A stretch of 64,000 nucleotides of DNA, taken from positions 8,957 through 72,956 of the forward strand of contig JAWOCD010000085.1 of the NCBI GenBank assembly GCA_046483985.1, given 5' to 3'. The notes beneath the pieces are model-generated. The model saw nothing but the letters and a program-made list of their open reading frames with translations. It was not told where the DNA came from and searched no databases. This document shows, one piece after another, positions 1 to 64,000 of this stretch. The position numbers and the translations under genes are program-made. Numbering within the stretch: the first letter of the stretch is position 1; every line of letters starts with the position of its first letter. This DNA is from Promethearchaeia archaeon. GTDB taxonomy: Archaea > Asgardarchaeota > Lokiarchaeia > Sigyniarchaeales > SOKP01.

Positions 1-75
1 CATAAATGATTGGGAAGAATTTCCAAAGCTTATCAGTGATATATTAAAATCTAGATTTTAGATTCTAAGAAAAAA

Positions 76-2418
76 ATGACAGAAAAAACTCTTTCAAAAA
101 GGCTTATAAGAATATTTGGAGAAAAGAAGTATGAAAAAGCCGAGAGTTTTTCAAAAAATAAAATTAATATTATCAAGTCCCAAAAAAGCCCATTAGAAAT
201 CAGGGTCATCATCTTAGAAAATGAGCGAGAACTTCATTTAATTATTGATGAAAAAGCAAGCGAAATTTATCATGATTGCCCCGATTTTCTTATTCATAAG
301 GACCCTCACGATAAAATCTGCCCACATTTTTTAAAATTATTACTTGTCTTGGATCCCCCTGTATCATTTTCCATATTAGAAAATTTAGATAATTATCGTC
401 TTACTTCTGCGGATCCTGGGTCCTTTAAAAAAAGCCAAAATTATCTTCTTGGGGCAAATTCTTGTTTCCGTGAAGATAATCCAGTAGAAGGCTTAAATTT
501 TCTTCAAAAAGCAATAATTAATAAAAATGAATCCCAGGAAATAATAGAGACTTATTTTAAAAAATCTATTGAGAATCATCTTTACCTTGAATTTTTTGAA
601 TTTCTAAATTTTTGCGTAGAAAGCGGATTAGGGGATATCTTTTCTTTATATTCGGAACAAATTTATCGCGCTTTTTCTATGCTACTTGATTCCCTAAATG
701 ACTACTCTTTTTATAACATTGTAAAAATTTTAGATTCTATGGAATTTATTCCCTATTTAGAGGAAAATACACAGCTTTTTTCAATGCTTTTAGAGAAATG
801 TTCACAAATATTGGCAAATGAAAATTTTAAAGAAACATATTTTGCAATTTGTTTTATTAAGAAGAACTATGATTTTTTGACTGCTTTAGACCGAGGCTTT
901 AAAGATATAATCACCGAGGAAAGGTTAAGCTCTTTTCAAGAAAAGGTACTTATATACTTTAAAGAGGAAATAGAAAGTTTTTCCATCTTTGAAAAGATAA
1001 AATTGTTAAAAAACCAATTTCCGCTTTTAGGAATTGATAAAAAGAAGTATATCGATGATTATGAGGCATATAAACAAGAAATCCAGCAACTTGAACGAAA
1101 GGTTCTCAAAAAGAAATTTTCCTTCCTAAAGCTTTTAATCAAAAAGTATAAACTAAAGAAAGTAAAAGCGAAAATAAGAAAAAAAAGGAACTTTTATGTC
1201 ATTACCCATGATAAGGAAAATCTGAAAAAACCCGTCTATCACTACATTATTGAGCACTTGAGCTTCTATGGACCCAAAAAAGAATACATTAAATCAAACA
1301 AATTAGGCGAGAACTTTTTTATCATGAAGGAACTATTTTCAAATGATTTAACTCAATTTCCAGACATTTTATATTATAAAAACCAATATTGGGGGGAGAA
1401 TCAAGAGATAGAGCTTAAATCCGCTGAGGGCTATGATCTCATTAATAAAGACATAAATTATAATTATAAAGATTATCCCTTCTATAAAAATCAAGACGAG
1501 ATAATAATCATCGAATGGGACTTAATCAAAATACCAAGACAAGCAAATATTGTTTCCGCCTATAGTACTCAGATCATAGTCCCGGATCAAAATAATTCGC
1601 TTTTTCATGATTTAAAGCCCTTTGATCTCTGCATTTGCAAGAAAACTCCAATTAGTATTGAAAGCAACATTATAAAAAAAATACAAGTATTAAATAAGTG
1701 CACATTTGAAGAGGCAATTCAGTTAGTGGCAGAAGGAGTAAAATTTATAGAAGGATATTATCCATTATCACTTATCCACAAAGTAAAGGAAAAAGAAATT
1801 AACCCTTTCGATGCGTTTAATCAAATCATGAAAAACCCAGATAGGCAGTTCATACCGAACTATAAACTATTTGTTTCCTCTTTTAAGAACTTCTTGACCG
1901 CATTTATAGATAATGAGCGAAAATATGTTTTTGAGCGAATTATAAAAGATCCCGAAAAATACGCCAAACAGATACTCCTAGTTTCAAATTTGTATCATGA
2001 CATAAGGGGGATTGATATGGACTTCACAGAGATCATTACCCAAATTTTAGCTCATAAGAAAATGGATATAAGTACCTTCAGACGGCAATTTATTGATCAA
2101 GTAAAGGACGTTATTTCTACTCGCTTATCAAACAAGAGAATCGGTTCCACGGCTATTTTTAATCTCAAAAAAATGAAAAATACTCCCTTTTCAAAATATT
2201 TTGACGAAATCATAGAAGTAAGAAGGAAGGAGTTTGAAGATGCTCAGATTAAAAAAGTTGAGAACCGATATAACATCTCAGAAGTATTAGAAACATATTA
2301 CGGACAGAAATTTAGCAAAATTCTGGATTTAGGATTGAAAAAAGTTATCACCCCTCCTGAATTTGTAAAAATGGAAAAATATGCTCAGAAACTTGGTTTA
2401 AAACTTAATATCCAATAA
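76..2418 (+). CDS. hypothetical protein with SWIM-like zinc-finger motif near the N-terminus
   Basis: Uninterrupted 780-aa ORF with an ATG start. The segment YHDCPDFLIHKDPHDKICPHFLKLLL resembles a SWIM finger (Cys/His pair, then CxH followed by a hydrophobic helix). The rest is K/E/F-rich and helical, with no family I recognise. Confidence 0.5.
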   Translation: MTEKTLSKRLIRIFGEKKYEKAESFSKNKINIIKSQKSPLEIRVIILENERELHLIIDEKASEIYHDCPDFLIHKDPHDKICPHFLKLLLVLDPPVSFSILENLDNYRLTSADPGSFKKSQNYLLGANSCFREDNPVEGLNFLQKAIINKNESQEIIETYFKKSIENHLYLEFFEFLNFCVESGLGDIFSLYSEQIYRAFSMLLDSLNDYSFYNIVKILDSMEFIPYLEENTQLFSMLLEKCSQILANENFKETYFAICFIKKNYDFLTALDRGFKDIITEERLSSFQEKVLIYFKEEIESFSIFEKIKLLKNQFPLLGIDKKKYIDDYEAYKQEIQQLERKVLKKKFSFLKLLIKKYKLKKVKAKIRKKRNFYVITHDKENLKKPVYHYIIEHLSFYGPKKEYIKSNKLGENFFIMKELFSNDLTQFPDILYYKNQYWGENQEIELKSAEGYDLINKDINYNYKDYPFYKNQDEIIIIEWDLIKIPRQANIVSAYSTQIIVPDQNNSLFHDLKPFDLCICKKTPISIESNIIKKIQVLNKCTFEEAIQLVAEGVKFIEGYYPLSLIHKVKEKEINPFDAFNQIMKNPDRQFIPNYKLFVSSFKNFLTAFIDNERKYVFERIIKDPEKYAKQILLVSNLYHDIRGIDMDFTEIITQILAHKKMDISTFRRQFIDQVKDVISTRLSNKRIGSTAIFNLKKMKNTPFSKYFDEIIEVRRKEFEDAQIKKVENRYNISEVLETYYGQKFSKILDLGLKKVITPPEFVKMEKYAQKLGLKLNIQ

Positions 2419-2444
2419 AAGAAACATTCTGACTATTTAATTCC

Positions 2445-3587
2445 CTATTTTTTATTTTTTCTTTTGTAGAGATCGATTAATTTTCCGAAAAACTTTTGAT
2501 AGATCTCAATAGTCTTTAAATAATCTGAAATCTCAATGTATTCATCTTTAGTATGCTCTAGTTTTGGATCTCCTGGTCCGTAGGTTATTGAGGGTATATT
2601 TAGAGCGGCCCCAATTTTATTTATAAAGGTGGTCCCGGTTTTTTTAATTAGGGTTGGTTTTTCGTGTAGTGTTTTGAAAATCGCCCATCGGAGGGCTCCA
2701 ATGACCAAGTTTTTACCTTCTATCTCGAATCCTTCGATTTTGCTTAAAATTTCAAGGGTGACCTTAGCTTTCCCTCCCGATTTTAATACCCTCTCTTTAT
2801 AATGTGCCAGTACTTCTCTAATAGACTCTAAAATCTCTTTTACCTTAATAGTTGGCGGAAAACGGATATCGATACTCAAACTACAGTTTGACGGGACACA
2901 ATTGTTTATGTCCCCTCCGTTAATAACAGTTAGATTAGGAATAATTTGATTAAAATAACGGGTATTTTTATTTAGAATTTCAATCTTTTTATTTAACTTT
3001 TTACAAGTTTGCTGGATATCTTCCCAGATATTCAAACCCATCTCGATGGCGTTGAGATATTCCCAAGAAGAAGCAACGTGTCCTTTCTGGGTTTTAATTT
3101 GTATTTCAAAACATATTCTTCCCTTATACCCTATACAAATTTGGTCGATCTTGGTAGGCTCTCCGAAGATTGCATAATCTGGTCTTATTTTCGATTCTAA
3201 AAAAGTATCTATTCCAATGAGACTATCTTCTTCTCGCACGATTCCGGCAAACGTGATTTTTCCCTCTTCAGCAAATTTGAATTCCTTTATTGCGTAGACC
3301 ATTGCTGCTAAAGCCGGTTTACAATCTACGGCTCCTCTTCCGAATATCTTCCCTTCTTTTTTAATCACGGGTAATTTCCCGGGGATGGTATCCATGTGAG
3401 AAACTAACAAAAGATGAGGCTTTCCTTTCCCTTTTTCTGCGATTAAATTTCCAACCTTATCAAAATGAGTTCGAAACCCACCATTTTTCAAAAAATCTTC
3501 CAAGAATTGTGCGTAATGTTCTTCCTTCCCCGAAGGGCTATACAGTTCTATGCACTGTTTTAGAAATTTAACGGCTTTTTTATTCAT
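2445..3587 (-). CDS. lysK: M20-family amidohydrolase, [LysW]-lysine/ornithine hydrolase or acetylornithine deacetylase type (LysK/ArgE)
   Basis: M20 metallopeptidase motifs LLLVSHMDTIPG, GRGAVDCK and VREEDS, with C-terminal GPGDPKLEHTKDEYI. It lies last in a co-directional lysX-lysZ-lysK run. The ATG at 3587 overlaps the upstream stop; the ORF-track start at 3593 is TTG. Confidence 0.7.
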   Translation of the reverse strand: MNKKAVKFLKQCIELYSPSGKEEHYAQFLEDFLKNGGFRTHFDKVGNLIAEKGKGKPHLLLVSHMDTIPGKLPVIKKEGKIFGRGAVDCKPALAAMVYAIKEFKFAEEGKITFAGIVREEDSLIGIDTFLESKIRPDYAIFGEPTKIDQICIGYKGRICFEIQIKTQKGHVASSWEYLNAIEMGLNIWEDIQQTCKKLNKKIEILNKNTRYFNQIIPNLTVINGGDINNCVPSNCSLSIDIRFPPTIKVKEILESIREVLAHYKERVLKSGGKAKVTLEILSKIEGFEIEGKNLVIGALRWAIFKTLHEKPTLIKKTGTTFINKIGAALNIPSITYGPGDPKLEHTKDEYIEISDYLKTIEIYQKFFGKLIDLYKRKNKK

Positions 3588-4437
3588 TTTCAATCACCGT
3601 CCCAGCTCCTTTTTCTAATGCATCAGATACCGGATTTTTCCTCAATCCGGAACAGATTATTATTTTATTAATCCCTTTTTCAAAGGCCTCTAACGCAGCG
3701 TAAGCTTTTTTCTTCATCCCTCCTTTTAGATCTTCCATCAATTCTTCTAATTGAGACGGTTTTAATGATTTAATCAAGCTCTCTTTCTCCTCAATATCGC
3801 GATAGACACCCTTCACATCGGTTAAACTAATCAATATATCTGCATCTATTGCCTCTGCAATACTACTTGCGGCCCGATCACCATCGGTATTTACAATAGT
3901 CCCATTTTCACTTTTTGCTAAGGAACTCACAATGGGCATATAGTTTTTCTTAATTAACATCTTTATAATTTCGGGATTTACTTTGTATACTTTTCCGGAG
4001 AATTCTCCTCTCTTTATTATTCGTTTTCCTTTAATTAATACCAGAATTTTCTCCTTTCTTTTAGCTTCTAATGTTCCTCCGTCTGTTCCCGAAAAACCAA
4101 AGGCATTTACCCCCTCTTGTTGCAGAGCTTCTACCAATCGTTTATTATTTAGTCCTCCTAATGCCATTATTGCTGCCTCAATAGCCTCATCATTTGTATA
4201 CCTTGTTCTAAAACCGGAAGGAGTCTGAAAATAAATGGGCTCTTTTCCCATTTTCTTTAGGGTTTCGTTGATTTGCGCCCCACCTCCATGCACGATAACT
4301 AAAGTATATTTTTCCCCATAGTTGTGATAAATATTTGCAATATCTTTGACTACGTTTTGAAAGTTTTCCGCGATTAACGATCCTCCAATTTTTAAAACCA
4401 CAATCATTTCTTTTTGATCAACCTTTATTTGATTCAC
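3580..4437 (-). CDS. lysZ: amino-acid kinase, [LysW]-aminoadipate/glutamate kinase or N-acetylglutamate kinase type (LysZ/ArgB)
   Basis: Amino-acid kinase fold motifs VVLKIGGS, VIVHGGGAQIN and NTDGDRAAS. The start is either GTG at 4437 (20-nt overlap with lysX) or ATG at 4407. Confidence 0.8.
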   Translation of the reverse strand: MNQIKVDQKEMIVVLKIGGSLIAENFQNVVKDIANIYHNYGEKYTLVIVHGGGAQINETLKKMGKEPIYFQTPSGFRTRYTNDEAIEAAIMALGGLNNKRLVEALQQEGVNAFGFSGTDGGTLEAKRKEKILVLIKGKRIIKRGEFSGKVYKVNPEIIKMLIKKNYMPIVSSLAKSENGTIVNTDGDRAASSIAEAIDADILISLTDVKGVYRDIEEKESLIKSLKPSQLEELMEDLKGGMKKKAYAALEAFEKGINKIIICSGLRKNPVSDALEKGAGTVIENE

Positions 4438-5284
4438 ATTCGTCTACTATATATTCCACAATTTTCTCTGCAATGTTGACATCAGAAGCTTTTGAAATAC
4501 CTCGGAATTGGGGCGTCCCATTTATTTCTATCACCTTGAGTGAATCGCCGTCATCTATTAAATCAACTCCAACAATCTCTCCGTCTACTGCCGCTGCAGC
4601 TTGGGTACATATTTCTCGGATTTGAGGAGTTATGGGTAGAGGTTTTGCCGATCCGCCTATAGCAATATTACTCCTAAAATCATCACTGGGACTATAACGC
4701 TCCATCCCCGCTACACATTCTCCATCAATCACAAAAACACGTAAGTCTGTCTGTCCTTCCTTACTCTTATCTTTGACTTTTATAAAATCTTGGATATAAT
4801 AAATCTTCTGTAAGATATCCCCCATGGTCTCCCGGCATTCTAAATTGGATTGAGCGGCATTATAATCATCTAATTTAGCTACTAATCTCCCCCACGATCC
4901 GATGAGGGGTTTGATAATTGCGGGGTAATTAAATTTTTCTTCGATTAAGTCCATAGCGGTATCTTTTTTAAATGCCACTCCCGATTTAGGGGTGGGAATT
5001 TCTTGCTTAATCAATTCTAAGCTTGTTAATAATTTATTGCCGGTTATATTTAAACAGTTAAAATTATTAATGGTATCATATCCTTTTGTTTCTAATATTG
5101 AACTTGTGTAGAGTCCTCGGAAATAACTTAGCGATCTTTCCAAGAAAATAGTGTAATCTTTCGGTAAATCTTTCTTATTTGTCAGTTCAAAATAGAATTT
5201 TTGATTATTTAATAGATCATATTTTATCTGTTTTGCTTCTAATTCTTTAATGATTTGCTTTATTTCCCAGGTAACTCTATTCAT
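4418..5284 (-). CDS. lysX: ATP-grasp ligase of the RimK/LysX/ArgX family
   Basis: ATP-grasp pattern (IIKPLIGSWGRLV, DLRVFVIDGE, GVDLI...EINGTPQF) and its position upstream of the kinase and M20 hydrolase. The ATG at 5284 (MNRVTWEI) is preferred over the TTG at 5311 in the ORF track. Confidence 0.75.
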   Translation of the reverse strand: MNRVTWEIKQIIKELEAKQIKYDLLNNQKFYFELTNKKDLPKDYTIFLERSLSYFRGLYTSSILETKGYDTINNFNCLNITGNKLLTSLELIKQEIPTPKSGVAFKKDTAMDLIEEKFNYPAIIKPLIGSWGRLVAKLDDYNAAQSNLECRETMGDILQKIYYIQDFIKVKDKSKEGQTDLRVFVIDGECVAGMERYSPSDDFRSNIAIGGSAKPLPITPQIREICTQAAAAVDGEIVGVDLIDDGDSLKVIEINGTPQFRGISKASDVNIAEKIVEYIVDECESNKG

Positions 5285-5468
5285 TAGGATGCCAATTAAC
5301 AACTTTAACAACTCTTTCTTTCTAACTTAAGTTAATAATTGAAATAAATGGAACTTTATTAAATATTTCATTCAGAGTATGCCAGTTAGAATACGACAAA
5401 AAACTCAAATTTAATTATATAGATTTATTTTATTTTTATATAAAAATAATTGTTAAATGTGAAGAAAA

Positions 5469-6002
5469 GTGTCAAATAAAAAGATTGGTGCTGTAAAAAT
5501 CGATTTTCTTAATTCCAGAATAGAAATGAGCCCTAATATGAAAATTTTAAAGAAAAAGGCTCAATCTATTACTGATTCCGATGAGAACGAGGAAGTAACT
5601 ATTTTCTTTGAAATTGAGGATAACGACTTGACTAAAACAGAGTATAAAGCATATTCTTTATTTAAGGATGAAATTGACGATGACGAGCCTTTTGATCTGG
5701 AGAATCCGTGGTATAAAGATGAATCTGTCGCGGTTCCAAATTCCGGCAACGCTTCCACACCTAAAAAAGAGCCAGAACCCCAACCAGAACCTAAAAAAGA
5801 GCCAGAACCCCAACCAGAACCAACATCTCCGGAAATACAAAAGCTCCAAGCGAAATTAACTAAAATTAAAAATATGATCACCGAGTTAGATCAGAAATTT
5901 AAAGAAGGAAAAATTGAACAGAAAGCATTTTTAAAGAAAAAAGATTATCTATCCCAGAAAGCTGGGTCTCTAATGGGGCAGATTGAAAAATTAAAAGGAT
6001 AA
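5469..6002 (+). CDS. hypothetical acidic/coiled-coil protein with PKKEPEPQPE tandem repeat and SHOCT-like C-terminus
   Basis: 177-aa ORF with a GTG start. It contains the in-frame 30-bp x2 repeat. The C-terminal KFKEGKIEQKAFLKKKDYL resembles the SHOCT short C-terminal domain pattern. No enzymatic motifs seen. Confidence 0.45.
   Translation: MSNKKIGAVKIDFLNSRIEMSPNMKILKKKAQSITDSDENEEVTIFFEIEDNDLTKTEYKAYSLFKDEIDDDEPFDLENPWYKDESVAVPNSGNASTPKKEPEPQPEPKKEPEPQPEPTSPEIQKLQAKLTKIKNMITELDQKFKEGKIEQKAFLKKKDYLSQKAGSLMGQIEKLKG
5761..5820 (+). repeat. perfect 30-bp tandem duplication (CTAAAAAAGAGCCAGAACCCCAACCAGAAC x2), in frame
   Basis: Read directly from the sequence. It encodes PKKEPEPQPE twice. Confidence 0.95.
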
Positions 6003-6027
6003 AATCTAATTTAAAGTGTAGTTAATT

Positions 6028-7314
6028 ATGGAAAACAATAGAATTCACCCTTCAAAAGATATTAAAAGTTCAAAGGGGAATTTATTATACGGAAAAAACA
6101 TCTATCTTTGTATAACTGGATCCGTTGCCTCAATTACTTCGCCTATTATAGCACGTGAGTTAATGAGATATGGGGCAGAGGTTTACCCTGTGATGTCTCC
6201 AGCAGCGACCAAATTAATTACTCCTCGATTAATGGAGTGGGCAACCGGTAATGAGACTTTAATTAATATAGGGGGAAAGGTAGAGCATGTCGAAATTAGC
6301 GCCGAAAGACCCGGGAATGCCCCCCATGCAGATTTAATCCTTTTATGTCCGGCTACTGCGAATAGTATATCCAAGATTGCATCTGGAATTACTGATACTC
6401 CTCCAACATTAATAACTTATACTGCTCTCTCTACAAATGTACCGATTCTTGTAGTACCAGCTATGCATATTTCTATGTATAATTCTATTTTAGAATCAAA
6501 TATCCAAAAACTAAAAAAGCTCGGGGTTGAGATTATAGGACCTCGTCTTACGGAAGGCAAAGCCAAAGTTCCCCATGTGGATGATATTGTGGATCGCACC
6601 ATAGATATAATTGCAGCAGAAAAGGACCTCAAAGGCTATAAGTTTCTTATTACGGGGGGACCTACGCGTCAGTACATCGATGAAATCAGATTCATTAGCA
6701 ACGATTCTACTGGGAAAATGGGGATTGAATTAGCAAAAGAAGTAAGAGCGAGGGGGGGAGAGGTGTTATTATTGAACGGAAAATCTAGTGCTTCGGTCCC
6801 GGATTACATCGATCAAATTTCTTGTACTTCAACGGAGGATTTTGTTCGCGTAGTTTCAAAAGAACTCTCCGAAAATAAGTGGGACTTTTTTATATCCGCA
6901 GCAGCAATGTCAGATTATACTCCTACCGAAGAATGTGTATCAGATGGAAAAATCTCCAGTGATAAAGTCAAAGAACTAAATATTTCGTTAAGACTCACTC
7001 CAAAATTAATCAACCGCGCGGCAAAAATTAACCACAATACTTTTATTATCGGCTTTAAGGCGGAAACAAATGTCTCTAAAAGTGTATTGATTGACCGGGG
7101 ATATGAAAGATTGAAAACTTCTGGCATTGATCTTATCGTCTGTAACGATGTTTCTCGGGAGGATATCGGATTTGAAAGCAACTATAATGAAGTCTACATT
7201 GTCAATAAAGATAAACGAATTGTTCATGTTCCCAAGCGAACAAAAAGGTATGTCGCCTCAAGAATTGTTGATGTGGCGCTTGAAAATTACCGCCTCAAGC
7301 AAGAAAAACAATAG
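6028..7314 (+). CDS. coaBC: bifunctional phosphopantothenoylcysteine decarboxylase / phosphopantothenate-cysteine ligase (CoaBC/Dfp)
   Basis: N-terminal flavoprotein motifs ITGSVASI and PATANSISKIASGITD. C-terminal CoaB motifs ITGGPTRQYIDEIRFISNDSTGKMG and AAAMSDY. At 428 aa the length is typical. Confidence 0.85.
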   Translation: MENNRIHPSKDIKSSKGNLLYGKNIYLCITGSVASITSPIIARELMRYGAEVYPVMSPAATKLITPRLMEWATGNETLINIGGKVEHVEISAERPGNAPHADLILLCPATANSISKIASGITDTPPTLITYTALSTNVPILVVPAMHISMYNSILESNIQKLKKLGVEIIGPRLTEGKAKVPHVDDIVDRTIDIIAAEKDLKGYKFLITGGPTRQYIDEIRFISNDSTGKMGIELAKEVRARGGEVLLLNGKSSASVPDYIDQISCTSTEDFVRVVSKELSENKWDFFISAAAMSDYTPTEECVSDGKISSDKVKELNISLRLTPKLINRAAKINHNTFIIGFKAETNVSKSVLIDRGYERLKTSGIDLIVCNDVSREDIGFESNYNEVYIVNKDKRIVHVPKRTKRYVASRIVDVALENYRLKQEKQ

Positions 7315-7539
7315 ATTTTTATATTCATTCTCCTACCTAATTTTTAAAAATTCTCTTATAAATTTTTACCTAAGAAAAACTTTAAATAAGAATTAAATTT
7401 TAGTCTTTAATGAAGTAGGAATAGTTACTCAAAAATTAGGTATATAAGACGTGAGATATTGATTTTTACTTCATATTATATTAATTATGATATTGCTATA
7501 TATGACAGAAGGTATAAATTATAACTTTAAAAAAAGGAC

Positions 7540-10500
7540 ATGACTACAGAAGACGAAGCTAAGATCAAGCAAGGGAGTATAGCCCAGTTCATGCGTAAGC
7601 GTACGCAATTGGTAGGTTTTGATATGGGATACTGGAAGCATGTACAATATGCTGCCGAGTTTCTTGATAATGCGCTCGATGCCATTGAAGCATACCAATG
7701 GAGACAATTAAAAGAGGATTCTAAATACCAATATTCGCTCGATCAAGAAATCTATTTGGAAAATCTTTCCATTATTCAAGAAGAAAAGAAGGATCAGAAT
7801 TCTCAAGACCTCGATAAAGAAGCAAAAGATACCTTAATGCAAGAAGTAGGCATTAAACCCGTTGATGAAGAAGAGGCTCAAAAGCAACCAGAAAAAACTG
7901 AGGAGGGGGAGGGTATGGTCGTGGAAATGCAAGACGAGATAGAGATCGAGCAAGAGGTGGAAAATATCATTAAGGATATGGAAAGCCTTATCCAGCCCGT
8001 TGAAAACGTAAACCTCATAGATAAAGAGCCAATTGTGATTATCAGGATGACTGAGTCGGAAGCTGCTTCCTTCCTTACAGCAGAAATGAGTACGAAAAAC
8101 GTGATGTCCTATAAATTTGAGGTGTTTGATAATGGTGCAGGGATGCCCGAGATTGATTTGGAGAAATTTGGAAAATACCTTGCCTCCTCGAAATCGTTTC
8201 AGCTTAAACAAACCAGAGGCTCTCAAGGTTTTGGAGCGCCGAGTGCATTCAGTGATGCTCAAAATACCACAGGAAAACCCGTTGTAACTGTATCAAAGTC
8301 ATTGAATCAAATATACGGGATTATCTCGGAGTTTTTTACTACCTCAAAAAATGAGAAAAAATATTTAATCCCTCCCACCGAAATTGATGCACCTTTTCTT
8401 CATGGAACCTATGTGAAGCTTGAGTTTTTGAATATCAAATATGTGAGGGGGTATGTGGATACATATGTTAAGGAAACTGCCTTAATGAACCCGCATGTGA
8501 CTCTTGTCTATATTGACCCCTATGGGGATGAATACATATTTCCCAGAAAGACCGAATCATTTCCGGACAAGCCAAAATATGCTAAGCCACATCCTTCTTC
8601 TACCAACATTGGAGACCTCCAAGATCTTTTAGCAAAATCAGATAATTTAACAATTTCAGCTTTTCTTCAAGATAATTTTGTCAGAATAAGTAATAATACT
8701 GCAAAGGAAATATTAGATTTAGCAGAGCGGGATTTACAAGATAAATTAAATTTTCTTTTATTAGACGATGGATATATTGTAAAGGCAGAAAAGAAGGGAG
8801 AAGATATTTATTACGCCCGGGTTGAAAAACGAGTTTATGGAAGATCTAAACGAAAAAGAGATAAATTAATCATATATCAAGTTACTTCAGATTCATTATT
8901 GGAACTGTATTGGGAAACTATAGACCAATATGATAAATTTAATAAAGAGATTGATAAGATTAAAGAACAGATTAAAAAGAAAAACACAAAAATTGAAGAG
9001 GCCGATACCAAAAAGGCAGCCAGAAAGATTAGAAAAAAGAAGAAAAAATTATTAAAAGAGATAGATGGTATTCGGGACAAGAAAGACAAATTACGCGCAG
9101 ATATGAATGAGATTTTTAAGGGCTTGGATGAGGGGATAAAAGAGATCAAAAACAAATCTGAAGTGAATGAAATTTCCGATTTAGTATCGGAAGTAGAGAT
9201 AACAGAAACAAGACCCCAAGAATTAAGCAGTGACCAATTTAATTCCTTATTTAGAGCATTTAAATCAGTGAAATACATGTCACCGCCAACGGACACCGTA
9301 GTCCCTGTAGGTGCCACGATTTTGGAAAATACGATGATTAAGGAATTAGGACTTAAAGTATCTGACAATACTGAAGATTTTGGTCGACCTGTCGAGGAGG
9401 TCCATCCAATTGAAGAAAATATTTTAAAATTCAAAAAAAAGAAATTAAAACGAGAAGATCCGAATTTAACTGAAGATGAATTGGGGGAACTCTCTGTCGA
9501 CCATGGAGAAATAGAGAGTTTAAGTACCCAAATTTTGGACTCCTTTTATGAGTTAGAGAATGGGGCTGAAAATGGAGGAAAGGATTTTGGTTCTTCATTA
9601 ACATATTTAATGGATTCCGCAGAAATTGAGGAAAGAGAAAATTATAAGGAAGTTTTTCAATTCTTTACGGAAACTTATACTATGGATGACGATTTTGTAG
9701 GTGGAGAAACGAGAAAACCCACCAGCGGAAAAGGACTTGCTTTTGTTGTGGAAGGGGTTTTAGCTTATTCAAAAAAGAATATTGAGACTCCAAATCGCTC
9801 TCGTGATGTACTTTCAAGATTTGTAAACCGGACACCAAAACTCCGGGATAGTGCTGATTGTGCAATAACTAAGGCTGTGCAGAGCGTGAATTGGAAAAAT
9901 TATAACTTGGATTCCTTTGATAATGGATTACCTAAAGGTCCAATCAAACTCCTGGTAAATGTGTCTGGTCCGTTTGTTCACCTGATGTTTAAATCTCAAT
10001 CAAAAAATTCTTTGGCAGAAGACGAAAACTTGATGAGTGAAATCAAGTATTGTCTGGAAGCGATTGGAAGGAGATTAAGAGTCTATCTTAACAGAAGAGC
10101 GGAAATTAAGAAAAAGGAAAAACGCGCGAATTTAATTGAAAAATATATTCCCAAATTCGTAGAAAGCATTTATAACATAGCGGAAACAGGCAACAGTAAA
10201 TTCACTGAAAAGTTTTCTGAAGAAGATCTCAAAGCCTTGATGAGAAAGGGAATCGGAGGGAAATCCAAACCGGAGAAAGAAGAAGGATTGAAAAAGAAAA
10301 CCAAAGAAAAAGTTAAAAGACCCAAAAAGAAAGGTAAGGTTGATTTAGATAATTTAGAGGATCTCACCGTGAAGGAGCTTCGAGCATTGGGGGATAAACA
10401 TGATATAAGGCTGAAATCACGACTTCGGAAGGACGAAATTATAGAAAAGATTCAAAAAGAACTCGGTAAACCAGCTAAGGAGGAGAAAGAAAAGAAGGAG

Positions 10501-11091
10501 GCGGAGAGGAAACCTAAGAAAGAGGCGAGGAAAGCCAAGGAGGCCGAAGAGAAGGAAGTTAAAGTTGATTTAGATAATTTAGAGGATCTCACCGTGAAGG
10601 AGCTTCGAACATTGGGGGATAAACATGATATAAGGCTGAAATCACGACTTCGGAAGGACGAAATTATAGAAAAGATTCAAAAAGAACTCGGTAAACCAGC
10701 TAAGGAGGAGAAAGAAAAGAAAAAGAAAAGGAAACGGGAACCCGTAGAAGTGGTACCCGAAGAAATTAAGAAGGCAAAAGATCGTCTCAAAAGAATGAAA
10801 GGAAAAGCACCAAAAGAGAAACCAAAAAAGAAACCAAAAAAGAAAGAACCAATTAAACCTCCAAAACCTTCCAAGACCAAACAGACCAAATTGCCGGCGA
10901 TAACAGATGAAAAGATACTCTCTGTTCTGAATAACGAGGAGTGGCAAACAATAAAGCATTTAATCTTTAAATTGAAAATCCGGGACATGATGGATGCCCG
11001 TTATCTGCAAATTAAACTAAGAGAGTTAACTCGTAAAGGAAAAGCTTTAGTGGATATTAAGAAAGGAAAAAAACATTGGAAACTAAAATAG
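7540..11091 (+). CDS. top6B: DNA topoisomerase VI subunit B, unusually long (1183 aa) with inserts and a C-terminal extension
   Basis: GHKL/Bergerat motifs EFLDNALDA (N box), VFDNGAGMP (G1) and TRGSQGFGA (G2). H2TH-like STNIGDLQDLLAKSDNLTISAFL. Transducer-like RFVNRTPKLRDSADCAITKAV...VNWKNY...LLVNVSGPFVHLMFKSQSK. It lies directly upstream of top6A. Confidence 0.85.
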   Translation: MTTEDEAKIKQGSIAQFMRKRTQLVGFDMGYWKHVQYAAEFLDNALDAIEAYQWRQLKEDSKYQYSLDQEIYLENLSIIQEEKKDQNSQDLDKEAKDTLMQEVGIKPVDEEEAQKQPEKTEEGEGMVVEMQDEIEIEQEVENIIKDMESLIQPVENVNLIDKEPIVIIRMTESEAASFLTAEMSTKNVMSYKFEVFDNGAGMPEIDLEKFGKYLASSKSFQLKQTRGSQGFGAPSAFSDAQNTTGKPVVTVSKSLNQIYGIISEFFTTSKNEKKYLIPPTEIDAPFLHGTYVKLEFLNIKYVRGYVDTYVKETALMNPHVTLVYIDPYGDEYIFPRKTESFPDKPKYAKPHPSSTNIGDLQDLLAKSDNLTISAFLQDNFVRISNNTAKEILDLAERDLQDKLNFLLLDDGYIVKAEKKGEDIYYARVEKRVYGRSKRKRDKLIIYQVTSDSLLELYWETIDQYDKFNKEIDKIKEQIKKKNTKIEEADTKKAARKIRKKKKKLLKEIDGIRDKKDKLRADMNEIFKGLDEGIKEIKNKSEVNEISDLVSEVEITETRPQELSSDQFNSLFRAFKSVKYMSPPTDTVVPVGATILENTMIKELGLKVSDNTEDFGRPVEEVHPIEENILKFKKKKLKREDPNLTEDELGELSVDHGEIESLSTQILDSFYELENGAENGGKDFGSSLTYLMDSAEIEERENYKEVFQFFTETYTMDDDFVGGETRKPTSGKGLAFVVEGVLAYSKKNIETPNRSRDVLSRFVNRTPKLRDSADCAITKAVQSVNWKNYNLDSFDNGLPKGPIKLLVNVSGPFVHLMFKSQSKNSLAEDENLMSEIKYCLEAIGRRLRVYLNRRAEIKKKEKRANLIEKYIPKFVESIYNIAETGNSKFTEKFSEEDLKALMRKGIGGKSKPEKEEGLKKKTKEKVKRPKKKGKVDLDNLEDLTVKELRALGDKHDIRLKSRLRKDEIIEKIQKELGKPAKEEKEKKEAERKPKKEARKAKEAEEKEVKVDLDNLEDLTVKELRTLGDKHDIRLKSRLRKDEIIEKIQKELGKPAKEEKEKKKKRKREPVEVVPEEIKKAKDRLKRMKGKAPKEKPKKKPKKKEPIKPPKPSKTKQTKLPAITDEKILSVLNNEEWQTIKHLIFKLKIRDMMDARYLQIKLRELTRKGKALVDIKKGKKHWKLK
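10339..10721 (+). repeat. two about 158-bp direct repeat copies (10339-10496 and 10564-10721), period 225 bp, one mismatch seen
   Basis: Read directly from the sequence. Each copy encodes VDLDNLEDLTVKELR(A/T)LGDKHDIRLKSRLRKDEIIEKIQKELGKPAKEEKEKK within top6B. Confidence 0.9.
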
Positions 11092-11109
11092 TTAAATTAT
11101 TGAGGTGTA

Positions 11110-12300
11110 ATGATTATGGCTAAAAAGAAGAATATGGAAAAGTGGGACTTAGAGGCAACTAAAGAACTATTAAAGGAAAAACTGGAGGGAGATGAAGAAA
11201 AAGATGTAAATCTTCCCGAAAATACCGTAAAAATAGATGATCTTAACAGAGAACAAGCGTTAGAGCGTTTATATTCCATCGTAGATGAATTAATAAAACA
11301 AATATATAAACACGGCAGACCAACCGTAAAATTACCATCAAGATCAAGTTCTAATATTATTTGGGATGAAGAGAATGACTTGTTATTACTTGGACAACAG
11401 ATGAAGAAAAAGCATTTTCATTCTCTTACCAGTGTAGAAGATATTACGAGATTGATACGTGTACTAGAAATTATTGATGAATTGTTAGAAAAAGATATGC
11501 ACGCGACAAAGCGTGAAATTTATTATTCAGACGTAAAATTATTCAAAGATCAAAAGAACAGCGATAGAAGTATAGAGGATGTAGCAACTATGCTCTATAC
11601 TACCAGAAATTCTACCCATGTAGTTGCATCAGCTCGTGGTTCATGTGTGGGACGATTACGGATTCGGGATAAAAATGATATTATCGATTTAGAGCGTCTA
11701 GGTAGTGGAGGGTGGAGTATAAGCCCGATGTTAGATAATATTGAAATCATTGAATCGGATGCGGAATTCATACTTGTTGTGGAGAAAGATGCGGCTATGA
11801 TGCGATTAGCTGAAGCTCGCTTTTGGCGGGATTATCCTTGTATTATCCTCACCGCTCAAGGGGTGGGAAATGTGGCAGTTCGTATGTTTCTAAAAAGATT
11901 AAGTAAAGAACTTAAGCTTCCCGTATTCAGCTTGGTTGATAGTGATCCATATGGGCATTACATCCATAGTGTATATATGAGAGGATCAAAACGGTTAAGT
12001 TATGAAACTCCTTTTTTAGCAACCCCTGATATCAAATTGCTGGGCGTTTTAACCAGAGACTTAGATAAATATAACATTCCAGATAATTGTAGATTAAAAA
12101 TGAATAAAAAAGACCTCAAAAGGACCAGAGAAATGCTTGAAGAAGACTTTGTGAAGAATAATGAGAAATGGCAAAAAGATTTAAAATTGGCTTTAGACCT
12201 AAAAGTAAAAGCTGAGATTCAAGCACTCTCAAATCATGGATTTGAATTTTTAACGGAAGAATATCTCCCCGAAAAACTAACAACGGGTGATTGGATATGA
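11110..12300 (+). CDS. top6A: DNA topoisomerase VI subunit A (Spo11 homologue)
   Basis: KREIYYSD (catalytic Tyr region) and Toprim motifs VVEKDAAMMRL and VDSDPYGHYI. At 396 aa it is typical in length. It follows top6B after an 18-bp gap. Confidence 0.9.
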   Translation: MIMAKKKNMEKWDLEATKELLKEKLEGDEEKDVNLPENTVKIDDLNREQALERLYSIVDELIKQIYKHGRPTVKLPSRSSSNIIWDEENDLLLLGQQMKKKHFHSLTSVEDITRLIRVLEIIDELLEKDMHATKREIYYSDVKLFKDQKNSDRSIEDVATMLYTTRNSTHVVASARGSCVGRLRIRDKNDIIDLERLGSGGWSISPMLDNIEIIESDAEFILVVEKDAAMMRLAEARFWRDYPCIILTAQGVGNVAVRMFLKRLSKELKLPVFSLVDSDPYGHYIHSVYMRGSKRLSYETPFLATPDIKLLGVLTRDLDKYNIPDNCRLKMNKKDLKRTREMLEEDFVKNNEKWQKDLKLALDLKVKAEIQALSNHGFEFLTEEYLPEKLTTGDWI

Positions 12301-12815
12301 GAACATTCCATAAGAAAGACGGAGGCATAGTTCAACTTATTGGAAAAGAAAAAATGGAATCTTGGTCCGTTGAATTACCGCTGATATTTATTGAATATAT
12401 TCGAAGCAATAAGCTTGAATCATATGATGATGTTAAAAAAGATGTAGAGGCATACCTAGATGAGATTTTGGAAGATGTGGCAATACCGAGATTGATTGAA
12501 ATATTAGAAGGAGATGATAATGAAGAAATTATTGCCGCTCTGGAGAGAATTAAGAATATTGCTGATGAAAACTTGGATATGACAAAACCGATTAAACCTT
12601 ATCTTGAAGATCTTAAGAATAACCAAAACAAAGAAATTAAGGGTATTACTAATGATATCTTAAAGCTATTTGAAAGGGAAAAGCGGCGTAAAGAACTAAA
12701 TAAGCGAAGAAAAGTTATGAAGAAAAAGGAACAACAATTTATGGACGGTAAAATTAGTGCTGAGGAATATGCAAAAGCACGGAAGGATTATATCGAATTT
12801 AGAGATAATCGATAG
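12297..12815 (+). CDS. hypothetical protein (HEAT-like helix pair, K/E-rich, SHOCT-like C-terminus), translationally coupled to top6A
   Basis: The ATG at 12297 overlaps the top6A TGA in an ATGA arrangement; the ORF-track start at 12291 is TTG. IPRLIEILEGDDNEEIIAALERIKNIA looks like a HEAT-type repeat. C-terminal MDGKISAEEYAKARKDYIEF fits the SHOCT pattern. Confidence 0.55.
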   Translation: MRTFHKKDGGIVQLIGKEKMESWSVELPLIFIEYIRSNKLESYDDVKKDVEAYLDEILEDVAIPRLIEILEGDDNEEIIAALERIKNIADENLDMTKPIKPYLEDLKNNQNKEIKGITNDILKLFEREKRRKELNKRRKVMKKKEQQFMDGKISAEEYAKARKDYIEFRDNR

Positions 12816-12822
12816 GTAATTA

Positions 12823-13503
12823 ATGAAAATGGAATGGAACCAAGACAGATTTGACCAATTTATCATCGAACACCAGGTTATTGGGTTTTTTTCAGAATCG
12901 ATTACCTTAAAATCTGGGAGAGAATCGCATTGGTATGTCAATTGGCGAGATATTGCTGAAGATGTTTATCTGTTAGACAAATTATCTGATTTTGTCATAT
13001 CCTATATTCAGCACAAGGATTTTGATCCCGATTGTTTTTTTGGAGTTCCCGAAGGCGCAACCAAGTTAGGAATTCTCTGTCAGTATAAATGGGCAACCTC
13101 GAAAGCAGATTACCAAGAAGGGAGGTATGTATTAGCCATGGGAAGAGGTAAGCCAAAGGCACATGGAGAATTAAAGGATCAAAATTACTTGGGGATTCCC
13201 AGAGGGAAAATCGTAGTTATAGAAGATGTAACCACGACAGGAGGATCTATGTTTTCTACAGTTCAAAATTTATTGGAATTTGACATAAATATTATTGCTG
13301 CAGTCGGACTCACCAATCGAAATGAAATAAGAAGGGATGGAAAATCGGTCAAAGAATTATTCGATGATATTGGCATAGATTATTACGCAATGAGCAATGC
13401 TATTGACTTGTTACCCAAATTAAATCCCCAACAATCAATAGCTAAAAAGGTTCAAGCTTATTTTGAACAATACGGGACAGAGGGAATTGATTTTCATCTC
13501 TAA
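12823..13503 (+). CDS. type I phosphoribosyltransferase, orotate phosphoribosyltransferase-like
   Basis: PRPP-binding motif KIVVIEDVTTTGGS, an upstream LKSGRESHWYVNWRD and a GRGKPKAHG loop give the same layout as PyrE. Substrate assignment is not certain. Confidence 0.6.
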   Translation: MKMEWNQDRFDQFIIEHQVIGFFSESITLKSGRESHWYVNWRDIAEDVYLLDKLSDFVISYIQHKDFDPDCFFGVPEGATKLGILCQYKWATSKADYQEGRYVLAMGRGKPKAHGELKDQNYLGIPRGKIVVIEDVTTTGGSMFSTVQNLLEFDINIIAAVGLTNRNEIRRDGKSVKELFDDIGIDYYAMSNAIDLLPKLNPQQSIAKKVQAYFEQYGTEGIDFHL

Positions 13504-13538
13504 CAAAGTTTTATTAATTTCCTAATTAAAATGTTATT

Positions 13539-16163
13539 ATGTTTCTTGCCCTCACTAATTTAAATAAAACCACATTTGAAGATTTTAACGTTAAACTCGT
13601 TCCATCACCTCTACATATTGCTGAGGTTCATTCTTATTCTTTACAGATCTCCGAAAACTCTCAGTTCATTTCTTCTCTTTCCGAGAATTATCCTTATTTT
13701 ATTGAGATCCTTAATAGTTATCTTGAACGAAGTTCGTTACAAGCCCACCTTTCTCTTAAAAAAGTGACATATGAAAGGGATTTTTCTCAATATGAATCAC
13801 TTATCGAAACGTGTGAGAACAGTTTTCCAGAGGTAAATCTTGATAAAATATCTAGAAGGGATAATTTCAAAGAACAAGGATATCTTCTCGTAGCTCATGA
13901 AGATTCTATCCTTGTGCAAGCTTTTGAAGCACAAGGACTATTTTATGGTATTCAAACTCTAATTCAAATTCTGCGTTCTTCTCCGGGCGGTATAACTATA
14001 AATCCTATTCGAATTATAGATTATCCTTTATTGAAAATAAGGGGGGTGTCTGATGATATTTCTCGAGGACAAGCCGCCACTAAGGAGAACTTGAAAAAAT
14101 TCATCAAAACCTTGAGCCATTTTAAGATTAACCAATATTATCTCGTTTATATGCAAGACATGTTCCAGTATTCCAATCATCCGCAAATCGGGAAGAGACG
14201 AGGAGCCTACGCTAAAGAAGATATAGAGGAGTTAGTTAAGTATGCCAAAAAGCATTTTGTGGAATTAATTCCCATTTTTAATGCGAACGGACATTGGGAT
14301 AATATTCTTTTTTTTCCGGAATATTGGAAATACGGTGAGTTCCCCGCATCTAATAGTTTAAATATCGCGAACGATCAAATCTATAAGTTATTGGATGAAA
14401 TGATTGGCGAACTGAGTCAAGTGTTTACTTCCCCCTATTTTCATATGGGCTCTGACGAAAGTTGGGACGTCGGACAAGGCAGCTCAAAAGATTATGTTGA
14501 TCAGTTAGGAATTGCCCAAGCCTATTTAAAACATTACAAGCGCATTTATCAGATCATCAAAAAACACGGATATGACAAGATAATTATCTATCACGACATT
14601 CTTCATAAATATAAAGATGTGTTAGAGAATTTACCGGAGGATATGATTATCATGTATTGGAGATATACCACTTCCAGGAAACATAAAACCATTGATCATA
14701 TAAAATCTTATGAGTTTCCCGTTATTGTGAGCCCTTCGATAATGGACTATAATCGTCCCTTTCCTGCTTTAACAAAGTCAATGCATAATATTCGAAACTT
14801 AATTAACTACGGATGGCAAAAAGGAATAATCGGAGAAATTACCTCTGGCTGGGGCGATTATCATAATAAGGAACTACGAGAAAATAGAATTTATGGTTTT
14901 CTCTTTTCCTCAGAATTTGGGTGGAAACCGGATTCAAATAAAAATTTTTCGACATTATGGAATTATATTTTCCTGCATTTTTTTGGCATAGATGATAATA
15001 GAATTCTACAGATTTTTGACGCTTTTCGAGAGATTCAAGATAAAAAACGGTTAAATGTAACTCCCTCCTTGTTCTATAATCATTTCTTTAGCCATCCATA
15101 CGCAAAAAATACATTAATGTATAAAATAACCCGGAAAACTAAGGGATTTGATAAGTTAATAGCAGACCTTAGGAATATTATAAACACTTGTGATAAACTT
15201 GAACAAAAAGTAAAGAAAAATAAAATAAATCTTAGATATCTTGCATTTGTTGCGGAACAAATGAAATTATATTGTAAAAAGAGGATGAATTCTAAAAATC
15301 TTACCAGAATTAAGCCAGAAAAATTATCAGAAAAAGAGATACGGGATAAAATAAAGGAGATTAGACGGTTAAAAGCAGATTTACTTGATTTAACTCAGAA
15401 TTATGAAGACTTATGGAAATTATGTGCTCGAAAACAGGGATTAGACCCAATTTTACGAAAATTTTTCCGGTTATCCCGATTTTATCAGCAAAAAATAATC
15501 GCCTTAAGAAAAAAAGATCCGTGGAAAAAGCCGTATATTCCCAGCGAAACTATTTATTTAAATGCTAGAAAGATAGATCGAATCCATACTACCTATTACT
15601 GTAAAGTTATTAACATCCCTCATGATGTAAAAAGTGCGTATATTCAAGTAATGGGGGGTATATTCGCAGAAATTTATGTAAATAAAGAGAAAATTGGGCA
15701 TGTGATTACCCGTAATACTTTAAATTACGTCATTTTAGAGCATAACTTGAAACTCTTTTCCATTAAAGAAAATCTTTCAGGGGGTTCGAACATTATATTG
15801 ATTAAAAATACTGATTTTATTGGGGGTGTCGCCCCCATCAATTTGTATGGAGAAATAATTTTTAATAATGGAAAGAGAGAGATAATTAAAACAGATTTAA
15901 CATGGAAAGCAACCCGAAATCTTCAATCCCTTGAAAATCTTACTTCTTTATCTTTGAATTCTTGGAATAGGGTCCATTCATTCGGTAAACCACCTAAAGC
16001 TACTGGTGGATTAACTTATCCACATTTTGAAAAAAAGATCCGTTCCCATCATAGCGATCTAATGCCCCTCTTAAATTCTGTGATTGCCTCACTTCCTCGG
16101 TTCTTATTTCCTTTCCTTAAACTCGGTGTGAAGATTGTCAATTTTTTCGACATTATTGAGTGA
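13539..16163 (+). CDS. glycoside hydrolase family 20-like (beta-N-acetylhexosaminidase-like) with long C-terminal beta-sandwich-like region
   Basis: GH20 domain-2 pattern [32 protein letters not shown]. Catalytic-domain patterns [30 protein letters not shown] and FHMGSDE (D-E pair). No obvious signal peptide. Confidence 0.55.
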
Positions 16164-16265
16164 AAGGAAATAAGATATAATATCTCATTATTTATATCAG
16201 ATTACGCAAAAATTTAAAATTATTTAGATTAATATTATGATAAGAGTAAATTTTGAAATTTTTAG

Positions 16266-16952
16266 GTGATTTTGATTTTTAAGAAAAAGAAGGATGATTT
16301 CGAAAAAGAGAAGGAAAAAGCAAGAGCGAAGCTCCGGAAAAAAGCAGAAAAAATTCAAGCAAAAAAGGAAAAAAAACGCAAAGAAGCGGAAAAGATCTTA
16401 GATGAGGAATATGTAGATCGGAGATTAGAGTTTGAGCGTAAGCGAGATAAACAGTTTCAAACAAAAAGAGATTCTAAAATAAAAGAAATTCGTGAAGAAG
16501 TGTTAGCCGATGAAAAAGATACCTTTGAATGTAAAGTATGCGGTCGTGAAATTGGATTAGGAAATATGCAATGTCCCAATTGCGGTCAAATGTATTGCCC
16601 CTTTTGTGGAGCTTTTCTAGATGACGAAGACTTTAGTGGAAAATGTCCTCGCTGTGGAGGATTTGTTGCAGGCGGAGTGACTCCCGCCGAATTAGTACAG
16701 ACCCGTGTTGAGGATATTCCAGAAGGGGACCGATTTTGGGAAGGATTACAGAATTGCCCCAAATGTGGAGCTTCTACTCAACCCGATTGGGATGAATGTC
16801 CCATCTGTGGAGCGAAATTAGAGAAAAAAGTTAAAAAGAAAGAAGAAGAACCAAAAGAAGAAAAATCAATCAAATCAATAAAGGAAAAGCGAAAAGAAGA
16901 ATTAAAGAAAAGGAGAAGAAGGAAAAAATCGGGACCTAAACGAGGTATATAA
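16266..16952 (+). CDS. double zinc-ribbon protein with K/E-rich N- and C-terminal tails
   Basis: Several CxxC pairs: CKVCG...CPNCG...CPFCG...CPRCG and CPKCG...CPICG. GTG start. Highly charged flanks. Confidence 0.5.
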   Translation: MILIFKKKKDDFEKEKEKARAKLRKKAEKIQAKKEKKRKEAEKILDEEYVDRRLEFERKRDKQFQTKRDSKIKEIREEVLADEKDTFECKVCGREIGLGNMQCPNCGQMYCPFCGAFLDDEDFSGKCPRCGGFVAGGVTPAELVQTRVEDIPEGDRFWEGLQNCPKCGASTQPDWDECPICGAKLEKKVKKKEEEPKEEKSIKSIKEKRKEELKKRRRRKKSGPKRGI

Positions 16953-17041
16953 TTTTTCTCTTTGGTTTGATCATTTTTTCTTAGCAAGAGGTTTGATACA
17001 ATTAACCCGTCCGTGGTATTTTTATTTCTTAGGAAATCTCC

Positions 17042-17605
17042 TTATAGATCTAAAAAAAATTTACGCCAAGAATTTATTAATTTAAATATATTTTTATTCA
17101 AAAGTTTCTCTGCATCAGTTAGATTTTTCTCATCTGCGGGAGATAACTCTGAACGTGAGAGTTTTAATAATTTTAACAGACGGGAATCGACGAGGTTTGA
17201 CAAATAGGAATTGTATCGATTTAAATTTGTTTGAGGAATGACGTTTTCATTTACCTTCTTTACTAAAAATTGTCTAAATTCTCTTATCTTATTGAGCAAA
17301 AATTTGTCCTTCTGATTAACAATCCGCTGATCGTCCCTTTCCTTGATGGCAAGTCTCTGAACGTCCATGTTATCACATTTTTCTTCCGGAATTACCTCTA
17401 AAATCCCCCTTTTAATAAAGGGAGTTGCGATGAATTGTTTCATTTTATATCTCTTTCCTTTCTTAAACGGTCCTATCCGATGACCTAATAAAGAAAATCC
17501 ATCAAAACCCTTAATACATTTTGTTACAATTGGATTATTCTTATAAATGAAATTAATTCTCTTTAAATCATTCCCAAAATCGGTTTCAAGTTTTAAATCC
17601 ATCAA
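17042..17605 (-). CDS. possible GINS subunit (Gins23-like domain order)
   Basis: 187 aa. The N-terminal beta-rich part (IGPFKKGKRYKMKQFIATPFIKRGILEV) is followed by a helical part with VDSRLLKLLKLS and LTDAEKLL. These resemble GINS B- and A-domain patterns. The call rests on pattern recognition and proximity to mcm only. Confidence 0.35.
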   Translation of the reverse strand: MMDLKLETDFGNDLKRINFIYKNNPIVTKCIKGFDGFSLLGHRIGPFKKGKRYKMKQFIATPFIKRGILEVIPEEKCDNMDVQRLAIKERDDQRIVNQKDKFLLNKIREFRQFLVKKVNENVIPQTNLNRYNSYLSNLVDSRLLKLLKLSRSELSPADEKNLTDAEKLLNKNIFKLINSWRKFFLDL

Positions 17606-17747
17606 TTCTTAAGTACACTTGGATAGTTTTAATAAATTAGATTAATTCTATAATATTAACTTTTATTATTAATCTGGAAATTAAAGCTTATAATTTTTGG
17701 AGATTATCTTGATTTTTGAAAGAGCCTATTTCCCACAAGATCTCAAT

Positions 17748-20700
17748 ATGTTTAATAATACTACGTCCATTGTCCTATTTATTATCTTTTTAGCGGCGTT
17801 TGCATCTGGGTTCTTTTTAATTTATCGCCAAGTAGCCCTAGTGAAGAAGGGAGAATTTGAAATCCTAGATACATTGCAGTGTGTATTATACGGATTTATT
17901 TTCAGTATGGCTATAATGGTTGTGATGGGCATGGCTTTTATTTTTGCCGTTAATACTCAAAGCTTTTGGGAACCTACTCCTTTGAATCCCAACCCTCCTA
18001 CCCCTCCCGAGATTAACCCCCTATGGTTAATCTTTCCAGTCTTCTTTTGCTTAGCTTATCTTACTTTTTATCCCCTAATTGATTTTCTTTTTATTGCCTT
18101 AAGTAAGGAATCCGACAAAGGATTAACAATATTTCATAGATATATTGGAAATTATATAATCAATACAACGGATAGTAAAATTTTTTCTGTAATTTCTGCA
18201 ATATGCTTCTATTTGGGGGTATTTATTTTGCCGCCATATCTTCTTTATTTATTTCTTGATTTACCCTTACTTGTAATCTTTATTACATGGATATTAGGAT
18301 ATCCCTTGATGGTTTTAACGTTTTATGGAGCAAAAGGCTGGGTTGCGGGATTTTCCAATACAATATTTCATATTGAACAGCGTTCATTTTTTCTAGGGTT
18401 TGAAGATCCTGAGAGAGTGATGGAAGAGGCAAAAGATTTTCCGAACGTTACGGGCCCCCGGATTTTAATGGGAATGATGCTTTTTGTTTTTGTCTGGATT
18501 TGGATTTCAATGTTCCAAACTTTATCATTTTATTTTTCGGGAGATATGCCAATTTCTCCCTACTCCTTTGCTGGACTTGTGTTTGTAACGTTAATATTTG
18601 GAGTTATTGGATATTTTACTCGTTATTGGAGTAGACAGATAAAATATCGTAGTATAGACATTTCATTTGCGGGGTATTTGATGGCATGTATTGGAATTAA
18701 TGTATTAGCAAATTTTCTTATAGTTAATGCCAATAAATTGGAAAGCTCTTTTAATTATACTATTATTGGACTATATGAGTTAGTCCCTAATTATCTCTCA
18801 CTTGCTTTTGCTGCAGTAATTGAAGAAGTTTTTCTGGTCACTTTTATTTGTTATTTTCTCTTTGCCAAGACAGATTTTACCCAAAATTTGAAATATTCCA
18901 AGATAAATGAATGTGGGCAGATCTTTGATCCCATCCCATTGTTTAATTTTCTTAGAAGTAATGATCCAAAAATTAGAAAGCAAGCTGAAGAAACCGTATT
19001 GTTAATGTTCGAACGAATTCCTTTAAAAGAAGATGTTGATCTGAATAAAAACATTTTTAAAAATACTCTTATTGACGGCTTATGTGATCTGAACCCATAC
19101 GCTCAGAAAGTAAGTTACCAAATTTTAACCCAATTGGAGAGAGATGTACCTGATCTTGTTTTACCGTGGATAATTGAGAATTTAGAATCTCCAAATTATG
19201 ACAAAAGTATTCCCTTTGCACGTTCTTTAACAACTGCAGATATCGATCTTGTTAAAAAAGTACCGCCAGAGATCATATTCAATCTTATCCAAGATTTAGA
19301 ATGGAGGCTTAAATTGATTGGGCTGGATATTTTATCCCGTTTAGCAAAAGTAGAAGATGAAATTGTTTTAACGCTTTTGATGAAAAAGCATTTATTAAAC
19401 GATCTTGTAAATGATCCCGATGGAGAGGTTCAAGTTAAGATATTAAATATTCTTGCTGACACAGAGGTGGTGCTTCCTCTTACTTCCATAATTGATAGAT
19501 TGGATGACTCTAATTCCCAGATAAAAGCCGCCGCCATCAGAAATATTAAAAATATTAAAGAGGAAAATCTTGACTCACAAGTGGTCTCTAAACTGATCCC
19601 ACTCATGAGAGATCCTTCAAGTGAAGTAAGAGCTTCTGTATTTGAAGTTCTTGCTAAAATTGGTCATTTTCAGAAATATTTTATACCAAATCTTCCTTTC
19701 TTGGAAGGCTTAACAGATCTCAATAAAGAGGTAAGGAAGGCCTCTATCATCGCACTTGAACGATATTTTGATGAACAACCCGAATCCCTTGATTTAGATA
19801 TGATAATTAATAGAATTGATCCCAATAATGAAGAAATCGTAAATAGTGCGTTAACTCTCCTTGGGAGATTATGGGATAAAAACCCAGAAAAGATTCTCAC
19901 CACCTTACTTGGATTTATAAAATTGGAGAATCAATCGCTCAAAGAAAATATTTCTAATATATTGGTTGAGAGATATGAGTCAAATCCAGATTTAATTATA
20001 GATAATCTCATAGAAATACCAGATGTATCGAAATTTATCACAAAAGGAATAATTACAAAGACTCTTATTAAAATTGGCGAGTTAGACCCTCACAATGTAA
20101 TTCCAAAATTGGTTTCCTTTTTAAATTCGAAAAATAAGGATACTAAATTAAATGCGATAAGAGCTTTAGAGGAATTAGTCAGTAATTTTCCCGATAAGGT
20201 TAAATTAAAACCATTTTTAGTCATTCTGCGGCAAGAAAAAAATAAAAAAATAAAAAAAGAGGCAGCCAAAGTAATATCTAAAGTCGCCCAAGTGGAACCA
20301 AATGCTTTAAAACCGCTTGTTTCCGTGATTTTGCAAGCAATGCATGAACAAGAAAATTCAGTTAAACTAGTTTTGGGAAAATCATTATTACAGATCTCTC
20401 AAGAATCCCCTGAAATCCTTCCCGTCCGTCCCATTATAAATTTATACAATGATGAAGATTCATTTATTCGGGAAACGGCTGCAAAAACTCTCGGAAATAT
20501 AGGATACAAAGCACCTCGAGAATGTATTAGAGCCTTATTAGACAAAGGATTAAAAGATGAGGAATGGAATGTAAGAGAAGCTTCTGTTACTAGTTTAGGG
20601 GATCTAATAGAATATGTAGATAATAAAGAGATGCTCATATCGAGTTTAGTGAAACTTCTTTCTGATGAACAAATGTGGGTGCGACGCTCTGCCTTAAATA

Positions 20701-21143
20701 TTTTAGCCGATCTTAAAAATTTGGGTCCAAAAGATTTGCCATTTACTACACTAAAAGAGATAATTAAAACTTCAGATGATAAGGTCAAAGCTGCGGGGAC
20801 AAAATTGTTGAAAATCTATAGAGACAAAATTGATCAAGTTTTTATGCTAGCTATTGAATTATTAGATCATGAGAATGAAATTGTAAGAGATAGCATGATG
20901 AATTCGTTGACCGAAATAATTCAAGATATGGGATTGGACCTCCTAATTCCAAAACTTCTCAAGAATCTTAGTGATGAGCACTCACTTACTTTACAACGCT
21001 CCATTGCTCGAATCTTGGGAAGGACTGTAAAATATGAAAATGAGAAACTCAAAAAACGAGTCATTTCGCTCTTGAAAATTCGCTGCGAAATGAGTCAAGA
21101 TCCGGTCATTTGTAAAATTTTAAATGAATTAAGGGAAAGCTAA
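17748..21143 (+). CDS. polytopic membrane protein with large C-terminal HEAT-repeat (PBS-lyase-type) domain
   Basis: The first ~390 aa contain many hydrophobic helices. The C-terminal ~700 aa contain repeated D-x-x-x-x-VR-x-x-A-x-x-x-L motifs (DPSSEVRASVFEVLAKIG, DEDSFIRETAAKTLGNIG, DEEWNVREASVTSLGDL, DEQMWVRRSALNILADL). The ATG at 17748 is preferred over the TTG at 17697. Confidence 0.65.
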   Translation: MFNNTTSIVLFIIFLAAFASGFFLIYRQVALVKKGEFEILDTLQCVLYGFIFSMAIMVVMGMAFIFAVNTQSFWEPTPLNPNPPTPPEINPLWLIFPVFFCLAYLTFYPLIDFLFIALSKESDKGLTIFHRYIGNYIINTTDSKIFSVISAICFYLGVFILPPYLLYLFLDLPLLVIFITWILGYPLMVLTFYGAKGWVAGFSNTIFHIEQRSFFLGFEDPERVMEEAKDFPNVTGPRILMGMMLFVFVWIWISMFQTLSFYFSGDMPISPYSFAGLVFVTLIFGVIGYFTRYWSRQIKYRSIDISFAGYLMACIGINVLANFLIVNANKLESSFNYTIIGLYELVPNYLSLAFAAVIEEVFLVTFICYFLFAKTDFTQNLKYSKINECGQIFDPIPLFNFLRSNDPKIRKQAEETVLLMFERIPLKEDVDLNKNIFKNTLIDGLCDLNPYAQKVSYQILTQLERDVPDLVLPWIIENLESPNYDKSIPFARSLTTADIDLVKKVPPEIIFNLIQDLEWRLKLIGLDILSRLAKVEDEIVLTLLMKKHLLNDLVNDPDGEVQVKILNILADTEVVLPLTSIIDRLDDSNSQIKAAAIRNIKNIKEENLDSQVVSKLIPLMRDPSSEVRASVFEVLAKIGHFQKYFIPNLPFLEGLTDLNKEVRKASIIALERYFDEQPESLDLDMIINRIDPNNEEIVNSALTLLGRLWDKNPEKILTTLLGFIKLENQSLKENISNILVERYESNPDLIIDNLIEIPDVSKFITKGIITKTLIKIGELDPHNVIPKLVSFLNSKNKDTKLNAIRALEELVSNFPDKVKLKPFLVILRQEKNKKIKKEAAKVISKVAQVEPNALKPLVSVILQAMHEQENSVKLVLGKSLLQISQESPEILPVRPIINLYNDEDSFIRETAAKTLGNIGYKAPRECIRALLDKGLKDEEWNVREASVTSLGDLIEYVDNKEMLISSLVKLLSDEQMWVRRSALNILADLKNLGPKDLPFTTLKEIIKTSDDKVKAAGTKLLKIYRDKIDQVFMLAIELLDHENEIVRDSMMNSLTEIIQDMGLDLLIPKLLKNLSDEHSLTLQRSIARILGRTVKYENEKLKKRVISLLKIRCEMSQDPVICKILNELRES

Positions 21144-21298
21144 GATTGGATTATTACTAAATTCTTACCCCTTCTCTCGTTATATATTCTCTTTTATCTA
21201 TCATTTAATAAAATTCTTAATTATTTTTAGTCTAATATCAGAATTTTAAAACCATCCGACAATAATTTTTGTTATAATCTATCTTAAAGTGATAAAAT

Positions 21299-24200
21299 AT
21301 GACGACTCCAAGTTCTAAACCCACGAAGCCTATGAATCCCACCCAAGAATTTGAGGACTTTTTCCGGTATTATTTAGAGAAGCCTGGGGTTTATAAGTAT
21401 CATGAACAGATCAAACGGATTGATTCTAAAGGTGAAAATACCCTTGTGATCTTATATGAAGATCTCTTGAATCATAAATATAAACTTGCAAAAATGTTGG
21501 AAGAAGATCCGGAAAATATGCTGGAACACGCAGTTAAAGCTTTCAAAAATCTTCTTAAGTTTGAATCCGGGGGAAAGTTAAACCATGAACGATATTTTGT
21601 CAGGGTGGCCACCAAAGACGATAAAAGTCCGTTAACGGTTCCAATCCGACAAATGCGCGCCGAAAACATAGATAACTTGGTTTGGTTTAAAGGAATACTG
21701 ATTCGCAGCTCAAAAATTCGTCCAAAATTGACAAAAGCCTCTTTTGAATGCCTCTTATGCGGGACGCAATTCGAAGTGGTGCAGTTAACTTCAAAAATTA
21801 AATGGCCAAAATTCTGTATCAATAAACAATGTAAAGCGAAGGCGCAAAATGATTTTAAATTAATTACAAGAGATTCCGAGTTTATAGATTGGCAGAGTAT
21901 TACCATCCAAGAGATTCCAGAAGACTTACCCGCTGGCCGCATCCCACGCTCGGTCCAAGCAATCCTTACTCATGATCTAGTGGATTATGTCAAACCGGGT
22001 GATCGAGTATCGATAATGGGAATCTATAAATCCGTTATTGCGGGCTCCATTCGAAGCAACAATTCTAATCTGTTTAAAACGTATATCAAGGTTAATTACG
22101 TTGATCCAGAAGATAAAAGCGATTTAGATATTGACATTTCCAAAGACGACAAAAAAGCCATTCAACAACTTTCACAGGAACCGATGGTTCAAAGAAAGAT
22201 CTCACGCTCAATCGCACCTCAAATATTTGGAAGAGAGCAACTTAAAATGGCTTGCGCATTAAGTTTGTTTGGAGGTACCAAGAAAAAAAAACCAGGAGGG
22301 GGGTGGAAACGGGGGGATATTCATGTATTATTCGTTGGTGACCCAGGAACCGGAAAGAGTGAAATCATTAAATCGGCAGTCGAAGTTTCACCACGGGGGT
22401 TATATACCTCTGGAAAAGGAGCTTCCGCAGTAGGTCTGACCGCTGCAGTTATCAAAGATGCGGATACGGGACAGATGAATTTGGAGGCCGGCGCCATTGT
22501 ATTAGCTAACGGAGGAGTTGCAGCTATTGACGAGTTTGATAAAATGGATAAAGCAGACAGGTCCGCGCTCCATGAGGCGATGGAACAACAGTCCTATCAT
22601 TACGACACGGAAATATTAGATGTGAACGGGAAAAAAATCAAAATCGGGAAATATGTTGATGATTTGTTGGAAAACAATGCTGACGATGTAGTTAAAGGCG
22701 TTAATTGTGAAATCCTCCCTCATGAAGATATAGGCCTTTATACAACAGATTTTCAAAAAATTTATAAAACTAAGATACACCGTGTGAGTCGCCATAAATC
22801 TCCAGATAGATTTTACCAAATCAAATTTTCAAACGGAAGAACTATCAAGGTTACCCCTGAACATCCTATTTTCGTATTTAGAAATGGAAAACTTGCCACA
22901 GTAGATGCTAAGGATTGTAAAGTAAATGATTTTATCCCAATTCCTGAATATCTTCCAAATTCATCTCAGCCGATCATGCTAGGTTCTACTCGTTTTAAAC
23001 CGCGCCCTACCGCTGAGGAAATCGTATTTCCCGAGGTATTGACTCCTAATTTAGCCCGTATATTGGGTTATCTTATTGCCGAGGGGCATTCTTATGTTGG
23101 CTCATCAACAGAAATAGGATTTACCACTAGGGATGAGAAATTACTGGATGAGTTTTACAACCTAATGGAACAAGTTTTCCAAATCTTGCCGAACATTAAT
23201 CGACGAGATGATGGTAGATGTACTTTGAGATATACCTCTGTAGAGTTATATAAATGGTTTAAACTCAATTTCCCCGAAATAATGGTTAAATCGATTCATA
23301 AAAGGATTCCTAAAAAAATTATGGGCGCATCGAAGGAAATTGCTGAAGAATTCATAAAGACTTCATTTAAAGGGGATGGAAGTGTTGAATCAACATCTAT
23401 CTGCTATAAAACGGCATGTAAAGGATTTTCCGAGGATTATCAAGACTTATTACTAAAATTAGGAATTCAATCTCGCATTATAGTTGATTCTAATAATGAT
23501 TCATTCAATGTTTATATAAGAGGACAATCTCTAATTGATTTTTTTCATATAATAGTGGAAAAAGACGATAGGCGATACAAACAAATCAAGAACATAATTA
23601 AACTCAACAAAACAGAAACTAATCACCATGATATCTTTCCCACCTCAATTATTGAGGAAATACTACAAATTAAAAAAGCACTTTCAATGAAGATTACAAG
23701 ACCTTATTGGCGATACTCAAAAAAAGGAGAGGGAATCACTCGTAATAACTTAATTAAACAGATCCGCAAGATAGAATCCCGGATCGGGAAAATCAAAGAT
23801 TATATTGGTAAGGAAAAAACCATAAAGGCTATTAAAAAGTCGGGCTTTTCCCAGCAAAAAATATCTGAAATAGCCTCGGTAACCCGTTCTAATATCGATT
23901 ACTATGGAAAAGGAGGTTACGATAAATTTAAAGGAAATGAACTGAACCGAAAGGTGGTATTTTCCGTATTAGACCATTTTGAGGATTTAGAAAAGCGAAT
24001 TCAGAGAATAAAAAACTTGGTAAGTTCGGAAATATTATGGGATAGGATAAAAAGTATAAAAGTAATAAAAAATAAAGGAGAGAATTATAGACCCTACGTT
24101 TACGACCTCACTGTAGAGCCCACTCACACATTCATCAGTAACGGATTAGTTCTGCATAATACAGTTAGCATAGCCAAGGCGGGCATTGTAGCCACTTTAA

Positions 24201-24997
24201 AAGCGGAAACTGCGGTGGTGGCGGCAGCAAACCCTCATTTTGGGAGATATGACAGTTATAAGACTCCCACGCAAAATATCAGGATGCCACCTTCCTTGCT
24301 CTCCAGATTTGATTTGATCTTTGTGGTAAAGGATAAACCTGATAAGTCCTACGATGCCCAACTTGCTGAATTTATCTTAAAAAATGCAATGGGAAAATTT
24401 GGAGAAGATGAAGATGGTAAAGGAAAAAGCGAGTCACCAATCCAACATGAGCTCTTGAAGAAGTATATTAAGCATGCAAGGCGTAATTGCAAACCGATTC
24501 TGACTCATGATGCAAAGGAACGGATAAAAGAGTATTATTTGGATCTTCGGGGAAAATCTGACAGCGAAGAGGCGATTATTTCGATTTTAGCCAGAAATCT
24601 TGATGCGCTTATCCGGATGAGCGAAGCATATGCCAAAATGGCGTTGAGAGAAAAAGTTCTTGAGGATGATGTGAAGGAAGTGATTAAACTGTTTGATAGG
24701 TTTCTCACAGATACAGGATATGACGAGGCGACAGGTAAGATAGATGTAGATAGGATTGTTGCGGGCGAATCGCGAAGTAAATTAAATAAGCTTGAAAATC
24801 TATTAGATCGGATGAAGGAAATGTTTTCGGAGAATAATTGGCAAGAACTTCAAAGGAAAGATATCATTCAAAGCTTAGAATTAGAGGAGGATTTGGATAA
24901 GAAATTTGTCCAAGATGCACTTGAAAATTTGATAAGAGACGGAGATATTTATGAGCCTAAGCCCGGCTATATCAAGTTTACAAGAAAACAAACGTAA
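21299..24997 (+). CDS. mcm: MCM replicative helicase (intein-containing precursor)
   Basis: Zn motif CLLCG...CINKQC, Walker A GDPGTGKSE, Walker B AAIDEFDKM, split HEAMEQQ / TVSIAKAGI motif, arginine finger region SLLSRFDL and a C-terminal winged-helix-like end. The extein total is about 709 aa. Confidence 0.9.
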   Translation: MTTPSSKPTKPMNPTQEFEDFFRYYLEKPGVYKYHEQIKRIDSKGENTLVILYEDLLNHKYKLAKMLEEDPENMLEHAVKAFKNLLKFESGGKLNHERYFVRVATKDDKSPLTVPIRQMRAENIDNLVWFKGILIRSSKIRPKLTKASFECLLCGTQFEVVQLTSKIKWPKFCINKQCKAKAQNDFKLITRDSEFIDWQSITIQEIPEDLPAGRIPRSVQAILTHDLVDYVKPGDRVSIMGIYKSVIAGSIRSNNSNLFKTYIKVNYVDPEDKSDLDIDISKDDKKAIQQLSQEPMVQRKISRSIAPQIFGREQLKMACALSLFGGTKKKKPGGGWKRGDIHVLFVGDPGTGKSEIIKSAVEVSPRGLYTSGKGASAVGLTAAVIKDADTGQMNLEAGAIVLANGGVAAIDEFDKMDKADRSALHEAMEQQSYHYDTEILDVNGKKIKIGKYVDDLLENNADDVVKGVNCEILPHEDIGLYTTDFQKIYKTKIHRVSRHKSPDRFYQIKFSNGRTIKVTPEHPIFVFRNGKLATVDAKDCKVNDFIPIPEYLPNSSQPIMLGSTRFKPRPTAEEIVFPEVLTPNLARILGYLIAEGHSYVGSSTEIGFTTRDEKLLDEFYNLMEQVFQILPNINRRDDGRCTLRYTSVELYKWFKLNFPEIMVKSIHKRIPKKIMGASKEIAEEFIKTSFKGDGSVESTSICYKTACKGFSEDYQDLLLKLGIQSRIIVDSNNDSFNVYIRGQSLIDFFHIIVEKDDRRYKQIKNIIKLNKTETNHHDIFPTSIIEEILQIKKALSMKITRPYWRYSKKGEGITRNNLIKQIRKIESRIGKIKDYIGKEKTIKAIKKSGFSQQKISEIASVTRSNIDYYGKGGYDKFKGNELNRKVVFSVLDHFEDLEKRIQRIKNLVSSEILWDRIKSIKVIKNKGENYRPYVYDLTVEPTHTFISNGLVLHNTVSIAKAGIVATLKAETAVVAAANPHFGRYDSYKTPTQNIRMPPSLLSRFDLIFVVKDKPDKSYDAQLAEFILKNAMGKFGEDEDGKGKSESPIQHELLKKYIKHARRNCKPILTHDAKERIKEYYLDLRGKSDSEEAIISILARNLDALIRMSEAYAKMALREKVLEDDVKEVIKLFDRFLTDTGYDEATGKIDVDRIVAGESRSKLNKLENLLDRMKEMFSENNWQELQRKDIIQSLELEEDLDKKFVQDALENLIRDGDIYEPKPGYIKFTRKQT
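22592..24160 (+). mobile_element. intein (523 aa) with LAGLIDADG homing-endonuclease domain inside mcm
   Basis: The insert begins SYHYDTEILD right after HEAMEQQ and ends NGLVLHN, followed by TVSIAKAG (Ser1, His-Asn terminus, Thr+1). Block B is KVTPEHPIF. The LAGLIDADG motifs are LARILGYLIAEGHS and FIKTSFKGDGSV. Confidence 0.85.
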
Positions 24998-25070
24998 TCT
25001 CTTTCATTTTAAAAGTATATATTTCATAAAAACAAGATTCAAATTCCTTCTTATTTTAGTTTCTGTAGAG

Positions 25071-25640
25071 ATGAATATTTTAATTCAAAATTTAAAAGAT
25101 GCTATTGTTGGTGAAACTAAAGCAAATCTGAAATACAATCTATTTGCAGAGCGGGCTCGACAAGAAAACCTTCCCGAAGTTGCAGAATTGTTCAAAGCAG
25201 TCGCATTTGCCGAAACGATTCATATTAAAAACCATACAAGGGCTTTATCAGTGCTGACCGATTCTGAAGTAGAAACTTCGGAGTTTGTACATATTGACGA
25301 TGAGCAAATAAGAGAGCAAGTAAAAAGTACCAAAGAGAATCTTGAAAACGCAATTGACGGAGAAATCTACGAGACAAAAACAATGTATAAAAATTATGTA
25401 AAAAATGCCGATGATCAGAATGAAATTACCGTGAGATTGTCGTTTTCTCTGGCCAGAGAAGCGGAAAAGATTCATGCAAAATTATACAAGAAATATCTAA
25501 AAAGGGTAGAAAAAGGAAAACCGATTGAGGGGAGAGATATCTATGTATGTAAAATCTGCGGAAACGTTGAATTTGATGAAGCAACAGAGAATTGTCCGCT
25601 CTGTGATCACAGTCAACAATTTTTTGAAAAGGTCTCTTAG
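25071..25640 (+). CDS. rbr: rubrerythrin
   Basis: Ferritin-like diiron helices (GETKANLKYNLFAERARQ, AFAETIHIKNH, GEIYETKTMY, REAEKIHAKLY) plus a C-terminal rubredoxin-like CKICG...CPLCDH. The ORF-track start at 24951 overlaps mcm and is probably spurious. Confidence 0.85.
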   Translation: MNILIQNLKDAIVGETKANLKYNLFAERARQENLPEVAELFKAVAFAETIHIKNHTRALSVLTDSEVETSEFVHIDDEQIREQVKSTKENLENAIDGEIYETKTMYKNYVKNADDQNEITVRLSFSLAREAEKIHAKLYKKYLKRVEKGKPIEGRDIYVCKICGNVEFDEATENCPLCDHSQQFFEKVS

Positions 25641-26073
25641 GATTTCTTCCATCTTGAAAGATTCAAATCCATTTGCATTGAGTAATACCGGCATCTTTTA
25701 AAAATCCGATCCTGCTCCAGTGATCTATTAACTGGTTTATAAATCGTTCTGGAGGGATTTTCACCAATTCATAGTCCTGTGTAAGATTTTTTATGGTTCT
25801 AATCAGAGAAGCTACCATACAAAAGAATTTAAGGGGGCCAAGTATTAAACATTTTAGTGAGGAGGCTTTTTATATTTTTGTAAAAAAAATTTGGTTATCC
25901 GACCTCACGAAAAATTTAGGGATGGGTATAAACATTATTTTAATGAAAAATTGCTGAGTATCTTTACTTCTCGGGCTTATTCTAAACGAGTTTCAACGGT
26001 TCTTGGTAAACTTGAGAAGGACGGATCGGTTGACATCTTAAAAATATAATAGGAAAAATAAAAACACAGATTT

Positions 26074-26778
26074 TTAAGGTTCTAAATAGACCCCGATAAA
26101 ATAGGACGCTAGAAACGCAATTAATCCAACAATTATCATTTCAATTCCGGATTTGATTGGAGGTTCTCCCGTAATTTTACTTTTCAACGACCCGGCGATA
26201 AAAAGCACGGAAAAAGATATCACAGACGATAAGATTAATGAAATTAAGCCTAAATCCAAAAGATAAGGAAAAATCGAAATAAACGCTCCTAATATAAACG
26301 CGAAGAAAGTTAAAATTGCCCCTCTTGCCGGACTTTCGGGTTCCTCTAACCCTAATTCGCTGCTAATGAGAAAATCTTGCCAAGTTTCTTTGTCCGAAGT
26401 AATTTCCTCAACGGAAGACTCCAGAAGCTCCCCCTCAAACCCCATATCTTTAAAGATTTCCCGAACTTCCATCTTCTCTTCTTCTGGAAGCAATTCAATT
26501 TCTGCTCTCTCTCTTTCCATTTCATTTTGGATATATTTGGCCTCAGATTTACTGGATATGTATTCCCCAAGTCCCATACTAAATGCGCCGGAAACCATAG
26601 CGGCAAGACCCGTCAAGACCACGTAAAAATTATCTCCAGTGGAAAGATATGTTGCAGTAGCAACTCCGATTAATAATGTAAACACAGAAATTAAGCCGTC
26701 GTTGAGCCCTAATATGATACTCCGTATTTTCCCTCCCCCAGCAATATGTTCCTCGGAAAATTTCTCTTTGAAAGCCAT
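26074..26778 (-). CDS. VIT1/CCC1-family iron/manganese transporter
   Basis: GLNDGLISVFTLLIGVA and MGLGEYISSKSE motifs, an acidic cytoplasmic helix region and C-terminal TM helices. Confidence 0.8.
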   Translation of the reverse strand: MAFKEKFSEEHIAGGGKIRSIILGLNDGLISVFTLLIGVATATYLSTGDNFYVVLTGLAAMVSGAFSMGLGEYISSKSEAKYIQNEMERERAEIELLPEEEKMEVREIFKDMGFEGELLESSVEEITSDKETWQDFLISSELGLEEPESPARGAILTFFAFILGAFISIFPYLLDLGLISLILSSVISFSVLFIAGSLKSKITGEPPIKSGIEMIIVGLIAFLASYFIGVYLEP

Positions 26779-26813
26779 AATTATATTAAAATTTCATAGC
26801 ACTAAAAAATTAT

Positions 26814-28682
26814 TTAATGTAAAAAATTATCTAAATCTAATTCTTTAAGTTTTGAATTATTTGGTTTTCCCGTTTCGGGGTTCCAATCTCTTATATCGTA
26901 ATAATAACGTTTTAATTTCCGAAAATTAGGTGATTTTCCTCTCACCACCCCTTCATGTAACTCTTTTAAAAGAATTTCAGGGAGTCGATCATTTGACGGC
27001 GTTAACCCCATTTTAATATTAAACAAGCGTTTCATGGTAAATATCCGTTCACCTAGTACTTTTATGCCTTCCACATCGATATCAAAACCTAATAACGAGT
27101 TAATCATTTCAGCCATATAGGAGGGGGGCGGGTTCGAGAAAATACATGCAATTAAGCTGGAATACAATGCTCTATAATCTTGAAGCAAGGTGGTTGCTTT
27201 TGCCATTTCCTTACTGCTGGAATGCATATCTATTTTTTTAATCTTAAGCTCGGAAAAATCAATTTCGTTGGTTTTTCTAGACGCTTTATATACATCTGCT
27301 GTGGTGTGACATGCTCCGCGATGGCTAAATGCATACGTTAAAGCCATTCCAAAGCAAGATCGCGGATCGTGATAAGGCACTTCCAGTTGATTGACCGTTG
27401 CGATTTCTTCTGGACTGATACCGAATTTTTTCCCAACCGCGTTAGATCCTTCAGCTAGTAAATCTCCAATCCCCTCTCGATGGGCGATTTTCTCGATCAA
27501 AGTTAGCATCGCCTTGTAGTTCCCCCACTCTAACTCTAACCCTTCAACCTCATTTTTATCAATTTTACCTTCATTATAGAGCTTAAACATTAATGCGATT
27601 GTACCACTGGTACTGATTGTATCTAGACCGTACTTATTGCATATATCATTGGCAACAGCGATTGAATCCAAATTATTGTTGAGAATCATTGAACCAAACC
27701 CAGCGATAGTTTCATACTCTGGTCCCTCTACTTCTTTAGCCCTATATTTATCACTCTCGATATTGACGATTCTTCCGCATCCGATGGGACATCCGTAACA
27801 AGCTTTGGCCTTCAAGAATAAATCCTCTTTATATTCTTCTGCTGAAATATCCATGACGTCTTCCCACTTTCCCTTAGACCAATATTTAATCGGCAAATCT
27901 CCCACCGCATATGCGCCTAAAACTCCAGAGCTTGTCCCATATGAGCGCATAATCTGAGTAGTATCAGTATCCAATATGAATTTCAGTGTTTTTTTAACAC
28001 TCTCATCGAACTTTTCAGGATGGGCAATTTTCGGTTTTGAATCCTTTCCTCGTACTACGATTCCTTTGAGGTTTTTTGATCCTAAAACTGCCCCCATTCC
28101 CGTCCTTCCAGCAGATCTTCCCTCTGCGTTGATATTTGCATATTTAACTAAATTTTCGCCCGCTTGACCAATGCATAACACTTTAGCGTGATCATCATTT
28201 ACCCTTTCCTTCAAAATCTTGCGGGTCTCTTTAATATTTTTTCCCCAAAGGCTTTTATCTGTTACAATTTTGATATTTGTATCTTCAATCTTTATATATA
28301 CTGGGTCCTCTGCTTTTCCCTTTATCAGTATTCCATCAAAGCCAGCTTTCCTTAATTCTGGACCGAAAGTCCCCCCACAATTAGCTTCCCCCCACAATTG
28401 AGTATATGGCGATTTGGCACAAATGACAAACCTCCCGAAGCATGGGGCTTTTGTGGCAGAAAATGGTCCGTTCATAATCATCATGATATTATCTCGCCCT
28501 AAGGCATCAGTATCCTTCCCTATATATTCATATAAATATCTACACACAAATCCAGCACCGCCCATAAACTTCTTTGCATATTTCTTATTTAAGGCTGTTA
28601 CGGAAGCCTTAAGATCGGTAAGATCGACCTCGATCAGCTTCCCAGAAAAGCCATAGTATTTGTTTTTCACGCTTTCTTTCAT
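26814..28682 (-). CDS. aor: aldehyde:ferredoxin oxidoreductase (tungstopterin AOR family)
   Basis: 622 aa. N-terminal GKLIEVDLT...GGAGFVCRYLY, cluster motif CYGCPIGCGR, and the overall AOR layout. Confidence 0.9.
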   Translation of the reverse strand: MKESVKNKYYGFSGKLIEVDLTDLKASVTALNKKYAKKFMGGAGFVCRYLYEYIGKDTDALGRDNIMMIMNGPFSATKAPCFGRFVICAKSPYTQLWGEANCGGTFGPELRKAGFDGILIKGKAEDPVYIKIEDTNIKIVTDKSLWGKNIKETRKILKERVNDDHAKVLCIGQAGENLVKYANINAEGRSAGRTGMGAVLGSKNLKGIVVRGKDSKPKIAHPEKFDESVKKTLKFILDTDTTQIMRSYGTSSGVLGAYAVGDLPIKYWSKGKWEDVMDISAEEYKEDLFLKAKACYGCPIGCGRIVNIESDKYRAKEVEGPEYETIAGFGSMILNNNLDSIAVANDICNKYGLDTISTSGTIALMFKLYNEGKIDKNEVEGLELEWGNYKAMLTLIEKIAHREGIGDLLAEGSNAVGKKFGISPEEIATVNQLEVPYHDPRSCFGMALTYAFSHRGACHTTADVYKASRKTNEIDFSELKIKKIDMHSSSKEMAKATTLLQDYRALYSSLIACIFSNPPPSYMAEMINSLLGFDIDVEGIKVLGERIFTMKRLFNIKMGLTPSNDRLPEILLKELHEGVVRGKSPNFRKLKRYYYDIRDWNPETGKPNNSKLKELDLDNFLH

Positions 28683-28810
28683 CTTTACCCAAAAATTATT
28701 ATCCTAAATTTATCTACAAATCAAATATAGTATGTAGGTAAAAATTATAATAACAATAAATTTTATCATTATTCAACCATAAAAAAGTAAAAATATGATT
28801 TTAAAAAATA

Positions 28811-29803
28811 GTGAAAAGGATGAGAGCGGCAGTTTTTGAGGATGTTCGAAAAATTTCCTATGAAGAAGATTATCCCAAGCCAGAAATCACTCCCGACCAA
28901 GTGTTGGTCAAGGTCGCTTATTGTGCTATCTGTGGCACTGATGTGACTAATTATAAAAAGAAATTATATCAAACTCCAGTGGTGATGGGTCATGAATTTT
29001 CAGGTACCATTGATAAGATAGGAAAAAATGTGCAAGGATTTCAAGTAGGGGATAAAGTCGTGGGTATTAATGTTTTATTGGAGATTGGGCGTTCAGATTC
29101 TGGAGGGATGGGCATTTTCAAAGATGGAGGGTTTGCAGAATATGTGGCGGTTCATAAAAACGATTTGTTTCATGTTCCCTCGCCCAATTCGCTAAAAGAG
29201 TGTTCCATGATAGAATCATTTGCTGTCTCCGTCCGGGCATTCAAACGATGTAATATGTCTAAACATCAGAAGATTGTAATTATAGGCGGTGGAAATATAG
29301 GGCTAGGGGCACTTAATATTCTAAAGAACCAATATGATCCGGAATATGCAGTGGTGGTTGAAATCTATGAACCTTTAAGAAAAAAAGCGAAAGAATTGGG
29401 TGCAGATGATACTCTTCCTCCCAGCAAGGCGAAATTAAGGAGATATTTCAGAAAAAACGGAGAACCCGATTATATCCTTGATTGTGCGGGAAACGACAAG
29501 ACATTCGATCTGGCTATTAATACGATAAAAAGGGGGGGAACGATTGTGTTAGAAGGAATCTATAAAGGCAATGTCGAATTCCCTCTATTTTTAATGAATA
29601 ATAAGGAAATCACGCTTATTGGCACTTTATCTCATGACCGAGAAGACGTACAAGATACAATTGATCTCTTTACTAGTGGAAATGTTCAACCTGCCAAATT
29701 AATCTCTGATGTTATTCCTTTATCCGAAATACAAGAAGAAGGGTTCGAGCGCTATATGACTGATCAAGAAAGAGATTTTATCAAAATATTAGTGGAAATC
29801 TAA
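28811..29803 (+). CDS. zinc-dependent medium-chain alcohol/polyol dehydrogenase
   Basis: CAICGTDV and GHEFSGTI zinc-ligand motifs and a Rossmann IIGGGNIG. The start is GTG at 28811 or ATG at 28820. Confidence 0.8.
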   Translation: MKRMRAAVFEDVRKISYEEDYPKPEITPDQVLVKVAYCAICGTDVTNYKKKLYQTPVVMGHEFSGTIDKIGKNVQGFQVGDKVVGINVLLEIGRSDSGGMGIFKDGGFAEYVAVHKNDLFHVPSPNSLKECSMIESFAVSVRAFKRCNMSKHQKIVIIGGGNIGLGALNILKNQYDPEYAVVVEIYEPLRKKAKELGADDTLPPSKAKLRRYFRKNGEPDYILDCAGNDKTFDLAINTIKRGGTIVLEGIYKGNVEFPLFLMNNKEITLIGTLSHDREDVQDTIDLFTSGNVQPAKLISDVIPLSEIQEEGFERYMTDQERDFIKILVEI

Positions 29804-30390
29804 ATTTTTTCAGATCTTTCAATTACCTTTTTGCTCATCAATCTAAATGCAGTTTCTACATTATTTCCTGTCTTTGCGGAAGTAATTATTGTTTCCAAAG
29901 CGTTGATTTCCTCACCTAAAGAATCCAATTTCTCTTGGTTTACCTTTCTGGGGAGATCTGCCTTATTTCCAACTAAAATGAGGGGAATTTCATCATTACA
30001 GTGTTCCATCAAATCGGGAAACCAGAATGTTTCTATCTCTTCAAACGTCTTTTCTCGAGTAAGGTCCCCGATAATTAATGCACCTTGAGCCCCACCATAG
30101 TAAAGATGTCTAGTTTTCTTCCACCGTTCGTGCCCAGCAATATCCCATAATTGAATATCTACATGGTGATCTTTATCCTTTTCAACGGGGATGTCCATAT
30201 TTCCTAATTCTAATTTTTTCACATACATATTGACCCCGATGCTTGCTCTATAATCATTCAGAAAATGTCCCGAAACGAAACGTTCGGCTAAACTGGTTTT
30301 TCCAACGCCCGGTTCACCAGTTATAACAACCTTAAACACCCAATATCGTTCAGAAATTGTTCTATTTTCACTTTTCAAGATTTCATTCAC
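29800..30390 (-). CDS. Ras-superfamily small GTPase, Rab-like
   Basis: G1 GEPGVGKTS, G3 WDIAGHERW (compare Rab WDTAGQERF), G4 GNKADL, G5 TSAKTG. No C-terminal Cys lipidation motif. Confidence 0.85.
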   Translation of the reverse strand: MNEILKSENRTISERYWVFKVVITGEPGVGKTSLAERFVSGHFLNDYRASIGVNMYVKKLELGNMDIPVEKDKDHHVDIQLWDIAGHERWKKTRHLYYGGAQGALIIGDLTREKTFEEIETFWFPDLMEHCNDEIPLILVGNKADLPRKVNQEKLDSLGEEINALETIITSAKTGNNVETAFRLMSKKVIERSEKI

Positions 30391-30548
30391 CTAAGGAGAA
30401 AAATACTTCAGATATGATTTACATAAAGAATAGATTCTCATATTTTATCAAGATTTGTTTAAAAAAATAAAGATTAGATTGAAATATTTTTATTATTTCT
30501 GGATATTATATATTATTAATAAATTAAGTATTAGTGTGATTTTGAAAA

Positions 30549-31640
30549 ATGACAACCGGAATAATTTACGATGATATCTACCTTGAGCACCGCATCGGAA
30601 CCCATGTGGAGAGCCACAAACGGCTTATCGGAATTATGGATTTATTACGAAATAGAGGCTTATTAGATAATCCGGATTATCAAGTTATCAAACCGTATAA
30701 GGCAACCCTGGATCAAATCAAATATGTACACAATGTAGAATTAATCAAAGAAGTAAAAGAAATTAGCAAATTAGCCGAGAAAACTGGGCATATCCAACAG
30801 CTTGATATGGACACCTCCGTTTCTGCAAAAACTTATGAAGCGTCCCTTTATTCTGTGGGAGGAAACTTGAAAGCTATCGATGAAATCCTCAATGGAAACA
30901 TCAAAAACGGATTTGCTTTAGTAAGACCCCCCGGTCATCACACGAATGCGTATAAATGTTCTGGATTCTGTTTTTTTAATAACATAGCAATTGCAACGGA
31001 GTACTTATTAAGAGATAAAGATATTGATCGGGTCGCAATTATTGATTGGGATTGTCACCACGGCAACGGCACTCAAGATATTTTTTATAAAGGCTCACCT
31101 TCGGGTGAAGGCGAGGTTGTCTTTTTTAGTTCTCATCAAGATGGGAGGACCCTGTATCCAGGAAGCGGGTTTGAAAATGAGATTGGAGAGGGAAACGGAA
31201 AGGGCCATATCATTAATTTTCCCATGCCACCTAACTCTGCCGACGATGCGATTATGGAATTCTTTCATGAAATAGTATCACCTCTCTTAAACGAATATGC
31301 TCCCCAATTTATCTTGATCTCTGCAGGATTTGATACCCACTACACAGATCGCCTCACAGGGATGGGTTGGACTTACCAAGCTCCGGCCAATTATCTCAAA
31401 TTAATTAAAGCCATTGCACATGAATATGCAAACGATAGAATATTAATTACCTTAGAAGGGGGATATGATATAGATAAACAAGCACGGGCGGTATATAATT
31501 GCCTCAAGGTACTTAATGATGAGGAGGACTTAATCACGGAAAAGCCCAGAACGTCCGACTCCGAACTGTTGACATACTTAGATGGGAAATTGTTTCCGAA
31601 ATTAAAGGAAAATCTGGCGCCATTTTGGGAATGCTTTTAA
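30549..31640 (+). CDS. histone deacetylase-family (class II/AcuC-like) deacetylase/amidohydrolase
   Basis: RPPGHH, DWDCHHGNGTQ and SAGFDTH motifs, followed by EGGY. Confidence 0.85.
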   Translation: MTTGIIYDDIYLEHRIGTHVESHKRLIGIMDLLRNRGLLDNPDYQVIKPYKATLDQIKYVHNVELIKEVKEISKLAEKTGHIQQLDMDTSVSAKTYEASLYSVGGNLKAIDEILNGNIKNGFALVRPPGHHTNAYKCSGFCFFNNIAIATEYLLRDKDIDRVAIIDWDCHHGNGTQDIFYKGSPSGEGEVVFFSSHQDGRTLYPGSGFENEIGEGNGKGHIINFPMPPNSADDAIMEFFHEIVSPLLNEYAPQFILISAGFDTHYTDRLTGMGWTYQAPANYLKLIKAIAHEYANDRILITLEGGYDIDKQARAVYNCLKVLNDEEDLITEKPRTSDSELLTYLDGKLFPKLKENLAPFWECF

Positions 31641-31852
31641 CAATTTGAATTTTTCTAAATTTTTTTCTTTTCCTTTTCTTTTTCCTTCAATTTATGAGAA
31701 AAGAGTGATCTCCTCTATCGGTTGTTCTAAATTTCTTTCACGAAATAAAAAATAATGAAAAATATTAAAAATCAAAACTATTTTAATCTTAATATTCAAT
31801 ATATTACTAGGAACTAATTTATTCTTAATAAAAAACACCAAGGTATCTAAAT

Positions 31853-32950
31853 ATGTCGGACGAGAATGAAAAAAAAGAAGATAAAGATGATGATCTTGAT
31901 TTAGATTTTGACTTACCGGATTTGGGCTTAGAAGATGAGGAGGAACCATCAATGCCTCCACCGACCGAAGCTCCCCCCTCACCGGCACCGACAGAACCAT
32001 CAGCACCGACAGAACCATCAGCACCGACAGAACCATCAACTATGAAAGCACCAGAACCCACCTCTTCATCCCCTTCCCCTGAATCCACACCCTCGCCCAC
32101 ACCAACTACCGAATCTATGTCCGCACCACCTTCGCCTACACCCTCAACCGAACCAGAATCAACTGCTCCCTCTCAAAATGAATTGGATAATATGCAACAA
32201 CAAGTAAGCGCGAAGGACCAAAAGATAAATGAACTTCAAAACAAAATAAATGAATTGAACAACCAACTGAGTCAAGCAAGCGGAGAAACATCCAACCTTC
32301 AATCCCAATTGACCCAAAAGGAGAACCAGATCAACCAACTGAATAATGAATTGCAAAATACAAAAAATTCGATGCAACAGTTACAATCGCAAGTTAATCA
32401 ATTACAATCCGAAAAAGAACAACTCCAAGATCAAATTCCGAACTTGCAACAGCAAATACAACAGCTACAGCAAGAGAAAGCTAATTTGCAAGGTCAGATC
32501 CAACCTCTCCAACAAAAAATACAGCAATTGGAGCAAGATGTTGCGTATAAGGATAAACGTATCAAAGAATTGAAGGAACCAAAGGCAGTTATGGGCTCGT
32601 CTCTCTCTCAAGAACAACCAAGCTCTCCAGGAGCTTCTCAAAGCAGTAGTTCATTTGGAAGCTCCTCTTCCAGCGTAATGGGGGGCGGCGGACAAACAGG
32701 AACATCTGGCACTACTGGAGGCGGTACGGGAGGCGGTACGGGAGGCGGTACGGGAGGCACTACTGGAGGCGGTACGGAACAGACTCCCTCGGTGGACGTA
32801 GGAGGCACTCGAACAAAGTGTCCAAATTGTGGAGCAACCGGTCAAGCCATTAAGGAAGTTGAAGATAAAAGTAAAGTCATCAGCTATATCCCCAAACCAA
32901 TTTATGCCAAGAAGTATGTGTGCACTAAGTGTGGATATGAATTCTCATAA
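31853..32950 (+). CDS. hypothetical modular protein: acidic N-terminus, P/T/S-rich repeats, Q/N-rich coiled coil, G/T-rich repeats, C-terminal zinc ribbon
   Basis: 365-aa ORF. The heptad-like NELQNKINELNNQLSQ...QIQQLQQEKANLQGQIQPLQQKIQQLEQD region precedes a C-terminal CPNCG...CTKCG. It contains two perfect in-frame tandem repeats. Confidence 0.55.
   Translation: MSDENEKKEDKDDDLDLDFDLPDLGLEDEEEPSMPPPTEAPPSPAPTEPSAPTEPSAPTEPSTMKAPEPTSSSPSPESTPSPTPTTESMSAPPSPTPSTEPESTAPSQNELDNMQQQVSAKDQKINELQNKINELNNQLSQASGETSNLQSQLTQKENQINQLNNELQNTKNSMQQLQSQVNQLQSEKEQLQDQIPNLQQQIQQLQQEKANLQGQIQPLQQKIQQLEQDVAYKDKRIKELKEPKAVMGSSLSQEQPSSPGASQSSSSFGSSSSSVMGGGGQTGTSGTTGGGTGGGTGGGTGGTTGGGTEQTPSVDVGGTRTKCPNCGATGQAIKEVEDKSKVISYIPKPIYAKKYVCTKCGYEFS
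31985..32038 (+). repeat. perfect 18-bp x3 tandem repeat (GCACCGACAGAACCATCA), in frame (APTEPS)
   Basis: Read directly from the sequence. Confidence 0.95.
32717..32752 (+). repeat. perfect 12-bp x3 tandem repeat (GGAGGCGGTACG), in frame (GGGT)
   Basis: Read directly from the sequence. A related ACTACTGGAGGCGGTACGG occurs at both flanks. Confidence 0.9.
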
Positions 32951-33216
32951 AAACCTAGTTGCTCTATTAATTGAGGAAAAATAATATACTCTAATTTCCC
33001 ACTAAAGTGCGAGAAAGTCCTGTCCTTTAGGCGGGGATGAAGTGCGATAGGAAAATTTAATTAAATTTCTCTTTTTTTCTTATTTCACTATATTTGATGC
33101 TTTTAAGTAAACATAAAAATATTCCTAAAATTATATATATTATAATTTTATTTAATATTCTAAATTGGTTTACCTTAAATATTCCATTATCTTTATTTTG
33201 GTTTCGTTAGAGTAAA

Positions 33217-36200
33217 ATGTCGTTAGAGAGAGAACTCTTAGAGCCGCAAATTAACAAAAAACGTGCTGCTGCCGTTTTTTTAATTGCTATCCTCTTAATC
33301 GCTTTTTTTTCACTCTCTACTGTATTATTCAACTTTTTATTGGGTTCACAACGTATAAATCCCAATGAAAAGCTTGATGATGCGGATTTTGAGGATGTTA
33401 CCTTAAATATGCCCGACATTCCCTTTGATCTGGAAGATCTTATTGATGCGTTGGATCCGGAAGATTTGGAAGATTTAGACCTAACTGAAGAGGATATCGA
33501 TGAACTCTTCCAAGAAATGTACGATGGCGATATCGATAATATGGACTTAAGCACGATGGGAGCAGCAATGGCAGCTCTCCTCGGGTCCGATGAGGAGGTA
33601 TTTCGAATTTTTGATTACGACAATTTTGACAATTTGTCCGATAAGCTCTGGCGCTATGAATGTTTTGAAGAGTATAACGGAACCAGCTGGAAATCTTCGG
33701 CAAGTAAACAAATATTCGATTTTTATTCGTATGGGGATTTAGAGGGAAGCGAAGACATTTTGAGGTTAAAGAGGGCCATGAATCCCTCATCAGATCAGAA
33801 CTCATTTGTGGCTCCCGCTCTTTTTCCGAATCCTAATATTATGGAAGGGAGCGTGAGCGGAGATACCTTGGATGAGAGTTCTGCAACACTTTACAAGGAT
33901 GATTATAATTGCACCACCATGGATGCAACCTTTACCAGCGATCAAGAAACCAATATGTCGTATGAATTATTTGGAACGCCCCAACCCAGCCCCGAAGATT
34001 TAAATTCGAGCCAAGTTGACGAGTCCTTTACTCCATCCGCAATTAGAGACCTCTATTTACAACTCCCGCCCTCAATCTCCACTTACAGGGCCAATCATGA
34101 TGACTTTGACAGGCATTGCGACAACTTAGAGGTCATCATTAAGGAAGACGATGGGGCATATACAGTCGCAAATAAGATACGGAACTATTTGCAAGCGAAT
34201 TTTACCGATCCCTACAGTGGAGGAGCAGAGATTTATACGGATGATGGCCCCGCAGAAGGAGAGGATGAAATAGAATGGTTCTGTGAAAAGGAGGGGGGGT
34301 TATGGTCTCATTTCGCTTCAGCTTTTACTGCATTTACCCGGGTATTCGGTGTTTCTAGCAGATATGTTAACGGATTTAATAGTCGGGCCCTCGATGAGGT
34401 CTCTGACCCTCAAGAAGGAGAAGATGCGGCGGTGGTCCGATATAAAAATTTGTATAATTGGGCAGAAATCTATGTTCCTACAGATACCTCTGGAAATGGA
34501 CGTTGGGTGGAGATGGATATTAATTTCGAGACCTTTGGAAGTGGAGGAATGACCGCGCCAGAAGGGGAATATAATATTACGCTTACTTCTAATGTTACTG
34601 GACCGATAAATCGTGGAAATATTGCAGAACTGAATGCCTCACTGAGTTCAGATACGGGAGATGTAGAGGATAAGGAAATAAAGTTCTATGATCATAATAA
34701 TCCTGAGACACCATTAGGTTCTGCAATTACTAATGCCAATGGAAATGCCACTCTACTCGTTGATATTAATGATACACAAGTTGTGGGCCCTCATAATATT
34801 TATGCTACTTATTACACCTCCTATTCAAATCCGATAACTTATTTAATTAACGATGATATTGTCGTTCATTTATCCAGGGTTAATCCGCAAGAAGTTAATA
34901 GATCGGATTCTAATCCCGATGAGACAACTATTAAAGGTAATGTCTATGATCCTGCAAATAATGAAGGGGTGCGGGATGCTGATATTGAATATGTATTGTT
35001 AGAAAAAGGAACCAATAACAAATATAATAGTGCATTTACTCCAAATTGCTCACAAACAAATAGCACGGGAGATTTTGAAGATACTATTTCTGTTAATGCC
35101 CCACCAGCAGCACCTTATGGAACATTTGATATAAGAGTTGATTTTAATGGAACGTGGAATGATGGTCTTTATGTATCTGAGCTCATGGAAAATTCCAGTA
35201 ATCGCATCGAGTTTAATCATACGAGTACTCATAGTGTTAACTTTTACATAAACAACACTGATTCAACCAATTATGAAAATCCCACGGTAAATAGAACCGA
35301 TTCGTTACATTTAAAAGCGAAAGTCGTTGCTTCCGATGGTTCGACAATTCCAGATAAGGATGTGCAATTTATTAATGCCGATAACAATTCTACACTTTTC
35401 ACAAATACTACAAATGCTGATGGACTTGCCACCTATACCTTTGATTTAAATTCCTCTGTTTTGGCGGGTCCAAACTTACTCTGTGCTCAAGTGGGATATG
35501 TCACCAATTATTCCTATTTTGTTTTGGAAGAGAAACCAACCATTCATATAAATTCTGGACCAACTCCCAGAGAGATAAATAGAACAGGTTCAGGAATTAA
35601 AGAATTTTCTATTCCTGGCAGCATTAATGATACTAATGGCAATCCAATTCCATATGCCGAAATTGGATTGAGGATATTTAGAAATTCAACAGATTTCTCC
35701 GAGTATTTAAGTCCCCCTGATCCTCCCAAGGTTAATTCTGACGGAAAATTTAATTTTACCTACGGAGTTTCTGAAAATATTCCATACGGAAATTATACAT
35801 TACGGATGGACTTTAACGGCACAGTGGATCGGTCAGACGATTCAGATTATCCTCATTATTTTGAATTGTCCGAGATGGATAACTCAACCATTCTTACAGA
35901 TGAGTTAAAGGTTGAGGCACCTGATGAGTTCACAATGGATTTTTTCATTGATGGATACAGCAATGATGATTTTTATTCGCCTAATATTACCCGAAATGAT
36001 GAAGTAAACTTATCGGTTGAAATCCAATGGGGTATGGATCTTGCAAAGGACGGAGATATCGTTACCTTCAGGGACCATACTCAAGATCTCGTTATCGCCG
36101 AGAAAGAACTTAGTAACGGTCAAGCGAGTGTTAGTTATGAAATGAATGATACTATTGTGGCAGGACCCCACCTTATTTCCGCAAGCTATGATAGAGCTGG

Positions 36201-37686
36201 AGCTGGAGAAAAAAATCATTCTTATTTCATTTTGGATGCTCCTATTGATATTGACCTGGATTTTGTCCCGCAAACAATTAATAGTACCGGGAACATCGGT
36301 AGGAATTTTGTTGTTCGCGGTTCTTTGAAAGATCCTTCAAACAGTAAATCTGTTAAATATGGGCAAATTTCAGTCCATATGCTTGATGGTAATGACGACG
36401 TTTCTTTCTATCTCAATCAAGAAGCGGGGGATTTGGCTCTAAATGAGACAGGGGAGATTTATGCCGAATTTAGCGTTAGCGAGAGTACACCTCCAAAAAA
36501 TTATACAATAGAGACTCGTTTTAACGGCACCTTTTTGTACACCAATTCTGAAGAAGATTACCAATATGATTATTTCTTGCCCGAATGGAGCAATTTCTCG
36601 GCGGCGAACGAAAGTGAAAATGAACTAGAAGTAATTAACCCTGAAGAATTATCTATTACATTTAAAATCGGAGGAGAACATACAAGACCAACCTATGATA
36701 ATAGTAATCCACCTGCAACATATCAAAAAGGAGAGAATGCCACCTTTGAGGTCTGGGTCAATCATACGACAACGGATGAAGGAACTGTCCGGCTTATGGA
36801 CAATTACACCGGAACTGAATTGGATTCTGCCGAAGTTAATATAACTGAGGGGGGATATCATGAATTTAGTATAAATACCACCGATTTGCACGCTGGATTA
36901 CATAGAATAATTGTTACTTATGAGGATTTCAACACGATTAATGATACATATATAGTAATAAACGAGAGTGTAGATATCTCCAGTGAACTAAGTGTGGAAA
37001 AAGTAAGGAGAAATCAAAATGGATTTTCGGTAGAGGGAAATGTCACCGATGAGGGTGAACCCTTAAGAGCCTTAAATCTTAGCATTAATTTCTATGATTC
37101 CTCAATGCAAGATGCTTCGGATTATTTCAATTTAGAAGGATCTTCGTCCATAATAGTTCAAGAAGATGGGACATATTGTTTTAATATCAGCTACGTGGAT
37201 CTGGAGGCTCCTCAAGGGCAGTATTATGTGCAGATTAATTTCACGGGCGATATAATTGAATTACCGGATGTTCATCTCACCGATTATATGGTCCATAGCA
37301 ACAGTAGTTGTATGACCTTGAATGTAACGGCGGGTACTACTATTACCGAAGGAGATTCTTATACTTTAAATGAAAAAGAAGAAAAATGGTATAATGATGA
37401 TATTCTATACGTTACCGGTAATTTAACGTGGGATAACGGAAGCGCAATGGAAGGGTATAATGTGAATGTGACCATAGAGGATGAAAACGGAAACGTTATA
37501 GCATTCAATGATACGGTGACCGTCGATTCCAGCGGCTTTTTCAACGGCTCGCTTACTGTTGACTCGAATTGGCCAACCTATCAAGAAGATACAAGTATTA
37601 AGGTCGAGTTTAATCCCTTTGATGAGCATAATTTTGACATGACAGATGGTTATTATGTTGAAGGTTCTAGTCAAGAATATACTTAA
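33217..37686 (+). CDS. large N-terminally anchored surface protein with transglutaminase-like core (Cys and His positions substituted) and many Ig-like/sequon-rich repeats
   Basis: N-terminal TM (AAVFLIAILLIAFFSLSTVLFNFLL). TGase-like core EKEGGLWSHFASAFTAFTRVFGVSSRYVNGF...YNWAEIYVP...GRWVEMD. More than 1000 aa of repetitive beta-rich sequence follow, with dozens of N-x-S/T sequons. Confidence 0.7.
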   Translation: MSLERELLEPQINKKRAAAVFLIAILLIAFFSLSTVLFNFLLGSQRINPNEKLDDADFEDVTLNMPDIPFDLEDLIDALDPEDLEDLDLTEEDIDELFQEMYDGDIDNMDLSTMGAAMAALLGSDEEVFRIFDYDNFDNLSDKLWRYECFEEYNGTSWKSSASKQIFDFYSYGDLEGSEDILRLKRAMNPSSDQNSFVAPALFPNPNIMEGSVSGDTLDESSATLYKDDYNCTTMDATFTSDQETNMSYELFGTPQPSPEDLNSSQVDESFTPSAIRDLYLQLPPSISTYRANHDDFDRHCDNLEVIIKEDDGAYTVANKIRNYLQANFTDPYSGGAEIYTDDGPAEGEDEIEWFCEKEGGLWSHFASAFTAFTRVFGVSSRYVNGFNSRALDEVSDPQEGEDAAVVRYKNLYNWAEIYVPTDTSGNGRWVEMDINFETFGSGGMTAPEGEYNITLTSNVTGPINRGNIAELNASLSSDTGDVEDKEIKFYDHNNPETPLGSAITNANGNATLLVDINDTQVVGPHNIYATYYTSYSNPITYLINDDIVVHLSRVNPQEVNRSDSNPDETTIKGNVYDPANNEGVRDADIEYVLLEKGTNNKYNSAFTPNCSQTNSTGDFEDTISVNAPPAAPYGTFDIRVDFNGTWNDGLYVSELMENSSNRIEFNHTSTHSVNFYINNTDSTNYENPTVNRTDSLHLKAKVVASDGSTIPDKDVQFINADNNSTLFTNTTNADGLATYTFDLNSSVLAGPNLLCAQVGYVTNYSYFVLEEKPTIHINSGPTPREINRTGSGIKEFSIPGSINDTNGNPIPYAEIGLRIFRNSTDFSEYLSPPDPPKVNSDGKFNFTYGVSENIPYGNYTLRMDFNGTVDRSDDSDYPHYFELSEMDNSTILTDELKVEAPDEFTMDFFIDGYSNDDFYSPNITRNDEVNLSVEIQWGMDLAKDGDIVTFRDHTQDLVIAEKELSNGQASVSYEMNDTIVAGPHLISASYDRAGAGEKNHSYFILDAPIDIDLDFVPQTINSTGNIGRNFVVRGSLKDPSNSKSVKYGQISVHMLDGNDDVSFYLNQEAGDLALNETGEIYAEFSVSESTPPKNYTIETRFNGTFLYTNSEEDYQYDYFLPEWSNFSAANESENELEVINPEELSITFKIGGEHTRPTYDNSNPPATYQKGENATFEVWVNHTTTDEGTVRLMDNYTGTELDSAEVNITEGGYHEFSINTTDLHAGLHRIIVTYEDFNTINDTYIVINESVDISSELSVEKVRRNQNGFSVEGNVTDEGEPLRALNLSINFYDSSMQDASDYFNLEGSSSIIVQEDGTYCFNISYVDLEAPQGQYYVQINFTGDIIELPDVHLTDYMVHSNSSCMTLNVTAGTTITEGDSYTLNEKEEKWYNDDILYVTGNLTWDNGSAMEGYNVNVTIEDENGNVIAFNDTVTVDSSGFFNGSLTVDSNWPTYQEDTSIKVEFNPFDEHNFDMTDGYYVEGSSQEYT

Positions 37687-37710
37687 TATAATCAAGAAGG
37701 TCAAATGTAA

Positions 37711-39342
37711 ATGGTGGGATTGAAAAGAAAAAAGAGCAGAAATAAACCCCGCATAAAAATATTAATTATCCTTTCCCTTTTCATTTTGATAATCTTTTTA
37801 AGGGGAAGGGACAATTTACCAGATATCAGCGATTATTCAAGTATGCAAGATATCAAAGATAGGGACCGTTCTCAAGATTTGAAGCTTTCTTCTATTGAAG
37901 CTAATTTAACTTTAACAAATGCGGAAATGATTAATAATTCAAGGTTTTCTCATTATCAAAACATTCCAATCAATGGAAATCTTATTCATGCTATATCTGG
38001 TGATCCATATCCGAATTATAGTGTTTCTGTTAAAGTTAATGGTGAATTATTTCCTCGCTATAATGCCACAACAGACGAGGACGGTAATTTTACCATCAAT
38101 TATAATATCTCAGATTCACTTAATATTTATACTTCTCATAAAATCGAGGCCGAAGTTCTTAATGATACGGAAAGTGATATAGATTATCTCAATCATTATA
38201 TTATCTTTTTAAATACGACTTCTGAATTTGATATAGATGAGGGTGATTGGTCAGATACCGATATTCCTTATCTGACCGGAGAGCCTTTTAACACAAACGG
38301 ATATTTAAGATATGTTAATGGGACGGGAATTGCAGGGGGGATAGTAAATTTTTATTGGTATCATGATGGAGAAGTGCTTGATTCTGGAACGACATCAACT
38401 AATAATAATGGGGAGATAAATTCCTTGCCAATCCCAGAAACTGAATTGGAAGAACTATCATTAAAATTAAACTTCTCCGATTTCCCTTATGTGAATTATT
38501 CGGAATGGATTCTTCCAGAAACAATTGAAGTTTTTTCCAATATTTCGTGTCAGTGGGATGTAGAAAGCACCTCTACGGAATTTGAGGATTTTACCATTCA
38601 AGGTACCCTTGTATCGTCAGCCAATAGTAGCTTTTTTATTAATGATCGCCAGATTGCACTTTTATATAATGGAGAACTGGTTGGCCAGGTGAGCACTAAT
38701 AGTGATGGTTCGTTTTCCTATACATATAATATCCCTGAAGGAACGGGAGCCAATAATTTACAAATAAGATTGATTAATGATGCGGGAAAAATTGAAACGT
38801 CTAATAGTTACACTATTGAGGTGTATGAAGGAGAAGAGGAAGCAGTCGTTCCACCCGACGATACAGAAGATGATACGCCAGCCCCGTTTGTAAACTTTTT
38901 TATTTATTTTATTCCGATTGTAGCGGGGATTATTGTAGCCTTAACACTACTGGGGTATAAATACCTACGACAACAAGAGGAGGCTTCAAGAACGGTCAAA
39001 GTACCTTTGGGAGACAAATTACTTAATTTAAAAATGCTGAAAGAGTCAGGAAGATTAGAAGAAGCATTATCTTATCTTTTTAATGCGATATATATGGATT
39101 TAATTAACGCAAAATTTGGTCGCAGCAAAAAAGCGTCTGAGACCATCAGGGATATTGCGATTGTGTCGGTAAAAGATCTAAAACTTCCGCCGGAAAAAAT
39201 ATATCCCTTCATCACGAAGATCGAAGAAGTTATTTATGCTCGGCCACATAAAATAACCGAAGAGGATTTTAAAAAGGCGCTTGCGCTATTTTCACCGGTC
39301 TACTATGAATTGACGAGTCAAAAATTTAATTTAAAAATTTAA
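37711..39342 (+). CDS. surface protein with N-terminal anchor, sequon-rich ectodomain, C-proximal TM and cytoplasmic DUF4129-like module
   Basis: N-terminal TM IKILIILSLFILIIFL, many N-x-S/T sites, a second TM FVNFFIYFIPIVAGIIVALTLLGY, then LSYLFNAIYMDL...TIRDIAIVS...ITKIEEVIYARPHKITEEDF, typical of the DUF4129 layout. Confidence 0.6.
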   Translation: MVGLKRKKSRNKPRIKILIILSLFILIIFLRGRDNLPDISDYSSMQDIKDRDRSQDLKLSSIEANLTLTNAEMINNSRFSHYQNIPINGNLIHAISGDPYPNYSVSVKVNGELFPRYNATTDEDGNFTINYNISDSLNIYTSHKIEAEVLNDTESDIDYLNHYIIFLNTTSEFDIDEGDWSDTDIPYLTGEPFNTNGYLRYVNGTGIAGGIVNFYWYHDGEVLDSGTTSTNNNGEINSLPIPETELEELSLKLNFSDFPYVNYSEWILPETIEVFSNISCQWDVESTSTEFEDFTIQGTLVSSANSSFFINDRQIALLYNGELVGQVSTNSDGSFSYTYNIPEGTGANNLQIRLINDAGKIETSNSYTIEVYEGEEEAVVPPDDTEDDTPAPFVNFFIYFIPIVAGIIVALTLLGYKYLRQQEEASRTVKVPLGDKLLNLKMLKESGRLEEALSYLFNAIYMDLINAKFGRSKKASETIRDIAIVSVKDLKLPPEKIYPFITKIEEVIYARPHKITEEDFKKALALFSPVYYELTSQKFNLKI

Positions 39343-39446
39343 CCGTTTCACCAGACAAGTTATAAAAAAAATGTGTGAATTAAAAAATCAAAATTTAAAT
39401 CAAAAAACCATTATAAATTATATATATTGAAAATAAAACATCTTAG

Positions 39447-39827
39447 GTGGGAAAAATAGGATTATTCTCAAAAGAGGAACAAAAAAAGTTTGATATCGAG
39501 GATAAATTCGAGAATGTTCAAATTTTAGTCGATAGCGACAGATCGAAGGAGGCGATCGCATATATTTATTTAATTTACAATGATCTCATGAAACATGAAT
39601 ACGATAAACCACGACTTGCCCATCAAACTATTCGGGAATATGCGATAAAATGTGTTAATGACCTAGATCAAAATCCTGGCTCCGTATATACTTTTATTAA
39701 AAAGATTGAAGATATTATTTATGGGGGCGTTGAGCCAACCATTCCAGAAATAAATAAGACGATAAATCTCTTTTCGTCCTTATACCAAGAAATCACCAAT
39801 AAGAGTTTCTCTTATAATATTAAATAA
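39447..39827 (+). CDS. small stand-alone DUF4129-like protein (paralogue of the C-terminus of the upstream gene)
   Basis: 126 aa with a GTG start. AIAYIYLIYNDLMKHEY...TIREYAIKCVNDL...IKKIEDIIYGGVEPTIPEINKTINLFSSLYQEI aligns by eye with residues after the second TM of the 37711 gene. Confidence 0.5.
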   Translation: MGKIGLFSKEEQKKFDIEDKFENVQILVDSDRSKEAIAYIYLIYNDLMKHEYDKPRLAHQTIREYAIKCVNDLDQNPGSVYTFIKKIEDIIYGGVEPTIPEINKTINLFSSLYQEITNKSFSYNIK

Positions 39828-39890
39828 TCTTTTCATTATAATTAAAAAAGAAATTATAAAATTTAATCAAAACTGACTTTTGAGTGAACG

Positions 39891-41639
39891 ATGGCTATAT
39901 TTAGTGGAAAACCTTCAGAAAAGAGTATTAATATTTCAAAGGGTATATTATATGGGTTCTTTACCTTTTTTCTTGTCTTTTACGGGGTTATTCTTACCGT
40001 TTTCATTCAAGAGTTTGGAAGACAACATCCGGGAATTTTTCCCTATTTTGTGAACTATTTCCCGCTTGTATGCTATATCGCCGCTATTTTCATGGGTCTC
40101 CGCTTTTTAATTTTTATTCGAAACAAAAGGACCAGGAAGGTCAGAGAAAAGCGTTCTCGAAAAAAACTCAAAAAGGGGTCTGTCTATCGAAAGGCGTTAT
40201 TTTTAATTATTTTTATCTTTTCCTTTGTACCTCTCTTATCTCCGGTAATTGATCAAGGCAAGAACGACCATAATTTTTCTGCTTATAACGAGGGTTGGAA
40301 CGGCGGTTCAGATTTTAAAGCCTTGGTAGAAGATGAGGGATATGAGACCTATAATGTTCAATCGAGTCTGAGTGCCACTCAACGTCTCAATAAATCAATG
40401 CTGTTAGTCTTATTTGGTCCCAATCAATTTTATAATCCAATCTATGAGATTCCGTTTTTTATAAATTTTTTCGAAAATAATAATTCGCTCTTGCTCTTAC
40501 ACGATTTCGGGTCCACTAGTGCGCTGTTGTGGGAAATTTTTGCCGCAAACTTGGCAGATCCGAACGTAAAAGATAAAACTCCTGTAACTATCTTTCCAGA
40601 TGGGGTTCTACGAGACAATGAATCATGTTTAGTGAACGAGGAAGGAAAAAAAGATCCCCAATTCCCGGTCGTAACGAACTTTCAATCGCATCCTACAACT
40701 GAGGGGGTGAATAATGTTCTTCTTGCTCGAGCATCCGCTGCCTTGGGGGGACCTTTTCTTGAGTACTTCGGCTGGAATCCGATTGCTTATACCAGCATGT
40801 ATAGTTTTATTGATAAAAATGAAGATGGAGTATATAACATAGAAGACGATAATATTGATCTAAGTTTCATTGATAATGTGATAGGGGAAGACTTTCCATT
40901 AGATCTGAGTAAATTCCCTCTGGGGGGGTATCCGCAAACTCCGTTTATGAGTAAACAAGCGGATAACGTAAGACTTTTTGTCTCGGGGGATGCGAGTCTT
41001 TTCAATAATGATCTTTTGAACCGAGAAGAATTTGACAATGCACGGTTTGCTCGGAATATAATAAATTGGTTAACCTATGAAAATGGAGAGGATTGGATAG
41101 TTGTATTTGATGAAGCACATATTAGGCCTGAATATTCCCGAGATTTGAGTTCTGCCGGCATTTTTGGGTTTATTATTCAATATGTGGTGCATTTATCTAC
41201 TAATCCGATTACGGCATGGATTTATCCGCTGCTGGCCATTTATCTTTTACGAAAGTATCTTCCTAAAAAAAAGGAGAAGGAAAGGGAAGAAAAGGAGAAA
41301 CAAGAAGAAGAGAAGAGAAAATTTAGGACATCCTCCTTTTTTGCACGTAAAATTAAATGGTATCGTTCAAACCAAAAATTCGATAAAGCTCTCTTGCTTT
41401 TATACAGGCGTTTAGAGCGAAAACTTAATGCCCAATTGGGAGGGAAAAATATCACCACTGAAAATGTGATTAACATGGTTTCTGCAAAGGTTCCAAATAT
41501 ATCAAAACAGAAGTTGAAACGAATTGGTAAATTTATGAATAAAATATTAGCAATAAAGAAAAACGAACTGGATGTTCAAGACCAGAAGGATTTTGAGAAT
41601 TTATTCTTCGAAATGGAATGGGTTATGGAAAACATCTAA
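39891..41639 (+). CDS. membrane protein with DUF4350-like ectodomain and C-terminal DUF4129-like module
   Basis: N-terminal TMs. SAYNEGWNGGSDFKALVEDEGYETYNV...LLVLFGPNQFYNPIYEIPFFINFFENNNSLLLLHD fits the DUF4350 pattern. A late TM and a K/E-rich linker precede ALLLLYRRLERKL...VINMVSAKV. Confidence 0.5.
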   Translation: MAIFSGKPSEKSINISKGILYGFFTFFLVFYGVILTVFIQEFGRQHPGIFPYFVNYFPLVCYIAAIFMGLRFLIFIRNKRTRKVREKRSRKKLKKGSVYRKALFLIIFIFSFVPLLSPVIDQGKNDHNFSAYNEGWNGGSDFKALVEDEGYETYNVQSSLSATQRLNKSMLLVLFGPNQFYNPIYEIPFFINFFENNNSLLLLHDFGSTSALLWEIFAANLADPNVKDKTPVTIFPDGVLRDNESCLVNEEGKKDPQFPVVTNFQSHPTTEGVNNVLLARASAALGGPFLEYFGWNPIAYTSMYSFIDKNEDGVYNIEDDNIDLSFIDNVIGEDFPLDLSKFPLGGYPQTPFMSKQADNVRLFVSGDASLFNNDLLNREEFDNARFARNIINWLTYENGEDWIVVFDEAHIRPEYSRDLSSAGIFGFIIQYVVHLSTNPITAWIYPLLAIYLLRKYLPKKKEKEREEKEKQEEEKRKFRTSSFFARKIKWYRSNQKFDKALLLLYRRLERKLNAQLGGKNITTENVINMVSAKVPNISKQKLKRIGKFMNKILAIKKNELDVQDQKDFENLFFEMEWVMENI

Positions 41640-41798
41640 GGTTTTCTAAAATTTCTTTTTCTTTTTTATTTTTACTTCTAAAAGTATAAACTAATCTCTC
41701 TTTTTTTTTAGCCACATAGATTTATAACGCAAAATTACCAAATAGACCAAGTTGATTGATTATGAACAATATCAAAAATGGGAGGAATAAAAAAATAT

Positions 41799-42776
41799 TT
41801 AAATCGGAACAGGAATTTCCTCTAAGATACTATTAATTACTCCCTTAACATCTAAACCCTCTAATTCCGCTTCGGGTTTTAGTAAAATACGATGATTTAA
41901 GGCGGGGATTGTTAAGGCTCGTACATCATCAGGGGTTACATAATTCCTGCCAAGAATCGCTGCGCGCGCTTTTGAACATTTCATTAACACAAGCGATGCT
42001 CTTGGGCCTGCTCCCATATAAATCTGCGGATGATTTCGAGTCTTTAATGAGATGTCCCGGATATATTTAAGAATTCGTTGGTCAATATAGACTAAATTCA
42101 TAAGATCTTGAGCTGCCAACAGCTCTTCAGCATCAGTTACTGGTTCAATTGAAGGTAAATGACCGCTGAGTTGCCTTGACATGATTTCAACCTCTTCATC
42201 TTGTTCTGGATAGTCTAACCAAAGCTTGAAAAGAAATCGGTCAACTTGTGCTTCGGGGAGGGGGTATGTCCCTTCCATTTCCACGGGGTTCTCAGTTGCT
42301 ACCACTAGAAAAGGTTTTTCTAGTTCTAATGTTTTCCCTTCAATGGTTACTTGTCGTTCTGCCATCGCTTCGAGAAGTGCAGCTTGCGTTTTAGGGGCGC
42401 TCCGATTAATTTCATCCGCTAAGACTAAATTAGCAAACACTGGCCCCTTTTGAAGAACAAAACCTCCCTCATTTTGATCAAAGATTTTTGTACCAGTAAT
42501 ATCGGCCGGTAAGAGATCGGGGGTAAATTGAATTCTGGAAAATGAGATTCCAAGCGTTTTAGCAAAAGTTTTTGCCATCACCGTTTTACCGAGTCCAGGG
42601 ACTCCTTCCAGTAACACATGACCATTAACTAAAAGGGCAATAAATAATTGCTGCAAGATTTCCCCATTTCCAACAATAACTCGGCTAACTTCACTTAAAA
42701 CTTCTTGAGCAATTTCACGAATCGGTGAAACATCTAATTCCTCTTGTTGTTCATAATATTGGGCTTTTTCAGCCAT
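41799..42776 (-). CDS. moxR: MoxR-family AAA+ ATPase
   Basis: Walker A LLEGVPGLGKT, Walker B LADEINRSAPKTQAALLEAMAE, ATENPVEMEGTYPLPEAQVDRF and the C-terminal lid. At 325 aa the length is typical. Confidence 0.9.
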   Translation of the reverse strand: MAEKAQYYEQQEELDVSPIREIAQEVLSEVSRVIVGNGEILQQLFIALLVNGHVLLEGVPGLGKTVMAKTFAKTLGISFSRIQFTPDLLPADITGTKIFDQNEGGFVLQKGPVFANLVLADEINRSAPKTQAALLEAMAERQVTIEGKTLELEKPFLVVATENPVEMEGTYPLPEAQVDRFLFKLWLDYPEQDEEVEIMSRQLSGHLPSIEPVTDAEELLAAQDLMNLVYIDQRILKYIRDISLKTRNHPQIYMGAGPRASLVLMKCSKARAAILGRNYVTPDDVRALTIPALNHRILLKPEAELEGLDVKGVINSILEEIPVPI

Positions 42777-42960
42777 TGAGAATTCACTTCTTTAAATCTT
42801 TACTTATCAATAAAAGATATTGATTTAATTTATATAATTATAAGATAAATCAATTTTATATTTTTATTTTTTCGCGTTCGATTTCTTCAACAATCTATGC
42901 GCAATTCATAAAAAGTAAAAATATATAATTTATAATTATTATTATAATTAAAAATAGAAT

Positions 42961-42975
42961 TTCTCACAGTGAGAA
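42961..42975. promoter_or_regulatory. perfect palindrome TTCTCAC-A-GTGAGAA in the moxR/DUF58 divergent intergenic region
   Basis: 7-bp arms around a single central base, read directly from the sequence. It lies about 75-85 bp upstream of the DUF58 ATG. Its function is not established. Confidence 0.2.
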
Positions 42976-43047
42976 TAAAAAATATAAACCCATTTTTTTT
43001 AGGAACGGTGAAGTGATATTTTAGGTGGAAAAGGGCGCTTATTGGTC

Positions 43048-44346
43048 ATGTTTTCCATATTCTTTTTATGTGCGGGATTTGCATTTATCAATTATTTTTT
43101 GATCTTCTTTGCCATTTTATTATTATTCAGTACTATTATCAGTTTGCCCGTGTTTTATTATCAAACAAACATTGAAGAACTCAAAGTCCATCGCGAGCTT
43201 GAAAAGAAAAAGATTTTTAAAGACGATTTCGTCCATATTAAAGTAACCATAGAGAATATAGGAAATAGCAGTTTCGATTTTATAGAAATTCGTGATCAAT
43301 TTAATCCAGAATTGTTTCGCCTTGTTTTGGGAGAAAATTTCATATCAACCCGAATTGGAAGAAAGAGCACGATAAAATTTTCTTATGTGCTTGAACCGAA
43401 AGTGAGAGGAGAATATCCTTTAGGTCCACTCTCTGTAACGGTAAAAGATCGTTTGGGGTTTAACTCACTTGAGAGAGTTGTACCAGATAGTGTGACGGAT
43501 ATTTTGATTTATCCTCCTTATGAAGATATAAAACGGATTGAAATTCTTGGATCAAAACGGTCATTGCAACTGAACTATGGAGCACAACGCTCCAAGCAGA
43601 AAGGTCTCGGAAGCGAGTTTTACGGAATGCGGAAATATGTTTTTGGTGATCAATTTCGCCTAATCGACTGGAAAGCATCTGTACGGACACAAAAACTAAT
43701 TGTCAAAGAATTTGAATCAGAAAGAGATATCACCTGTATGATTTTGGTGGATTCTTCAAACAGTATGGCAGGTGGGGCAATAGATAATACTAAATTCGAA
43801 TATGCCATACGTGCATGTATGTTATTAACAAAGGTGGCATTAACAAGAAGAGACCAAGTGGGCGTATTTACCTTTTCAAATAATAAAAATATGAATCTTT
43901 CTGAGCCGAAGGGAGGAGAAGACCAGTTCTATCAAGTTTTAGATGCAATTGCCAAGGTAAAACCAGAAGGACAGTGTAAATTTAGAGAATCTATGGACTA
44001 TTTCACAAAACGCCACCAAAAACGGAGTTTAATTTTTATTATCTCTGATCTAGAACCAGATGTAAAAGACATCGTGGAGGGAGTCCGAAAACTTATTCCC
44101 TTTGACCATACCATAATAATGATTAATCCGTTTAGCCCATGGTTTGAGATTCATGAGACGGATTTATCTTCCACGGATAAAGCCCTTGCAGAGGCGATCT
44201 CCGAGGAGATGATGGAACATGTATTACATATAAAACAAGAGGTACGAAATTTGGGAGTCAGTTTAATTCATGTAGGGCCAGACGATATGATGCAAAATAC
44301 ATTAACCAAGTATTTAGAGGCAAAAAAAAAGGGGAGGGCCTTCTGA
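43048..44346 (+). CDS. DUF58-family protein (vWA-like, MoxR partner)
   Basis: N-terminal TMs, the characteristic FRLIDWKASVRTQKLIVKEFESE motif, then the vWA-like ILVDSSNSM. The ATG at 43048 is preferred over the TTG at 43042. Confidence 0.8.
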   Translation: MFSIFFLCAGFAFINYFLIFFAILLLFSTIISLPVFYYQTNIEELKVHRELEKKKIFKDDFVHIKVTIENIGNSSFDFIEIRDQFNPELFRLVLGENFISTRIGRKSTIKFSYVLEPKVRGEYPLGPLSVTVKDRLGFNSLERVVPDSVTDILIYPPYEDIKRIEILGSKRSLQLNYGAQRSKQKGLGSEFYGMRKYVFGDQFRLIDWKASVRTQKLIVKEFESERDITCMILVDSSNSMAGGAIDNTKFEYAIRACMLLTKVALTRRDQVGVFTFSNNKNMNLSEPKGGEDQFYQVLDAIAKVKPEGQCKFRESMDYFTKRHQKRSLIFIISDLEPDVKDIVEGVRKLIPFDHTIIMINPFSPWFEIHETDLSSTDKALAEAISEEMMEHVLHIKQEVRNLGVSLIHVGPDDMMQNTLTKYLEAKKKGRAF

Positions 44347-44348
44347 TT

Positions 44349-45803
44349 ATGGCGAGATATTATTTAACCGTCTTGAATATTATAAACGCCTTAATTTTTA
44401 TTTGGATTATTGTTCTTTTTAATTCTATTTTCAATTTCGATCTAGTCATCACCACCGCTGAAAACGAGTTAGTATTTTGGGATGTACTCATCGCCTTGCG
44501 AAATATTCTTACATATGGGGCATATTTATTTCTCTATATTGTGGCATATTTTACTGCGCTAATTGTAAGCGGAGTATTTAGCTCTTTTGCTTATTTTGAG
44601 ACCAATTTTATGTTTAATTTTATCGGTTTCTTCTTTAAATTTTATTTAGAATCGTGGTTTAATTTTCCAGGGGGAGAAACTCCCTCATTGATCAGGATTC
44701 CCGCATTAATGGCACAAGAAGCATCGGTATTTACTAATAATTTATATTTGCTAATCTTCCAGATTTTATTTGTAATATCTGTATTCTATGCGATTCGCGC
44801 CATTTTTAAAAACGACGTGAAATATAATTTTATAGCAATTGGAAGTTTAGTTCTCATGATTGTTATGCCTTTAATGATTTTTGGATTTCGGGATATGTTA
44901 CGCTTATTTACCTTAAAGGTTCCTTTTCTTGAAAATCTGGAAAATCCAGTAGATCCAAGCCTCACTGAATTACCGCTTAATGATTTCTTTGGATTTATAT
45001 TTAGTTCGATTTTCTTATTTGCCATAATCAGCTATATTTATTTGGAAATGGCTTTTCAGATTAGTTATATTGATACAGTCACCAAACCCAGTCTTGAGAG
45101 AGAAGACCGATTAGAGGCTCAAATTGATCTTCTACGCAAAGAATCTGCTCATATTACAGCTAATGTTGATAAAATACGGGAGGAAGCACAACAAAGAAAA
45201 GAAGAGCTTGGCATTGAAAAAAAAGAATCTGTAAGAGAATTTTTTACCCAGAAAGAAGAAAGGTTTTCCTATGTAAAAGAGATGGTACGGCGTAAAAAAT
45301 TGGAGGAAGAAGAGAAAAAATTGGTGACCGCAGCTTCCAAAACTCGCAGATTAGGTAGATATATTGATCGATTATTCCGTGAAGATCCGGAAGCTGAAGA
45401 TGCCATCACAGCAAAGTCATCAGCGCCCACTCCCAAGAGTCTTGCATCGTCTACTGGTCTCAATTTTGCATTTCGATTAATTCTATTAATCTTTCTCAGT
45501 TATATTATTATTCATCCTCATTGGTTTTTTAAGGAAGTATTTAATTTACCACCCTCTATTATTGAAAGTGTTTCAATGTATTCTCCCGAGGTTATCATTA
45601 CTTTAATGATACCATTTGTTCTTTTATTTCCGGTAATTTCAAAGGTAATTTCCTATATTAAACATCGTAATCTAATCATTCGTTTGAAACAAGAAGGAAG
45701 AATCAAAGAGATTTTGGCTTCAGTCGGAGACTATGTAAAAAAAATGGAGGAAGGAGAAGAAATAGCTCAAGAAGAAGATCTAGAGGAAGAAAGCGAAGAA
45801 TAA
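44349..45803 (+). CDS. polytopic membrane protein with central coiled-coil loop and acidic C-terminus, unknown function
   Basis: 484-aa ORF starting 2 nt after the DUF58 stop. Several hydrophobic helices, a charged helical segment (EAQIDLLRKESAHITANVDKIREEAQQRKEELG) and a C-terminal EEEDLEEESEE. Confidence 0.55.
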   Translation: MARYYLTVLNIINALIFIWIIVLFNSIFNFDLVITTAENELVFWDVLIALRNILTYGAYLFLYIVAYFTALIVSGVFSSFAYFETNFMFNFIGFFFKFYLESWFNFPGGETPSLIRIPALMAQEASVFTNNLYLLIFQILFVISVFYAIRAIFKNDVKYNFIAIGSLVLMIVMPLMIFGFRDMLRLFTLKVPFLENLENPVDPSLTELPLNDFFGFIFSSIFLFAIISYIYLEMAFQISYIDTVTKPSLEREDRLEAQIDLLRKESAHITANVDKIREEAQQRKEELGIEKKESVREFFTQKEERFSYVKEMVRRKKLEEEEKKLVTAASKTRRLGRYIDRLFREDPEAEDAITAKSSAPTPKSLASSTGLNFAFRLILLIFLSYIIIHPHWFFKEVFNLPPSIIESVSMYSPEVIITLMIPFVLLFPVISKVISYIKHRNLIIRLKQEGRIKEILASVGDYVKKMEEGEEIAQEEDLEEESEE

Positions 45804-45836
45804 TCCATAATTTCTTAACGTCTTAATTTGATGTCG

Positions 45837-46775
45837 CTATAAATCTAAAATAAATTGCGCTAATTTTTTCTTTTTTTCCATATTAGTCATTAAGGTATCA
45901 TAGCATGAGACTTTCATTCCTTTCTCTTTGATATTCGATTTTTGTTCGCGATCCTTTTCATCGATTACGAAGTGCCCTACAATATCGGCATAGTATTTTG
46001 CAACCCCCCCACAAGTTGCATCGTAACCCATCGCTTTCATCAATTTATCGGCGGGTCCCTTTATTGTCCCCCCTTGTATAATCGGACTAACGGCATAGAC
46101 TTTATTTTTAAATTCCCTTAGTTTATACCTTACTTCGCCAACCTGCAGTATGGTTCCTATTGATACAATAGGGTTCGACGGAGAGATTATAATCTTCGTT
46201 GCATTTTCCAAATATCTCATTACTTTCTCTTCTGGTTTAGCGTCGTTCATGCCCTTAAATTCCACATTAAGGATTTCGGGTTTACATTTATATTTAATAT
46301 AATACTCCTCGAAATGCATCTTTCCTTTGGGAGTATCGATAAACGTCTGAACGTTTTCATTACACATAGGGATAAGTTCGGCTGAGATATTTAATTTCTT
46401 ACAAATTTTCTTAGTTACCTCTGCCTTGGTAAATCCTTTTTGTAACATATCTGTTCGATATATATGCGTTGCTAAGTCTTTATCGCCGAGATTGAACCAT
46501 CCTAAGTCATAATACTTCTTTAAGATTGAGAGACAATTAAAAGATTCGCCTTGAAACCCCCATCCTTTATCTTTATCTACAAGGTTTGCTAAAGTATAAG
46601 TAATGATATCCAAATCAGGACATATTTTCAATCCAAATAACTCAATATCATCTCCTGTATTAATAATGATTTTGAGTTTTTTAGGATCACAGACATGCCG
46701 CAATCCATCAAGAAATTTTGCCGCTCCGACTCCGCCTGCTAAGATTACATAAAATTTATCTTCCATAAAATTCAT
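45837..46775 (-). CDS. cofD: 2-phospho-L-lactate transferase (F420 biosynthesis, CofD)
   Basis: N-terminal VILAGGVGAAKFLDGL, the ISPSNPIVSIGTIL motif, and an ATGA overlap with the upstream cofE-like gene. Confidence 0.8.
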   Translation of the reverse strand: MNFMEDKFYVILAGGVGAAKFLDGLRHVCDPKKLKIIINTGDDIELFGLKICPDLDIITYTLANLVDKDKGWGFQGESFNCLSILKKYYDLGWFNLGDKDLATHIYRTDMLQKGFTKAEVTKKICKKLNISAELIPMCNENVQTFIDTPKGKMHFEEYYIKYKCKPEILNVEFKGMNDAKPEEKVMRYLENATKIIISPSNPIVSIGTILQVGEVRYKLREFKNKVYAVSPIIQGGTIKGPADKLMKAMGYDATCGGVAKYYADIVGHFVIDEKDREQKSNIKEKGMKVSCYDTLMTNMEKKKKLAQFILDL

Positions 46776-48190
46776 TTCTCGTTATTTAATTTATAAATAA
46801 TTTCATTTAGATCCTTGCGATAAGGGGGTTTAATTTGTTTACGAGGACGTCCCACAGTGATAAAAGCCATGGGCTGAAAACTGGGAGGCAGATCTAAAAA
46901 CTTTTTGACAATTTCCTTAGCAAATAAAGGAGCACAATACCAACAAGATGCAAGACCCCTTGATTGGAGAGCAATCAGAAAATAAATTGCTGATGCGCTA
47001 ACAGATTGTACTCCTAATAAAAATTCGTTCTCATTTCGTTTCTCATCGGGATATGTTTCGAGGTCTCTTTCATCTAAAGAGAGTAAGATTAAATAAGGTG
47101 CAGCCAAAAAACGTGCCCGGGTTTTTTCAATTTTTTTAGAGATGAACTTCTCCTCCCTTCCGTCTGCTCTAAGATCCTTCCTTAGTTTCTCATTCATTCG
47201 ATTTATTAATTGTTCCCGTAGTTTGCTCTTTTTTTTTAAGATGCTGTATCTCCAGAATTGGCCATTATGAGCGCTGGGAGCCCAACGAGCGATTTCTATA
47301 CATTCCTCTATTAGGGCTTTATCCACTTCTTTTTGAGAAAAGGGTAATTTATAGCTCCTTCTTCTTTTTAATACCTTTTCGACTATGTCTTCTTGATTTT
47401 CTGGTCTAAAAAGATCTGATGATTTATCTCTGAGGATTGAGTTAATAGATACATCTTCATCATACTTATATCTATATCCTCTAACGAGTACAACGGGATT
47501 TCCTTGGTCTCCTTCTCCCATGATTAACTGAGCTGCAGAGGCTAAATTATCCGCTTGCGCCACAATTGTACTCTTCAACTTATTTCCGTATAAATCTTTC
47601 TTTCCCCTCTCATCCTTTAGTGGACTAATCCCAGATATCCCTATTGCGACTCCAACAGAACCAACTCGAAAGGGTCTTCCAAAAGAATCGGTAATAATCA
47701 CGGAAATAGACTTATGAGTTTTTTGTTCTAATTTTTTTCGGATTTTATTTGCAATTTGATCAGAATTTGAGGGTAGGATAGTAACGAAGTCCTTCCCTTC
47801 AATATTTGATGCATCGATTCCTGCATTTGCACAGATAAACCCTTGCTCTGTCTCTGTTATAATTACATGTTCATATTTTAATACGTTTTTGCTTTCTTGT
47901 AAAATAAGTTCAATTAATTGGGGAGATTTAATTGGAAGGTCCCTTTTTTGCGCTTTTTCTTTTACTTTCTTATAGATTTTAAGAGCTTGCTGACTTGGAT
48001 CTACTTTACTTAAATCTCGAGTATAATTCTCCGCTTTAGAAATAATAGATTGGGCAATTAATAAAATATCTCCATCTTCTAAATTTCCATTCATTCCCTC
48101 TAAACTTTTTAAAATATGAGATACGATATTATTTCCGGATTTGACCAATGGAAAGTTTTCCAATCCAATTAATTTAATTTTATTCTTCAT
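46772..48190 (-). CDS. cofE: F420 gamma-glutamyl ligase (CofE) fused to a C-terminal nitroreductase-like domain (FbiB-like architecture)
   Basis: The N-terminal ~250 aa show a CofE-like pattern (GDILLIAQSIISKAE, ITETEQGFICANAGIDASN, IITDSFGRPFRVG). The C-terminal half has RRSYKLPFSQKEV...ARWAPSAHNGQFWRY, typical of the nitroreductase fold. Confidence 0.75.
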   Translation of the reverse strand: MKNKIKLIGLENFPLVKSGNNIVSHILKSLEGMNGNLEDGDILLIAQSIISKAENYTRDLSKVDPSQQALKIYKKVKEKAQKRDLPIKSPQLIELILQESKNVLKYEHVIITETEQGFICANAGIDASNIEGKDFVTILPSNSDQIANKIRKKLEQKTHKSISVIITDSFGRPFRVGSVGVAIGISGISPLKDERGKKDLYGNKLKSTIVAQADNLASAAQLIMGEGDQGNPVVLVRGYRYKYDEDVSINSILRDKSSDLFRPENQEDIVEKVLKRRRSYKLPFSQKEVDKALIEECIEIARWAPSAHNGQFWRYSILKKKSKLREQLINRMNEKLRKDLRADGREEKFISKKIEKTRARFLAAPYLILLSLDERDLETYPDEKRNENEFLLGVQSVSASAIYFLIALQSRGLASCWYCAPLFAKEIVKKFLDLPPSFQPMAFITVGRPRKQIKPPYRKDLNEIIYKLNNEK

Positions 48191-48202
48191 TTTGCTCTAA
48201 TT

Positions 48203-48460
48203 TTATTTTTCTCCGACTTCTGGGGCGGAGTGGTAATTAATTTTACAATCTAAAGCAACGCTGATATTATTTTGATTGTTCCCTATTACGGAAAAGGCTG
48301 CATCTGCAAGCGAATATATGGCACCACCATAGGGAGTTTTCTGGAAGTTAAGCCTATCCTCTCTTACTTTATCTTTTGTAAAGTTATCAAGTTTTATTCC
48401 AAATTGCTTAGCGTAGTTATCTTGCTTGAATTTTTCCTTTATTATGTCTAAACTCTCCAT
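48203..48460 (-). pseudogene. truncated hotdog-fold (PaaI-type) thioesterase-like ORF
   Basis: The 85 aa contain FGIKLDN...YGGAIYSLADAAFSVIG...INYHSAPEVGEK. They stop where PaaI-type proteins normally continue for about 40 more residues. The ORF abuts the cofE start. Confidence 0.4.
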
Positions 48461-48485
48461 GGTAATTTTACTCCTTCTTTTTATA

Positions 48486-49544
48486 TTAAAGTCTTAAATA
48501 ATTCAAATATTTTGGATTTTTTGTTAATGCAACTTCTTCGTATTTTCCGGGTAATGCACAACAAGCTGTATATACATCAAATTTTATATCATCGTCATAG
48601 TTTTTAATCCGTTTCAACGTCTTCGGTGAAGGCATTTCAATTCTGGTAATACCGCTTTTGATTGTGTTAAGTTCTATATCAACTCTTTTTCTGGCTCGAG
48701 GCCGCATACACCCTAGGCTAATTTCGGAGTATGGGAAGGAAAGTCTACTCACTGTGGCAATTTTTGCAATATCGTAAGGTTTTGGGGCTTTGAATTTAGT
48801 TCTTTTCCCTTCTGGGGGGATTAATGCAATTAATACAAGTACGGAAGGATTAATATTGACCTTTTTTATAAACTTGAGCCCATCCAGCTCTTTGTGAACT
48901 TCTCCATAATGTAATCCGATGCAAATATGGGGGATCACATTAAGATTATATTTTTTGAGGATTTCTATTGCATTTTTATAATCTTTTACGGCTTTATCTA
49001 AATGATAGATATTTTTAATAATCTCTTTATCAAGGTTAATATCAAAAGAAACAATATCAACTTTTGCCGATGCTAACTTTCGTGCTGTTTCTTCGTCTAA
49101 AAGTCCGGTATGGACATTAACTATTAAATTGCTTTGAGTTTTAATTTTCTCAACGGTATCGAGAAATCTTTTTAAGGGAACTGCCCCTTCTGGATCACAT
49201 CCTCCCGAAAGTAATACACCTACTCCGCCTTTTTCGATATGCTTTGTTAAAAACCCTTCCAACTCATCAATAGAAAGAATAGATTTCATTCCATTAAGAT
49301 ATTTCTTATTACAGTGATCACAGTTTAATGCACATTTATTTCCTGTGAGACTTACCGCTGGAAACTTTTTATCGGGAAAATATATCTTTAGATTATTCCC
49401 AAAATTCTCTTTCTTAACCTTATATGCCTCTGAAAAAACCAGTTGGAGCTCCTTCTTGTCTGTTAAGTCTAAGATTTGTTGGTAATCCCTCCATGACGTA
49501 TTTCGAGCCCTTATACGGTCTATTAATGAACTAAGATCACTCAT
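48486..49544 (-). CDS. radical SAM protein, candidate LipS1/LipS2-type lipoyl synthase component
   Basis: CX3CX2C motif (CALNCDHC). It overlaps the stop of the lipoate-protein ligase gene by 8 nt. Confidence 0.55.
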   Translation of the reverse strand: MSDLSSLIDRIRARNTSWRDYQQILDLTDKKELQLVFSEAYKVKKENFGNNLKIYFPDKKFPAVSLTGNKCALNCDHCNKKYLNGMKSILSIDELEGFLTKHIEKGGVGVLLSGGCDPEGAVPLKRFLDTVEKIKTQSNLIVNVHTGLLDEETARKLASAKVDIVSFDINLDKEIIKNIYHLDKAVKDYKNAIEILKKYNLNVIPHICIGLHYGEVHKELDGLKFIKKVNINPSVLVLIALIPPEGKRTKFKAPKPYDIAKIATVSRLSFPYSEISLGCMRPRARKRVDIELNTIKSGITRIEMPSPKTLKRIKNYDDDIKFDVYTACCALPGKYEEVALTKNPKYLNYLRL

Positions 49545-50316
49545 ATCTTTTTAACCATCTTTCTTGTTTATATTTGTTTGAAGCTAAATCTTGTGCCAAA
49601 TTATATTCATATTCTGACAAATCCTTCGTTTCCATGTCAATTTTTAACACTTCAGAGAACCCTTGCTTTAAACACGAGATAAATCTTTTTTCCTCATAAT
49701 TTTCCAGCTTTTCTTTAATTCCAATACATTTTGCATAAACCGATTCCACCATATGGGTGGTGCTTACATTATTGGGCGCTTTCAATACAGAATACATTAA
49801 TTCTGGATTGATATCCAGCAAGATTGTTCCATGTTGGAGGATATAGCCTTGTTTCTTGATTTGTGCATTTCCCGAGAACTTTTTTCCATCTAAAAAGAGT
49901 GCCGGACAGTGGATCACACCTTTGTCCGTATTTAAGCCAAATAGAGATAATGCTTTACTAATGGATGAAGTAATGAGTTCAAATTGCTCTAAAACCTTGT
50001 GTGCACCTAAATTTCGTAAAAATTTATTGGAGCATACAATTGAATATGTAATTTCACCTTCCTTATCATGAAAGACTGCACCGCCCCCTGTAATACGCCG
50101 TACAACATTAAAACCTTCCTCTCGGGCAACTTTCGTGTCTACTTCGTGCGTTAGACTCTGATTTCGTCCTATACTCACGGTTGAGGGATCCCACTTATAA
50201 AAGCGTAAGGTAAACTCTGCTTTTTTCTCAATGACTGCTTGGAGAATTGCCTCATCTATGCCCATATTCCAGTATCCATTATTCGTTTCTAATCCTAAAA
50301 AGCGCCATTTATTCAT
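49537..50316 (-). CDS. lplA: lipoate-protein ligase A-type (catalytic domain only)
   Basis: WNMGIDEAIL, RFYKWDPSTVSIGRNQ, VVRRITGGGAVFHD, GEITYS and KFSGNAQ (conserved Lys) motifs. At 259 aa it lacks the C-terminal accessory domain. Confidence 0.8.
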   Translation of the reverse strand: MNKWRFLGLETNNGYWNMGIDEAILQAVIEKKAEFTLRFYKWDPSTVSIGRNQSLTHEVDTKVAREEGFNVVRRITGGGAVFHDKEGEITYSIVCSNKFLRNLGAHKVLEQFELITSSISKALSLFGLNTDKGVIHCPALFLDGKKFSGNAQIKKQGYILQHGTILLDINPELMYSVLKAPNNVSTTHMVESVYAKCIGIKEKLENYEEKRFISCLKQGFSEVLKIDMETKDLSEYEYNLAQDLASNKYKQERWLKRYE

Positions 50317-50337
50317 ACAATCACGCAGTATTTCTTT

Positions 50338-51342
50338 TTACCTCACAAACGGGGTAAGATTTTGATAAATTCTTTTCTTTTCTTTTTCGTGTAAAGGACG
50401 GGGATAATTATATATCGGTCCACTCGGTCTTGACGTATAAAAGGGTCGATTGCAGTCAGGGCATCCAGATGTCATGAATGCTTCCTTTTCCTCATCAATT
50501 ACTCTCCATAGTCGATTTTTATTTATATTGAAATTTATTAAATCCTCCTTGGAGTTAAATGTAAAATCTTTTGCATGTTTGTTTTCATGAAGAATGAGAT
50601 GCCTCGCCAATTGAATTTTTCGAAATCGTAATTCTGGGGGTTGCTGTAAGTTTGCCAACTTTGTTCCTTTTACTGGCGTAAAGGCAAATAATGCAGAAGT
50701 AATACACATTTTGTGCAACTTATCCAGAAGTGTGATTATTTCCTTGGTGGTCTCTCCCAATCCTACAATTAAATGGGTACTCACATTTCCTTTGCGAAAG
50801 ACCTCCAAAGCCTCTTTAAGGGAATCGAAATGCCTACTCCACGAATAAGGTCCGTTTACACCATCTCCTTTTACTCTTTCGAATAATTCTTCTGTCGCCC
50901 CGTCCAAGGCAATACCTACCCGTTGTACTCCAATTAATTTGAGATGTTCCAACTGATCTTTATCCATTGGAGGGATGGCAATTGAAATGGGGATATCGCT
51001 TACTTCCCTAATCCTTGACACAATTTCTTTTAAATCCTCAAAATTTTGGGGATACTTTAATGTCTGAATACAAATGCGTTTAAACTTTTTTAAGGCAGAT
51101 AGATATTTTAATTTCATTAGAAATGTCTTGAAGTCAAATATTGGCCAGTTAATTCTCGATAATTTTTCAGCAGATGTTTTCGATGACCGAGATTGGGGAC
51201 AGAAGCCACAGTTAGCACTACAATATCCCTTTTTATACGTCATGATATAACATGTGGTTGGAGCAACATCGGATTTGGTATTCCTTAACCCTAAAGCTGA
51301 AGCACTACCGATAGAAACTCGAATATTTTCTAGTACCATCAA
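50338..51342 (-). CDS. radical SAM protein, candidate LipS1/LipS2-type lipoyl synthase component
   Basis: CX3CX2C motif (CSANCGFC) and additional C-terminal Cys (GCPDCNRP). It lies directly upstream of the lipoate ligase gene. Confidence 0.55.
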   Translation of the reverse strand: MMVLENIRVSIGSASALGLRNTKSDVAPTTCYIMTYKKGYCSANCGFCPQSRSSKTSAEKLSRINWPIFDFKTFLMKLKYLSALKKFKRICIQTLKYPQNFEDLKEIVSRIREVSDIPISIAIPPMDKDQLEHLKLIGVQRVGIALDGATEELFERVKGDGVNGPYSWSRHFDSLKEALEVFRKGNVSTHLIVGLGETTKEIITLLDKLHKMCITSALFAFTPVKGTKLANLQQPPELRFRKIQLARHLILHENKHAKDFTFNSKEDLINFNINKNRLWRVIDEEKEAFMTSGCPDCNRPFYTSRPSGPIYNYPRPLHEKEKKRIYQNLTPFVR

Positions 51343-51399
51343 TTAATTAAGTTTCTATGATAAGTTAAATTTTTTTCTTACAAACCATAAAAATACATA

Positions 51400-52488
51400 A
51401 TGAACATTATTTTCATTGTAATTTTTCAAATTTATAAGAATAAAACCAGTACCAGCACTATCGGTGGGATAGAGACTAATACTAAGGATGTAATTAATGG
51501 CCTGAGAAACCGGGGACATCGCGTTTGGAATACGGGAAACCGACCTATTGAGCCAGAGTGGGTGAAGGAAGGGAATATTGATATTATCGCCACCTCTACT
51601 TTTGATCCATTAACTTATTTTAAAATTATCAAATTCAAACATAGATTTCCAGACTCCGCGGTAGTTATCCACGGACACACTTCTGTTGAAGATCTCAAGG
51701 GAAATATCGTTCCGGATATTCCCTTTTTTAATTTAATTTTGAAAACGTGGTTAAGAATTATGTACGCGGCTTGTGATTTACTAATTACGCCCAGTAATTA
51801 TTCGAAAAAATGCATTGAAAATATGCAGTCCTCCATGACCTATCCTATTTATGCGGTAAGTAATGGAATCCGCATAGAAAAATTTGCGGAAAAACCTAGT
51901 TTTCGCCCTAATTTTCGAACTTTTTTAAATGAACATTATAGTATCCCTAAAAATGCAAAAATTATTCTAAATGTGGGATTAACTTGGAAAAGAAAAGGAG
52001 TTGATACCTTTGGGAAAATAGCCGCGGCCTTACCTAATTACTGGTTTGTCTGGGTGGGGCCCCTTAATGAGAATCCGGATATTGAGATAGTACGAAAATT
52101 GGAGAATGTGATATTTACGGGGTTTTATGATGATATTAGAGAACCCTACTATGGTGCAGATGTCTTCCTCAGTACCTCATATGCAGAAAATCAAGGAATC
52201 CCGTTGATTGAAGCGGCGGTCTGTCGGGTACCTATTGTTGCCAGCGATTTACCCGCTTATGATTGGATTGAACATGGAACACATTGTTATAAGTCAGATT
52301 GTGTTGATGACTATGTGTCTGGAATTCAGAAAATCATGAATGATAAACAATTCCGGGAGAAGATAGTGAAAGAGGCTCATAAAAAGGCGGTAGAAGTTCA
52401 TGATTTCAAAAAGATTGGTGCAAAAATAGAAAAATTATATGCAAAAGCACAAAAAATAAAAAAAATTAAGGACCAAAAGCACGCATAA
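51400..52488 (+). CDS. GT4-family glycosyltransferase
   Basis: GT-B C-terminal pattern VGLTWKRKGVD...FLSTSYAENQGIPLIEAAVCRVPIVASDLP. Confidence 0.75.
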   Translation: MNIIFIVIFQIYKNKTSTSTIGGIETNTKDVINGLRNRGHRVWNTGNRPIEPEWVKEGNIDIIATSTFDPLTYFKIIKFKHRFPDSAVVIHGHTSVEDLKGNIVPDIPFFNLILKTWLRIMYAACDLLITPSNYSKKCIENMQSSMTYPIYAVSNGIRIEKFAEKPSFRPNFRTFLNEHYSIPKNAKIILNVGLTWKRKGVDTFGKIAAALPNYWFVWVGPLNENPDIEIVRKLENVIFTGFYDDIREPYYGADVFLSTSYAENQGIPLIEAAVCRVPIVASDLPAYDWIEHGTHCYKSDCVDDYVSGIQKIMNDKQFREKIVKEAHKKAVEVHDFKKIGAKIEKLYAKAQKIKKIKDQKHA

Positions 52489-52579
52489 TCAAACAATCTT
52501 CTTTTAAAGATAAAAAAATAAATTCAATTTTACATTTAAGAAAACAAGGAAAGGAAATATCAAAGTACGTGTAAGTTCT

Positions 52580-55378
52580 ATGGATTCTAAATACGAACCC
52601 GAAAAAATTGAAAAAAAATGGCAAGAGCGATGGGAAAAGGATAAAATATTTGAGAGCAAAAAGGATGAAGAAAACGATAAGTATTATGTCCTCGAAATGT
52701 ATCCTTATCCGTCTGGGAAATTACATATGGGCCATCTTCGGAACTATACCATCGGAGACTCGTTTGCCCGATTCAAGCGAATGCGAGGATATAATGTCCT
52801 GTATCCGATGGGCTACGATTCCTTTGGGCTCCCTGCAGAGAATGCAGCAATTGATCACGGCGTAAACCCCGAAAAATGGACCGACGAAAATATCGAAGTC
52901 ATGAAAGAGCAACAAAAACGAATTGGGCTCTCCTATGACTGGACGCGCCAAATTATGAGCCACGATCCGAATTACTTTAAATGGGATCAGTGGTTTTTCC
53001 TAAAGATGTTGGAAAATGACCTCGCTTATCGGGAAAACTCATATGTAAATTGGTGTCCAAAGTGTGTGACTGTGTTAGCAAATGAGCAAGTTCAAGATGG
53101 AAAATGCTGGCGATGTGATACAGAGGCGGAACAAAAGTTTCTGACACAATGGTTTCTCAAAATTCGCGCCTATGCGGAAGAGCTAATTGAGGGATTAGAA
53201 AAGGTTGATTGGCCTGAAAAGGTCAAAATAATGCAGAGAAACTGGATTGGGCGCTCTGAAGGGACAATCATTAAGTTTCCCGTAGTTAATGAAGAGAGAA
53301 CCATTGATATCTTCACCACTCGTCCAGATACAATTTTTGGTGTGACCTTTATGGTTTTTGCGCCCGAACATCCATGGGTAAGAGAATGGGTAGAGGATAC
53401 CGAATATGAAGATGATTTTAATGCACTATACAAGGAAGTTATGCAACAAGATAAATTTGAGCGTACAGATCTTGAAGTAGAGAAAAAAGGAATGTTTATC
53501 GGGAAACATGCTGTTAATCCTATGACTGATGAGGAGATCCCAATTTATGTAGGAAATTTTGTGATCTACGAATATGGTGCTGGCGCTGTTATGGCCGTAC
53601 CCGCACATGACCAAAGAGATTTTGAATTCGCTCAAGAATATGGTATACCTGTGAAAGTGGTAATCCAGCCCCATCAATATGAGTTAAATGCTGAAAAAAT
53701 GTCTCGTGCCTATGAAGGAGATGGAGTACTCGCTAATTCGGGAGAATTTAACGGCATGGAAAATCAAACCGCACAACGAGCAATTTCCGAAAAATTAGAA
53801 GAGATTGACGCGGGATATGCAACTATCAATTATAAGTTAAGAGATTGGCTTATCTCGAGACAGAGATATTGGGGATGTCCAATTCCGATCATCTATTGTG
53901 ACGATTGCGGCGCCGTGCCCGTTCCTTATGAGGACCTTCCAGTTATGCTCCCAGAAGATGTAGAATTTACGGGTCAAGGAAATCCGATCGAGACCAGTGA
54001 AAGCTTTCATGAGGTAAAGTGCCCTAGGTGTGGGAAAGAAGGAGATGGAGTTAGACGAGAAACCGATACAATGGATACGTTTGTAGACAGCTCTTGGTAT
54101 TTTTTTGCATTTTGTAACCCCCCATCCGTTGATGCTGAGCTCCCTTATGATAGAGAAAAGATAGATTATTGGGGTAATGTGGATCAATATATTGGAGGTA
54201 TAGAGCATGCAGTTATGCATCTTCTCTATGCACGATTTTGGACGAAAGTAACCCGAGATCTCGGTCTTCATTCCCACGATGAACCTTTTCAAGGATTACT
54301 GACTCAAGGAATGATTAACAAGGCACATCCCTATTGCTCAGAATGCGAAACATTTGCATTAAAATCCGAAAAAGATAACGAAAGGTGTAAGAGATGCGGA
54401 ACGGAGTATGTATCAAAATCAGTAAAGATGAGTAAATCATTGGGAAATACCGTGGATCCCACCAGAATTATGGGGAAATATGGGGCCGATGCTGCACGAT
54501 TCTTTATTCTATTTGGTGCCAGTCCGGAATCCGGTCTTGAATGGTCAGAAGATGGAGTGGGATTTGCAGCAAAATTCATGAATAATACCTATCAATTATT
54601 GTCAGAACCGCCAGAAAAGATTCGGGCAGAGGAAACGATCAATGATACCCTTATTATTTATAATCTGCATAAAACGATCAAAGAGGTTACGGAATTTTTT
54701 AGCAAGTTGTCGATTAGGAAAGCAGTGAATACGATAATTCAATTTACCACAGAATTCAAGAAATATTTAGTTAGAGGGGTCAATAAAAGTATTTACGGGG
54801 AATGCCGTGAAACACTTGCGTTGTTACTTCACCCAGTTGCCCCTCATATGACTGAAGAAATTTGGGAACTACTCGGAAAAGATGATTATATTAGTCTTGC
54901 CTCATGGCCACAATACGATGAAGATATCCTATCAGAAGAAAATAGTTACAAATGGCTCTTAATGAATGATATCCTTGAATCTATTAACCATATCCGGAGC
55001 GTAGCAAACATTGATGATATTAATACTATCAAAGTCATTATCGCTGATAAATGGAAACATCAGTTTTATACAGATCTTATGGATGCGCTAAAAACCACGA
55101 AAAATCAAGGAGAAATCATGTCCCAAATTATGCAACAGGAAGAATTGAAGCCGCATGGAAAGTTTATTTCTCAAACGGTGTCAAAGGTATTAAAGAATAT
55201 TGGGAAATATTCCGCGAGTGTCCTTCCGCCAGAGGAAGAGTATGAATTCTTTGAGGAAATTATTCCAGTGTTCGAAGAAAAATACGACGCAAAAATTGAC
55301 ATCCAAAAGGAGGCAAACTCTTCTGAAAAGAAAGCCAATATTGCCCTTCCGGGAAGACCAGCATTGATTATTGAATAA
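52580..55378 (+). CDS. leuS: leucyl-tRNA synthetase (bacterial-type sequence features)
   Basis: HIGH region YPSGKLHMGH, PMGYDSFGLPAE, WCPKCVTVLANEQVQDGKCWRCDTEAEQKFLTQWFLKI, MQRNWIGRSEG, TTRPDTIFGVTF, and KMSKS (VKMSKSLGN). Confidence 0.95.
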   Translation: MDSKYEPEKIEKKWQERWEKDKIFESKKDEENDKYYVLEMYPYPSGKLHMGHLRNYTIGDSFARFKRMRGYNVLYPMGYDSFGLPAENAAIDHGVNPEKWTDENIEVMKEQQKRIGLSYDWTRQIMSHDPNYFKWDQWFFLKMLENDLAYRENSYVNWCPKCVTVLANEQVQDGKCWRCDTEAEQKFLTQWFLKIRAYAEELIEGLEKVDWPEKVKIMQRNWIGRSEGTIIKFPVVNEERTIDIFTTRPDTIFGVTFMVFAPEHPWVREWVEDTEYEDDFNALYKEVMQQDKFERTDLEVEKKGMFIGKHAVNPMTDEEIPIYVGNFVIYEYGAGAVMAVPAHDQRDFEFAQEYGIPVKVVIQPHQYELNAEKMSRAYEGDGVLANSGEFNGMENQTAQRAISEKLEEIDAGYATINYKLRDWLISRQRYWGCPIPIIYCDDCGAVPVPYEDLPVMLPEDVEFTGQGNPIETSESFHEVKCPRCGKEGDGVRRETDTMDTFVDSSWYFFAFCNPPSVDAELPYDREKIDYWGNVDQYIGGIEHAVMHLLYARFWTKVTRDLGLHSHDEPFQGLLTQGMINKAHPYCSECETFALKSEKDNERCKRCGTEYVSKSVKMSKSLGNTVDPTRIMGKYGADAARFFILFGASPESGLEWSEDGVGFAAKFMNNTYQLLSEPPEKIRAEETINDTLIIYNLHKTIKEVTEFFSKLSIRKAVNTIIQFTTEFKKYLVRGVNKSIYGECRETLALLLHPVAPHMTEEIWELLGKDDYISLASWPQYDEDILSEENSYKWLLMNDILESINHIRSVANIDDINTIKVIIADKWKHQFYTDLMDALKTTKNQGEIMSQIMQQEELKPHGKFISQTVSKVLKNIGKYSASVLPPEEEYEFFEEIIPVFEEKYDAKIDIQKEANSSEKKANIALPGRPALIIE

Positions 55379-55456
55379 ACTTTAATTTTTTTAAGTTTAA
55401 CTCTCTTCTAATACTATCTATTTTATAAATTCGACTTATCTTATTTGATATCATCC

Positions 55457-56065
55457 ATGTCGCCTATGAAGTTATCAGAAAAAATGAAATTCTTTAACAT
55501 TGGCCGTTATAAAGAGGAACGGGATACGTTTTATGAATGGAAAAGCAAAAATTTTAATAAATCCATCTCCTTTATCGTGCACTCCACGCGGAGTGCTCCA
55601 GAAAGAGATATCTTTTATACCATAAACAAAAAAGATTATAAAGCCGTTTATTATATTCCAGAAGATATTGATGCGGTATTTACGATAGGTGCGGACCCAG
55701 ATATTCAATCCGTCATTTTAGAAGCACTCTTAGAATATCTCCATAATAAGTTTTTCGAAATGTATGAAGGTTCTCTCCTTACGGCATGTTATGGAGAAAG
55801 ATGCGATATTTTTAACGGGTTTACGGATGTGCTCCTTGACTCGTTTAGGAATTTTAGAGAATTAGATTTGGTAAAAGCGACCAGGGTTAATTGCAAGGCG
55901 TGTAAAAAGAACATGCAAGTGTATATAAAAAAATCCTTAATTGAGAATGCCTCACAATTTCCGGTTCCTATCGTCTTTGTTCATTCCGGACACGCGCTCT
56001 TAATATATATAGATAGGCAGTACAAGACTCGAGGAACGGGGCTGGTTTCTCTTTCTTATAAATAA
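55457..56065 (+). CDS. hypothetical protein, paralogue A (longin-like pattern plus conserved C-terminal beta-rich module)
   Basis: Aligns by eye with the next gene: AVFTIGADPDIQSVILEALLEYLHNKF versus LVFTLGAESSIQFQILEALLEYLKEKF. The ATG at 55457 is preferred; the ORF-track start at 55445 is TTG. Confidence 0.55.
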   Translation: MSPMKLSEKMKFFNIGRYKEERDTFYEWKSKNFNKSISFIVHSTRSAPERDIFYTINKKDYKAVYYIPEDIDAVFTIGADPDIQSVILEALLEYLHNKFFEMYEGSLLTACYGERCDIFNGFTDVLLDSFRNFRELDLVKATRVNCKACKKNMQVYIKKSLIENASQFPVPIVFVHSGHALLIYIDRQYKTRGTGLVSLSYK

Positions 56066-56174
56066 GATTAATGATCATCAGGATAAATTCTCCATTTTCT
56101 TGTATTTCTCTTATCCATAAAAACTTTAAAAATATCGGTAGTTAATCTTTAATAAAAGTATTTTATCTATAGCT

Positions 56175-56774
56175 ATGGTTAGTTCCTTAATAGAGAATTT
56201 GAACTCAAAGGTATATTTTTTCCAAGTCACTAAAGGGGGAAACCAACTTTTTACCTGGAAATCTAGATTTATTAAGAAGGCATTTTTTAATACGGGATTC
56301 TTTAACAAGACTATTACGAATTATGATTTATTCCATCATCTAAATAAAGGAGATATTAAAATGGTCGGGATCAAGTCACGCCCTAATTTAGTTTTTACCT
56401 TGGGCGCAGAGAGTTCTATTCAATTTCAAATTTTAGAAGCATTATTAGAATACTTGAAGGAGAAGTTCACTAAAAAATATGCAGATATAATTTCTCTTGA
56501 ATTTGGGGCGAGTTCAGCGAAGCCCTTCGCTGAATTTGAAGAGGTGATTCTAAACTCACTGGAGGAATTCGAAGAATTAGACCTTATCAAAGTCATTGAT
56601 GTATACGTGGACTTTTTAAGAAAAAGACTAAAAATTGCAGTAAAGCGTTCTCTAATACAAGATGCCGAAGGAAATGTGCCCTTTGTGTTCTATTATAAAG
56701 GAATTTCTATTCTTCTTTATCTTGATCATGAATACCATGTGAGAGGATTAGAAAAGGTAAGTTTTTCCAATTAG
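56175..56774 (+). CDS. hypothetical protein, paralogue B of the 55457 gene
   Basis: Shared motifs ELDLIKV and VPFVFYYKGISILLYLDHEYHVRG, versus VPIVFVHSGHALLIYIDRQYKTRG in paralogue A. Confidence 0.55.
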   Translation: MVSSLIENLNSKVYFFQVTKGGNQLFTWKSRFIKKAFFNTGFFNKTITNYDLFHHLNKGDIKMVGIKSRPNLVFTLGAESSIQFQILEALLEYLKEKFTKKYADIISLEFGASSAKPFAEFEEVILNSLEEFEELDLIKVIDVYVDFLRKRLKIAVKRSLIQDAEGNVPFVFYYKGISILLYLDHEYHVRGLEKVSFSN

Positions 56775-56870
56775 AAAAGACATAACCTAAATGCTTTTAA
56801 ATTTGAAAAATTTACTTTAATATGTTTATTTTTCAAATATCATCATCTATAACAAATAAACTACAAAGAT

Positions 56871-57734
56871 ATGACAATTTATAATATTCAAGTCATTTCG
56901 AGCACGGGTTATCCTTACTTCAACAAAAATATTAAGGAAGAACCTGAAGACATTAAGTTATTTTTGAGATTTTTCGATTTTACGGAAAAAGCAGAAAGTT
57001 TTCCCCCCAGTTTAGATGATGATTCAAATTTTTCGTTATTGGCAGGACTTGTTTCTGCTTTATTTGAATTCGCAAAAAACATTAATAAAAACATCAATAC
57101 CTTGTCATTTAAGTCCTTACATCGTCCAAAGGGAAGACCAAAAATAGAGAAAAAATATCAAGGTGATTGTCTTATTACTACACAAACAGAAACCTATCTT
57201 CTCCATAAAAGTATACGCCAGAAAATAAATTACATTTACAAAGCAATCGTTTCTTCTAAGATTCCGTTTGAATCTGCTGACCCGCTTACGGAAAAAGAAC
57301 AAAAAACCATCGTCGATATATTAACAGATGAAAAAGCGAGAAATCATTTAAAACAAAATACCGGGAAAATAAAAGATATCGCCGAAAAATTATTGCGTGA
57401 ACGGGGAGATTATGGATTAGAATCGATTGCGATAACCTCATTTGATCTTACCCCCCTTCGGGTGTATGGAAGTAAGTATTCTTCTGAAGATATTGAAAAT
57501 ATTTTAAGGAATATTGGTGAAATTCCGCAAATTGATCCGTTCGAGTGGAAATATCGTCAATCCTTTTTGAACAATTCTCAAGTATGGATCTATCTTATTA
57601 ATTCAGGAATCGGAGTGACGGTTGAGGAAACTCTTTTTGAACCATATTTTTATTTGCTCTTCTGTGATCCCCAATCATACTTAGGAGAATTTCCCAATAA
57701 ATTAACACGAGATTTAAATTCAATTCTCGGATAA
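56871..57734 (+). CDS. hypothetical protein with longin/roadblock-like N-terminal pattern
   Basis: 287-aa ORF. MTIYNIQVISSTGYPYF...FSLLAGLVSALFEFAKNI resembles the start of longin-type domains. The C-terminal part (VWIYLINSGIGVTVEE...FYLLFCDPQSYLGEFPNKL) may be a second such domain. Confidence 0.5.
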   Translation: MTIYNIQVISSTGYPYFNKNIKEEPEDIKLFLRFFDFTEKAESFPPSLDDDSNFSLLAGLVSALFEFAKNINKNINTLSFKSLHRPKGRPKIEKKYQGDCLITTQTETYLLHKSIRQKINYIYKAIVSSKIPFESADPLTEKEQKTIVDILTDEKARNHLKQNTGKIKDIAEKLLRERGDYGLESIAITSFDLTPLRVYGSKYSSEDIENILRNIGEIPQIDPFEWKYRQSFLNNSQVWIYLINSGIGVTVEETLFEPYFYLLFCDPQSYLGEFPNKLTRDLNSILG

Positions 57735-57809
57735 GCCGATATCAGTTTTTCTCTTTATTAGGAGAGAATGTGCATTATCTTTATTTAATTGGAATGCTTA
57801 TTGAGTAAT

Positions 57810-58364
57810 ATGACGGAATTTAAAAAGTTAGCAAGTACGAATCATACTGGATTATTGCATCCCAGACAAACGATTTTATGCACCGTGAAACATAAGAATA
57901 AGACAAACATTATCACACTCGCTTGGACAATGATTATCAGTCGAAAACCGCCGATCATTGCCATCTCCGTTGCACCACAGCGATATTCTCATAATTTAAT
58001 CAAGAATTCGAAGCAATTCACCATAAATATTCCCACAAAAGAAATAATCTCCGATATATTCTATTGTGGAAGTCACTCTGGAGACCGTGTGGATAAATTT
58101 AAGGAAACTAATCTCACGGCGCTCGAAGGGCTCTCGGTGGATTGTCCTCGAATAAAAGAGTGTATTGCCCATCTCGAATGTAAGGTCATTGATGCGAATG
58201 AGTACGGTGATCATACCCTTTTCATAGGTAAAGTCATAACATGTACTGGGCGGAGTGATGTCTTAAAAAATGGGAAAACAGACATCTCAAAACTTGAGAT
58301 CCCTTACCACCTGACTGGAAAGAGATTTACATTTAATCAAAAGAATATTTTCAGAGTAGAATAA
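57810..58364 (+). CDS. flavin reductase-like (FMN-binding split-barrel) domain protein
   Basis: The pattern PRQTILCTVKHKNKTNIITLAWTMIISRKPPIIAISVAPQRYSHNLIKNSKQFTINIP with a later GDHTLFIGKV is typical of the flavin reductase domain family. The ATG at 57810 is preferred over the TTG at 57789. Confidence 0.7.
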   Translation: MTEFKKLASTNHTGLLHPRQTILCTVKHKNKTNIITLAWTMIISRKPPIIAISVAPQRYSHNLIKNSKQFTINIPTKEIISDIFYCGSHSGDRVDKFKETNLTALEGLSVDCPRIKECIAHLECKVIDANEYGDHTLFIGKVITCTGRSDVLKNGKTDISKLEIPYHLTGKRFTFNQKNIFRVE

Positions 58365-58414
58365 CAATCAGTACGAAATTTAAAAAATAAAATAAAATAA
58401 AATTTTTTAATTAC

Positions 58415-59215
58415 TTATTTGTAAAATTCCGAAGCCTTTTTGACAATTGGAATAAATGTTTCAGCCGAAATTGACGCTGTTCCGATCAGCCCCCCGTCTA
58501 TATCTTCCAAGGGAAGTAAATCGCCGCAATTTGCTGGTTTCATAGATCCTCCATATTGGATCTGGATGTTATTTGCCTCTTCCTGACCAAACTCTTCTTT
58601 AAACCAGTTTCGCACGAGGGCGTGTGCTTCTTTCGCCTCATCGGCTGTTGCTGCTTTAATTTCCACTCCAGGATTAAGATATTCATTGTTAATTGCCCAG
58701 ACTGGCTCATAGGCAATAATGATATCATTTAATTGCTCTACTGACACACCCGCTAAACATTCTTTAAGTTGAGAGGTATTAATTTCTTCTAATTTTCCCT
58801 CTTGTCGTTCTCTTGCGGATTCGCCGATACAGAGCACCACTTTTAGCCCTTTTTCCAAAGCTTTCAATACTTTTTTATTAATATATTCATTATCCTCTCC
58901 GAATATTCTTCTCCTTTCGCTGTGTCCTAAGATGACATATTCACATCCCGCTTCAAGAAGAGCATCTGGTGAAATCTCTCCCGTGAAAGCACCTTTGTCC
59001 CGAAAGTACATATTTTGGCCGGCCAGTTTTAATTTAGTATCATCTATTGCTTGTCCTACTGGATATAATGCATTAAAGGAAGGACCAATAAAGACATCTA
59101 CCCCAGATAAATCAATATCCTCTAGCTCTGAAGCAATTGCCTTAGCAATTTCTACAGAATCCTTAACCTTGGGAACTTTTAATTTCCAATTACCACCAAT
59201 AGCAAATTTTCTCAT
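58415..59215 (-). CDS. tpiA: triosephosphate isomerase (bacterial/eukaryotic-type length and motifs)
   Basis: GGNWKLK, GHSERR, AYEPVWAI, YGGS and GGLIGTAS motifs. 266 aa. Confidence 0.85.
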   Translation of the reverse strand: MRKFAIGGNWKLKVPKVKDSVEIAKAIASELEDIDLSGVDVFIGPSFNALYPVGQAIDDTKLKLAGQNMYFRDKGAFTGEISPDALLEAGCEYVILGHSERRRIFGEDNEYINKKVLKALEKGLKVVLCIGESARERQEGKLEEINTSQLKECLAGVSVEQLNDIIIAYEPVWAINNEYLNPGVEIKAATADEAKEAHALVRNWFKEEFGQEEANNIQIQYGGSMKPANCGDLLPLEDIDGGLIGTASISAETFIPIVKKASEFYK

Positions 59216-59357
59216 TTCTAAACACTCGATTTAACCTTATTAATCTATATATTAATTCTGGATATTCTAGATAGTATTACTCTATATTTATTATTGATAT
59301 TTAGATTCAAGGAAGTTATAAGAGATAAAAATGAGAGTAACTAAATAAAGAAAAAAA

Positions 59358-59870
59358 TTATTCTTCCTCGTTCTCTTCAGGCAATTTTTCGGTCAAATCT
59401 GTGGCTTCTAATAACTTCTGAACCTCCTCTAAATCTGGATCCATCACTTCTGGTAAACTAAATTTCTTTCTCCTCCGTTCGATTGCAGATTGTAAAGGAA
59501 TGGCCAAACCAGATTCTAAAATCACTGAGGCTTGCTTCGTATAATGCTCCGGAGCTTCTCCCCGTTGGACACTTTCATTTTTAAGTAATGTAAAGATATC
59601 TGTTAGATTCACTTTTTGTGGGCAGACCTCATCGCAAGTATCGCAAATGGTGCAGCCCCAAATGTTAAATGACTCTTTCCTTCCGAAAATTTTATCTTTC
59701 AACCCTAATAATGAGTCTAAAATTAACCGTCTTGGATTATAGCGCCCTTCCGTGACTTGCGCAACTGGGCACGCCCCGCTGCACGTGGCGCATTGATAAC
59801 AATAGGATAACGTTGATCCAATGTCTGAACCCACGATAGAATTACGGAATTTGAAATCTATAGTTGCCAT
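59358..59870 (-). CDS. HdrC-like 4Fe-4S dicluster protein
   Basis: CYQCATCSGACP and CTICDTCDEVCP motifs with an NPRRL spacer region, as in heterodisulfide reductase subunit C. No HdrA or HdrB gene lies nearby. Confidence 0.7.
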   Translation of the reverse strand: MATIDFKFRNSIVGSDIGSTLSYCYQCATCSGACPVAQVTEGRYNPRRLILDSLLGLKDKIFGRKESFNIWGCTICDTCDEVCPQKVNLTDIFTLLKNESVQRGEAPEHYTKQASVILESGLAIPLQSAIERRRKKFSLPEVMDPDLEEVQKLLEATDLTEKLPEENEEE

Positions 59871-60004
59871 TTATTATATCAATTTATAATGTAAATTTTA
59901 GTATACTTTAATTAAAAATTTATCATATTAAAAATCTATTTTTTTAAAAAACACTTCCTAAGAAGCTAAAATTTATTTAATATTTGCGAAATTTATATAT
60001 AAGG

Positions 60005-60202
60005 ATGCTGGATGTGGAGATTTCAAAGTTAAAGAAATTCATAAAATCCCGCCAAGATGAATTACAAATCCCCGGAATCGGTTTAGGCATAATTAAAAAT
60101 AAAGAAATCGTGTTCAGCGGAGGATTTGGGTTTCGGAATATGAGATTCCATTTGATCCACACCTCTATTTCCTGTAAAATCCTGAATCATATCTCTACTT
60201 AA
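60005..60202 (+). pseudogene. remnant of a beta-lactamase/serine-hydrolase-family gene (N-terminal ~45 codons, frameshifted, remainder missing)
   Basis: LKKFIKSRQDELQIPGIGLGIIKNKEIVFSGGFGFRN matches the usual N-terminus of class C beta-lactamase-like hydrolases. After GFGFRN the expected continuation (YEIPFDPH...) is readable only in another frame and stops quickly. No downstream coding sequence follows. Confidence 0.5.
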
Positions 60203-60549
60203 TATTCATATTATAAAAACTGAAGGAAAAGAACAATTGATTTTATAAATTGAGAAGCATATAATCAATAATTATAGATTTTTTTCTCGTCACTCATTCT
60301 TTCTAAAATTTCTAATATAAAAACATTCAATGAATTCCCTTTCAATTCTTTAATTTGAGTCAGAAACAACACCACTACTTTAAAGAATTTCTAATCCTTA
60401 TTGTTCTGAAGAGCAGTTCATAACTTTTATAATAAAGCTTTAAACAATATAAAGGATTAAATAATTTTAAATATATAAATCAAGAAAATAATTGTGAGAG
60501 ATTTAAAGATCTGAAAAAATTATTATCAAGTAATGAGTTGAAATCTAAA

Positions 60550-60903
60550 ATGCATATTAGTGAATTAGAAGAAGTAAACGTTGAAGCCCCCCCTGAGGCT
60601 GAAGAAGGAATCTATGTAGTGGATATATATACCAATTGGTGCGGACCTTGTAAATTCGTTAGTCCACTGTTAATGAAACTCCGCGATGAGGGTCTTATCT
60701 CCTTGACAAAAGTGGATTTAGACCAAAATAGACCGCTTGGAGAAAAGTTTGGAGTAACTGCTATACCAACTCTTCTGTTCTTCAAAAATGGAGAACTCAT
60801 CGATAAAACGATTTCAGTAGACGGAAGGGACTTTATCCAAAATGGAAAAATGGTGGGTGCGGCACCAGAGGACGTATTAAGAAAGATAATTGATAAAATT
60901 TAA
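60550..60903 (+). CDS. trxA: thioredoxin
   Basis: WCGPCK active site and the GVTAIPTLLFFKNGE motif. The ATG at 60550 is preferred over the TTG at 60538. Confidence 0.85.
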   Translation: MHISELEEVNVEAPPEAEEGIYVVDIYTNWCGPCKFVSPLLMKLRDEGLISLTKVDLDQNRPLGEKFGVTAIPTLLFFKNGELIDKTISVDGRDFIQNGKMVGAAPEDVLRKIIDKI

Positions 60904-61045
60904 ACTTTTATACAGTTCAATATTGTTTTTTGTTTCTTTTTCTTTTTAATAGAAAATATTTTCTATTGTATGTTAGATATTAAAAATTTTAAAATGAATG
61001 CTATTTTTACATTTATAATTTAACTACTCTTAGGTTTAAAGGAAA

Positions 61046-61552
61046 ATGTCAAATTACTCGAGAAAGGACTTACTTGACGCTGATGCTACAATGAATCAGC
61101 TTAGAAATATGGTGACCCACCTTCAGAGATTTATGAAAAAAAGCGGGGTTGAAAATATAATTGAACGCTATAGAAGGATGGGGAAACAGATGGCTGACAC
61201 CTATATTAACTATTGGAAGCCCATTGATAGCGTAAAACTTGCAAACATTCGAGATGTAATCGCTACGATTTATAAAAAAATTGTAGGCAGCCAGATTAAT
61301 ATTTCGATCAATGAAAAAGAGCATTTGATCACTGTAGTTGACTCAAATTGCTCTTTATGTAAATACCAATTTGATGATATAAACGTTGCTGGTTGCGAGA
61401 TCATCTTGGCTTTAGTCAGCGAGATGATTAACTTAATTAACAAAAATTCTCCCGATTCTTCAAGACTACGTTTAGAACCTTTCGCGGTAAAAGAATCACG
61501 AACATTTGGAGATGATTCCTGTGTTCAAATATATAAATATAAAATTGAATAA
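61046..61552 (+). CDS. V4R-domain (Bet3/TRAPP-like) protein
   Basis: 168 aa. C-terminal NCSLCKYQFDDINVAGCEIILALVSEMINL...VKESRTFGDDSCVQIY fits the V4R pattern (Cys pair, G/A-rich helix, E...GD..C). Confidence 0.55.
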   Translation: MSNYSRKDLLDADATMNQLRNMVTHLQRFMKKSGVENIIERYRRMGKQMADTYINYWKPIDSVKLANIRDVIATIYKKIVGSQINISINEKEHLITVVDSNCSLCKYQFDDINVAGCEIILALVSEMINLINKNSPDSSRLRLEPFAVKESRTFGDDSCVQIYKYKIE

Positions 61553-63013
61553 TTGAGATTAGGTGAATATAATTTGGGACTATTTCAATGGTTATTAAAA
61601 AAAGTGACGAAAGCATTTGGGAGAGATACGGACGCATTATTTTATACCTTACTATATAGAGAGATTCTCAAGGAAATTCAAGAAATCACTCAAGACGAAG
61701 AGAAATCATTAATTGTAATGCGGGAGTTGGGGAAAAATGCGGCTTATGATTCATGTGATAGGCATTCGAGTATTTTTCGGATCATGCCAGGAAAGCCGGA
61801 TAAAGTTTTAGACTACTTTGGTATCCTTTGGAGTGTTGTATTTGGGATGGATTTTGCAGAGCATAATTATGAACGCATCCCCAATGACGGACATGTCTAT
61901 GATGATTACGTGCTTAATATTCAGAAAAATCCGATTTGTGCGAGCTATAGTAATGATAAAGAAGACACATTTGATTTTAAGAGGGTCCCCGATGATCAAG
62001 ATGGATGTAGTGCGGGTTTATGCGGAATGCTGGAGACCGTTGCTAATTTTATCTTGAAAGTAAAGAAAGCAGAATACCGGATCGGTATGCAAGAAACCAA
62101 ATGCCTGGCAAAAGGCGATGACGTGTTGCAGCTTTATTGTAAAATTTATAATCTTGAGGAATGGAAGCAATACATCGAAAAAGAAGGACAAAAAGATATC
62201 TTCTCCGAGGATTTTCTTGAGCAAGGCGAACCAGATTTACTTGATAAAGTTCAAGATCTCTTTTCATTGGATAAAATGGAGCAAATTCTGGAAGAGCCCT
62301 TGGAGAATGTCAAAGATAAGGTGGCAGATCTTATCCGAGAGAAGTTAAATATGGGACCTAGGCACTTCTTTGATTATTTCAGAAACTACGAAGATGACAT
62401 GATTCGCATTGTTGGGTTTTTGTTTGTTCATTTACTGAATGAATACGGGGGATTTGTAGAAAAGTTTCTGAAGAACGATGTCCTGGCGCGATTAGCTGGA
62501 TATTTATTCAAGCATATGAAGGAAATGACTCTTCTATTTATTCCGTTAGATGTTGTCCACGATTACCATGAATTATTTGTTAGTTTTCTCAAAGGATTGG
62601 CTCCAGAAGAGATGATTCAAAGAATTGAGAGCTTTTCCGCACAAGAAGATATTAATCTATTATTTGAAGGCGCACAGATCGCCCTCGAAGATTTGGGAAT
62701 AGACTTTTCAGAATTGAAAGATAATATTTGGGAAGAATTGAAGGAGGACCGTGAAGATGAATTGATCTCTTCGGATCAATCTGTTATTGATAAATCCCGT
62801 GAAAGATTTCCGAAAATTGTTAATATTCTTCAAGAAATCGTGATGTTGATTAGTGAAATCTTAACGCTTCCCGTGCGAACTCTAATATCTGGAAGCCATC
62901 ATTCAGTTAAATCGGCGGTTAATTCTGTAGTATCCGAAGAGGAGGGATTATACGGACAAATTAGAGATCGAGCGGATAATATCTTTGACGAAGTGGAAGA
63001 ACTTCAGGATTAA
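61553..63013 (+). CDS. protein with N-terminal V4R-like domain and acidic helical C-terminal extension
   Basis: It starts (TTG) immediately after the upstream stop. NPICASY...DGCSAGLCGMLETVANFIL...MQETKCLAKGDDVLQLYCKIY fits the V4R pattern. The C-terminal ~280 aa are E/D-rich helices. Confidence 0.5.
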   Translation: MRLGEYNLGLFQWLLKKVTKAFGRDTDALFYTLLYREILKEIQEITQDEEKSLIVMRELGKNAAYDSCDRHSSIFRIMPGKPDKVLDYFGILWSVVFGMDFAEHNYERIPNDGHVYDDYVLNIQKNPICASYSNDKEDTFDFKRVPDDQDGCSAGLCGMLETVANFILKVKKAEYRIGMQETKCLAKGDDVLQLYCKIYNLEEWKQYIEKEGQKDIFSEDFLEQGEPDLLDKVQDLFSLDKMEQILEEPLENVKDKVADLIREKLNMGPRHFFDYFRNYEDDMIRIVGFLFVHLLNEYGGFVEKFLKNDVLARLAGYLFKHMKEMTLLFIPLDVVHDYHELFVSFLKGLAPEEMIQRIESFSAQEDINLLFEGAQIALEDLGIDFSELKDNIWEELKEDREDELISSDQSVIDKSRERFPKIVNILQEIVMLISEILTLPVRTLISGSHHSVKSAVNSVVSEEEGLYGQIRDRADNIFDEVEELQD

Positions 63014-63124
63014 GCTAAGAACTGATACTTAACAGGTACAATTAGTTTTTTGAAGTATGATATTTAAATATAAATATCCTTTTTTCTTAACAATTTCACT
63101 CAGCTCAGTTTTGTTTTTTTTATT

Positions 63125-63571
63125 TTACAAAGCTTTTCGCCAGATTACCATCTGCGCATCGTTAACTTTTGCTTTTCTTGGTCCCTTTTTCTCGTATTGA
63201 CATGTTTCAAATACATTCTCATAGTCCTCTCTTACTTGCGCCAAGATTTTCTCTAATTTTAATCCCCGAGCATACCATTCAATAAAATTAAGTATACTGG
63301 GACCGATTCTCTTAATTTCTGATTCTTTTTTTATGGCCATATATTCAATTCTTCCTTCAGTTTCATTTAGCTTTTTTAATCTTGCAGCACCTTCGATTTC
63401 TGAATCTATAAGACCCACAAAAAAATATAAATTATTTTTCTCTTCATCTATTATTTTCCGAACAGTATTTTTATCTTTTCCGTATGGCTTAAAGAGAATT
63501 TTCCATTGGAGGTCAAGCATTTCTTCATATTCATGCTCCTTGACTTGTCTAATAATTAGCGAGTTTTCCAT
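63125..63571 (-). CDS. probable GNAT-family N-acetyltransferase
   Basis: 148 aa. GAARLKKL...IEYMAIKKESEIKRIGPSILNFIEWYARGLKLEKI resembles GNAT motif A and its surroundings. Weak pattern-level call. Confidence 0.45.
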   Translation of the reverse strand: MENSLIIRQVKEHEYEEMLDLQWKILFKPYGKDKNTVRKIIDEEKNNLYFFVGLIDSEIEGAARLKKLNETEGRIEYMAIKKESEIKRIGPSILNFIEWYARGLKLEKILAQVREDYENVFETCQYEKKGPRKAKVNDAQMVIWRKAL

Positions 63572-63574
63572 ATG

Positions 63575-64000
63575 TTAAAGTCCTCCTTGTTGCTTTAATT
63601 GCTCGATTTTATTACTGTACTCTGATACTTTTTTATGGTCTTGTAATTCATATGCTAAATCAACCATTGCATAAAAAAGGTTGATTGCCTCTGTGATCTC
63701 GTCATTCTTAATTAGCTCATTAACCTCTTGTTCTAATCCTTTTAATTTACTCCTTAGTTTGGTTTGCTGTTTTTTTACTTTTTTCTCAATTGTCTGGAGA
63801 TCAGCATTGAATTTATTTATCAGGACAGTTTCCACTTCTTGGACCAATTTATAAATTTCTAAGGGATTATCTTTGTCCCATTTTTCATAATGAGGGATTT
63901 TCCTGAGAAAATTCTCCTTTGATTCATACATTTGAAGTATCTCTTCTGGTAAAATAAATTCGGGTTTTTCTGGATAATTTTGAAAATCAATCTGGATTTC
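63575..64000 (-). CDS. hypothetical coiled-coil protein, possibly 5'-incomplete at window edge
   Basis: The reading frame stays open from the stop at 63575 through to base 64000. The ORF-track start at 63931 is the first Met, but upstream in-frame codons (EIQIDFQNYPEKPEFILPEEILQ) contain no stop. Confidence 0.4.
   Translation of the reverse strand, partial: EIQIDFQNYPEKPEFILPEEILQMYESKENFLRKIPHYEKWDKDNPLEIYKLVQEVETVLINKFNADLQTIEKKVKKQQTKLRSKLKGLEQEVNELIKNDEITEAINLFYAMVDLAYELQDHKKVSEYSNKIEQLKQQGGL

What the first reader, a model, noticed from the sequence alone, without database searches (positions are those of the whole stretch)
61046..63013. Two abutting V4R (Bet3/TRAPP-ancestor-like) genes, the second with a long acidic extension
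Both proteins carry the V4R hallmark: a Cys pair, then a small-residue helix, then E-x-x-C/R-x-x-x-G-D-D-x-C. The segments are NCSLCKY...AGCEIILALV...KESRTFGDDSCVQIY and PICASY...GCSAGLCGMLETV...QETKCLAKGDDVLQLYC. The V4R domain has been proposed in the literature as the prokaryotic ancestor of the Bet3-family subunits of the eukaryotic TRAPP tethering/GEF complex. The second ORF begins on the base after the first ORF's stop, which suggests co-translation and a heteromer, as seen for Bet3-family pairs.
Basis: partly seen in the sequence, partly recalled or inferred. Interest (0 to 1): 0.65.

Follow-up and report, generated by a model that had tools for sequence, protein, structure and literature searches.

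The report
Paired TRAPPC3-like and V4R-like Asgard genes
An Asgard archaeon carries a tightly linked pair of genes for two very different versions of the protein fold that forms the core of the eukaryotic TRAPP vesicle-tethering complex; the pairing is conserved across Asgard lineages and had not been noticed, which suggests these proteins work as a two-part complex.

Summary
Both ORFs are real, strongly conserved genes of a Promethearchaeia (Loki-type Asgard) genome. Neither passes Pfam thresholds. A family profile of gene 1 (168 aa) hits the crystallised Thorarchaeota TRAPPC3 (E 3e-6). AlphaFold models of gene 1 and of the N-terminal ~195 residues of gene 2 match eukaryotic and Thor TRAPPC3/Bet3 best, and gene 2 also matches MopR/PoxR V4R domains. 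Gene 2 really starts at TTG 61574, behind its own Shine-Dalgarno site, not at 61553. In 71 of 80 related loci the two genes are only -1 to +2 nt apart.

The small gene lies directly upstream of the large one in 80/80 loci and in 7/7 divergent loci. The crystallised Thor-TRAPPC3 gene is likewise followed by a true Pfam V4R gene related to gene 2.

The "acidic extension" is a conserved ~250-residue helical domain with no known relatives. It also occurs fused to a HAD phosphatase beside a split version of the pair.

Most likely the two proteins form a zinc-stabilised Bet3-like heterodimer, carried by gene 2's extra parts to a membrane or partner; this is inferred, not shown. No GTPase or longin gene is in the operon, so TRAPP-like function is untested.

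The parts
61012..61017 (+). TATA-like box (TTTATA) about 30 nt upstream of the gene 1 start codon, in a 142-nt AT-rich intergenic region
   Evidence: Read directly from the sequence. No archaeal promoter tool was available, so this is only suggestive.
61046..61552 (+). Gene 1 (P1, 168 aa): small TRAPPC3/Bet3-like protein of the four-cysteine type
   Evidence: ORF found. Identical to NCBI R6U96_13055, with 117 homologues. Profile hit to Thor-TRAPPC3 7yh2 at E 3e-6. AF2 model has pLDDT 89 and pTM 0.86. Foldseek top hits are TRAPPC3 6aq3 at 2e-7 and 7yh3 at 4e-7. Pfam TRAPP hits 17/42 members below threshold.
61349..61522 (+). Span holding the four invariant cysteine codons of P1 (C102, C105, C117, C159), the presumed zinc site
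   Evidence: Invariant in 42 sequences. They align with the CxxC...C...C of Thor-TRAPPC3, whose four Cys bind Zn in the crystal (PMC10933270).
61561..61566 (+). Shine-Dalgarno-like AGGTGA, 7 nt upstream of the gene 2 start
   Evidence: Sequence. An SD-like motif is present upstream of gene 2 in 75/80 related loci.
61574..63013 (+). Gene 2 (P2, 479 aa, TTG start): V4R/TRAPPC3-like domain plus a conserved C-terminal domain
   Evidence: The NCBI annotation is 479 aa. The MGxFQW N-terminus is conserved in 34/34 sequences. Only 68 representatives at E <= 0.001 among 1.84 billion representative proteins.
61577..61621 (+). N-terminal cationic amphipathic helix (residues 2-16, GLFQWLLKKVTKAFG)
   Evidence: G2, W6, K9 and F15 are invariant. 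AF2 predicts a helix at 2-15, at low pLDDT. Hydrophobic moment is 0.45-0.65 and net charge +1 to +4 in most family members.
61631..62158 (+). Bet3/V4R-fold domain of P2 (residues ~20-195), carrying E174-x-x-C177 and further Cys
   Evidence: Model topology and pLDDT of 60-85. Foldseek gives TRAPPC3 7b6d_A at 3e-5, target TM-score up to 0.80, then MopR/PoxR. With profile A5, 5 of 6 PDB hits are TRAPPC3. hhalign to the Thor V4R gene gives 83% and to Thor-TRAPPC3 82%.
62159..62278 (+). Variable acidic linker (residues 196-235)
   Evidence: Length-variable and gapped in the alignment. Net charge -7. pLDDT below 40.
62279..62728 (+). Core of the conserved helical C-domain (residues 236-385; motifs F-x-N-Y-E-D-D, H-L-L-N-E-Y-G, L-A-P, E-G-A-x-x-A-L-x-x-L-G)
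   Evidence: Conservation shown. The same domain is fused to HAD_2 phosphatases. No significant known relative: ARL2BP/BART only at E 0.019, with the reciprocal tests negative.
62807..62908 (+). Hydrophobic helix-Pro-helix segment (residues 412-445, FPKIVNILQEIVMLISEILTLPVRTLISGSHHSV)
   Evidence: It is the most hydrophobic 19-residue window in 25 of the 28 members compared whose C-domain includes this segment (Kyte-Doolittle 1.2-2.15), with a central Pro in most.
63046..63051 (+). First oligo-T run after the gene 2 stop codon, a possible archaeal terminator; further runs at 63080-63085 and 63114-63121
   Evidence: Read directly from the sequence. A convergent GNAT gene follows at 63125-63571 on the minus strand.

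Best explanation
The two genes form a bicistronic operon for two deeply diverged members of the Bet3/TRAPPC3-V4R fold superfamily. P1 (168 aa) is the TRAPPC3-type subunit, and four cysteines hold a structural zinc. P2 begins with a cationic amphipathic helix. It continues with a V4R-type domain that keeps the E-x-x-C hairpin motif of the PoxR/MopR/XylR zinc site. It ends in a conserved, acidic, all-helical domain of about 250 residues that contains a hydrophobic helix-Pro-helix.

The most likely mechanism is as follows. The two proteins are made together and assemble through their N-terminal helices into a heterodimer, as Bet3 does with Trs31 or Trs33 and as Thor-TRAPPC3 does with itself. P2's N-terminal helix and C-domain then place this dimer on a membrane or on a partner protein. 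There its Bet3-like body acts as a scaffold or as a binder of a hydrophobic ligand.

Shown here: the fold of both proteins, the conserved Cys and Glu motifs, the operon structure, and the conservation of the pair across Asgard lineages. Inferred: zinc binding, heterodimer formation, membrane or partner targeting, and any role in trafficking.
For: Fold:
- The P1 model (pLDDT 89) and the P2 N-domain model (pLDDT 60-85) both have the a3-b2-a1-b2 order.
- Both match TRAPPC3/Bet3 chains best.

Sequence:
- The P1 profile reaches Thor-TRAPPC3 at E 3e-6.
- For the P2 N-domain profile, 5 of 6 PDB hits are TRAPPC3.
- hhalign gives 82-83% to Thor-TRAPPC3 and to the Thor V4R gene.

Metal site:
- The four invariant Cys of P1 align with the four Cys of Thor-TRAPPC3, which bind zinc in its crystal (PMC10933270).
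- P2 has C150 on helix a4, then E174-x2-C177 and C189. This parallels C149/E172/C175/C183 of XylR-type V4R domains (bioRxiv 10.1101/2021.01.17.427014).
- Cys positions swap in a coordinated way: C119+C147 in 91 sequences, C145 in the other 29, of 120 in total.

Coupling of the two genes:
- P1 lies directly upstream of P2 in 80/80 genome loci.
- The stop-to-start spacing is -1 to +2 nt in 71/80 loci, with SD-like motifs in 75/80.
- The pair persists in 3 divergent full-length loci and 4 loci with an N-domain-only P2, where the neighbourhoods are otherwise unrelated.
- In 6/6 Thorarchaeota loci, Thor-TRAPPC3 (Pfam TRAPP 4e-10) is followed by a Pfam V4R gene (5e-11).

C-domain as a separable module:
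- It is fused to HAD phosphatases instead of to P2 in some genomes. In L085/L086 that gene sits 636 nt upstream of a split P1 plus P2-N pair.

Targeting elements:
- The N-terminal helix is conserved, cationic and amphipathic.
- The C-terminal segment is hydrophobic and Pro-kinked.
- In P1 the densest cluster of invariant polar residues lies on helix a1: N17, Q18, R20, N21. In P2, a1 carries Y28, R29, E30. These are the helices that form Bet3-family dimer interfaces (PMC10933270).
Against: - No direct test of heterodimer formation was possible.
- Thor-TRAPPC3 crystallises as a homodimer (PMC10933270), so homodimers are feasible.
- Profile-profile comparison of P1 with P2 finds no significant relationship. 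Only structure shows their common fold.
- The window proteins miss the Pfam TRAPP and V4R thresholds.
- The C-domain model is of low confidence (pLDDT 35-70).
- The hydrophobic segment contains charged residues and may simply be a buried core helix.
- The N-terminal helix is only moderately amphipathic (mean z 1.35 against shuffles).
- The mirror-tree co-evolution signal did not separate P1-P2 from control gene pairs.
- GFP fusions of Asgard TRAPPC3 proteins did not go to membranes in HeLa cells (PMC10933270).
Confidence: 0.6

Rival explanations
1. The two genes encode independent small-molecule-binding V4R proteins. Each is a homodimer that binds or senses a hydrophobic ligand, as PoxR/MopR bind phenols and Bet3 binds palmitate. 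They would be co-transcribed only because they serve the same metabolic or lipid-related process, with no heteromer and no link to trafficking.
For: - V4R and Bet3 cavities bind hydrophobic ligands, and Tran et al. propose ligand binding for Asgard TRAPPC3/V4R proteins (PMC10933270).
- Thor-TRAPPC3 is a homodimer in crystals.
- The P2 C-domain is shared with HAD phosphatases. In L087/L088 these sit beside PlsC-type acyltransferases, which hints at lipid metabolism.
- The P2 N-domain also matches MopR/PoxR sensor domains.
Against: - The strict order and near-zero spacing of two very different paralogues is kept in 87/87 loci across lineages whose other neighbours differ. The same holds in Thorarchaeota. 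This is stronger linkage than is usual for merely co-regulated genes.
- Invariant polar residues cluster on the helices that form dimer interfaces in this fold.
- No ligand-pathway enzymes are conserved in the neighbourhood.
Confidence: 0.2
2. The pair is the core of a true proto-TRAPP. On this reading, a membrane-bound Bet3-like heterodimer recruits roadblock/longin-type proteins and acts as an exchange factor or tether for Asgard Rab/Arf/Rag-like GTPases.
For: - Both proteins match TRAPPC3 better than any other solved structure.
- A Roadblock/LC7 gene (Pfam 8e-15) lies about 3 kb downstream in 50/80 loci.
- In Thor loci each TRAPP-like gene is preceded by a ~330-aa gene with a weak Robl_LC7-like N-terminus (E 0.21).
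- One divergent locus has an Arf/RagA-like GTPase 2.2 kb downstream.
- P2 has candidate membrane-binding elements.
Against: - No longin, roadblock or GTPase gene is inside the operon, and none occurs in this window's neighbourhood.
- The roadblock linkage is seen only among closely related genomes and may reflect plain synteny.
- The roadblock-like assignment of the Thor upstream gene is not significant.
- In eukaryotic TRAPP the GTPase is contacted mainly by the longin subunits, not by Bet3-family subunits (PMC10933270 introduction).
- The weak similarity of the C-domain to the Arl2-binding BART domain failed reciprocal tests.
Confidence: 0.12
3. The C-terminal domain of P2 is a distant BART (ARL2BP-like) domain. 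P2 would then be an effector or adaptor of an Arf-like GTPase.
For: ARL2BP is the best PDB sequence hit of the C-domain profile. It improves with a more diverse profile, from E 0.11 to 0.019. The same ~65-105 residues align co-linearly around an N-E-Y...E-K motif.
Against: - The Pfam ARL2_Bind_BART model finds nothing in three C-domain consensus sequences, even at E 10.
- hhalign of the C-domain alignment against a vertebrate BART alignment gives 5% probability.
- No member hit the family in per-sequence Pfam scans.
- The C-domain model is too poor for a fold test.
Confidence: 0.05

Closest known systems
Thorarchaeota TRAPPC3 (PDB 7YH2, 7YH3; Tran et al. 2024, PMC10933270)
   Same: It shares P1's fold and size, and its zinc-binding four-cysteine pattern CxxC...C...C aligns with P1's four Cys. 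Its gene is also the first of a pair, followed by a V4R-type gene related to P2.
   Different: It is only ~15-18% identical to P1. It was described as a homodimer, with no partner gene mentioned. Its partner (182-190 aa) lacks the C-terminal domain of P2. The Thor pair is preceded by a ~330-aa gene that is absent here.
Eukaryotic Bet3-family heterodimers of the TRAPP core (TRAPPC3 with TRAPPC6/Trs33 or TRAPPC5/Trs31)
   Same: They have the same alpha/beta-plait fold and are the best structural matches for both proteins. In both cases two diverged paralogues are thought to pair through their N-terminal helices.
   Different: Eukaryotic subunits have no zinc site; it is replaced by a hydrogen bond (PMC10933270). 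They work with longin-type subunits as a Rab exchange factor. Bet3 carries a palmitate in a channel. None has the N-terminal amphipathic helix or the C-domain of P2. Whether the Asgard pairing is ancestral to the eukaryotic one or independent is unknown.
V4R sensory domains of PoxR, MopR, DmpR and XylR (Pfam PF02830)
   Same: The P2 N-domain matches them structurally (E 4e-4 to 5e-3). It keeps the zinc motif of a helix Cys plus E-x-x-C plus a further Cys.
   Different: Those domains are phenol or toluene sensors fused to sigma-54 activator ATPase and DNA-binding domains in bacteria. P2 has neither. TRAPPC3 chains score better than they do, and Pfam V4R does not reach threshold on P2.
MKD1-TRAPPC3 (WP_147663132.1) and 'MKD1 PoxR' (WP_147661794.1), modelled by Tran et al. 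2024
   Same: They are one TRAPPC3-like and one PoxR/V4R-like protein in a cultured Lokiarchaeon, told apart by topology and zinc site. That is the same contrast as between P1 and the P2 N-domain.
   Different: I could not obtain their sequences, so orthology to P1 and P2 is unverified. The paper does not mention adjacency, a C-terminal domain or heteromer formation, and it predicts homodimers.

Membership tests
Bet3/TRAPPC3 family (Pfam TRAPP PF04051) | Alpha/beta-plait fold with four helices and a four-stranded sheet in the order a1-a2-a3-b1-b2-a4-b3-b4 | tested here: met
   DSSP on the AF2 models: P1 has H6-33, H38-54, H65-80, E84-89, E94-99, H117-133, E141-150, E159-167. The P2 N-domain has the same order of elements.
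Bet3/TRAPPC3 family (Pfam TRAPP PF04051) | Structural similarity to solved TRAPPC3/Bet3 chains | tested here: met
   P1: 6aq3_E at E 2e-7, 7yh3 at 4e-7, TM-scores 0.65-0.74. P2 N-domain: 7b6d_A at 3e-5, target TM-score up to 0.80.
Bet3/TRAPPC3 family (Pfam TRAPP PF04051) | Score above the Pfam gathering threshold for the TRAPP model | tested here: not met
   No TRAPP hit on either window protein at E <= 1. 17 of 42 P1 homologues hit it below threshold, best E 8e-4.
Bet3/TRAPPC3 family (Pfam TRAPP PF04051) | Detectable sequence relationship to an accepted family member | tested here: met
   The P1 profile reaches Thor-TRAPPC3 at E 3e-6. For the P2 N-domain profile, 5 of 6 PDB hits are TRAPPC3, best E 0.022, and hhalign gives 82% at E 1e-5.
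Bet3/TRAPPC3 family (Pfam TRAPP PF04051) | Dimerisation through the two N-terminal helices | not testable with these tools
   No multimer prediction was available. Indirect support only: the conserved operon and invariant polar residues on a1.
Bet3/TRAPPC3 family (Pfam TRAPP PF04051) | Assembly with longin-type subunits into a complex with Rab exchange or tethering activity | not testable with these tools
   No longin, roadblock or GTPase gene lies in the operon or in this window's neighbourhood. Roadblock genes occur nearby in related loci.
V4R domain (Pfam PF02830) | Score above the Pfam gathering threshold for the V4R model | tested here: not met
   No hit on the window proteins. One of 34 P2 homologues hits at E 0.046. 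The related Thor second gene does pass, at 5e-11 and 43 bits against a cut-off of 31.
V4R domain (Pfam PF02830) | Zinc site made of a helix Cys plus E-x-x-C plus a further Cys on the C-terminal hairpin (C149/E172/C175/C183 in XylR numbering) | tested here: inconclusive
   P2 has C150 on helix a4, then E174, C177 and C189. E174 and C177 are kept in all Cys-bearing members (ligand pattern). Actual metal binding and the exact ligand set could not be tested. P1 has R in place of the E-x-x-C cysteine and uses the four-Cys type.
V4R domain (Pfam PF02830) | Structural similarity to solved V4R domains (MopR, PoxR, DmpR) | tested here: met
   The P2 N-domain matches 7vqf and 5kbe (MopR) at E 4e-4 and 5frz (PoxR) at 2e-3, ranked below TRAPPC3. 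For P1 these are not among the top 50 hits.
BART domain (ARL2BP, Pfam PF11527), considered for the C-domain | Reciprocal profile similarity to BART-domain proteins | tested here: not met
   In the forward direction the profile reaches only E 0.019-0.12. The Pfam BART model finds nothing in the C-domain consensus sequences. hhalign gives 5%.

The most novel reading that the evidence does not exclude
Asgard archaea carry an ancient two-gene module: a TRAPPC3-type subunit followed by a V4R-type subunit. Its products would form an obligate heterodimer, the prokaryotic forerunner of the Bet3-Trs31 and Bet3-Trs33 heterodimers of eukaryotic TRAPP. In the Loki-type lineage the V4R subunit has gained a membrane- or partner-targeting module. 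This consists of an amphipathic N-helix and a new helical C-domain that is also used by a HAD phosphatase. The dimer would then act as a membrane-bound platform for roadblock/longin proteins and small GTPases. On this reading, the published Thor-TRAPPC3 homodimer is not the physiological assembly.
Probability: 0.15. Interest if true: 0.85.

Novelty: new variant of a known kind. Interest (0 to 1): 0.58.

Why it matters
TRAPPC3/V4R-like proteins are already on the list of Asgard 'eukaryotic signature proteins'. So far they have been treated as single genes that form homodimers of unknown role.

A strictly conserved operon of two very different paralogues changes that picture. It includes the gene next to the crystallised Thor-TRAPPC3. 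It suggests that the move from homodimer to heterodimer, a defining trait of the eukaryotic TRAPP core, may already have happened in archaea. It also names the exact protein pairs to co-express.

The new C-terminal domain appears either fused to the V4R subunit or on a neighbouring HAD phosphatase. That gives a concrete handle on where these proteins act in the cell. If the function turns out to be ligand binding rather than trafficking, that would also matter, because it would caution against reading TRAPP-like genes as evidence of vesicle transport in Asgard archaea.

Tried and rejected
- **Pfam and NCBIfam on the window proteins.** No meaningful hits. The frequent SecA_SW hits on P1 homologues (29/42) and COG5_C hits on P2 homologues (6/34) lie in long helices, and I treated them as noise.
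- **hhalign of the P1 family against the P2 family.** No significant relation: 0.2% with the shallow P2 alignment, 16% with the diverse N-domain alignment.
- **BART/ARL2BP hypothesis for the C-domain.** Rejected as unsupported after the Pfam consensus scan and hhalign against 22 vertebrate BART sequences.
- **Mirror-tree co-evolution.** The P1-P2 partial correlation (0.43-0.50) was no higher than P2 against an unrelated neighbour (0.63), so the test is uninformative.
- **Conserved neighbour family of window ORF 56871-57734.** No Pfam or PDB relative found.
- **Thor ~330-aa upstream gene as a Roadblock protein.** Only E 0.21, so not established.
- **Defence-system models (PADLOC).** No hits.
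- **MK-D1 proteins of Tran et al.** I could not retrieve them to test orthology.
- **Neighbourhood of this window.** It holds LeuRS, a glycosyltransferase, radical SAM enzymes, lipoate ligase, TIM, a flavin reductase, a ferredoxin-like protein, thioredoxin and a GNAT. This gives no functional clue.
Full report
**What is in the sequence**

The window has 35% G+C. Its exact protein matches place it in a Promethearchaeia (Loki-type Asgard) metagenome-assembled genome, with locus tags R6U96_13055 and R6U96_13060.

The second gene (P2) does not really start on the base after the first stop. Three observations place its start at TTG 61574, 21 nt after the TAA:
- The family N-terminus M-G-x-F-Q-W is conserved in all 34 aligned homologues.
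- The public annotation is 479 aa.
- AGGTGA sits at 61561-61566, 7 nt upstream of that TTG.

A TATA-like TTTATA lies about 30 nt upstream of P1, and oligo-T runs follow P2. This layout fits a two-gene transcript, but I could not test it.

**Identity of the two proteins**

Pfam and NCBIfam find nothing significant in either window protein. Family-level evidence is clear.

For P1:
- A 42-sequence profile hits only two proteins in the whole PDB with significance. Both are the crystallised Thorarchaeota TRAPPC3 (7yh2 at E 3e-6, 7yh3 at 2e-5).
- The AlphaFold model is confident (pLDDT 89, pTM 0.86) and has the order a1-a2-a3-b1-b2-a4-b3-b4.
- The best Foldseek matches are Naegleria TRAPPC3, Thor-TRAPPC3, and mouse, fly and yeast Bet3, with TM-scores of 0.6-0.74.
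- Pfam TRAPP hits 17 of 42 homologues below threshold.
- Four cysteines (C102, C105, C117, C159) are invariant. They align with the four Cys of Thor-TRAPPC3, which bind zinc in its crystal (PMC10933270).

For P2:
- The model is good only for residues ~20-205. That part has the same topology.
- It again matches TRAPPC3/Bet3 best (7b6d_A at 3e-5; target TM-score up to 0.80). MopR, PoxR and DmpR V4R sensor domains follow.
- A diverse N-domain profile (A5) gives six PDB hits at E < 10. Five of them are TRAPPC3 proteins.
- P2 keeps E174-x-x-C177 and C189 after a helix cysteine (C150). This parallels the C149/E172/C175/C183 zinc site reported for XylR, PoxR, MopR and DmpR.
- The cysteines shift in a coordinated way across 120 homologues: C119 plus C147 in 91 sequences, C145 in the other 29.
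- One divergent subclade has lost all of them, as eukaryotic Bet3 has.

P1 and P2 are not detectably related to each other by profile comparison. Only structure shows their common fold.

**The pair is the conserved unit**

- In 80 of 80 genome loci recovered with the P2 profile, a P1 homologue lies immediately upstream on the same strand.
- The stop-to-start distance is -1 to +2 nt in 71 of the 80 loci, and SD-like motifs precede P2 in 75.
- The P2 family is small. Only 68 representatives reach E <= 0.001 among 1.84 billion representative proteins.
- I checked three divergent full-length members, in neighbourhoods unrelated to this one. Each has a P1 homologue directly upstream (HMM E 1e-35 to 1e-46).
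- Four lineages in which P2 consists of the N-domain alone (~190 aa) show the same arrangement.

I then reconstructed most of the Thor-TRAPPC3 sequence from the tool alignments and searched metagenome contigs with it. In 6 of 6 Thorarchaeota loci with enough flank, the Thor-TRAPPC3 gene (Pfam TRAPP 4e-10) is followed after about 50-70 nt by a 182-190-aa gene that passes Pfam V4R (5e-11). That second gene is related to the P2 N-domain (hmmsearch 2e-5; hhalign 83%, E 9e-6 over 152 columns).

P1 relates to Thor-TRAPPC3 (hhalign 39%, E 3e-4) but not to the Thor V4R gene (1%).

The order 'TRAPPC3-type with four Cys, then V4R-type with E-x-x-C' is therefore shared by the Loki-type and Thor lineages. 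The published paper describes Thor-TRAPPC3 as a homodimer and does not mention a partner gene.

**The extension of P2**

Residues 196-479 are acidic (net charge -33) but highly conserved, apart from two short linkers. AlphaFold predicts helices throughout, at low confidence.

The same domain occurs at the C-terminus of HAD_2 phosphatases. In L085/L086 such a HAD-C-domain gene lies 636 nt upstream of a split pair, a 152-aa P1 and a 194-aa P2 N-domain. This links the domain to the pair whether or not it is fused. In L087/L088 the HAD-C-domain gene sits next to a PlsC-type acyltransferase.

The only outside similarity is a weak, co-linear match to the Arl2-binding BART domain (E 0.11, improving to 0.019). 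It failed two reciprocal tests, so I do not accept it.

Two further conserved features are worth noting:
- The N-terminal segment G-x-F-x-W-L-x-K-K-x-x-K-x-F-G is cationic and amphipathic.
- A hydrophobic helix-Pro-helix near the C-terminus is the most hydrophobic stretch in 25 of the 28 members compared whose C-domain includes it.

**How it most likely works**

The evidence shows two zinc-type Bet3-fold proteins, made from one tightly coupled operon, whose pairing has outlived all other gene-order conservation. From this, and from the known behaviour of the fold, I infer a P1-P2 heterodimer. Bet3-family proteins dimerise through a1/a2. P1 and P2 both carry their most conserved polar residues on a1.

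More tentatively, I infer that P2's N-helix and C-domain bring the dimer to a membrane or partner. What the complex does there is open: it could be a scaffold, a hydrophobic-ligand binder, or a platform for GTPase regulators.

A true TRAPP-like role is not supported by the operon content. No longin, roadblock or GTPase gene is inside the operon, and this window's neighbours are housekeeping genes. Some hints exist but are not evidence:
- A Roadblock/LC7 gene lies ~3 kb downstream in 50/80 related loci.
- A possibly roadblock-like gene lies upstream of each Thor TRAPP-like gene (E 0.21).
- One Arf/RagA-like GTPase lies nearby in L083.

**Comparison with what is known, and novelty**

Asgard TRAPPC3/V4R proteins are known (PMC10933270; Podar et al. 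2008, PMC2253512). Tran et al. modelled one TRAPPC3-like and one PoxR-like protein in the cultured Lokiarchaeon MK-D1. These may well be the orthologues of P1 and P2, but I could not check this.

I found no description of the following in the searchable literature:
- the conserved two-gene arrangement, including next to the crystallised Thor protein
- the C-terminal domain and its HAD fusion
- the N-terminal helix

I therefore rate the finding a new variant of a known kind. Its interest is moderate to high for people working on the origin of eukaryotic trafficking, mainly because it makes heteromer formation directly testable.

**Limits**

- Heteromer formation, zinc binding, membrane binding and function are all untested here.
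- The organism labels of many loci come from the submitters and may be imprecise. One locus, L057, is labelled as a Nanopelagicaceae bacterium.
- The C-domain fold is unknown.

Noticed in passing
L092 113-2242 and 2949-5078 (Thorarchaeota contig Ga0209536_100007179); the same layout occurs in L095, L097 and L098: The Thor locus looks like a tandem duplication. A ~330-aa gene is followed by a TRAPP-like gene, twice. The two ~330-aa genes are 37% identical to each other and carry an acidic/Pro-rich linker and a weak wHTH (HTH_47) hit. Only the second copy, Thor-TRAPPC3, has the V4R partner. The first TRAPP-like gene (167 aa, Pfam TRAPP 2e-5) is followed by a membrane protein. The N-terminus of the ~330-aa genes gives a weak hit to a Robl_LC7 structure (7f8m, E 0.21).
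   Followed up: partly
L085 6001-9267 and L086 218-3484; L087 1-3357; L088 3164-7470: The P2 C-domain also occurs fused to HAD_2 phosphatases. In L085/L086 this gene lies just upstream of a split P1 plus P2-N-domain pair. In L087/L088 it sits beside PlsC-type acyltransferase genes and HGD-D/BcrAD-type genes.
   Followed up: partly
L034 9020-9391 (- strand), and the equivalent position in 50 of 80 related loci; this lies beyond the end of the window: A 123-aa Roadblock/LC7 gene (Pfam 8e-15) is conserved about 3 kb downstream of P2. Between the two lies a conserved 478-aa helical protein of unknown family (45 loci).
   Followed up: partly
window 56871-57734 (+): A 287-aa protein of unknown family is conserved ~3.7 kb upstream of P2 in 57 of 80 loci. 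It has no Pfam or PDB relative. Its pairwise distances track those of P2 closely (r 0.91).
   Followed up: partly
window 61928-62023 (P2 residues 119-150), and 120 homologues: Cysteines swap in a coordinated way around the presumed metal site. Sequences have either C119 and C147 with a hydrophobic residue at 145 (91 sequences), or no Cys at 119 or 147 and C145 instead (29 sequences, including this window). A divergent subclade has lost all site cysteines.
   Followed up: partly
L084 2719-4843: Two paralogous ~340-aa genes lie directly upstream of a divergent P1-P2 pair. Each has a short folded-looking N-terminus followed by a long Pro/Ser-rich low-complexity region. Homologues occur near the pair in L082 and L001. 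No Pfam hit is on record for them, and their fold was not tested.
   Followed up: no
L083 11682-12593: A 303-aa Arf/Gtr1-RagA-type small GTPase lies 2.2 kb downstream of a divergent P1-P2 pair. This was seen in one locus only.
   Followed up: no
L057 (DATKTW010000073.1): A contig labelled 'Candidatus Nanopelagicaceae bacterium' carries the full Asgard-type P1-P2 pair at 57% identity. It is probably a mis-binned or mislabelled Asgard contig.
   Followed up: no
window 55445-56065 and 56175-56774 (+): Two ORFs of about 200 aa lie between the leucyl-tRNA synthetase gene and ORF 56871. Neither has a Pfam hit.
   Followed up: no
L085 1777-2955, 9376-9627, 12943-13578: The neighbourhood of the split pair is rich in eukaryote-like genes. 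The precomputed annotations list a gelsolin-like protein (faint), a ubiquitin-like protein (weak) and ARPP-1.
   Followed up: no
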